A stretch of DNA of 62,735 nt from Aplysia californica. Its lineage: Eukaryota. The stretch spans positions 1,040,454-1,103,188 of the forward strand of contig NW_004797304.1 in assembly GCF_000002075.1 (NCBI RefSeq). The letters are read 5' to 3'. This document shows, in pieces, positions 1 to 62,735 of this stretch. The translations under genes and the position numbers were made by a program. The notes under the pieces are model-generated. The model had not been told where the DNA came from and searched no databases. It was given only the letters and a program-made list of their open reading frames with translations. Each line of letters opens with the position of its first letter. Position 1 is the first letter of the stretch.

Positions 1-1403
1 ATTTTTGCACTCAGTCCATATGTTTATTCAATAAGTGGGTTCAATACCATACACAAGAAGTCATCATGTGGATAATAATATAACGCTGAAAGATGGCTTA
101 TCACTGAACAGTCCATGAAAAGTGCAGGTCAGCACATCCCTGACTGGCAAAGATGGCAACAGATGTGCTTCAGGATTTTGCGATGGGTGACCTATCCTGA
201 GGTCACTTTATCTATCTATCTATATATATATATATATATATATCTGACAAGGATAGTCACTCATTTCCTTCTTGTTGTTTCATTTAACTTCTCCAATATC
301 TATTTTCATGGGATCAATTTCAATAAAGCCATACTATATATAGAAGTCAGAAACTGAACCTTCTCTTCAACAGCACATTATTTACGGCTGTCAGTAGTAA
401 CTATGTCTTAGTTGAAATTACAATGACTTCACATGTATGGGAATAAAATCATGACTTCATAAATTTGATTAAAGTGAAGTCTACACAGGAGAAGCATTAG
501 TGAAAACAATCAGGTCATATAAGTGCCGAAGATTAGAGGTGTTACAACAGAGTAACAAACACAAAAAAGAAGTAGAGATAAGGATGACAGATATTTGATA
601 GGAAAGAAGGAGCAAATCACACCACAGCACCCGCCTACTACCCACTGATTGAAAACTGTTGATTGTACACTCTTTTTCTGACAACACGGTAGATAGAAAC
701 CAAAGTCTGTTACCTAGCCACTCATTTTGTTGTTGTTAAATGTAGCTTCTCCACTATCAATTTTCATGTAGAACCAATGGGGTCCAATTTCAATAAAACC
801 ATATTATATTTAGAAATCTTACACCGACCCTTCTCTTCAACAACGCATTATTTACTGCTATCAAACAGAACTATGTCTTAGCTGAGGATTTTCAAAAAGT
901 CTCCCAGCATTCATATGTCTACCATCCAACTACCTAGACCTTAATTAGTTTGAAACTGTCCAAAATGGGTAACCATTGTCGGGGAGAAAAGTGGTAGTCT
1001 TGGACATATGGATATCTTGAACAGTGTCATTATAATCTAGCTTTTACAATGTGAGGGGGGAAAGGGGAAGGGATAGTTTATACAGGTGATCGTCTTAGAC
1101 AAGTGGCCATAAACAGAAGGTCAGACTGTCTTTGGATAACGCAAAGAATCAACATAAAGGGAAAAAAAATGGAAAAGTAAATGTTGATCACACAATGCAC
1201 ATATAATGCAGCAGAAGCCTTTGCCAAAAGAGAGAGGAACAGGCACCAGGATTCAAGCAGACCGGTCAGCTCGGGGAGGGGGGAGGGGGCGCACCACAAA
1301 CGAAAGAGGCATCCGGGGTCTACGGGATGACCAAAACACCCTCAAACTGGAGAAATCTTGGACATATAAACAGTGACAGTACTTTTCTTCCTAGGATGCT
1401 GAC

Positions 1404-1552
1404 CTTCTTCAAAGGGCCGAAGGTCAACCTTGAGCTTGAGGCAAGGGTCAGCAGCACACTGGAAGGCAGCGTCCATGTCCCAGTCAGAGAGCATGGACAG
1501 ATAGACGGCCTGACCCTCCGAGTCCCGGGCCAGATAGCTGATCGTGAAGTCA
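1404..1552 (-). CDS. TBC1D25: TBC1D25 coding exon 3: DFTISYLARDSEGQAVYLSMLSDWDMDAAFQCAADPCLKLKVDLRPFEE(G)
   Basis: CAG acceptor at 1553-1555 and GTCAGC donor at 1398-1403. 149 nt, phase 2 in and phase 1 out, consistent with the preceding exon. 'YLSLLSDWDL..AF..A..P.L.L.VD' is characteristic of TBC1D25. The TBC domain exons lie outside the window to the left. Confidence 0.92.
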
Positions 1553-2368
1553 CTGGGGATGGATACAAAGAGAATCATGCTCTGAATTAAGACAGATATA
1601 TAAAATCAACTGCTTAGTTAAGAGTAAGACTCCGTCATACACTATCTTGAAAAGTGACTATGACGTAGTCTAGCGCTGAGCAGATGATATATACAGTCAA
1701 AATTGTCTAAGAAAGCCACCCAATGTTGAGAAGAAAAGTGCTTTCCTTAGACAGGTGCATGTCTTGGACAGTGTGTTACAAAATCTTTTTAATGCAGAGC
1801 AAGAAGTGGGAATTGGTCATTTGTACAGGTGATACTATTGGTCAGGCAGCCGCTAGAGCACGTTCGCGGGCAGTTTTTTGTTGCTTATTTTAGAGCATCT
1901 TAGGTGGACAAAAGAATAGGTTCAACTGCAGGTTTTTGGCGCTTTTTTTAGAGCATCCAAGTAGAAATGAATTAATGACAAACCATGGTAATGGATGTTC
2001 ATTTCAGATCTGGTATTTAATTTTTTTTTAAAGAAGAAATAATTAATTGACACTTCATTGGAGGTATTGACAGTGTGCTTTAATGAGCTTCTGCAGCACA
2101 AAATAAACACCTTCACATTTTTCCCAACATATTAAGTAGAAGTCTGAAACATTTTTGGAAACAACCCTGCCAACAAAAGTTTTCAGCACAATGTCCACAG
2201 AAGCTGAGACAATACTCATTTCTCCTAAGTTTTATCTGAGACGTTTTGCTGAAACCAAACTACTACTCCCATTATATCACCTCACTGACCCTTATTGGGT
2301 TATGATTACATGTAAGAGACGTGTTAAATACTTTTTGACATGTTCTCAAAAGAACTCTTTCTTCAATA

Positions 2369-2370
<2 letters not shown>

Positions 2371-2439
<69 letters not shown>

Positions 2440-2450
2440 CGCGCGCGTGT
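2371..2450. repeat. (GT)n/(GC)n microsatellite; other (CA)n tracts at ~7272-7309, 27290-27355, 42686-42737, 45438-45502, 46033-46075
   Basis: Directly visible. Confidence 0.95.
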
Positions 2451-2522
2451 GCATTTGTGTATACTTGCATGAATGTGTGTGTGTCTCTGTACAGAAAAAA
2501 AAACCCTGACACTACAGCATAC

Positions 2523-2632
2523 CTGTTGATTTCAAATGCCCTGGCGAGGATGCCTTGTAACATCTCAAAAGATGTGATTTGAGGGTCGATGGAAAACTTT
2601 TTGTACTCAGGCTGCATCTTGCCATCGCACTT
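2523..2632 (-). CDS. TBC1D25: TBC1D25 coding exon 2: KCDGKMQPEYKKFSIDPQITSFEMLQGILARAFEIN(S)
   Basis: Acceptor ctttttcag-type at 2633-2640 (minus strand) and donor GTATGC at 2517-2522. 110 nt, ending in phase 2. 'F.VDPQITS..LQ.IL.RAF' is the conserved TBC1D25 N-terminal signature. Confidence 0.92.
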
Positions 2633-3204
2633 CTGAAAAGGATAAAGAAAGTCAAATTTGTAGCCTTTTTTTCCTTTGGAGGTGTGATGCTCACATTGTG
2701 AATATTGGATTGTGAAGTAGTGCAGGAAAAACTATGTTACGTTAGATTAAAGTGAGGCGAGGCAGGCTAGAATTAAGGTATGATGAGTAGGTGTCTGCAG
2801 GGTAAGATAAAGTGAAAAGAGTGGGATGATGTGGGAAGGATGGGGTGAGGTGAGGTGACATGAAGTGGGTAGGATGGGGGGGGGGGAGAGACGTAGGATG
2901 AGATGAAGAGAGCAGGATGAGGGGAGTAGGATGGGGGGAGGTGAAGTGGTATGAAGGGGGTGGGTATGGGTGAGGTGTGGTGAGATGAAATGGGCAGGAT
3001 GAGGTGAGATGAAGTGGGTAGGATGGGGTGAGGTAAGATGGGGTCAAGTTGGGTAAGATGTCGGGAAGGGATGTGAGACAGAGTTGGGTCTGGTCATGCC
3101 AGGTCAATTCAGGTCATGACATATTACGTCAGGTTAGGTTCTGTCAGGTCATGAAGGATGAGACAAGGTGAAGAGAAGTTGGCTAGATCAGGTTTTTGTT
3201 TTTG

Positions 3205-3705
3205 GTATGAGTCTTACGGCGCTTGTAACTGCATAAAGGTCATATGAGCGCCCGGGACACATTAAACATTTTCAGTTGGCAGACAATTTTGAATTTTGCC
3301 TCGGTGGCAGCCGAAGCCTATTCTTGTTGATTTTAGACCACCAAAAGATCTTTAACTTGCGCAACTTGCACACGGGACCTCCGAATTTTTCGCCCTTGTC
3401 CGAGAAGGCTAGGTGCAGATCTCAGGGTGCGGTTGAAAGACAGCAGTAAGAAGGAGCTAAGGAGTAGCAGGACAGAGGCTGCAGAAAGAGTCAGGAGCCT
3501 TGAGGAGGGGGCTATGGAGGTGAGGGGGTGGGGGCAGAAAGTGGAGATGAAAGCAGACGACAGAACATTGCTAGAGATCAGGAAAGGAAGTTAAAGGAGA
3601 CAATTTTAGAGAGGAAACTTTTTTCAAACACAACCCGGATTCGAACCCGGGATCTTTGAATGAAAGAGAGGCGAAAACCTTAACCTCAAGGCCACGAGAG
3701 CCCCT
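3205..3705 (-). mobile_element. tRNA-derived SINE, family A (Deu/Nin-like central domain)
   Basis: B-box GGTTCGAATCC on the minus strand at ~3637-3648, central 'ggtcccgtgtgcaagttgcgcaagttaaaga', 3' tail 'catatgacctttatgcagttacaagcgccgtaagactc'. Homologous to 42010-42530, 47035-47550 and 62215-62545. Confidence 0.8.
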
Positions 3706-6700
3706 AGGCCAGTTATGGAAGAGTGGAATGGAGCAGCGTTTCTTTAAGTTTTAGTAACACTTTTACAGCCACTTGCATCACAATTAAGTCACATAGGTGT
3801 TGAGTTTGGGTAAAGTGAAGAACATTGACCAAATAACGGTCATATAATGCAGAGAAGAATCAAGACAGAAGCAACAGAGGGAAAGAAAAGAATAGGGATC
3901 TACCAGTAGCACTTTCCAAGAACCAGGTAAGTGCTGAGGAATAAAGTTGTTACAAGAGAGTAATCAACAAACAAACAAAAAAGAAAAAGAAAAAAAAAAG
4001 AAGCGGCAGCGATTAAGATGATAGATGTTTGATGGGAAAGATGGAGTAAACCACACCAGAGCGCCCACCAACCACCCTCATGGAGCAGGGTGGTGGGTAT
4101 AAGATTTGGGGGGACGGGAGAGGCATGAAAAGGGGTGAAGTTGAGTGGGATGGGTGACGTGAAAAGGTATGACAGGTTGAAGCAAAATGACATGGGCAGT
4201 GAGGCTAGGTGGGCGAGCTGAGGTGAGGTGAGGTGAGAAAAGCATGACGTGACAGGAAGGAAAGTGATTAGGGATAAATTTCAGTTGTCTGTGGACTGAG
4301 AGATGAAGACACAAGTAAAGGTTAAGTAATAAATATGACGTAAGGCATGTATGTCTCCTCTCGGCTAATCTTTTTCAGCAAAAAACAGTCTCCTCCTACT
4401 CCAACCCTTTTATCGTAATGTCAGTTTTACTCAAATAAGGACAATGCATGTTGTTCATCTCTAAAAAAAAAATATTTTAAAAAGCTTATAAAAGGGTTTT
4501 AAAAGAAAGGGTGAAGGTCACACCAAAGCCAAAGTGTAAAAGTCCACCCTTGTCCCAAATACGCATACTACGTTTCTAGGTCATCACCGAGACCGAAAAA
4601 CAAGGGTTCATTAACACTTTGCACCCAGCATCAGATACCAGGGCAACAAAGGAGGGAACAAACATGTTTCACTACACTGTCAGGCAAATGACTTCATATC
4701 TGATGACCTGTCACTTTACTGGCTAACCTTGACCGTGTCCTAGTGAAATTATCAACGCAACGTAAATTCACAAGTGGGGCTGAAGATAAGCTTTACAAAG
4801 GCGAGCGAGACCGTTGTACCGTACTTTGCGAAAAAGCATCCATCTCCGATAGATCAGAGCCAAAATGGGGGGGGGGGGGGGGGACTCGTAAAGTACCTTT
4901 CTTTCAAAGGAAACAACGTCAGACTGAGCTGAGTCCCCAACCCACAACCTCAAGATTTCAAGTCCCGTGGCGCCCTAAACCACTAGACTTACCTAGAGTA
5001 CCGACGCCACGCCTTGGTAGTACTTTTAGTTGATCAGTTAGCGCAGAAAACTAGATCTAATAGGAAACTGTCGAGCATAAGTTTTAAGTTCCTTTCGTCA
5101 CAGTATTTTATTTGTTCGTGTAAAGAGAAGCACATCGACACATTTAGTGATCATTAAGTGCTGGGAAAGAGTAAGACAGACAGAAACATCAGAAGGAAAG
5201 TAAGGAAGTAGGATCTTCTCAGTCTAGTAGCGCGCTCCAACCACCCGCTTCGTCACAGCAGAGGTTATAAATGAAACAAAGCTTTCCAACGTGAGTCCAC
5301 AAATAGAACAGAATGGAACACTCCAAAGCGATGAAAAAAATCAACAATTTCTGTTACAATATTTGTTAAAATGATGCTGCAGCACATATAATCTACGTAC
5401 CGACAATCATTTGTATACGATTTGGGGAATAAAAAACTCCAAAAGTTGGAAACATTACACAAATATTATTTGAGTCAATGTGGAAGAAGTAGAAGTAGCA
5501 AACGACAACCCATCAGCACACAAGTCATGAGCCTGAAAAGCTAAGACGCCCAGAAGTAGGGGAGGTCAACGGACAGGATTATAAAAGATCAGCCGAGAAC
5601 ACACTATAAATCTTTTACGACTCCAGCGACACAGTTTAGATCATTTCGGGAGAACAGCTGCTTCCATCCTGCTTGCCAACCCGAACCGAGCGGGATACAG
5701 CATCCAAAAAGACGGAGATGCTTGATAATATTAACTTCCTCACAATTCTAATGCGCGTAACGGCGAAGCACGAGTACGAAGAACCTATCCATTACACGAC
5801 AAACGTCAGGAGAGGGAGACAGAGGAGAAGGGGGATGAGGGGGAGTGGAGGTAGTGGTAGTAGGTAATAGGTACACTTCACTTTATTAACCTGCCTTTGA
5901 CAATGAATGTAGGCTATGGCTATAGCCCTTTTGATAAACTTGTCCACACATCAATGCAAACTATTAATATTATTGTACATCAAATTTTATCGAGGCGTCC
6001 TAAACTAGCATCGTTGTGCCTTTCTTCTAGTTTTCTGCTGTCCTCGGGAACAGAGATACTGCCTAATTAACAGAGTCAACAAATCAGTTCCCAACAACGG
6101 TAGTCTACTTCTAACAAACGTCTACTCAATAATAGTGTTGAAATGTAGATGTAGACACAATTTAGATCATTTAGAAGGCAGCTTACGACCCTGCCTGTAA
6201 GGGCCAACCAGGACAGAGAGGTATTACAACAGCAACGGTACCGGCACGCTAATAGTGCTCGAATAAGGCACTCAAACTTAACCAACATCAGCACACCACC
6301 CATTTAACGCGAGGCTTACTCATTCATAATATTCAAGCTTCGCAGTAAAAATATTGATTTCTTACAAGTTGACCCTCTCGAATGTGGCAAATGCGGTAAG
6401 TAGTTTTTTAAAAATGCACAGTTCGGACCAACAATTAAAACATTTGCCACCTGTCGCTTCAGGCAAAAAACTACTCAAGCTTCAATGTGTTTCAATCGCA
6501 AAACTAAATCACTTCAAGAAGTTAATAAAAGCAAGGGGAAAGACATGATGTATACAATATACTTTGAAGTTATCCTGTGTGACTAGCTGACAGTTGCCTT
6601 GCCATTCACGATCCAGCTTGTCAATCAGAACGAAACCCAAAGCTCAATTATTTTTATAAATATATCGGTAATAAAAATATCTATATCACACATGCACCTT

Positions 6701-7270
6701 AATTAATCCCTGCGAGAGCTGGGGGGGGGGGGGGGAGTAATATGGCATATATATAGCAGGCAATAATCCTGAAACATCACAGGCGAGGCCACACAAAGAC
6801 AGACAATCAGACGCCACTGTTGCCAAAGTACATCGCCCTATTTTAATTCTTTTTTTTAAGCTACAGTTATCATATTTTGTTCAAGGACACCCCACAAAGA
6901 CCACCCATCTAAATGATGTGTCACTGGCGTATGCTTGAAATTGCTGTAAGTCTGAGCTCTCTAACCACCAGGCCACTTAATCTGGAAAGAAGACATCTAC
7001 GCTATTCGGTTCAACTATGTAAAACATGTGAAGAATTTTTACACCTATGAAACTTTATCTGTTTAGTCTGGGTGACAACTGTGCACCTCGGACTTAAAAA
7101 AAACAAAACAAACCCAGATCATTAATTTGACACACGGTCAAGTATTGGCGATAGAAGCGAACTATTAGCGTTCAACTGATGTCATTGTAGGGCTCACAAC
7201 TAGGCTGCAATTAGATAAAATAAGATAAATCTTTATTGTCCAGACTCTGCCACATAGTTTTCGTGTTTCA

Positions 7271-7309
<39 letters not shown>

Positions 7310-8427
7310 NNNNNNNNNNNNNNNNNNNNNNNNNNNNNNNNNNNNNNNNNNNNNNNNNNNNNNNNNNNNNNNNNNNNNNNNNNNNNNNNNNNNNNNNNNN
7401 NNNNNNNNNNNNNNNNTATATAACACAATTATTATTTAAGGGAAACAAATTAATGTTGAAACAAGATCAGCATTTGGGCAATCACGACCTAAGGACAAAG
7501 AAAGTATAAGATGCGTAGTCGGATGCAACAACTTTTGTCAGACTTTTAAGCCTATCATATGACCGATCAGTCAGAGGCATAGAGGCTGATAACGGGATAC
7601 TACACTACATTGAGTTCAGTGACTCTGCAGCGTCGCCAGAGTGACGGATCAGAACAGATAATAATTGTTACAAGTGTAATTTCATGGGGGAAACATAAGA
7701 CCTCTACTATCGTGAATAATCTCACGAAGGTGGATCACCTCATTGCATAAGCCGTTCCCCATTTTCAGATTATATATCGTAGCGTCACCATCACATGAAA
7801 TCAGATGACACTAGCTGAAGTATAACGATATTTCTTTATTTGTATATCATTATATACACAAGTGTGTCATTGAAATAAATAAAAGCATTCATAATATTAT
7901 AAGAAAAAGTGTCGTTTGTTCATGAGTACCAAACGCAACATTATAATCTTCGCAGTTCTTGGATCGCACATCAATGATTTGACAGTCTAGTGACGACAAA
8001 ATGTTTGATTCTTAAGTAAATATTCATAATAATCCCAAAAAGAATTCGGCGGTGGTTTCTCATGTCAAATCAAAGTACATGCAAATGCACATGAATTACG
8101 TCCGTATTTGCCAGCAGAAAATAAGTGGACGGTCTTAGAAGATTTACCTACGGATTTAATTTTTAGTCTGTCACAATTTGTTTTTTTTGTTTTTTAACTT
8201 AACCTTTCCTAGCTTTTTAGTTCTATTTAATATTTATGTAGCAGCAAATCAGTGCTTTCGCATAACTTGTCACGAAATCACCAGTAGGCATATATATTTC
8301 TTTATGCCAATAAACAGTTTTGTTTAGCAACTTCACAACGGCGCATGGCAATCAAAATAAAAGGACCGATACAGGGCTTTTCCCCAATGCTGCTAGTTCT
8401 GCTAACGGAGGTTTACATGTTTTCTTA

Positions 8428-8800
8428 GGTGGCGTCTGTGGTCAAACGGTTCGGCAGTCGAGCTCGCAACCGTGAGGTTTTGGGTTCGAACCCTGTCAGG
8501 GGCCCGACGTTGTGTTCTTGGGAAGAGCACTGACTTGCTTTACACGAATTTTCCTCACTTTACCCAGATGGGGATGGGGGTACCCGTCTATAGACAGCGA
8601 AAGATCTTGTCAGTTCGTTAGTGTTTGAGTGATTAATCTGCTGCTTGCAATTTGTGCTTCTCGGGAACCCTAGAATGTTTCCGAATGTTTTAGTGTCTGC
8701 TGGGAGTAATAATATAGATTGTAAAGCGCATAAAGCTTACTGTAGGATGGGGAAATCCGAAATGCGCTATACAAATGCTATTTATTATTTATTCATTATT
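8428..8800 (+). mobile_element. tRNA-derived SINE with CORE/Meta-type central block and L2-like 3' tail
   Basis: A-box-like 'gtggtcaaacgg', B-box 'ggttcgaaccc', 'tgtgttcttgggaagagcact...cctcactttacccag...gggtaccc', and tail 'tgtaaagcgc...gcgctatacaaatgc' + (tat)n. Confidence 0.72.
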
Positions 8801-9929
8801 GGACAGCTGATCATGAGAATTGGACACGCCGACGGCCCGACAGTGCCCGACACTGTTGAACCTCAGCGCCTTATATGACGTCGGGGTTACGCAGGGGTCA
8901 TGAGCTCGCATTCGCTGCTCTGGCTGCTGACTTAGCTTTAGGTCGATTACTTTACAACTTCTATTGAGACTTAAAAAGAAAAAAATCAACAAAAAACGAA
9001 CTTCTCAGAGTCAGGCAAGGACCTTCAACAACCTCCTTGGTGTAAAGTCATTTAGTTAGAAACCCTCGAAATTCGTAATTCCCGAATTATGATTTGTTTG
9101 GACAAGCATGATTTAAATCGAAATCAATTTTTTTTAAAAATAATATAGGGACTATAAATAAAAACAGACTCAACAAATATTGCTGAGCTTTTGGTACATA
9201 CATAAACAACACAACATTGGGGTAATTATTTACAGCAAGGCATTCTGCTTACATCATGATGTTTACAATGTGCTGTCAATTATTTTTGATAGACTGTAAT
9301 TTCTTCAACTACATCGTTGTTTGCCTCCTACTGCAATTACATTTTTTGGGGTTAAAATGACACTATGATCTCTCTTCACAGACATACAGTTCTGTTGTAC
9401 TGCCAGAACACCGGCAGCGGCGCCAGTAGTCTAGCTTAAGCTGACGGACCTGTAATCATAAGAAAGTGGGTTCCGGGGTTCAAAGCTCAACTCAAGAAAT
9501 ACAACTGCTCATGATATATCTTTACAGTTTTGTTGTTTTTACAGTCGCTTCTTTCTTTTGATTCATGGGCACATGCAACGCATTTTAAAATTATTTTTGT
9601 TGTTGCTCGGTGTTCTACAGTAAACCAAGCACCAGCACTGAATATGTTTTCCAAAAAAAATGCAAATGCGTGGTTTTAATATTTGAATTCTCTTTAAGAT
9701 TTAAGATTTCTCAAGGGAAAAGTTATGATTATATTCAGTTTAAGACAGACAACTATACTAATACAGCAATAACTATACAGCCAAAGATTTTAAAAAATAA
9801 TCATCTAAGAAAAATGTATTCAACAGATAAAATAATACAAACATTTAAATGACTCATTCGATTTTAATTAAAAAGCACGAAAGAACTGCTGTGGGACCCT
9901 TGCATCTTTGGAAAATCTGTACACAAAAT

Positions 9930-11578
9930 TACAATTACTTCCTGCACTGGTGAAGTGGTCAGTCAAAACAAGTTTACAAAATCATCAAAAAAATGTTTCA
10001 GTACTTGAATTACTTGAATGGAGAACTGGGGTCTTAGTTCCGAAGACGGGGTGCTCCATGCTTTCTCGCCCCTCTTCATGAGGGTCTATTTCAGTGTGGG
10101 CAGGCTGATTGTCTCCATCATCAGCTGGTTGTTGTAGCGTCTGATGGGGTCACGCAGCCTGCTCTTCTGACCTTCATCAAGCTGCACGCCTTTCGCAATC
10201 ACAACTAACTACCTTCGTGAAGGAGTCCTCGTCACGGCTGCTTGCTAGGTTTTCTCGGACAAGGGCTACTACAGTTGGAGGGTCAAGGGTAAGCACTCCC
10301 TCTATGTTTGCGGAGCCTGCTAGCTAATCTTCTCTTTCATATCCCTTGACACCAGCATGTCCTGGGCAGAAGATCCACAGCAAGCGTCTGATTTTGCTGT
10401 CTTGGGTTGTCTTAAACCAATCTGCAAAGAGGCTGCCGGTCAAGATCTCAGTGAGTCTGTAACAAAGGTAGCCTGTTGGTATCCATTTGTGCAAAGCCAT
10501 TCCAGAGCCTCAGTGATGGCATTAATCTCCATGCATATGATGCTTGATGTACTGAGGCCCGTTGCCCCAGATGCCTCCTGGACTGTTACTCCTTGGCAAG
10601 AAGCTGTGTAAGCCCAGCCCGATTTGATCCCACACTGAACTGAGCCATCAGCGAAGATAATGGTTTCATCCTCTGTGCGGTTCTCTTCAATTAGAGTCTG
10701 GATTTCCGCATGTGTTGCTCCTTCAGGCCATTCACGATATTCACGCCCTAATGTACCAATCACCTGAGTGAATATGTCTTTCACGTAGTGCGCAAGCTGT
10801 ACCCATCTGTACTCGTCTGATTGACCCCACAGTGAGACCACACTCTTCAATGGTCTTCACTGCCTGGGTCATCAACTCCGTTCCCCGTTTAAGTCTTGGG
10901 TTAGTCTGACGACCTACTTTGTCACGAAGAGGATTATGTGGATCTGCGAGGACTTTCAGATAAGCTTTGACCTGTGCGAGCTTTGTCTTTCGTTCATGCC
11001 GGGTAGGCCTAGCACATATCACATTGCAGCAGCTGAGGTATCTTTTGTGCAACCGAGTATGGCTCTCATTCCTTCGTTCTGGATCACGTCCAGCCTTGTA
11101 AGTTGCGTCTTGGACAGAGTCAGCAGACCAAAACCATAATCTACCTGAGACAAAACATGCATGTCAAAGAGCAAGACCAAATTTCTCTGCCGCATCCAGT
11201 TTCTCGCCATCACCTTCACTGAATTCAGCCCTTTTCTGGCCTTTGTGACGATTTTCGATATGTGCACCACTCAAAATCCTGTCCAAACACTATTCCAAGG
11301 AAGCGCAGTGTTTCTTCTCTTTGGATTGTCTGGCCTTTGATGTAGACATCTGGCATCTGGGCTTTCACTGCTTGATTTCCTGGAGGGATTTTGCCTTTAT
11401 TTGCTTCACACCATGCTCCAATCCTATTAAGCTCTTTCTGTATACTGCTGGTAATCATTTGTCTGTCTTTCCCTGTGCGGTATGCGAGACCGTCATCCGC
11501 AAAGCTTAGTGTCCCGCCAGGGCCTTCCAATTGGCTAGAAGTGATTCCTACTGTATACATGTTGAACAAAACAGTTTC
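9930..11578 (-). mobile_element. 5'-truncated, frameshifted non-LTR retrotransposon (LINE) with RT C-terminal half and RNase H (I/Nimb/Ingi-like group)
   Basis: Broken ORFs carry 'VLFNMYT...SFADD' and 'LRFLGIVF' (RT), 'RLDVIQNEGMRAILGC', and the RNase H motifs 'IIFADGSV', 'MEINAITEALEWL', 'TFVTDS' and 'WIFCPGHAG' (~10352-10378). Multiple frameshifts. Located in a TBC1D25 intron. Confidence 0.88.
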
Positions 11579-13670
11579 AGTGAGAGTTGTTAATTGGGTG
11601 GTCAGTGATTGGGGTGTCTTCAAAAAGAGTAGCATGCTATGGTTGTAAAATGAGTACTCTGTTTCATGAAAAAATTTGATGTTAATGAGAAATAACGGGG
11701 GCTCTCACAGTTTAGAGGTACGGTGTTCGAATTTCATTCAGTATGTCTTAAAAAGTTCAAATAATTTGACAGCGACAAAAACATTTCTTCTCTAAAATAT
11801 TCTCCTTTCTCCTCCTTTCCGGTTCTTTAGTCCTGTTCTGTCATCTGCTTTCATCTCCACTCCCCCCCCCCCCCCATCCAAGCAGCCTCGGCCTCCTCTG
11901 ATCTCTTTTCCCCTCTACTCTTGACTCTTTTCACTGTTCTCCTGGTTCTTTCTTACCAATGAATTTCAGCCACACCCCTGATCTTAGGGTGCATAAGATC
12001 TATCCTCTAACCCTACAAAATAGAAAAAACTGTCACACGTACATCGTGTAAAAATCAGTTTCAATGCAGGTTGAAGAACCTCTCAGACAGAAGGAGAAAT
12101 CAAAGAAGAAGAGAAGTGAGAAATAAAAGCTGCTGGTGGGAAATGTACAGTTTTGTTTTCTTTCCTTATCCAGCACACACACATGTGAATTAACCCACTT
12201 CAATATTGTGACAAGAGGAACACAGTCCGCAACAAAGTGTTCATTTCACTATCAGCTGGCATACACAGGGTCTTCTTCAATCATTGGCCTTACGCTACTG
12301 ACATTCTAAACCACTTCAATCAAGAAAGTGCATCAAAAACCTAAACTCAAATACTGGACAAAACGAAAGTGCTGAAAATGCACAAAATTGAGACAGACAA
12401 ATAAATGTGTCACGACGCAGTGGAATCAGGCGCTCATCAACTTTTTGGCATATAGAGGTATTGGAGTACCGTCTTAAAGCTTGTTCATTTGTCTTGCATT
12501 CCATGAAAAAATTACCGATCTAGCTTCCATAGAAGATGAGATATTTCAGATTGATGGAAGTGGGGGTCACCTGGTTTCAGGGGTAAAATTAGTGAGAAAA
12601 TTGCCACCAAAGTTTGGTGATTTCCAAGGCTTGAGAGTCCTCGGTAACTCTGTAAATTTACATTTTTGTGTGCTTTAACCATTGTTTTTTCAGTAAAATC
12701 CATACAGCAATGTTTTTTTGAATAGATAAAAGGTGTTGACTTAAAAATAAAAAATTCTATTAAAATTGCCAAACGGGAGAAGAATGTCATAATTTTCTTT
12801 TATTTCATTATTTTGACGAGCGCCCAATTCCATCACGATACCGCACATGCATTTCGCAGGTTGGGAAAATTAAGTGTACCTTCGTGCAACATTGATTAAT
12901 ATTTTTTTCAAGACGACTGGTAATAAACTAAGACACACACATGTCTCGAATTCGTCGGGACTCGCCTCGGTAGTTCGAGGGATCAATAGTTCGAGGGACA
13001 CAAGAACAGTATTACAGCATCGGCTGTGTCAGAGAATCAAGGGAAGCAATCAAGATTGCTACTTTAGGAGCAAAACAATATATCGTGTGATGCACAATCC
13101 TTCCTCTCGCCGGTTCCACATAAGCCTAGGTGGGCCTAGGGCCTAGGCACGTGTGTTGAGCAGCGCGCTAAATAAAATAAATAGAACAGCTAGTTGTTTC
13201 TGTTGAGGGAGGAAGGTGGCATTTTACCGACTTAGCCTTTAAAAAATTTTTTAATTTTTATTTTGTCTCAAGTGCAACTCAAAAGGCATTGACTTTAGAC
13301 CTCTACGGCGGCGTAATTAGTTTGACTATTTCCTGTAAAAGAGTTTGTGTTCGAACTTCGTGAAATTTTCATACGAAGGTAAAGAAGAAAAAAAAACGGG
13401 ACTGCAGGCACAGTTCGACAGATCAGATCGTGATTTCAAGTCTTTTGTGTTCTACCTATCCGTGTACTGTACACTGATTAAAAGGTAGATCACTTGCCTC
13501 AATTTATCATGTCCGCAGACCATCATAATTAAATCACAATGCCCTCCTGATAAACTACTTAACAGACAACTACAGAAACAAAACACCAATCAGCATCTCT
13601 GACCTTTAAAACACCCCTCCAGTCCCAAGTGCCATGGAATAGGACTATTAGTAATTTATCAAACAAGAAA

Positions 13671-14181
13671 TGCAGTGAGTATGTTCACGGCACTGCGAAC
13701 GTAGTTTGCAGGCTACATTCAGGGCGCCCAGAATCATCCACCATTAGCACAGGGGCACGACATGAATGCTACGGTTGCTAAAAGTGAATATGAGGAAACA
13801 GCACAGAAATACTCGTGTAAGCAGCCATAGTCCGCATGTAACAGAGTTTAAGCAGGGCGAAGGCAGGCGCAGCAAAACAGCTGTGGTCGACAAGGCCTCA
13901 CTTGTTCAGCATGCGGAACACGACTTCGATTTTTTTCCAGTGTGCGGACCCGGCAACACTCGACAATTTTTGAAAATAAAAGTCGTTCGAAGAAACAAGG
14001 GAGAATGGAAGAGGGCAAGGCGGGAAGAGGGGTGGGAAGGTGTGAAAAATAGAAGCTCAAAAGGGAAAAAGGTAGGGGATGGAGTGAGCAAGTCTTAAAT
14101 TGCAAACAACATTCAGGGCGCCATGAATCGTGAATGTAGTCTGCAAACTACGTTCATGGCACCGTGAATGTAGTCACTGCA
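13671..14181. mobile_element. Non-autonomous DNA transposon with 9-bp TSD (Mutator-like MITE)
   Basis: Imperfect ~50-bp TIRs (tgcagtgagtatgttcacggcac... / ...gcaccgtgaatgtagtcactgca) flanked by a perfect AACAAGAAA at 13662-13670 and 14182-14190. Confidence 0.75.
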
Positions 14182-14286
14182 AACAAGAAAACAGTGGGTT
14201 TTTTTGCTCCCAAAATGACAGTACAATCTTATGACATAACTTTATGATGATCTACAAAGGACTCTAAATCTTGAGGGGTAACTTAC

Positions 14287-27359: not shown

Positions 27360-27859
27360 GGTTAAAATGTCTCACACTGATGCAGTTTAGGTCATTTTGT
27401 GGGCAAGATCCTTTGATCCTGTCTGACAGGGCCAATGTACGTGAGGTAGGACTCAGCATCCCAGCAGGTAGAGATTAGATGGAGATACTAAATGAATTTT
27501 CCCACCGAGAATTTCCTATTCTGAATGCAATATATGATGAAAAGCTCAGATGTGATAATACCACAGATGCCAATTGGTGGTTTGTGGGTGCCCTGATGTG
27601 GTCTGTTTCTACTTCTTAGTAAATGTTCCTATCCCTACTTGCGTCTCAGCTAACTGTTTTTGTGCTGGCTCATCATAAAGTGTATTTTCATTTTCCAGCT
27701 GGAATAGCCATGTTCTGTAGAATGTGGTCGAAACTTCATGCATGCCATGTGTCTTAATTTTCTAAACATCATCTTACATCTTGATTATCATGATAAGATA
27801 CTAATAACAGGGTCCTTTCAATTGCTGTGCTCTCTTACTTTTTCTCAGTGAAGTGAAGT

Positions 27860-30800
27860 ATGGCTTTTGAGTCTACATCTGAGACAGCTCTTGCTCAGGC
27901 TTTGATGCTAGAAACAGTTTGGTTGAAGCAAGAATATGTGGAAGAGGCAGAGGCAGCCTTCCAGCAGATGTCTTTACATGATGACAAAGCAGAAACAAAT
28001 GAGCAGGTGAGTTTTACTATTTTTCCTGTGGGCCCTCATATTCTTGTGGAAATACTCAATCTTTATTAATAATATTTTAGTATAAATTGATCTAATAAAG
28101 AAGTATCTTGGAGCAGTAACCTGTCTTGAATAAGACTTCGTCAGTTTTTTAGTATTCATCTTGATGTTTGAAATGTTCAGGCTGAAGGGCTAGAACTCAA
28201 ATGGCCGCCGGATCGGAAAAGCAAAAGTAAAAAGTGTGTTTTAAATGTTGAATGGATATCCCATTTTGTGGGGGGGAAATATATTTATGACGTATAAGTC
28301 CAGTCCCTTTGGTTCTGTAGAATTTGAATATGTGTGGCATTTTCTGTTCTTGCCTGCAAACCAAAGTGAGGTACAAACTCTCCCTTTTCCTTCCAATCAC
28401 ATTGGTCTAGTAGTGCATATTTATGTATGTCATTCACTGGCTTAAGGCATTTCCTGAAAAGCAGGTCCTGAATTTTGTTTTCCCATCTCTCATCAATAAA
28501 AACACAAGATCATGTTTGTAATGCAGTTTCCTGGGGACCAGGGGTAGATCCTGCTTTTTTTCTTTCAGACTTTGTAAAAATTTTAACCTGAACTTAGCAA
28601 CACTTCTTTGTGCTTATGTGCTTCTCTTTACTCAAACAATTGAACATGTTCATTAACATCACATATTTTTAAAAATGTTTTTGTGATTTTTTAAGATATA
28701 ATATTTATTCTGACTGGTTGTCATCTCTTTTCAGGACAAGTATGAAACTTCCCCTCTCCTCCTGGAACATGTCTGGCTCATGCAGCAGACGTACGAGAAT
28801 GCCGAGGCCTGGTGTCAGAAAGTTGCTGTTGGAACCGCAGATTTCAGTTCATTGAAGTTGGATCCCGTTCCTGGGACGCCTACCAAAGTAAGTGAACTGG
28901 TACTTGCACTACAAAATTGGGCTGATAGAGCCGTAAAACATGCAGACTGTAATTTTTATTCTAAAAGAAGATAATGCTTTCTTTCCTTTTTCCTTTTTAT
29001 GAAGTTTCTCTCTNNNNNNNNNNNNNNNNNNNNNNNNNNNNNNNNNNNNNNNNNNNNNNNNNNNNNNNNNNNNNNNNNNNNNNNNNNNNNNNNNNNNNNN
29101 NNNNNNNNNNNNNNNNNNNNNNNNNNNNNNNNNNNNNNNNNNNNNNNNNNNNNNNNNNNNNNNNNNNNNNNNNNNNNNNNNNNNNNNNNNNNNNNNNNNN
29201 NNNNNNNCCCTCTCTCCCTCACCCCCCCTCTCTCTCCTCTCTTTCTCTCTCAATGGGTTGTTTTCAGCGTGCTGTTCTAATGCCCTATATATAGAATATG
29301 TATGTACACATTAAAAATTGGAATCTGATTATTAAGAATGTACCGTTTTCGGTTTGTAAGTGCTGTTTCATGTGCTTGTGTACTGGATTTAATGAGGCAT
29401 AGTTATGACATTTTTCCTGTTTTTTAGATTTTGTTGTTGCATGCTACTTCTGGTTATTTATGACGATGTAAGAATATGGGATAATTCCTAACAAGCAAGG
29501 GTCTTGGCATATTGACACATTCTCTAAATGTTTTTGTTAAGATCTCCTCAGCTCCTACTCCGTGGGTGACCAGTTTTTGGGATATTGATGTCCTTGGACA
29601 TTACCAAGATACCTGTTAGCAGAATGTTTCCTGTAAAGCTTTAACCTATCACATCTTTTTTTCAAAGCTCCACCTTAGTGAAAAAGCTTCAATTTATTTT
29701 GCTCAGCACTTTGTAAAAACAGGAGTCATATTACTTGTTTACCATTGTATTGCACATTTAGGTTTGTATGCCTATGTATTTTGGACATCAGTTTTTTGGG
29801 GTTTTTTGTTTGTTTCAGCGTACACACATTCAGGATGACTTATCTAAATCCAAAAAGCTGAGAGCTGAGGGTAGTGCAGAGTCATGGGAGAAAAAGCTTC
29901 ATGAAGAGATGTCAACCTTGGGAAAGAGTGCGAAAAACATTCACAAGCATCTTGATGAATTTCAAAAGGTAATACCATGATGATGTTAGTTTTTTAGTTT
30001 AGTTTAGTTATAGTAAGGTTTTTACGGCATTCGCAAAACTGCATAAGGTCATATGAGCGCCAATGGGAGGATGTCAACAGAGAAGTCCAAACGGGGAATC
30101 AGGCTTACTCTGTTCACCTCTCTAGCCTCAACAGCACAAAGTCTGCTTCATCTGTCAAGGCACCCCGGAAATGGCAGTTCACAAGAGAGTGACAAAGATA
30201 CTAAAGAAGTAGAGGGAAAATGACGATAGTAAGAATGAGGACAGAAAAAGCAGCAGTTTCCCTTATGCTGTTCCGGCACAGTATGAGCATGACATTGATA
30301 AATCAGCCCATGTACAATTCTACTAGGCATAAGAACATGCTAATATTCCCCTATTCCCCCTTTGGGAATAGCCTAAAGATAACTTCAGTCAGTAGCACTG
30401 CCCTGGTGAGGAGGTTTAGTTTTTTAATATATCACTGTTACGTACAGGGGGTTTGAATTATGCTCAGGTGTTTAATGTCTAGATCCATTTCTCTATTGCC
30501 CCCTTGCTGTTTGTTTTTGTATTTAATTACAGGCATAAAGGATACTTGTGCTCCTACTTAGGCCACTGTTTGCAGGATCACATTGTGGAATGGCTAGGTT
30601 TAGTTGTTTTTTTATATGGTTTTTTTTTGGGGGGGGGGGGGTTGTTTTTGGTTGGGGGGGGGGGGTTGTTTTTGGTTGGGGGGGGGGGGGGGGTTCTTTG
30701 CACTGTCATAATTGGCATTGTCAGAGATTGTCTTAGTGATTTTGTTTGGGCGTAGTTTGTTTGCCTCTCCCATTTTGCTTTGGGGATCAAGTGCTGAATA

Positions 30801-33800
30801 TTTTTTGAAAAACAGTAAAATTATTCATCTTTAGTGTGTGTTTCTTGTGTAAATGAGACATTAGCTGTTGAAAAGCTGACATTGTAAATATGTTCTGAAT
30901 GTAAGAACCTTATATTTGAAGAAGTTATGCTGAATTAAGCTGGAATAGATTTACTGACATTTTTAGGGTGGATAATTGGGATCACTTTAGAGGTGATTTT
31001 GCAGAAGAAAAAAAATCCCTACTGCTATCTTTCCTTTCAATACTTTTTAATGCCTGGTATATTTAATTTCATCTAGGGTGGTTGGAGGGTGCCGCTGGTA
31101 GGTCCTACTTCTTTACATTTCCTTTGTTATTTCTGTCTTTCTTGTCTTCCTTTTCCCCAGCGCTAAATTACCATTATTTTGCCGATGTGCTTCTCTTCAC
31201 TCAAACAAACAAATAATTGTTTCCATGTTTTGTGTCATAGAATCTTTATTGTCAGACATTGAAACCTGTTCTTATTCCTTTCTCCTTTGTCAGACCCAAC
31301 AAAGAAAGGCCCAAGCCATCCAGGACACCGTGATGCGCTTGAATAATGCTATTGAAGCCTGTCAGAACCGACTGAGTGAAGAACTGTCCCAAAGCTCATC
31401 CCAGATTGCTTGGTTCAGAACACTTCTTCAGGACGTTGACTCTGTCATTTCTAAGACAAATGAGAATTTGCAAGGATCTAACTGGGGACAGAGCAAGCAT
31501 CTTGCCTCTTTCTGCCAAACTATGGCAGACCGAATGTCCAAGATTGACAGCAACTTAAATAAGTGCATTGAATCATGCAGTGGATTGCAAGCGGAGGTGC
31601 CCAAATCAGAAATAAATCGGATTGTTGGAGAGATTGGAAAGCTGTCTTTGTTTAAAAAGAAACAAGGGACTGAGAAGTTTGGACAGAAGCAGGAGTTGGT
31701 GTCAAAAATGCTGAAGGAGTTGATGAGGGACCGACATGAGCTGGATTTGGTTCGACCTTCTGATTCCTCTGATAGTAGTATGGAAGGAAATGTTAGTAGC
31801 TCGTTCTCCACTCCAGATTCTGACAGTGAGAAAGATTCAAACAAGAAAAAAGCTCAAAAGATGAAGAAGGATAAGAGGAGCAAGAACCTGCAGAAAAGTT
31901 CGACCCACCTATCTGTCACTGGAAACAGGAACAATAACAATGTGGCAACAACAACAAAATCTCAGTCAAAGCAAAACAAAAGACTCAAATCTGCTCCCAA
32001 TGGCCAAAAAATGAATGGAAACCAGGGGAGTGTGTCCACGCCAAAGAAGAGAAATGCACAAGGCTCCCAAAGCGCAGCGCAGAAAAAGCAAGACGTCTTC
32101 AAGTTCAAGGGGAGTTCCCAGGCCACCAAGTCCCCATTCTTTCATCAGCCTGGAATACTAGGGCCAAGACCAAATGCTTTTGGCCAGGGGGACTTGCCTC
32201 AGCACGGGTCTTTCAGGTTTCAAAATTTCAACAGTTTAGGCCAAGGTCCTCATTCTGTTGGGAATATAAGTGGCATCCACTCTTTGCCCGGGAGTGGATA
32301 CCCGCATCTGGCAGGTGCTGGGAACTTCAGCTTCTCTGGGTTGCAGCAAAATGTGGGCCTTGATGTTGGCTTACAGGGTCAGAGTATGAATTTTAGTATG
32401 TCTGAAGGTAGGGATTTTGATCGTGGGTATGGTAACCATCTGAAGCAGTCTAAACTTTTCCAGATGCAAGAAAATCAGGGCAGAGATTCAGGGTTTGGGT
32501 ATGCTTATGGTCATGGACTGTCGGGCCGGGCTGCGTTTGGCGGGAACGTGGAGCAACAGTTGAACGACATCGCCCAGAAGCTGCGTCAGATGCAGCTCGT
32601 GGCCACCCAGGACTACCAGCTTCAGCAGCTCATGCAGGAGACGCAGCGGCTCAAGCAGATCCTGGCCCAGAAGCAGCACCCGCAGCATCAGCACCGCGAC
32701 CACTTCCAGCAGCAGTTTCAGGTGCTGATCAACGCTTTCCTGCAGCAGCAGCAGATGCAGGCCCAGCAGCAGCCACAGCCCAAGATGGCCAAGTCCATGC
32801 CGTCCCACCAGCAGCGCATGTTCCACAACCGGCAGCACCACCTGCACCAGCAGCAGAAGAAGCAAAAGCAACAGCAAAATAAGTTTCAGGCTGTCAGGCA
32901 GGAGGTTCGGAGCAAGCAGGAGGCGACGCAGAATCAAATTCAGGGTCAGAGAAAAGGAGGAACAGTAGCCTCCGAGAAAAAAGGGAAGCAAGATTCTGCC
33001 ACTAACTCAGGTAGCGGGGTAAGGAGTGGGCCGAGAAAGCTGCCAAATAAAAATTCAAAACTTGTCAGAATCGGGATGTTCAACCCTTTTGCCCAGGGTG
33101 ACAAGCACCGCGCGAGTGTGAGCTCTATGGTCGTGCTGGAAGAGATCGGCTGCTTGGTGGTTGTGGACATCATCAACAGTTGTCTAAAGCTCTATGATGT
33201 CAGCGACGACGGTTCCTCTAGCAGTAGCCTCAACCATCGTCTAGTGACGCGACTCGAGCTACCCCGACCATACCACATGACACAGCTCGCCCCCGATAAG
33301 ATCGTCATCAGCCGAGCTGGGAACACCCTCAGTGTGGTCAAGGTCTCCAAGCGAAGGCTTGAATTTCTCCGCGACTTGAAGACCAATGCACAGTATTTTG
33401 GTCTGACCTACGTAGAGGAAGGCGTTGTTGCATGTGCAGCTTTCAAGGATGATAGAATTGACCTTGTCTGTATTCAAGATGATCTGATGGAAGTAGGAAT
33501 TCTGGTCAGTGATTGCAAAGGCCCTGAACTTGTTGCCAGTTTGGGGGCCACTAATAGTATTGTATTTGTTGAACGCACGCAAGATATTTGCATCCGTCTG
33601 GTGTGTGTCAGCACTGAAGGAACTCAGCTATTTGCGAATGACCTCGACTCTGAGCCAAGCGATGTGTGGAATGTGGCATGCATTGGAGATCGAATCGTCT
33701 GCAGCAGCAAACGTGACAATAAGCTGAAACTTTACTCGAGAAACGGGAATTTCCTGGCAGATCTGACCTCACCTGGAGGCACGCTGAAGAAACCATTTGC

Positions 33801-33909
33801 TCTGGCTTTCAGTGACTCTGGGAACTTGTATGTGGCGAATGATGGTGCATGGGATGAGGAGTTCAAGCACAATGTCACGACGGAAATTAATGTGTTTGGC
33901 TTTTCATGA
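27860..33909 (+). CDS. ~1021-aa protein: two EF-1-delta-like N-terminal motifs + coiled coil + low-complexity/Q-rich linker + C-terminal NHL-like six-bladed beta-propeller (TRIM-NHL-related, no RING/B-box)
   Basis: Coding exons 27860-28006 (49 aa), 28735-28887 (51 aa), 29819-29968 (50 aa) and 31294-33909 (871 aa + stop). All have pyrimidine-rich CAG acceptors and GT(A/G)A donors, and all introns are phase 0. An in-frame TGA at 27854-27856 sits just before the ATG. The C-terminus has NHL-type blades (LVVVDIINSCLKLYD; KLKLYSRNGNFL; LKKPFALAFSDSGNLYVAN). Confidence 0.85.
31294..33909 (+). CDS. Large terminal exon of the NHL-propeller gene (coiled coil, K/S-rich, G/N/F-rich and poly-Q segments, beta-propeller)
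   Basis: Uninterrupted 2.6-kb ORF. The true start is the acceptor tcctttgtcag|ACC at 31293/31294; the first 23 codons of the ORF-track entry are intronic. Confidence 0.93.
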   Translation, partial: TQQRKAQAIQDTVMRLNNAIEACQNRLSEELSQSSSQIAWFRTLLQDVDSVISKTNENLQGSNWGQSKHLASFCQTMADRMSKIDSNLNKCIESCSGLQAEVPKSEINRIVGEIGKLSLFKKKQGTEKFGQKQELVSKMLKELMRDRHELDLVRPSDSSDSSMEGNVSSSFSTPDSDSEKDSNKKKAQKMKKDKRSKNLQKSSTHLSVTGNRNNNNVATTTKSQSKQNKRLKSAPNGQKMNGNQGSVSTPKKRNAQGSQSAAQKKQDVFKFKGSSQATKSPFFHQPGILGPRPNAFGQGDLPQHGSFRFQNFNSLGQGPHSVGNISGIHSLPGSGYPHLAGAGNFSFSGLQQNVGLDVGLQGQSMNFSMSEGRDFDRGYGNHLKQSKLFQMQENQGRDSGFGYAYGHGLSGRAAFGGNVEQQLNDIAQKLRQMQLVATQDYQLQQLMQETQRLKQILAQKQHPQHQHRDHFQQQFQVLINAFLQQQQMQAQQQPQPKMAKSMPSHQQRMFHNRQHHLHQQQKKQKQQQNKFQAVRQEVRSKQEATQNQIQGQRKGGTVASEKKGKQDSATNSGSGVRSGPRKLPNKNSKLVRIGMFNPFAQGDKHRASVSSMVVLEEIGCLVVVDIINSCLKLYDVSDDGSSSSSLNHRLVTRLELPRPYHMTQLAPDKIVISRAGNTLSVVKVSKRRLEFLRDLKTNAQYFGLTYVEEGVVACAAFKDDRIDLVCIQDDLMEVGILVSDCKGPELVASLGATNSIVFVERTQDICIRLVCVSTEGTQLFANDLDSEPSDVWNVACIGDRIVCSSKRDNKLKLYSRNGNFLADLTSPGGTLKKPFALAFSDSGNLYVANDGAWDEEFKHNVTTEINVFGFS

Positions 33910-36900
33910 AGGTAGTTCTGATTTCTTTGTTCTGTGGTGTGGTGCTTCTGGATGGTGAATACAAGTGCTATGTAATTACAGAGATATATGTGCTTGCCTT
34001 TTCATGAAATTGGTTTAATTGCTTTTCAGAGTTCATTGTTGAATTTGATAAATTTGATTGTTGGTGTTCAATTTGTTATGATGTTTTTGTCACTTTTTTA
34101 CTTTAGTTTGAAATGGCTTCTTTTGAAGTTTGGGTGGGGAGTAGAATGAACAGTGCTTGATATTTACGAATTTGATGGACATTATATTTCATAAGAATGT
34201 GAATCTGATCTGTGTTGAAAGTGTGTATCATATTATTGACAGTTGGATCTATACAAATGTTGGAATTATCCTCCTCAATGAATGTACTTCAACTGGTACT
34301 GATTTTACTTTATTGTGTTAATTTGCTGCACACTATGTGTTGAAGTTCTGTTGTTTAAAGCGTACGGTCCATTGTTTTATTTTTTGCTCATTTTATATTA
34401 GTGTGATGCAAGAATAAGAGGAACAAGTTCAAAACTTGATGTTTGTTTAGCAGATTTTCTTTTCATTCAAATTTTCCATGCTGTCATTCATACTGTTCCA
34501 TTTGTTATCTTTATTTTTCATTGTAAAAATTGTTTGTGTTGACATATTGACATTCATGTGACACTTATTTCAGTACACCCTTTCACTTCATCTTTTTCAA
34601 GAGCTTGCTGACACTCTCTATTTTAGTTTTCAGTTTGGCTGGGGGGTTTTTGGGGGTTTTTTTTAGGGGGGAGAGGTGACATATTTTGCAATGAGTGTAC
34701 TTGGCTAGCTTAAAGTTCACGGATATTAGTTTTCCCCCCTCCCCAATTTTCTCAGAAGCACTTTGAAAAGCTTATTGTCTTTAAACTGACTGGCCAGCTT
34801 GGGATGAGATCTGCCTTCTGGGGATAAAGCCCAGTTTAGAATAATGCTCTTGTCATTCTTTTTTCTTTATGTAGTACTTCATGTATTACTCACTTTTCAA
34901 TCTCACTGTTGAATCATCAGAAGACTACTATATGTCACCCGACATTGCAGGTCAGATCTTTTGTTTGTGCACAGAATGCGACTGACCCTATTTGACTTTC
35001 GGGTTGAGTTTTGTGAAGCAAAACAGAGGTCTATTTGATCTTGTGTGCTCTGGCTAGTGCTGTTTCAGGATGCATCCTGGTCTTATCTGATCTTGCAGAT
35101 CAAGTCTATTTGACTAATATGCACCCTGCCTTGGCAATATTTGCTATGGTTGAAGTATAGATGTGATTCGGCCCCATGGTATGTAATTGGGTGGTTGGAT
35201 GACTGAGGACAAACCTACTGTCTTAACTCTGTCTCTCGCACACCTAGTTATCTTGTCTTCATAACTCTACTTTATGTCGTCTTGGAGGATGTACATCAGA
35301 CATCTTTTCTTATGCTTTAAATACTGTACCCATCTCATGATGCTTAACACAGGAACTTATTATGAATATATTAGAGCCATCTATGAACTTATCTTGCCTT
35401 TTACTTTCTTCCTTTGGTGTCTGTGGTGTAGTGGCTAATTGTTTGAGCATCACAATCAGAAGTTACAAGTTTGACACCAGTGTGTGGAGGTTTTTTTTTT
35501 TAGGATCTCTGTCTGTCTGCTGGGGCATTGTATTATTACTCTCAGCCCAGGATGCCCTTGAAAGGCAGGGTCAAAGCAGCCAGCCTTCTTAATGATCAAA
35601 ATTTTGTCGATGGGGGAGTAAAACATCAACAGCTATAATTATAAGTACTTTTTTGTCTCTCTGATTGTGTCTGACTGTGAATCTTTCAGATAGATTCCAG
35701 AGACTAGAAATTTTAGAAGTTCCTATTGGTTTTTTAAAATATTTTTTTATATAATTTTTTTTTTTAAAGTTCACATGACGACTATGAACTTGGTACATAT
35801 TGTATGTTTTGCATGATTTTATCTGTTATTATGTTCATTATTTCGTTGTCCTAAAAGTTGTTATGATTTATTGCATGTTGCAACTTGCTATCTTGTCTCT
35901 GTGTATTGTATCTCTGACTTTTCTCTGTGCTTGACTTTTCACTGCCAGTGCTACTTTTTGCTTGGAAAACTCAAGGCTGCTTGATGTTAGCAGCTGTTTG
36001 TATTTGAAAAGAATATTGTCTGGCACTACCAGTTTTGCATCATTTTGTAGCTCGACAAGTGGTCGGCACCTAATTGTGTGAATAGGGTATCAGGTATTAT
36101 TCTCTATGTGAGTTTTTCTACTGTATAATGTTTGAGCATTTCTGCAGTTACTTGTGGAGACCTCTGGTATTCTCTATGTCATGTAACAATGTATTAAGTG
36201 TCATGTCATTCTATGGTTAGTTGACAAAATGAACAACGTTGACAGAGCAACCTTCCTGGCTTGGACTGCCGCCAGTGAGTGTAGCGATTTGGCGCTTTGC
36301 CTTCACAGGCAGAAGGCTTATTTTCAGTTCTCATGTGGGGAGATTTTTTATCGAGTATCTTTGTCTCTCTGCAAAGGCGTTGTGCGTTGTATCCCTCTCA
36401 GCCCACATCGCCCCTGACAGGCAGATTCGAAGCTACCCACTTCCTATATGATATGTTTTGTTGATGGATGCCCAAAACATCTACAACAACTGTGTGTCTA
36501 GCAATATCATATATGGGGCAGTTAGTCCTGAGGTGGCTGTGTTCCTAAATTGCTACTTATGTCGTCTCATTGACACTTGTCTTTTTTTTTTTTTTTTTCC
36601 ATTGGTCTCTCTTGATCTAACGTATTCTGTGTGTTCGGTGGTTCACATTGTAAACTGCCTTCAGAGTGAAGAGCAGGTATTCTAATCCATATCTATGTAG
36701 CATGTCTTCAAACTAACTCCTTCTCTTTCTTGCTTTAAAAATGTACTCTTTCCTGGTTGAAGTTTTGGATCGCTTTCTCCAAGTGATGAATACGGATTGT
36801 CTGTATAAGCTGCTGGGTGACATGCTTTTGATTCATATCTAAGTTTGTGAAAATTTCCCGCTCAGTGAGATCAAGCAGCGTGTTATGGAAGGTTTAAAGC

Positions 36901-38930
36901 AGTACATGTATTTTGTTCCTCTTCCTTTTAACCTTTACATGTTTCTGAGTTTTGAGTATTTAATCCACAGTTTGGCTTGACCAATGGTCAAAGCATCATG
37001 CTTTCTTTGTGTTTCTGTGGTATTTTATTAACCATTGCTACTGGTATGTAGTTGACTTAAAAGGTTTTGAACTCTAAACATTCACTCTAGATGAAAAGCC
37101 TACCTCTCGTTTTTTTTTTCCACTACATTAGATGTCTCTTGTCTTGTGTTCTAACCACACATGGTTTTCCTTTTTCTGTATCCTGAGTCGCTTGCTCTGG
37201 ATCCTGTTACTCTTGTGAAAATGAAGACAGATTTTTTTTCCCCCTCGTCCACTAAATGTGCTTTAAAACGATAGCATCAAATTCGATGTTTTGTTTCGTG
37301 TTTACTTTTTTATTCTTTCTTTGTGTTCATTTTCTGTTAATTCTGACAAGCTTATGAAAGCACATGCATAACACCTTCATCTTTGTTCGCTCAAAACTGT
37401 TATTTTATTTGGTTTCGGTATTATTTGGGGGGTTTTTCCCTGTCAAGGTCATGAACACATTTTGGCATAACAAGAAATAATAATAATTTTTACATTTTCC
37501 AGTGAAACTTACCTGTATGTCAGCCTGGAACCATGTTACTGAAATGAAAAAGGCATTATTTTTTGTAAACTGTTCAGCCTTTTATATCTCTTGCTATTTT
37601 TTTTTTCAAAAGTATTATAATTATAATGTAGAGAAGTAAAGCTAAAGATGTTTTTTTTCAATGATTAGTATAGTTGGATGATTGTGGTAAGTCACTTGTA
37701 GACTTGTAATTGTAAAGAGTAACAGTAAACATATGAGCCATTCTTGTCTTTCCATTTGTGGAGATTTAGACTTGTGTCAGTATACCTGCCTGATGGTAAG
37801 ACGAACTCTGCTTACCAGTGCAAATTTACTTGATACAGAGCTTAAGAGTGGTGTTTTCCCTTTTACATTAAGACAAATTCAAACATAGGAAGCCCCTAGG
37901 TGTTTCGTTGGGGAGGGGGGGGGGGGGGGAGGGTGAAGACAGGAGGAGAGAAAGGTATTAAAATTTTGTTCAGGGAGTGAAATGCATGTCACTAAATTTT
38001 TTTTAAAGAGTTGAAAAGGATTACCCCCATTAGGCTTTAAAAAAGGTGATTACGTGATTTGAATTTCATTTTTTCACAATACTAAATGTAAAGGCATCGC
38101 TGATGATATAGAAATCGTGTGTCTCGTATGGCCTTTTTTATTCTTATGGCTTAGAGGATGCCGGTCGCTCAGTTTATATCATTATTATAGACTGGTGCGG
38201 ATTCTTAGGTTGAATCTAGTTTTGAGGAGTTCTTGAATTTGTAGTTGTGTAGATACTGTAGTTTTTCTAGGCTTACCACGCTCCTGGCTCATTTGTATGA
38301 AAGTTTCAAAGATAGAAGTTAAATCCAGCAATCCTGTATCTTAAGTGACATTGCAGCATTTCGAGGAATGTTATACTCACATGGTACTTTGCTTTGATAG
38401 TTCCAGCATTTTTTATGGTAGATTAGCATTCTGCTCTCTCTGTTAAATTTATTATTGGTTGTGACCATAACTTAAACAGTCATGAGAATGAATCTTGTCT
38501 AATACACTTCTGATTTTGTCTTCTGCGTATGAGAGAAAAGGAAGGACAATGTATGTGTTAATTACAAAAGTTGTTGAATTTTTCTCTGTGCAAGTAGGCT
38601 ACAAATTCTGACTTAGTGGAGTATGATGAGCATTGTTTGTAATTAAGGCAGATGCTGTCAGAGGTTAATACCTGTTTGTAAAACGTATGCAAGGAAAGCT
38701 ACAATTTTTTTAGATTGAAAAATATGGGTAATTTAAATATTTGTTTGTTTTGGGTTGGGTTTTTTTCATCAGATTTGATATGAAACCCAAAGTGAAATCT
38801 GTAACTACATTGGAGATATATGGAATCTGCATTAAAGAAATAAGTAGGAGATTTTAAATTCAAAATTGTTATTGTGTTACATTCCATGTGCTTCATGAGT
38901 GGTTCTGAATAAAGTTTTGAAAAGTAATAA
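33910..38930 (+). other. Probable long (~5 kb) 3' UTR of the NHL-propeller gene
   Basis: U-rich tract, largely free of the interspersed repeats seen elsewhere in the window. It ends in AATAAA at 38908-38913 followed by a GT/T-rich downstream element. Confidence 0.5.
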
Positions 38931-39914
38931 TTGTTTTTGGGTTGTCAGTTTTGTCGTCAAAAAGGTATCACTGCTACTGATCCTCTTGCATGTAATCTTC
39001 TTCTGTAACTAGTTCAACAACCCCAATCCTCTTTTTGTGTTGTTGGTAGTTCCTGTTCATAATTGAGTTTTGTTTCCTTCGTTCTTATTTTTCATGTACA
39101 TCTAGTTTATTAGTTTTTGTTTCTTTTATATGTGAAGGGGGGTATTTTCTTGGGGTGGGTGAGGCCAAATTGAGTCAGGCACAGACGTACATTTATGTAT
39201 ATAATGCCTGTAGGACGATACTGGTATGGATCCTTCTTTTATTATCACCTAGTTGTTTCTATTTCTGTATCTATGTCTGTGCTGCTTTTTTCCTGCGCCA
39301 ATTAATCTCTATCACGTCAGTGAGTTTATTTTTACCCCCCCCCCNNNNNNNNNNNNNNNNNNNNNNNNNNNNNNNNNNNNNNNNNNNNNNNNNNNNNNNN
39401 NNNNNNNNNNNNNNNNNNNNNNNNNNNNNNNNNNNNNNNNNNNNCCCACCCCCCCGTCTCTTTCTCTCNNNNNNNNNNNNNNNNNNNNNNNNNNNNNNNN
39501 NNNNNNNNNNNNNNNNNNNNNNNNNNNNNNNNNNNNNNNNNNNNNNNNNNNNNNNNNNNNNNNNNNNNNNNNNNNNNNNNNNNNNNNNNNNNNNNNNNNN
39601 NNNNNNNNNNNNNNNNNNNNCTCCTTCCTCCTCACACCCATGTTTAGTACTTTTTGTTCATTCCTTTTAAATTCAAGGGAAGATAGGAAAGAAATATGGA
39701 AGCAGAAAATGGACAATTTCATAAGAAAGAGAAGAGAGATTGACACTGACTTAGTGGGTCTGTTGTCGCCTTCTGCACTTGTTGTTACTGTACTGTAATG
39801 TCTTTCCCTTCGTGCAAAAATAAAGTGTCCCCCTTCGAGGAAAAATATAACGTGCTTATACGCACGTATTTTATTTCATCTTTACGATGTAGTGCCAGAT
39901 TTGAAACCGACGTT

Positions 39915-40072
39915 TGGTGGTTGGCGGTTGCTCTGGTGTGGTTTGCTCCTTCTTTCCTATCAAGCAACTATCGTCTTTATCTCTCCTCCTTTTTGTGTTT
40001 GTTACTCTCTTGTAACACCTCTAATCTTCGGCACTTATATGACCTTATTGTGTTGCAATTGCCGTAAAACTC
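39915..40072 (+). repeat. Short interspersed repeat family B (~150 bp); other copies at ~505-645(-), 3945-4078(-), 50222-50360(-), 56654-56815(+), 61480-61635(+), 61890-62145(+)
   Basis: Recurring 'gtgtggtttgctccttctttcctatcaa...ctctcctcctttttgtgtttgttactc...gcacttatatgaccttattgtgttgcaa.tgccgtaaaac'. It explains several look-alike short ORFs (CLLLSCNTSNLRHLYDLIV). Confidence 0.8.
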
Positions 40073-40669
40073 TTACTTTTAAATAGAAAAAGAAACAGAC
40101 GTCGACGATCACGGTTTGCTTCTCTTTTCTCTAATCGGATGCTCTCATAAAATCTATTAATACATGATGTACATGTATTATTGTCTTGGTCTTTCCACGG
40201 AGTACCATTAATTTCCTCACATGGACATTTCGTCACACCAGTGCAGTCAAGACGTCACAATCATTCCGTCACACCACAAATCCACAAGGTTGAATGGAGA
40301 CGGTCAAAAACTTGCAAACATCAAACGCGCAGTTTCCTGGCATTCTCAAATCACGATTTTTGGGGGGAGGGTTATTTTATTGGTGGAAAAGGGGGGGGGG
40401 GGGGCCTTTTTAGGCTTAGATTATTTTAAAACAAGATGGCGGGTCCAACGATTATGTGCTTGAATTGGTGATTTAAAATAAAGACTGCTGGCGCTGATCC
40501 TCCAAAATCTACTCGTAGCAGCATAACAGTTTTGGTGGGATAAGCAAAGTCATTTTTTACACATAATTGTGGTGTGACGAGATGACCGTGTGACGAAATG
40601 ATCGGTTTTCTTTCCATGTTACCCCTCTGTTGTATACATGTGCATGATGTTTTATTCTGACCTCACCCC

Positions 40670-40910
40670 CAGGTATCTACTCTGATTTCACCCAAACTTG
40701 GCCTATCTATTCTGACCACACCCAAAGCATCTATTCTGACCACACCCAAAGTATCTATTCTGGTCTCAAGGAAAGTATCTATTCTGGTCTCAAGGAAAGT
40801 ATTTACTCTGGCCTCAAGGAAAGTATCTATTCTGGCTGCACCCAAAGTATCTATTCTGGCCTCAAGGAAAGTATCTATTCTGGCCTTGCTCGTATCTATT
40901 CTGGCCTCAT
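40670..40910. repeat. 24-bp minisatellite (aaagtatctattctggcctcaagg-like), ~10 units
   Basis: Tandem repeats directly visible. Confidence 0.85.
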
Positions 40911-42009
40911 CCGAAATCGGTAAAATTTTAACTAACCTGTCCTTGAAAAAATTATTAGTCTATACCGTAAGCGTTGTCTGTTTTTTTCTGTTTTCGTTTG
41001 TTTGTTTGTTTGTTTTCTGATTATTTTAGGGTCGGTTTTTTTTGTTGTTTTTTTTGTTTTTTTCTGTCGCAAACAGAGGACATGGGTTCGATTGTGGAGA
41101 GGGGAAGTATTACCATAATCAGGTATCTTTGTCTGTCTGCTGCAATCTAAGACCCAATCAGCCTGGGTGGACACGACAAACAGGACGACGAAGGAGTTCT
41201 CCTCCTCCTAAAGTGATGATCTCTAGAGAAAGACACGGACTTNNNNNNNNNNNNNNNNNNNNNNNNNNNNNNNNNNNNNNNNNNNNNNNNNNNNNNNNNN
41301 NNNNNNNNNNNNNNNNNNNNNNNNNNNNNNNNNNNNNNNNNNNNNNNNNNNNNNNNNNNNNNNNNNNNNNNNNNNNNNNNNNNNNNNNNNNNNNNNNNNN
41401 NNNNNNCACGAGCAGACATAGAGTGGTTATAGCACAGACATCACTCCGCTCATTTAGAGACGCTGCAGTGGCAACAGTACGCACTTGTCATCATCTACCC
41501 ACCACGCTACTCTCGCGTGTTTCGTTCTTATGTGTTTTTTTTATACGGGCAAGCATTATAAGTAAAAATATAGACTATATGCACACATAGATCGAGAGAA
41601 ATACAGAACATGTAGGANNNNNNNNNNNNNNNNNNNNNNNNNNNNNNNNNNNNNNNNNNNNNNNNNNNNNNNNNNNNNNNNNNNNNNNNNNNNNNNNNNN
41701 NNNNNNNNNNNNNNNNNNNNNNNNNNNNNNNNNNNNNNNNNNNNNNNNNNNNNNNNNNNNNNNNNNNNNNNNNNNNNNNNNNNNNNNNNNNNNNNNNNNN
41801 NNNNNNNNNNNNNNNNNNNNNNNNNNNNNNNNNNNNNNNNNNNNNNNNNNNNNNNNNNNNNNNNNNNNNNNNNNNNNNNNNNNNNNNNNNNCAAAAAAAA
41901 AACCCCCAACCCCAACGCACCCCCAACCCAGTAGGTAGATAAATAGATGAATTAATTAATTTTTAAAAGACGAAATGGAGAAGCTTTTTCGTTTGGGAGG
42001 GGGCGCGCG

Positions 42010-42530
42010 CTGACGTATTCGCCTCTCGTTCAATAGGTCCCAGGTTCGAATCTGGATAGCGATGATTTTTTTTTCTTTCACACCCTTTCCTGCTCCCTAA
42101 CACTAACACTATTCTGTCGCCTGCTTTCGTCTCCACTTTCTACCGTCACCCACGAGACCCCCTTTGCCCCGCTCCTTCGACTCGTTCTGCACCACTTATA
42201 CTGCTTCTCCTTGGCTCCTTCTTACGGCTGTCTTTCAACCACAGCCCTAATCTTATGGTAGGAAAGATCTACACCTAGCGTTCTAGGCTCGGACAAAGGC
42301 GAACAATTTCAGATATAGGTCCCGCGTGCAAGTGGCGCAAGTTAAAGTCTATCCCTTAATAAGGTGGTCCAAAAATTGATAAGAGTAGGCTAAAGCTTCG
42401 GCCGCCACCCGGGCAAAATTCAAAATTTCCTACCAACTGAAAATATGTCCCACGTGCTCATATGTCTAAGATCTCTGACCGTCTAGCCTATGACCCTTTG
42501 CAGCGCAGTACGTTGCGAGCGCCGTAAAAC
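42010..42530 (+). mobile_element. SINE family A copy
   Basis: ggttcgaatc B-box at ~42043, with the same central and 3' blocks as 3205-3705, followed by an A-rich tail. Confidence 0.75.
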
Positions 42531-42684
42531 ACTCTCCCCCCAAAAAAACAACAAAAAAACCCCCCTCAACCAACCAAAAAAACAACAACAACCCTGCAGT
42601 TTCATCAGTCTGAGCCAACGTCAGTATTTATTCTATAATCTGAGTTATTGACCATTAATTAAAATTAAACGTGTACCACACTCA

Positions 42685-42739
<55 letters not shown>

Positions 42740-42949
42740 CAACAACAACACTACAACAACAACAACAGCCGACGACGAAACAAAATAAAACAACCAAACA
42801 AAAATGGCACTATAATAATAACTGATTCTGAATACCGGTCTCAAAAGGTACGTGTGTTTGCGCTCTTTAGTCGACTTAATTAAAAAAAAAAAAATACACT
42901 CAAGGCCAGACATTCAAGAAACACGTAAAAAGAATTTGACACCGTTCGC

Positions 42950-43211
42950 TCCCCCCAATCCAAACCCTTTCAAATTTCATTTTCCTGTCTGGCGTCCAGG
43001 AGTCCAATAGAAGATCACCGCAAGTGCTCAGTGCTCAGAATCTTTCGGCAACTTTCGGTGCTCTCTCGTTGTCGACGAACCGAATGCCGAGACCGCAAGC
43101 GATCTTTGTTTCACATTCGAGAGCAGAGAGAGAGAGAGTGAGAGAAAAGAAAAAACACGGAACTACACAGTACAGTTGTGTTTCTTTGGAGTTTGATCTA
43201 GAATTGTAAGC
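42950..43211 (+). promoter_or_regulatory. Probable promoter and non-coding exon 1 of the AT-hook gene
   Basis: CCAAT boxes at 42955-42959 and 43004-43008, a CpG-rich segment, and donor GAATT|GTAAGC at 43205/43206. A T-rich intron-like sequence follows, leading to the acceptor at 48343. Confidence 0.55.
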
Positions 43212-43839
43212 TTTCCGTTTATTGTCTGTCTTTGCTTTATGTAGATAATTAGAATTGCATGCATTTTCTTTTATTTTTGTATCAGTAATGTTGTACCGCT
43301 CATTTCAGCAGTTTTATTGGAAGGTTTGGAGCCAGGAGCAGCCGGCTTTGGCTTTGGCGTTGGTTTGAAATTGAAATCATGGTCGCTGTTTCTCGCACGA
43401 CTCGCGCCCGCTGTGTTGTTTTTGGATGTTCATGAAAATGTTCTGTTCCTAAATATACTCTGATCTCAGCAGTGTGCATCGTATGTTGGCTTATAAAACA
43501 GCTGAAACTCTAACAATAGTATAGCAGAGCAAAATCAGCCCAGAACTCTTTTATCCCTAATTATTGTGCAGTAGTGTAGTGTAGTGTAGTGTAGAAACTG
43601 GTCGGATGGTTGGTTTTCGTCTTACGCCGGTGTCTTGTGTACCTGGTTTTTACTCAGACTCAGTGTGTGGATGGTCTGGAATAGAAACACTGTTCAGTGA
43701 AAGGAAAAATTAACTTGTATTTTTTCAATTTCACTCCTCTATCTCATGCTCAGTTCACGTTATTTACCGGTATTAACTAACCAGTAACAGTATTGTTGTG
43801 CACCTTCTTATAAGTTGTTCATTCATCCATTTTTTATTT

Positions 43840-44478
43840 GGCTGTCGTTATTCTCACCCGGGGTGAAAATAAAATATATGTTATTCTCACCCGGGGGAGA
43901 ATAATATCCATTTTATTCTCACCCAGGGTGAGAATAAAAGAAAGTGGCTATTCTCACCCGCCCGGAAGTTCTCGCAAGATCAACTCCTCCCCTCTTCTCT
44001 CTCTCTGTCTCTTTCTGAATACTGTCTATCGGTGTGGACGATCAAATTGACCAAAACAAAGTTAAAAAATGATGTTAAAACACAAAAGTAAATAAATTTG
44101 GTTGTCTACAAAGATGCTACGGCTATTTAACTTTTCGAATCGAGCCGAATTACGCGGGTCGCCATTTTGTTTTGCCCGGAAATTCTCGCGCTACTCCTCT
44201 CTCTCTTTCTCTCTCTCTCTCCACTGCCCACAGACAAAATTGTACGCTTTTAGTAGGCTACAATTGTAATGGAACGTTTGTTCATGGCACAGAATTCTAC
44301 AATTTTTCTGTTATCACAGTGTAGAATTCTGTGGTTTAGGGTGAACGCAAAATTTGGTGAACGCGCACCGGGTGAGAATAGCCACAAGACTCGCCTGCAC
44401 TATTCTCACTCCGGGTGAGAATAGAGGTGGCCAGAATAAAAATATTAAATTGCTATTCTCACCCGGTCTGAGAATGCA
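43840..44478 (-). mobile_element. Copy of the ATTCTCACCC-palindrome repeat in intron 1 of the AT-hook gene
   Basis: Arrays of tattctcacccggg at both ends; the body matches 15787-16290 inverted. Confidence 0.7.
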
Positions 44479-44737
44479 ATGGATTTATAGGTCTACTTGG
44501 GTGTTGAGAACGGATGATGGAAAATAATTTGTGAATTGTAAGAGAGTGACCGTTCGTGACCTGCCCGAGAGCACTGGCCGATTTTTCTAGGCTCCCGCGG
44601 GGATTGTTATTGTTTCATTTTTTAAAAATCTTGAGTTGAGAGTATGCACGAATATCTTCACCAAAACCCTAGACAAGTGCAAATATATTCTAAATTCAGA
44701 AAGGAACTCATTTGCCAGAGTAGTATGTTTTTAAGAA

Positions 44738-44770
<33 letters not shown>

Positions 44771-45435
44771 TACCGGGTCTGGGCGCTGAAACTTCCCGAA
44801 ATCACAGAAGAGTTCCCCTACCGGGTCTGTATACTTTGTGACTTTGTTCCCGGTTACCGGGTCTGTATACACTTCGTTAATGAAATAATGTTTGTCATGT
44901 GTAAAGTTAGAATTGGCATTTGTTTACAACACAAAAAACATGTTTAATTGTTATCCCTAGTTAGTAGAACCCACGATTATTTTTTAAGGAACGCAGTGTC
45001 TTGAATTTAGGCTTATTTTTTTCTTAATTTTGATTGGTTAAACCATTCAAGAGTAAAATTTTCCGATACAGAACCAATAAATTGATACTGTAGCACCAAA
45101 AGGTGACGCTATTTGGTCAAAAGATAAGGTTCCCCCCCCCAAATCGACAATAATCGCCTCCCGTGCCCGAGAGCTGGCCCGCCCGTTCTCGATTTTAGTA
45201 ATAAATTAGTCGACTCGCGCGCTCAGCTGAGTGAGGGAGGCGAGTTTTGTGGCCTGGAGCGCTCAGTGACAGGGGTCCTATGATGCCCGAAAAAAAAAAA
45301 AAAACGGGTGAGAATAGTAGGCTGTCGTTATTCTCACCCGGGGTGAGAATAGTACAAAATTTTATTCTCACCCCGGGTGAGAATAATATCCAGTTTATCC
45401 TCACCCCGATTGAGAATAATCACTGTTTTTATTTT

Positions 45436-45506
<71 letters not shown>

Positions 45507-45924
45507 CAAATTTTTTGACTTTTTACTATCGCAAATCATTTTTTGTTGTATTTGATGTTTTCATTAGAAGTAAATTATAGTAGGTGGGTATTTGCGTGGT
45601 AATATTTCGCTCAATTAAAAAACATATTTGGGGTTACAACAGGATCTGTATGGCACGGTAAGCCTCTATCAAGTCTTTTCCCACCATGTCATTGATGATT
45701 TTATTGTAATGTTCGCATAATGTTCGACACGCGTATAATGTTTGAGATTTTCTTGAAAACTTGATTTGCAACAGTTGTAGTAGCAGTCAGCATAATATAT
45801 GGTGTTTGACAGACAAAATGTAGCCTAGGTTTTTAGGCACCTAGCTATCTGGGCTGCATGATAGAAGGAGTGATACAAATTTACATGTCTCTATAACTTT
45901 ACGTTTTTCTCTGATAATAGCCTG

Positions 45925-46029
45925 GCTCTATTTCTCCGAACGTTCGGGAAAATAAACTTGAACTTTATTTCTCCGAACTGTTTCCTTTCTTGAGATTTGT
46001 TGATAATAAGTAGATGAATGGAGTGGCCC

Positions 46030-46063
<34 letters not shown>

Positions 46064-46521
46064 ATGTGTGTGTGTAAGGTGTGAACCAGGAGGGGGGGGG
46101 GGGGGGGTAGTTTTTGCTGTAAAACACATTTACCAAAAAAAAAAAGCTGTGAAGTTCTCTTTGGAATTGCTTAAAAATATCAAATGCAAAATAGGTTATT
46201 GCCAAGGTGGAGCAGTCTTGTTTTCTCGCAGTTCCTTTTGAAGGTATTTTTAAATGAAGTATAGTCCGGGAACGTTGCTCCAACCACAACTGAAGTGTCT
46301 GAATATTCAGACATTTAAAAATCTCTAGCTAGCTCTAAAAAAATTTTTAATTGAATCCGATACAAAAAATTCTTCCTCCCAGTCCTCGCAGAATGGCAGA
46401 ATGAAATTATGAAAGGATGACGCCTAAATCTCGCAAATAACCAAAAAATCTCGAGATCGGAAACTGTTAGGAGAAATAGAGTTCAACTTTATTTTCCCGA
46501 ACGTTCGGAGAAATAGTCACT
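45925..46521. mobile_element. Second copy of the ctatttctccgaacgttcggga MITE
   Basis: Same TIRs and internal sequence as 21393-21910, in the opposite orientation. Confidence 0.75.
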
Positions 46522-46564
46522 TAGAAAAATTTAACTCTGCATCTTGGCTGAGTGATTCTCTGGA

Positions 46565-46717
46565 AGGAACTCCGTAATGAGCGACCATGAAATGGAGTAG
46601 AATAGAGAGATACGGTTATGGTTTGGGTTTGGGTTAGGGTAAGGTCAGGGGTGGGGTCAGGGTTAAGGCTAAGTCTCTTCTTTATTGTTTGGGGTGGTCG
46701 CTCGTTACGGCAGTCCT
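46565..46717. repeat. Small inverted-repeat element (ccgtaatgagcgacca ... tggtcgctcgttacgg) with an internal ggttagg tract; partial copy at ~17400-17428
   Basis: Visible inverted termini; the same right end recurs at 17400-17428. Confidence 0.55.
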
Positions 46718-47034
46718 GCTGATTCTCTAGACCGTTTGGTTTTCAATCACAGTGTATGGAGAGGTCAAGAAGGTGAGTGTTGAGTTGAGAAGGGAAAGAG
46801 TAGGCTTGATCTCATGTTATTAAATTATTAAAAAGTTAATTTTTAAAATCAGTGAAGGGGAGCTCATTAATTTTTTTAAAGCATGATTAGTCCATACTTA
46901 GTGAAATGGCTTGCAAAAGCACTGAAGTATTGTTGCATCATGAAAGAGCTGAATACCTAGGTATTTTGTTTTGTTTTGCAATTTTTTTCCCAATAAAATT
47001 TGATTTTTAAGTTGTGAAAAGGGGGGGAGGGGGG

Positions 47035-47567
47035 GGGCTTTTGTGGCCTAGAGGTTAAGGTGTTTGCCTCTCATTTAAAGGTCCTGGGTTTGATTGGGGA
47101 TAGCGCCGAAAAATTTTCTTCTCTAAATTTTCTCCTTTTACGTCCTTTCCTGCTCTTGAATATTGTTCTGTCGTCTGCTTTCGTCTCCACTTTCTGCCCC
47201 CACCCCTTCACCTCCTTTGTCCCCTCCTCTGGGCTCCTGACTCTTTCTACAGCCTTTCTACTGCTACTTCGTGGCTCCTTATTACTGCTGTTTTTCAGCC
47301 GCACTCCTGATCTTTTGGTAGGAAAGGTGTCTGCAACTCTAGCCTTCTCGGACAAGGGTGAAAAATCTCAGATCCCGAGTGCAAGATGTGCTCCTTAGGA
47401 GTTAGAGACCCCTTGGTTGTCCAAAATGGATAAAAGTAGGCTTTGGCCACCACCAGTGCAAAATTCAAAATTTCCGACCAACTGAAAATGTTTAATGTGT
47501 CTCCTGTGCTCAATTCACCTTGTGCTGTTGTAAGCGCTGTAAAACTCATTTACCAAAAAAAAAAAAA
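47035..47567 (+). mobile_element. SINE family A copy
   Basis: tRNA-like head 'gtggcctagaggttaagg', the same body, and a 3' end 'gcgctgtaaaactc' followed by poly(A). Confidence 0.78.
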
Positions 47568-48363
47568 GCTGTGAAGTTCTCTTTGGAATTGCTTTAAAAT
47601 ATTAAATGCTCGCTGTAGAACTTTATTTACGTCGATGCCAAGACTGGATGGCTGTTTTATTCTAGTGCAACTTTAATACTTGTTTAGCAGAAAGTTTGTG
47701 ATGGGAAAAAAGTGAAGGTGAATTGACAAGCTTTTATGCTATTATTTCACTGAGTTAAATATTCACACACATTCATGAGTTAAATATTCACACACATTCA
47801 TAAAGTGGCCAGTAACTGATTCCTGAAAATCGTGCGGGCTGAGGTACCATCTGGCAACATAATTTTGACTTTCACTTCTTCTGCACAGCATTTTTTGACA
47901 TTGTGTTGTGGTCACCTCATAGGTCCTGCAGGAGGGTTGCTATCGGATCATTGCTGGTTGGGGTCATTCTCTATATCATTATTATGCTTGGATCTGCAAG
48001 TTTCTTGCCTAGTCAGCTTACTGCAAGAAGAAGCTCACTTGTGGTTTCTCATGCAGGCAGGAAGATTATGAGAGTGATTTTCCTCAGGACAAAGCAAAAC
48101 TGGAATGATTTAAGTATTGAGATGACATGAAGCTCACAAACATTTTGGGTGTTACTGGTAGGCCCTACTTCTTTTCTTCCCTTCTGGTGTTTCTCTCTAT
48201 CAATTTTGTTTTTTCTTTCTGTACTAAATCGTTGTTATAAATTGTTGTGTCCATGTACTTTTTTGAGTCAAACAAACTAACAAGTTCTCAGGGAAAGTGT
48301 TCTCTAATATCTCATTTTTGTTTTGTTCTTTCTCTTCTTTCAGTTACCTCACGTTTGACCAAA

Positions 48364-51300
48364 ATGCCAAAGAGGAAAGCTACAAAGGTGTGTGAGGTTT
48401 ATTACAGCACTGCTGCAAATCCAGAGAAGTCTTTTGATCTCAGGCAAAATTTAAAAGCATTTAATTTCATATATTATGAGTTTTAATCCAAAAACAAAAC
48501 AAAAAACTAGACAGTTTCTTGTTGTACTGAAGAATGGAGATTTATGAAAGGCTGAATAATCAGGCTGAAGGGCTAGAACTCAGATGGCTGCTGGATCAGA
48601 AAAGTAAAGATGAGAGGCTGAATAAGGCTATGACTTAAAGTAACAAGTGCCTTTGGCTTTAGCAGTGAACAGAATAAATCTAGTTGGACTTGCTCTGTAG
48701 TCAAATGACAGAAGTGTAACATTTTTATTTATTTAATTGGAAGCGTTGTGACTGTAAGATAAACCATTTTCATTGTTACCCAGTAGGTCTTTGTTACTAA
48801 AATCTGGCATCCATGTATTATGAAGCTCATCTTTGCTCTCTTATTTTTTCCAAATCACAGCCTTTTTATGCAAAGAAGGCACCTCTCATCAAGTGTATAA
48901 TTATATATATATTTTTTTTTGGAACAGATATTTGTTATATAATTTTTAAAAATGTAAATATGTGCTCTTAATCTTTTAAAAGATGGTTGCCAGCTCAGTC
49001 AATATGTATGTTAAGGGCACCACATATAGTCAGGCATGGATTACTCAAACACATTGGGAATTGACCATTTTGTGTTTGACACATCCATAATTCAGGTTTA
49101 CTGATATAACTGAAAATTAAAGATGTGTATCAGTTGGGGAATGTCACATTGTAGTAGTAAGCTATCTGTGGTTTTTGAGAGTTTTCCGTGTTTGTGTTAC
49201 CTGTGCCCGGCTGCACTGTAAAATGCATTTTGATGAAACAAATTCTATTCTTTCATGAATATTATGATTAGAAACAATTTTGCAATGATGTTTTCTATAA
49301 AAAAGAATCACTTCTATTTCTGCCTTTAAGAACTGTGCTCTATTTGTTCCCAGGCCCCTGCTAATGATGCGGCTACCAATGATGAGGTAATGGAGAGTAT
49401 TTTGCCTCAGATCAGACTTGGTCTGTCCGCATAAGTTTTATTTATTTATTGAGTTTTTTTTGTTTTTTTAACAAAAGTATAAGGATGTAATATATTTTGA
49501 ATGTAGGTGGAAGTTCTCTGACTGCTTCTGTTCTTTGTTTGCTAAGTAAGTTACAAGTGCAGACTACCAGAGGAAAAAATTATTTCTCACATCTTTTGAA
49601 TTATTTTCTTACCGGTGTAGAATTGTAGATAAAGAGGCTCTGATTATTTTCTATGAATAGGACTTGGGCGTGTCAAAAATTTGATATTGGTTGTTAAAAA
49701 GTTAAAATTGGAGACATTGTATGTGTATATATATATATATTGGCCTATAGATAATAGCGACTCTTGTGATGTTGCTATAAATATAGCTGGCATAGCAAAT
49801 CAGCCAACCTGGGAATTTCTTATTTTACAGATGAGATGATCTAATTTTGTGTCTCAGCTTTGCAGTATGTTAAAATTTGAGAGAATCTTTTCATCTATTC
49901 TTTATTCTTCTTTAGTGACATTTTGTCTTCTATTTGATATTGCATGTTAAGACTTGCATATATATTTGCCGTTTGAAGGAAATACTTGAAGGCAAGATGA
50001 GGGGCAAAAGTGCCAGGGGTGGACAAAGAACTTTGTTGACCGACAATATCAGGGCATGGACTTGGCCTAAAAATGACAGAGTGTATAAAATTGCAGCTAG
50101 TGGCTGCAAGCACTGGGGGTCCATTAATTGTCAACCTCTGAGCCAGAGAAGACACCTCCAGTTATCCATGTATGCAGTGTAATGGTAGGCTCTTTTTCTG
50201 CTGTTCTAATTTTAGCAAGCTTTTTACGGGACTTGCAACACAATTATGTCATATAAGTGCTGGAGATTAGCGGTGTTACAAGAGAGTAACAAACACATAA
50301 AAGGAGGAGAGATAAAGACGATAAATGTTTGATAGGAAAGGAGCAAATCATCCCAGGCGACAGAATATTGTAAGAGAGCAGGAAAAGAGGTGAAATGGGA
50401 CAATTTTAGAAAAGAAAAATTTTCCGCCGCCACCCGGATTTGAACCCGTGACCTTTGAATGAGAGGTTAATAACCTCTGGGCAGTAAGAGTCCCCTATGT
50501 CCATTTAAAAACGCATTCTATTAGAAATTGCAATAAAGTTGATAAAAGGCAAAGGAATCAAAATATAAATTTGCAGTTTCCAAGGACACTTAAGCTTTGG
50601 AAGTCACCAAACTTTGGCAGCCATGTTCCTGCTAATTTCACCTCTGATACCAGGAGACTCCCATATCATGCAATTGCAAATGTCTTGACTTCTATTCAAG
50701 ATAGATGGGTATTATTTTCACCTAAAGCAAGATAATGAAGAAGCTTTAAGATGATACCAATGCCCAAAAACTGACGAGCGTTTGATTCCACCACGTAGTG
50801 TGATGTAGTGATGCATATTTTATATTGCATATGCTTGAATGTTTTCTAATTTCAATTCGACAGGGCGAGACAGCTGCTTCTCCTGCAAAGGCTCAGAAGA
50901 AGGTATATTTTTTTGTCTTTGTAAAGTATTCACGCTGGGTGGAGCAGTACTTTTCCTTTGTAGATTATCTTGTGAAAGGAGTCAGAAATGAGAAGCCTAA
51001 TGATCAGGAAGTCAAGGCTTTGTTTTAAGTATAGTAAATGGTTTACCATCGTCCTTTGTGAAATATTTCTGATCAAGCTGACATGACATAAAATTTGCAA
51101 ACAAATTTTTCAGCTTCTGAAATACCCTTTTTAATGTTTTTAACTGTATTTGGTTTGAAAACAAAACTGGAACGTTCATTGTAATAGGTATCACTGATTG
51201 AAGAGTTTTAAAAATTTTTTATTTTTAGACATATTTATATATCTTAAACCCCTTTTTTGTGAGTAGGTGTGGGTTCCTTCTGACAGCACTGATTTTCAGC

Positions 51301-54300
51301 TGAGTTCGTTAGCCTGGACAACAGTCTCATCAGCCTCAGTGCCAGAAAACTCTGTGAATGATTCTGGCCCACTCATGACATTTAGACCCTGGGTCTTTGA
51401 GCTTCACTATTATCATCCCCATATTCCCTAGTATCCTGAAATTTGCTGCCTTTAATCAGTCATTTGGGTATTTACCTTTTGAGAGAGCAAGCTTTTGTCT
51501 GCAAAGACTAGATCTGTGTTTATCAATTGCTTACAAACCAAGCAGTAAAGTAATATTAGAAAATTTTGAACAGATATTGGCATTTTTTATTTCTGAACAT
51601 GAATCCACACTGTGCTTGAGGCAGAATCTCTGTGCAGAAGAAATAGAGCCAGACAAACAGTGGGTCATGCATTTAGTGTCTTATAGGCAACCAAGAATGG
51701 CATATTATGCCAATTTTTGTGATGTCTATGGTATGGTACAAAGCTAAAAATTACTCATTTTGGTGAGGTACCATGTACATCATAAGGCAATGAAGGGGGT
51801 CAAAAATTAGTGTGGATACGGTGTTACATAAAGTTTGGGTACTTTAACTTTTCTTTTTGATTTGAAGAAAAATTTAGCTCTCAAATATTTTTTGGGGCCA
51901 GTGTTCCTCAACAGCTTTGCCTACTTATTTAGAATGAATATATCTTATTTTTAGGTTGCTACCCCCAAACCAGCTGAAAAGAAAGGAAGAGGCAGGCCAC
52001 CTCTCTCAGCTGAGGTAAGATTTTTTCTTTCTACTAGGATATAATATTTTTTCCTGGGTTCTTTTTGTCTGGTTTACTGACCTAAGTATTTTTTAGTTAA
52101 AAAAGCAAAAATTGTGCATAGAAAAAAAGTTCACTATTTCAGATTTATTAAAAAAAAAAATGTTTTAAGAAATTCTGGAATGAGTTATCTATGTTAGTGC
52201 ATGGTTGATACTATTTTAGAGTGGGATGTATCTTGTATACAGCTAAGATTGTTCTAAAGGAACTTATTTATTTCTATTTGAGGAGTGACAGAAAAAGTTT
52301 CCTTCTTCAGCCCCAGTAGTGACATCTATGAAACTGCTAAGATTTTTAGGGATGCATTTTTAGAGAGTAAACCATCTTGTAGCGCTCTCATTATCTTTAG
52401 TTAACAGTTTGTTTTTTCAGTCCGACTGATCATGGTACAGGAATGATGTAAGATTTTTCTCAGAGCAGTCCCAGTGATATTATAATATGAGTATACTGTA
52501 CATGGAGCACCGGCAGTAGAATTTTAGTTGCCGCGGGAGGTTCCCCGCCGGGCGCCTTATCACGTCGGGGTCACGGGGGTCAGCTCCCTGTCGCCGCTCT
52601 GTCTGGGCCGATCTTAATTTTTGGTACTTTTCAACGCAGTTTTAGGTGCATCCTTGTATATATCGTAATTTTCATTTAGTGTACCCAAAGCATGCTTTTC
52701 TGCTCTTGAGACTGAAAAAAGAACTTACGTTGTAACTTGTCTGGTTATTTCGTTAGACGCGCTGGAATCGGCAATGCTAAATCGTAATTTTTTTGGGCCT
52801 AGCAGGAATGAAAAAAATCAATATTAAAAGAAAGGCCTCGACAAAATCTGTTGAACTTTTGTAACATGAACGACATGGCATTGGTGCAGATACTCACAAA
52901 AGATGGTATCTGCGCATATAATAGAAAGCTGTAATTTTGCAACTTTATCCAACGGGCACACAATTCGCTGTCTAGTAATTCCTCCAAATACAACTTTATG
53001 TGCCTAATATAATTGCGAATATTCGCATTTTTTCTCGAAAGTTTATAAAAGTTACCATTTAGTTTCTCTATGAAAAATACAAATCAATTTTAGTGCCAGA
53101 GTACATCTTCATTGTAATACACGAACAGTATCTGTTACACTCCAGAAATTCCTTACTTTACTTAAAATGCTAAGTCTAGGTTTTGTAAGTTGAGTGAATA
53201 ATAGGGATGACTTCTCGTAATTGGGTTATAAGAATAATTTCTAGCTTTCCAGGGACACTGAATCAGCACCAGACTTTTCCAGCTTTATTTTCGTTTCTAT
53301 GACCCTTTGCAATAACTGACAATGTGACTGATTTCTTTACATTCATAATTGTGTTCGTGTATATGTCCGACACAAAGCTAAGAATGAATGTGTTAGCTGT
53401 CATTATTATTCCATACAAGAAGTTTATCTCTACCCATGTTTTTACACAGTTTTGTGGGTTTTTCTAATCGATATACAGTAGTCTCCGCCTAAGATCCCAC
53501 TGCTTACGATCCCGGTTCGCTTAAGATCCCGTTGTTTTAGGAAAACAGAATTTTTACTATACAAAAGTCACCCCTAAGATCCCGCTCTGATGGTCTACAT
53601 TCGGCTAAGATCCCGCATTTCAGATCATAATTTGCCAACAAAAAAAACCCCGGGTGGGCACAGCCGATCAACCAAGAATAAAAAGTTTAGATCAATAAAC
53701 TGTCCGTCGCGTCAAAGATCAGCCACTATCGTGAATGTGATCACATACATGTTGTAAAACTCGATGAAGCGATACAATGTTTGCCCCAGACGGGATCACA
53801 CCGTGGTGTGAACTGACCGACGCGTTTGTTTTCCCCACGCATCGCACTCACACCTTAGCTCGCCACCTAAGCTTGCATCACTCGCTGGGTGGGTAGGGCT
53901 TACAAGTTCGCTCCTGGCGGGATCACATCGAACCGTGAACTCCTCCTTGACCATTGCAGCAGTTGTCTCTACTCCTGAATTTGTGAGACAGACTGAATTT
54001 TAATTGGTGCGTTCACAACGTAATGGTGTGTAACGACAAAGGCAGTTTGGAGGGGGGGGGGGGGGGGAGAGGGGCTCGGTCAGAGATGGAAAGCTATAAA
54101 TTTTTGACAGGGAAATAGGAGGGGCAACTGGGTAATCGTAGATCCTGAGACTCATGATAGGATAATAAGTGAAAATGGCTCGCCTCATGCCACTATGCAC
54201 CGTGAAAGGTCATCAACGTTAACCACTCTTTGCTCGCCATATGCCATAAACCCACCAAGGGGGCACGTCAGCTCATTGTAGAGTGGAGGGAGACCATTTT

Positions 54301-57300
54301 ACCGATTGTGAGCCTTAACATGGGTCAACATAGATTCTTTCCTGGGTTCATCGGTTAAGATCCCGGTTCGCCTAAGATCCCGCGTTTCCTTGCTCCCGAG
54401 CACCGGGATCTTAGGTGGAGACTACTGTAATTTCTTTTTACTTGTATGCTGGCTGCCACAGACACTGCATGATTCATGAACAACCACAGAATAACTTTCT
54501 CTTGTTTAATAGTAAAATAAGAGCCAACGCTGATCCTCTTTAGTTAAAAAATGCAGATGTGCATCTTAGAACTTGACTATTATTACTTGTGCAGATTTAA
54601 GATTTCTCATGGTAAAATACATGATATTCGTAGTCAGTTTAACACAGATTTTGGAGAGATCTGTCGTGCCTTTTTAAAATTAACAATCATTTATTCATAA
54701 GTTTGTAACTAAAATTGGACAAATTGGTTGCTCTACAAACACTTGTCTAGAACAAAAACTAAGACACAGAAATTAACCATTCTAACGCAGAATAAATCTC
54801 AAGACCTTGAGCTTTTAGTACATCCGCATAATGGTTTGCTGTGTGGGATGGGGAAGAAGTTATATCGTTTTAAACATAGTCAAAAATGCAAACTTCCTAA
54901 CCGACACCGGCAAAGTCGCTTCAGGGCTCATTAACCCGTGACCCCGAGCCGTGAGCTCCGGAGGGCTGCTGAGTCACGCTAACTAAAGGTAACAGAATCG
55001 GGCGAAAAGTGACGTCGCATGTAATATATAATAATTTCACTGTGTAAAACGGTCACCTGTCCAACGTGGTCATGGCCACCATATGTTATCTACCAATAAC
55101 AAAAAATACCTGTCTTAGATGACCACGCAAACCACTCATCGCTCTATGATTTGTCATAAATGATATATTGGCCCCTGACTCTGTGGACGAGCCAACATAA
55201 TCCATTCACCTGTCGTTATTGTTAGTCCCTCCATTGAATGAACCAAACATGTTGTTTAGGTCACTCCTAATGTTTACTCAAGCTGACCAATCGGTAATAG
55301 TAATAATACATTTTCAGCTGCTAGTGAGGGAAGCAGTCTGTCATAATCTATAAACCCTGCCCACAGCTCTTACACAAATCATAAGTTACATGAGCTGTCA
55401 CTGTTTATCCAGTCTGTAAACCCAGTATATGTCAATTGATGTCAACATGAACTGTCACTTATTCGCTGAGTGGTCACAACCCATTTGTTCTATTTTGGCA
55501 CTTGGTCTTGATGTACATGATCTCTGAAGTGCAATTTCTGTACCAAACATTCTAAGTCTATAAGTAACTCTCTAACTTATTCCATTAGAGAAACCTGGTG
55601 TGTGTAAAGTTAGGCCCCTTGGGCATATTGTTCAATTACATTGGTTGCTTTGTTCTAATAAACTAGTAAGTCTGTACCCGCACCTTCTGTGTGTTATTAA
55701 GCCAAATAAAGAATTCTGAACATCTGGTCCTACATATTTCGTTTTGTCTCAACCTTGCACAAAATCATCATTTATTTAAAAAAAAACCCAACAAACAAAC
55801 ATCTGAATGCCACAAAAACCTTCCTTTACTTTTCCCCCTTTCCAAAAGAAAAAATCAAAACAGAACATTTAGTCGTAAGCCTGTGACCACCCCCAGTTGG
55901 GACATCAGAAGTAAATAGTTTGTTGTCTTCATTTTGATCAGTCCTGTGTGATGTGTGTAACGACCACATGTCTTGTACAGCCACTTTTCTCCTCGCAATA
56001 ACAGCTTCATCTGTACGCCCCCAGACATAGACTTGGACGTTTGTGGAATGACACTAAAAATATGGGACTTTTCACTTGTTGGGTAGATGGTCATTGTCTG
56101 TCTGTCTGTCTGTCTGTCATTGTGTCTCTCTCTCTCTGTCTGTCTGTCTCACACCCATGCTTTGAATCTCACTCTCTTTCTCCCTTTCCCATCTCTTTTT
56201 TCTTTCTCTAAACACTTTATTTTTAAACAAATCTTTGTTGTTCCCTTTTAAAGGATTCATGTAATAATACCCCCCCCCCAACGGCTGTTAAGTGGTTTTT
56301 TAAAATGTTCTAAAGTACAGAATAAAAACGAGCATCTGGGCATGTTTCCTTCCTTTTTCTCAGGAGAAGGCCAAGCGTGCTGAGGCCAAAAAGCAGTCAG
56401 CGGGCCGTGGTCGTGGGCGGCCTAAAGGAAGCACAGTAAGTGAACCTGGATGAGATTGCTTAGTGTTAGATAGTGGTCATAATCTTTGATAATAGGTAAA
56501 TAGAAAAATAAATAAATAGACACCACTTTTATTAATCCCCTCCTCAAGGAAATTTGGTTGACGATGGAATGCATGCGTACATGCATACTAAAATGTATGT
56601 GATATTCCATCAACGTTTTATAAGACACTATTGATCAATTAAACTCAGGAGATGGTTGGTGGGTGTTCTAATATGGTTTTCTCCTTTTTTCCTATCAAAC
56701 ATCTATCATTCTGATCTCTCCTCCTTTTTTGTGTTTGTTACTCTTTTGTAACATGATCTGTAATCCTTTGCACTTATATGACGTTATTGTGTTGCAAGTG
56801 CTATAAAACTTTAACAAAAACTAAACAGACAATCAACGTGCCATTGCTTGTGCTATGATCTCACGAAAATTTGTTGGACGAGAAGTGTTTGTGGATCGAG
56901 CCTCATCGTGTGAACATGGATGATCATTTCTTTGAACCAAATAAATTGCCAAGGTGTCTCATGATGTGTTGAATGTCTATTTTTGTATTACAAAGTGAAT
57001 AAGCTATTAATTGTACTGCATAAGTTCGATGGTAAGGAGAGTTCTTTGGCAAGGAGACTGGAGGTCTAGTACATGAATGCTAAGAGCTATTCCACCGAAT
57101 TAATTTGAAAAAGCTTCAACCATAAACAAAGCGTTGAATGACTGACCTGTGTAAGACTAATTTAATGACACCACCGTAGTATGGTAGTATCAATTTGTTA
57201 ATACACATGTGATCTTTTTCTTGCGGGTCATGTACAGTATGATAATGATTTCTTTTTTTTTGGTGTCTGTCTTACAGTATTTATCGCATTTATAGAAATG

Positions 57301-57636
57301 GGATTATTTGTCTCTCACTACCAACTTTTTGACATATTTGACTGCAGTCTGGACTTGGTTAGAGGATATCATTAGTCGATTTTCTTTCTTCCGCTGAAGA
57401 TTTTTTTGTTGTTGTTTATTTATTTTTTTTACTGTATTCTCTTTTATTACTTTTTCTGAATAAACATTTTTTTAATGTTTGTGGTTACCAGTTTAATTGA
57501 AACATATGGACATTTTGTTAAAAACAATGGTATCCAGTTGTGAAAGTACACTAATTCAAATGAGGCAGAATTTGTTATTTAACGTTTATATATATATATA
57601 TTTTTTTTTCAGAAGAAAAGCCCTAAAAAAAAGTAG
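48364..57636 (+). CDS. 83-aa HMGA-like AT-hook chromatin protein: MPKRKATK-APANDAATNDE-GETAASPAKAQKK-VATPKPAEKKGRGRPPLSAE-EKAKRAEAKKQSAGRGRGRPKGST-KKSPKKK*
   Basis: Six micro-exons: 48364-48387, 49354-49386, 50864-50902, 51955-52014, 56364-56435 and 57613-57636. Each is a multiple of 3 with a polypyrimidine YAG acceptor, and the five internal junctions have GT donors. Two AT-hook cores (GRGRPP, RGRGRPKGS). The ATG context is AAAATG. Confidence 0.85.
53476..54427. mobile_element. Tc1/mariner-pogo (Tigger-like) non-autonomous element
   Basis: TA|CAGTAGTCTCCGCCTAAGATCCC ... GGGATCTTAGGTGGAGACTACTG|TA, giving 23-bp TIRs and a TA TSD. Several subterminal taagatccc repeats. Confidence 0.85.
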
Positions 57637-60600
57637 ACATGAATGCTCTTCAAGAAGGCAGCTTCAGGAAATCTTTGGTTGAAATAGACTGAGGGGAGAG
57701 CAGTGGGGGAAAGCTGATAGCGCATGTTGGGCAGATGGTCATTGTCAAGTTCTCCCACATTGGTCGGAGAGAGTCAGGTCGGAGAAGGAGAAGCTGTGTG
57801 CTGAATGAACGTCTGAGAGAAACTATATATTTTGTTTTGACGTGTTGTCATAAATTGTACTCGATGTCTCTGGGTGTGACAATGGGTTGTCCTCTCCCCT
57901 AGGTTTTTGTTTTTCAAAATGAAGGAAGGTCTTTTTGAATGTTGAAGATCAGCCTGCTGTGTTTTAGGGTGTTTTTGAACTAACCCTTGTGAGTGGTTGC
58001 AATGAAGGTGGATATTTTTTCAGTACTTTCTGGACATTTATTGTAATGCGAGTTTCTCTCAGGCAACTTTTTCACCTCTTACCTCAGTATGTTTCTGATA
58101 CGCTGATATGTCTGAAGTAGATATCAAACGATGATGTTTTCATTTATAACTCTCTGGAGGTAGAGTACAGTATTCCTTATATCCTTTGGGGGGGCTCCTA
58201 CTTTATTTCACTGGAATTTCTTATCCTTTACGGCATTGTTGACCTGATGTCGAAATTTTGAAATAATTTTTTTTTTGTTACACCATGCAGTATTTTTGTA
58301 TTCAAATTTTTATCTCAGTATTGTCCCGTACTAGATCTGGAGTGTTATTGAAAAAGATACGGTTGCAGAAAAGTTTATTTGATTGAAAAATGTTTCTGTT
58401 TGAGCAACAATTTCTTAGAGAATATACTTTTGTGATGAGTGTATTCCTTAAACTATAACAGTCTGAAGTAAGAAATGCTTTTATGATTAGTTGATTAGTC
58501 AATGTTGGTTAATGAACTAGATAGTAATGTAAGTAATATGATAAAGTTGTCTACAGTTATCTGCTTTTACCTACCCTTCAAGTTGAATGATTTTTGTTAG
58601 TTCTACAATAAAACAAAGTATGTTCACATATTCTACATGTTGTTTGGCTGTACAGGTTTCTGGAAAACTATGTTTTATAGCAGCTCTGTCCCCTTTTGTG
58701 TCATGGACTGTGTAGAAACCAAAGACTGTTATGTAGTAGTTGTTTGTAAGCTCTGTATATGAGACTATTTTACAAGAGTAAAAGTGCAATTTAGTTTCTA
58801 TTTCTTAAATAAATTTACAATCTAATCTATTAAAGGCATTGTTTGTTCTGTTTAAAAAATTGTGTAAAACAGACAGAGCCATACAAAAAATCTATTATGT
58901 AGGCATATTTACTGTAGAAAAGTCAATTTTTTGTTTTGTTTTTATGTTTATAACACAGTTGTGAAGTTTTCCTTTTTGTACAAGATTTTAGTGTTAATAT
59001 TTCTCATAAAATTTAGGACTGTCCTGTCATTATACTGTTAAGAATGAGAGGCATGTAATGAAAGAAGTGAAATGATAAATGTGAGTTCAAGACTAGATTT
59101 TAGTCTGAAATGGTTTACACTTTCCTGTTCAACCTGGTCGGAACATAATGCAGTGTTAGGATTGCACCTGGCTGGAAACAGCAGGTAACAAATTTTCAAC
59201 CAACTGTTCAGATGTGTTAAGCCCCAATTTTTGAAAAATTTTTTATTGTAGTTTTTAAATCTATGGTATGTGTTGCATGTGCACAAGTATATTTTGTCAA
59301 ACTTCAAATTCTAAATGTAAAAACAAAAAAATAAAACAAAAACATACATAAATTAGGTGATAAATTTGATAAAAGAATAAATTAATTTTTTTCCTCCCTC
59401 ATAAAAAGCATTGCTTTCTTGGCTTAGAACAGCTGCATAGCTTGTCGGCGAAATGTGATGCCAGCATCCAACCAGGCCGGAACTGGTGGGATGTGACAGC
59501 TTCTTTCTCCCACAATATTTTCTCAAGAGTAGGCTTAAATGAGGTAAAGATTGATCACTGACGTTTTAGCTGAAGCATCATTTTCATTTCCTGTGAGGAA
59601 ATCATGTAGGTGTGGTTTTGTTACCAGTCACAGTTTCCTGCCATTTTCCATTAACTGCAAAAGAATGTAAACAGCAGAAGCTCGATAGTTGCTGGAACAA
59701 AAAGTTGAGCGAATAAGCAGCCCCTGCTAAAGAAGAATGTTTACAGGAAAGGCTTAAACAAGGAGGTGAACTTCTGTGGTTTTTCAGAAGAGTCATTCTC
59801 AAGTTTGAACTTCTAGAAGATTAGAGAAACGTTCATCAGTGGGTAATTTTTGTCTCTGTGAGTTGTGATGGCGTGTTCTGCCGTTAGAAGTACAGTATTT
59901 CATGCACAATTCATTCATCTCCAGTAATTGCCATCGTTACATAAAAATTCTCATTGTTTTCTTCACCATGACCTTTCCTCCACTGCTCTGTCTGCGAGTG
60001 ACCCTGTCATGCCAATATATTGATATTTGTAACGTTTACCATTGTAATCCCATCCTTCGTCATGTCTTGTTAATGTTGTTGTTGTCTTTTTTTTTTTTAG
60101 GGCACTAGAATGCCTTTTGATTTTGATATTATCCAACTCATTCATATCATTACTGTTCATTACGAATATAAGTTCTCGAATCTCTTATTTTGAGTATTGA
60201 CCAAGTCATTTTTGCTGATCGGATTTAGTTTTTCTCAGTGCTTCACGTCTTCTGGTTTATAAAGCATTGCACAAACAAATTGATTTACTTGTTCCGCCAA
60301 GCACTATTTGTACTTTTGTTATCAGTGTACATGTATGATCCATTCTCATCTGATAGGTTACCTTCTTGTCCCTTGACAAAAGGAGTTCATGGAGGAAAAG
60401 TGCTATTTCAAACATGTCTCTCCTGCATTTTACTTTTGTCACAGAGTAAGCCACTGCCATAACTTTTGATGAACGATTAGTCTTTTTTACTGCAGTTATA
60501 TATCTTGCTTGGTTGGCGCTGGATTGTGTCAATGGGGGTGTAAAATTTGTCCACACATTTGTTGATGCTAGTGATGTCATCTGGTTCAGATTGTTGCTGT

Positions 60601-61370
60601 AATAAATCCAGGATGTGACTAAAGACTAGTGTAGGTCATGGTTTACTGCATTTATTGATTTATTTTCTAAAATCCTTCTCCTGTTGCGGTTAGATTCAAA
60701 ACGTAATGCTTTAAAGTTCTTTGTAAAGGCTTCATCAGGCTTTTGAAATACATACGCACTTTTGTTGTTAAAGTGTTACTGGGTAGGAGACATCAGGTTG
60801 AATATTGATATCACTTTGACCGATGCCAGCAAGACTGTTGTACGTTCCTCTTTGTAGGACATAAGTTATGATAGTCTTATAGTTCTTGTACAAAAAAGTG
60901 GAATGGTGGTGAACTGAATGAGTATACATTACAGGCTTTAGGGTTATATTTCAGAAAATAAGAAAAAGTAATTGATGTCATTAACGAGACCATCGGTAAG
61001 GATTTATGGTTCAAGTTCTTTTGGGTGGTCTTGAACATAGGTGAGTTTATGTATTTTTGCTGTCATGGTGTTGAGCGTGGGTTTACTGGTTGACACATCA
61101 TTTAAAGCTTTGAAATAAGTAGATAGTGAATGAACTTCCAGAATATATGCATGGACGTTATTTGTTTTTCTCTTATTCTCATGTGTGCTGTTTCTGAACA
61201 AGTCAAAACCTTCTGTTGACATAGTATATGTGTACGAGTTGCGTGTGTTTTTTAGTTCTTGATGCTAAACAAAATCAAAGACTGTCACCTGTCATGCTGT
61301 GTCATTGTGTGTGTATTCATTATGTCCTTTAGTTTTAAAATCAAATAAAGATGTTCAAACGTAGAATTCC
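57637..61370 (+). other. 3' UTR of the AT-hook gene with candidate alternative poly(A) signals
   Basis: U-rich sequence after the TAG. AATAAA at 58808-58813, ATTAAA at ~58828-58833, and a distal AATAAA at 61344-61349. Confidence 0.45.
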
Positions 61371-62214
61371 ATAGTTGATTTTTTTACAATTCATTTCCTG
61401 TTATTATGATGATAATTCACTGTACTGTGTTCGGAAAATTGTTGAAATCAGGGGTACATACACTCATGCACACTTCTAGTGTGGTGGTTGGCAGGTGCTC
61501 TGGTGTGGTTTGCTCCTTCTTTCCTATCAAACATCTGTCATCCTTATCTCTCCTCCCTTTTTTGTGTTTGTTACTTCCTTGTAACTCCTTCCCCACTGAT
61601 ATGACCTTATTGTGTTGCAAGTGGCGTAAATCTCTTACTAAAACACTTCTTTCATGCACATATAATATAGTATTGTGAAACATGTGCTTAGTGGAAAGAT
61701 TTTTAGGTCCCTGATTTTTCTTACAAGTGTATTTATTGTATTTGAAGCATGTACTTGGGAGGTTGGAGGGTGCCACTGGTAGTGGCAGGCCCTACTTCTT
61801 TTCTTTCCGTCTATTGTTTCTGTCTATCCGTTTTACTTTCTCACTGCACAATGACCATTATTGTGTAGATGTGCTTCTCTTTATAAATTCAGTGGGTGGG
61901 TTGTGGGTGCTCTGATATGGTTTGCTCCTTCTCTTTATCGACAAATATCTATCGTCCTTATCTGTCCTTTTTTGTTCCTTACTCTCCCTACTACAATATG
62001 CCGAAGGCCCAGGAAGTTGTCTCACTAACAAGGCAATCCCCAATGTCCGGATCGGATGCGGGAGCAACTTTATTTTACTCTTTTGTAATACCTCTGATCT
62101 TCGCCACTTGTATGACCTCATTGTATCGCAAATACCGTAAAACTCAACACTTTACAGTACTTGATCTCAAACTAAAAAAACCCAGCATAGCTTATATTAT
62201 TTTTTTTCTGGTAA

Positions 62215-62545
62215 GTGTTTTTACGGCGCTCGCTACTGCATAAGGTCATATGAGCGTGCGGAACACACCAAACATTTTCAATTGGTAGAAAATTTTGAAT
62301 TTTGCCTGGGTGGCGGCCGAAGCCTACTCTATCGATATTGGACCACCAAGGGTTCTTTAACGTGCGCAACTTGCACACGGGACTTCCGAGATTTTTCGCC
62401 CTTGTCCGAGAAGGTTAGGTGTAGATCTTTCCTACCAGAAGATCAGGGCTGAAAGACATCAGTAAAAAGGAGTCAAGGAGAAGCAGTTGAAAGGCTGTAG
62501 AAAGAGCCAGGAGCCCAGAACAGGAAAGAGGCGAAAAGTGTGACT
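62215..62545 (-). mobile_element. SINE family A copy lacking the head
   Basis: 'ttacggcgctcgctactgcataaggtcatatgagcg...ttctttaacgtgcgcaacttgcacacgggac' is co-linear with 3210-3500. Confidence 0.78.
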
Positions 62546-62735
62546 GTGCACCGACTGGCCTTATTATATTTCTCTCCGGAATGGCGACATGCCCCTCAAG
62601 TTTGACACTCGTGACGTCGCGGCTAAGATCTCTAGTTCCATTTATAACCTTTTTGGTCATTGGGTCAAATATTTCCTAAACTTTTGAAGATAAGGGATCG
62701 TTCACGAATGGCGTCAGCTCAGAGGGGAAAGGGGG

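Follow-up and report, generated by a model that had tools for sequence, protein, structure and literature searches.

A four-exon gene on the forward strand of an Aplysia californica contig, at positions 27860-33909 of the 62,735-nucleotide stretch analysed here (the window), encodes a protein of 1021 amino acids with two short N-terminal motifs, a helical and disordered middle and a C-terminal beta-propeller (Table 1). All four exons are in phase 0 with GT-AG borders, and joined together they form one frame of 1021 codons closed by a single terminal stop. The coordinates and peptides of a first-pass annotation of this DNA were confirmed, its junctions corresponding to the exon starts 28735, 29819 and 31294, as was the in-frame TGA that it placed ahead of the ATG, which lies 6 nt upstream. 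Annotations of Lymnaea, Biomphalaria, Bulinus and Candidula show the same four-exon organisation, and the counterpart of exon 1 occupies the same position in the first three. Pfam and sequence searches were run exon by exon, and full-length work used database orthologues.

Table 1. Features of the gene, in window coordinates
Feature	Position	Strand	Content
Exon 1	27860..28006	+	ATG and motif copy 1 (core 27902-27970); GT donor
Exon 2	28735..28887	+	Phase 0-0; motif copy 2 (core 28756-28821)
Assembly gap (N)	29014..29207		Within intron 2 (28888-29818); touches no exon
Exon 3	29819..29968	+	Phase 0-0; basic linker and start of long helical, probable coiled-coil region
Exon 4, whole	31294..33909	+	Phase 0; GT-AG gene
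Exon 4, first part	31294..31743	+	Helices with conserved columns, probably a coiled coil; roughly model residues 151-300
Exon 4, disordered part	31744..32553	+	S/G/K/Q/N-rich, basic, pI 10.1, conserved short islands
Exon 4, Q-rich part	32554..32943	+	35% Q, conserved, helical, pI 10.8
Exon 4, C-terminus	33037..33909	+	Six-bladed NHL-type beta-propeller and stop codon

The junction between exons 2 and 3 (..PGTPTK followed by RTHIQD..) is uninterrupted both in the intron-free open reading frame P0005 and in the annotation of four orthologues. No coding sequence is therefore expected in the assembly gap of intron 2, though it may conceivably hide a lineage-specific extra exon.

Could exons 1 and 2 lie outside the NHL transcript, whether as a small gene of their own, as an untranslated leader or as a defunct remnant, with the NHL protein starting downstream? 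Such an artefact of the gene model would accommodate the annotated Candidula protein, which has one motif and shows a motif-1-like stretch upstream of its ATG, behind an in-frame stop. It would also accommodate the database entries P0001, P0004 and P0007, which start inside exon 4. These three entries, however, stem from genomic Logan contigs in which introns are present, and they are truncated because ORF callers cannot cross introns. The canonical splice sites and continuous frame of the four phase-0 exons, the identical exon plan annotated in three other snails and the conservation of the motif residues between Aplysia and panpulmonates all speak against an artefact, as does P0005, which runs from motif 2 into exon 3 and exon 4 without introns. 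Together they make it very improbable.

Two motifs related to the eEF1B-delta N-terminal helix

A single copy of E-T-V-W-L-x-Q-x2-[YF]-E-x-A-E-A-x-[FY] is present in exon 1 and another in exon 2, and the two align gap-free with one another as well as with seven orthologous copies. Five positions are invariant in all nine: the glutamate at W-3, the tryptophan itself, the glutamine at W+3 and the glutamates at W+7 and W+10. The copies are mutually 43-51% identical and reach 40-48% identity to lophotrochozoan delta motifs. In an AlphaFold2 model of the orthologue P0006, the two motifs coincide exactly with predicted helices, at low confidence. The arrangement is that of the eEF1B-delta helix (5JPO), with which the motif has in common the glutamate at W-3, the tryptophan, an aromatic residue at W+6, A-E at W+9/+10 and another aromatic at W+13.

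A profile was built solely from the nine copies, taken from the window gene and four snail orthologues. In a six-frame scan of the 927-Mb genome it found only three places at E<=10. Two are the window exons (exon 1, 58.2 bits, E 7e-13; exon 2, 64.3 bits, E 9e-15), and the third, the sole non-self match, is the start exon of eEF1B-delta (E 0.0026). The genome's only two EF1_GNE loci lie on contigs C169 and C591, and in the 49 kb around them the family HMM matches one ORF (27.4 bits, E 1.8e-7). It is the same start exon, which carries an ATG and lies, in the same orientation, 3.7 kb upstream of the eEF1B-delta gene; a strict motif regular expression applied near these loci missed this exon, which the HMM found. 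Like exon 1, the eEF1B-delta start exon consists of an ATG and the motif with a phase-0 donor.

The same relationship emerges from protein databases. A HMMER search over 1.84 billion proteins gave 57 matches at E<=1e-3, 11 of them with the Pfam EF1_GNE domain, and in these the motif match lies at the extreme N-terminus. Among them is Solemya P0061, and an 'elongation factor 1-delta-like' protein of Lineus (P0025, E 3.4e-6) is likewise retrieved, matched at residues 6-33. Aligned by hhalign, the family motif and eEF1B-delta N-termini match with 98.3% probability (E 1.9e-14) over 30 gapless columns, and family copy 2 pairs with eEF1B-delta residues 4-46 over 42 columns. The likeness runs both upstream of the tryptophan (P-L-L-x-E-x-V-W-L-x-Q-Q) and downstream into an L-A-G-T tail; the tail of copy 2 is closer to the eEF1B-delta start exon than that of copy 1. 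Judged by sequence, both motifs have a specific and significant relationship to the N-terminal helix of eEF1B-delta, as had been proposed in the first-pass annotation.

A helix this short could also have arisen by convergence or chance, as a generic amphipathic or TPR-like element unconnected with eEF1B-delta in evolution or function. The E-x-A-E-A-x-Y half does resemble TPR helices, and three TPR proteins appear as weak, repeat-summed matches. Searches with single exons were empty: neither exon 1 nor exon 2 gave a phmmer match among PDB sequences, the 5JPO peptide included, and Pfam on each exon (E<=10) reported neither EF1_GNE (PF00736) nor the central acidic region (PF10587). This reading is largely refuted, and very improbable, in the face of a unique non-self match genome-wide, the N-terminal placement of the matches in 11 EF1_GNE proteins, the gapless profile alignment, a similarity that extends to both sides of the tryptophan, and a shared exon phase and ATG-proximal position.

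Beyond the motif the two proteins part ways. In both it sits in a phase-0 exon, beside the start codon, and is followed by a helical region of oligomerisation type. The NHL gene has two copies where eEF1B-delta has one, and its protein ends in an NHL propeller, with no detectable leucine-zipper homology, central acidic region or EF1_GNE. Full-length comparison of the family with eEF1B-delta by hhalign finds no homology past the 42 motif columns, and the absence of a GEF domain after the motifs, claimed earlier, agrees with the lack of a Pfam match to one on any exon.

From helical middle to NHL propeller

The middle of the protein was examined in the full-length model of P0006, which was read for secondary structure only (mean pLDDT 39). 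Helices are predicted at residues 118-205, 217-242, 251-270 and 273-291 (pLDDT 40-59), the first spanning the counterpart of exon 3 in this low-confidence model. Residues 300-580 show no predicted secondary structure, and further helices (581-599, 604-649 and 662-694, low confidence) cover the Q-rich region. Since the full-length model is poor, a coiled coil is only indicated; the helices at 118-291 stay below pLDDT 60, and no sequence similarity between this region and TRIM coiled coils was detected. The basic regions hold KKRN and KKQ clusters.

The C-terminus is predicted with much greater certainty. AlphaFold2 folds it into a six-bladed propeller of 24 strands (pLDDT 92.1, pTM 0.91), for which Foldseek gives the NHL domains of TRIM2, TRIM71, Thin and Brat as best matches. 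In VIA-align NHL domains account for every one of the best 15 matches (Z 25.5-27.3, rmsd 2.5-3.0 A, about 250 residues), the closest structures being those of TRIM2/3/71, Brat and Thin. The family profile matches TRIM2 (E 3.6e-8), TRIM3 (6.2e-8), TRIM71 (1.9e-7) and Thin (8.6e-4), with matches to TRIM-NHL proteins falling in register in blades 5-6, and the nearest Atlas clusters are molluscan NHL (PF01436) clusters. The NHL-like propeller of the first-pass annotation is thus borne out by fold, structure searches and profile. The Pfam NHL model (PF01436) itself is reached by neither the window protein nor any of the eight family members, even at E<=10, which makes this a divergent NHL member. 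Matches to 2ymu and to WRAP-T 'WD40' were dismissed as blade-level scores summed over near-identical repeats, and one to ALKBH8_N as below threshold.

Does the propeller make the protein a TRIM-NHL derivative, as was suggested? The snail protein resembles TRIM2, TRIM3, TRIM71/LIN-41, Brat, Mei-P26 and Thin in its C-terminal six-bladed propeller with a helical region ahead of it. Unlike them it has no RING, B-box or filamin domain, and about 430 disordered residues are inserted between its helical region and its propeller. Pfam gave no RING match on the exons, and no frame of the 62.7-kb window contains a C3HC4 pattern; a B-box was found neither in the exon searches nor in the window nor in the orthologues, which begin at the same methionine as the window gene. 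With no remnant of either domain in the window or the orthologues, derivation from a TRIM protein is not supported, and only the propeller fold points there. Having no RING, B-box or GEF domain, the protein belongs neither with the TRIM proteins nor with eEF1B-delta. The NHL propellers of Brat and LIN-41 present a basic RNA-binding face. The snail propeller, in contrast, is acidic in all eight members (pI 5.2-6.3), so that RNA binding through it, another part of the original proposal, is doubtful and finds no support.

Predicted docking on eEF1B-gamma

The helix from which the motifs appear to derive has a defined partner. The eEF1B-gamma-binding helix of eEF1B-delta has been captured in PDB 5JPO, and hydrogen-deuterium exchange shows protection of residues 11-29 (PMC9458455, where this subunit, EEF1D, is named eEF1B-beta). 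Helix 14-28 of EEF1D binds EEF1G near its GSH site; binding is broken by EEF1D E22R or Y26E and by EEF1G R14E, and GSSG displaces EEF1D (bioRxiv 10.1101/2025.10.13.682107). Both sources agree with the first-pass annotation that the delta N-terminal peptide is an eEF1B-gamma binder. The equivalent of human E22 is the glutamate at W+10, invariant in 9/9 copies, and the R14-equivalent arginine is kept in the N-terminal exon of snail eEF1B-gamma, located near position 49805 of contig C3. The snail copies have Q or H at the position of human Y26 (W+14), with an aromatic instead at W+13, and lophotrochozoan eEF1B-delta itself shows the same shift. In window copy 2, W+12 is occupied by W and W+13 by C.

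By homology of this motif of about 30 residues, the NHL protein probably docks on eEF1B-gamma. Two delta docking helices are joined to an NHL propeller, and the protein therefore probably plugs a new module into the elongation-factor complex. It is predicted to dock on one or two eEF1B-gamma subunits, acting as a competitor of eEF1B-delta or becoming part of the complex, and docking would bring the NHL propeller and the basic disordered region to the elongation-factor machinery. By analogy with the human complex, docking might be sensitive to oxidised glutathione.

The helices could be truly delta-derived and yet serve another partner, such as the GST-like domain of valyl-tRNA synthetase or of a multisynthetase-complex scaffold, or a nuclear or transcriptional role. 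Vertebrate eEF1B-deltaL, with 4-5 extra motif copies in the extension specific to this isoform, is described as a heat-shock transcription factor in PMC6176097. The differences at the Y26 equivalent and the deviant tail of copy 2 could retune specificity, and the KKRN and KKQ clusters could be nuclear localisation signals. Against this, eEF1B-gamma binding is the only experimentally defined function of the helix, the key glutamate is invariant, the copies are as close to the local eEF1B-delta motif as to each other, and nothing points to any specific alternative partner. We regard such a switch of partner or role as unlikely. The reading that we favour, with moderate confidence, is that of a heterobranch gene whose product combines tandem delta docking helices, helical and disordered regions and an NHL propeller, and is predicted to dock on eEF1B-gamma.

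Distribution, origin and related chimeras

Members of the family were found only in heterobranch snails, the candidates of the wider search being swamped by low-complexity words. The family is, as found, restricted to heterobranchs and unannotated, as the first-pass annotation had anticipated. A paralogue search in the Aplysia genome gave one weak match (C42, E 0.008), which contains stop codons, and the gene is effectively single copy. A literature search linking EEF1G, EEF1D and the NHL domain found no paper. The motif exons most likely arose by exon shuffling, in which the eEF1B-delta start exon would have been duplicated onto an NHL gene and then duplicated again in tandem.

Fusions and multiplications of the helix also occur elsewhere. 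Vertebrate eEF1B-deltaL is likewise multi-copy, with 4-5 tandem copies per protein. These precede a complete eEF1B-delta (zipper, acidic region and GEF) and no NHL domain, and the protein belongs to vertebrates, not molluscs. The AKAP7-type 2H phosphoesterase chimera P0009, with the exon fragments P0015 and P0019, bears 1-2 copies N-terminal to an unrelated domain. Its tail, E-A-W-C-Q-K-V, is close to window copy 2 (57% identity over 35 residues), and its C-terminus is an AKAP7_NLS/2H phosphoesterase, not an NHL domain. The AKAP7-like gene of Aplysia (C206) has no motif exon within 20 kb upstream. P0010 and P0032 are multi-copy motif proteins without known domains. These cases suggest, tentatively, that the delta N-terminal helix could be a portable eEF1B-gamma docking module, moved and multiplied repeatedly (in the snail NHL gene, in P0009/P0015/P0019, in P0010/P0032 and in eEF1B-deltaL). 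If so, it would define an unrecognised class of clients recruited to, or competing within, the elongation-factor complex eEF1B. Since the human helix is displaced by oxidised glutathione, the docking of such clients might be redox-gated.

The eEF1B complex is abundant and conserved. Little is understood of its non-canonical partners, and a response of complex assembly to oxidised glutathione has recently been reported. The NHL protein offers a natural test case of whether the delta helix is a transferable docking peptide, and of whether further activities are drawn to eEF1B-gamma or vie for it. The finding also draws attention to the extra copies of this motif in vertebrate eEF1B-deltaL and to its fusion with a 2H phosphoesterase. 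For the snails themselves, with orthologues in Lymnaea and in the schistosome hosts Biomphalaria and Bulinus, it offers an initial clue to the function of a conserved gene that lacks annotation.

Exon structure of the gene

The four exons and encoded peptides proposed in the first-pass annotation are borne out. Joined in silico by script, the predicted exons form a single 1021-codon frame with one stop, which is terminal, and the in-frame TGA said to precede the ATG lies 6 nt upstream of it. The run of N falls within intron 2 and cuts no exon, so that frame continuity is not at stake; a lineage-specific extra exon inside it is conceivable, and nothing calls for one. The junction between exons 2 and 3 (…PGTPTK to RTHIQD…) is uninterrupted in four annotated orthologues and in P0005, a transcript-like, intron-free ORF spanning motif 2, exon 3 and part of exon 4, from a metagenomic/metatranscriptomic protein set presumably called without intron models. 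The matched proteins P0001, P0004 and P0007 lie on Logan contigs of genomic origin. Four exons in this same arrangement (motif 1, motif 2, linker, large exon) recur at the orthologue loci, and an artefact of the Aplysia gene model appears highly improbable.

Features of the NHL gene and of the surrounding window
Feature	Position	Strand	Remarks
Exon 1	27860-28006	+	phase 0, GT-AG border, one motif copy
Exon 2	28735-28887	+	phase 0, GT-AG borders, one motif copy
Exon 3	29819-29968	+	phase 0, GT-AG borders
Exon 4	31294-33909	+	phase 0, GT-AG border
N run	29014-29207		inside intron 2 (28888-29818)
G/C-run simple tandem repeat	30504-30790		intron 3; strands translate as repeated GGGGLFLV / PPPPTKNN
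ORF with RNase H match	10443-10850	-	PF00075, sub-threshold (E 2.8e-4, 21.5 bits vs 25.8 cut-off); probably a retroelement fragment

Relationship of the motifs to eEF1B-delta

Exons 1 and 2 each encode E-T/H-V-W-L-x-Q-x2-[YV]-E-x-A-E-A; no gaps are needed to align the two copies. Counting from the motif Trp (W), the residues that never vary in the nine copies from Aplysia and four snail orthologues include E(W-3), W, Q(W+3), E(W+7) and E(W+10). We take W+10 and W+14 to be E22 and Y26 of human EEF1D, a numbering that agrees with the vertebrate sequences matched. The likeness to eEF1B-delta claimed at first pass is recovered concordantly by a targeted HMM, a genome scan, HMMER and hhalign, all with a profile built solely from NHL-family motif copies.

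The Aplysia genome has two EF1_GNE loci, one of which, on contig C169, is eEF1B-delta by its exons. Over 49 kb of six-frame sequence round both loci the motif HMM gave one match (27.4 bits, E 1.8e-7): an exon that starts at an ATG, lies on the same strand as the next eEF1B-delta exon and 3.7 kb 5' of it, reads M-A-N-P-L-A-L-E-N-V-W-L-Q-Q-Q-K-F-E-D-A… and ends in a phase-0 GT donor. A six-frame scan of the whole 927-Mb genome at E<=10 returned three matches, the two window exons and this start exon (27.6 bits, E 0.0026). Exhaustive HMMER over 1.84 billion representative proteins gave 57 matches at E<=1e-3, many of the short ones being start-exon ORFs of either family. Eleven of the 57 carry Pfam EF1_GNE. 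Two are P0025 of Lineus longissimus, named 'elongation factor 1-delta-like' (E 3.4e-6, residues 6-33), and P0061 of Solemya velum; the remaining nine belong to the long isoform of vertebrate eEF1B-delta, and the motif matches 4-5 stretches in each of them. P0012 and P0047 were rejected as tandem-repeat junk, and TPR proteins because their score arises from a repeated F-E-E-A-E-A-W-Y segment.

The profile comparison with eEF1B-delta N-termini proposed at first pass yields 98.3% probability in hhalign (E 1.9e-14, 30 gapless columns), with a delta alignment partly retrieved by the motif profile itself; when the full-length family is used, the alignment of copy 2 runs to 42 columns and takes in the L-A-G-T tail. 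Over 26 core residues, the copies share 40-48% identity with lophotrochozoan delta motifs and 43-51% with one another, vs 21-39% with vertebrate delta. Since the copies are about as near to lophotrochozoan delta as to each other, with vertebrate delta further off, convergence or chance deserves very little credence, and the comparison argues for descent from a molluscan eEF1B-delta start exon. The common ATG-proximal position and phase-0 exon would make exon duplication a simple route.

The Aplysia start exon itself (L006:799-906 (-), G000:C169 about 1121598-1121705) has Asn at the E22-equivalent (…F-E-D-A-N-S-L-Y…), a position held by Glu in all other deltas and all NHL-family copies; the close relative P0036 reads A-E there. 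The Asn may reflect either a genuine substitution or a mistake in the assembly.

The motif also occurs elsewhere. P0009 (318 aa), P0015 and P0019 represent a second chimera, which joins one or two copies to a 2H phosphoesterase domain of the AKAP7 type (PF10469, E 3e-42); the E-A-W-C-Q-K-V tail of these copies has its nearest counterpart in window copy 2, and no motif was found within 20 kb upstream of the orthologous Aplysia phosphoesterase gene (G000:C206:864119-868625). The vertebrate long isoforms (P0017, P0021, P0024, P0026, P0030, P0033, P0034, P0038, P0059) bear, in an isoform-specific N-terminal extension, 4-5 extra spaced copies before the canonical eEF1B-gamma-binding motif, a repetition for which a limited literature search found no description. 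P0010 (173 aa), P0032 (271 aa) and P0048 (141 aa) have two or three copies and no Pfam domain, P0032 with A-F or A-L in place of A-E.

A divergent propeller in heterobranch snails

The C-terminal 290 residues fold confidently (pLDDT 92.1, pTM 0.91) into 24 strands, and thus six blades. As claimed at first pass, the propeller is NHL-like: Foldseek ranks the NHL domains of TRIM2, TRIM71, Thin, Brat and Mei-P26 highest, NHL domains of TRIM-NHL proteins take all of the first 15 places in VIA-align (Z 25.5-27.3, rmsd 2.5-3.0 Å, ~250 residues, 13-18% identity) with other six-bladed propellers next (Z 24-25), and the family profile matches TRIM2, TRIM3 and TRIM71 in register (4e-8 to 2e-7). The nearest Atlas clusters are molluscan and carry PF01436. 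No family member reaches the Pfam NHL model, so the modelled C-terminus is a divergent NHL propeller. The description of the protein as a chimeric TRIM-NHL derivative holds for the propeller but not beyond it, as no RING, B-box or filamin domain was found in the gene and the product is therefore not a TRIM. Nor is it an eEF1B-delta, since no acidic region, zipper homology to delta or, as first noted, EF1_GNE domain was found. The NHL domains of Brat and LIN-41 have a basic RNA-binding face; propeller pI is 5.2-6.3 in 8/8 members, and this acidity does not favour such a face here.

Between motifs and propeller, the region after the motifs is helical in a low-confidence model of the full-length orthologue P0006, a disordered S/G/K/Q/N-rich stretch is basic (pI 10.1) and contains conserved islands, and a conserved region with 35% Gln is predicted to be helical. 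In window 31744-32553 the islands invariant in five snails (alignment A3) include K-K-R-N-A-Q-G … Q-K-K-Q-[DE]-L-F-K-F-K-G … P-F-x-H-Q-P-G-L-L-G-P-R-P-N, and have the appearance less of filler than of short linear motifs or a nuclear localisation signal.

A search with the C-terminal portion of exon 4 brought up eight proteins, none with a recorded Pfam domain and each either without a name or labelled 'hypothetical'. Four of them come from Candidula unifasciata, Lymnaea stagnalis, Biomphalaria glabrata and Bulinus truncatus, which belong to the heterobranch groups Stylommatophora and Hygrophila; propeller identity is 49-56%. Lymnaea, Biomphalaria and Bulinus keep both motif copies; Candidula is annotated with one. 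Just 5' of its annotated ATG, directly after a TAG, lies an in-frame motif-1-like stretch (L013:5938-6030, …L-V-W-L-R-R-S-S-F-E-E-A-E-I-K-F…); it may be the remnant of a first copy that has decayed, or an upstream exon missing from the annotation. The Aplysia genome holds no close paralogue, and the exhaustive motif search found the combination with NHL nowhere outside the family's own cluster; together with the orthologue searches this points to a gene restricted to heterobranchs, within database coverage. The first pass knew of no description of this architecture, and a literature search found no paper joining EEF1G, EEF1D and an NHL domain.

Predicted docking on eEF1B-gamma

PDB 5JPO is reported to contain the eEF1B-gamma GST-like domain together with the short N-terminal delta peptide, and solely delta residues 11-29 gain HDX protection upon gamma binding (PMC9458455). 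EEF1D helix 14-28 adjoins the EEF1G glutathione site; EEF1D E22R or Y26E, or EEF1G R14E, strongly lowers binding, and oxidised glutathione displaces EEF1D (bioRxiv 10.1101/2025.10.13.682107). Glu occupies the E22-equivalent position in 9/9 copies, and an aromatic at W+13 with Q/H at W+14 is found in both snail copies and lophotrochozoan delta. The R14-equivalent Arg is kept in the N-terminal exon of snail eEF1B-gamma, and helices 18-29 and 64-78 of the low-confidence P0006 model fall exactly on the two motifs.

Could the motifs serve another partner, or a nuclear role? The long form eEF1B-deltaL suggests as much, and we consider this unlikely. We lean towards docking of the snail protein on eEF1B-gamma through its motifs, displacing delta or tethering the propeller. 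The two motifs could engage two gamma subunits simultaneously, and multimerisation via the helical region is possible, as with the zipper in delta. Displacement would leave complexes without the delta GEF; tethering would bring the propeller and the basic disordered region to eEF1B. What appears to be new is an NHL protein whose N-terminal module would be a docking motif derived from eEF1B-delta.
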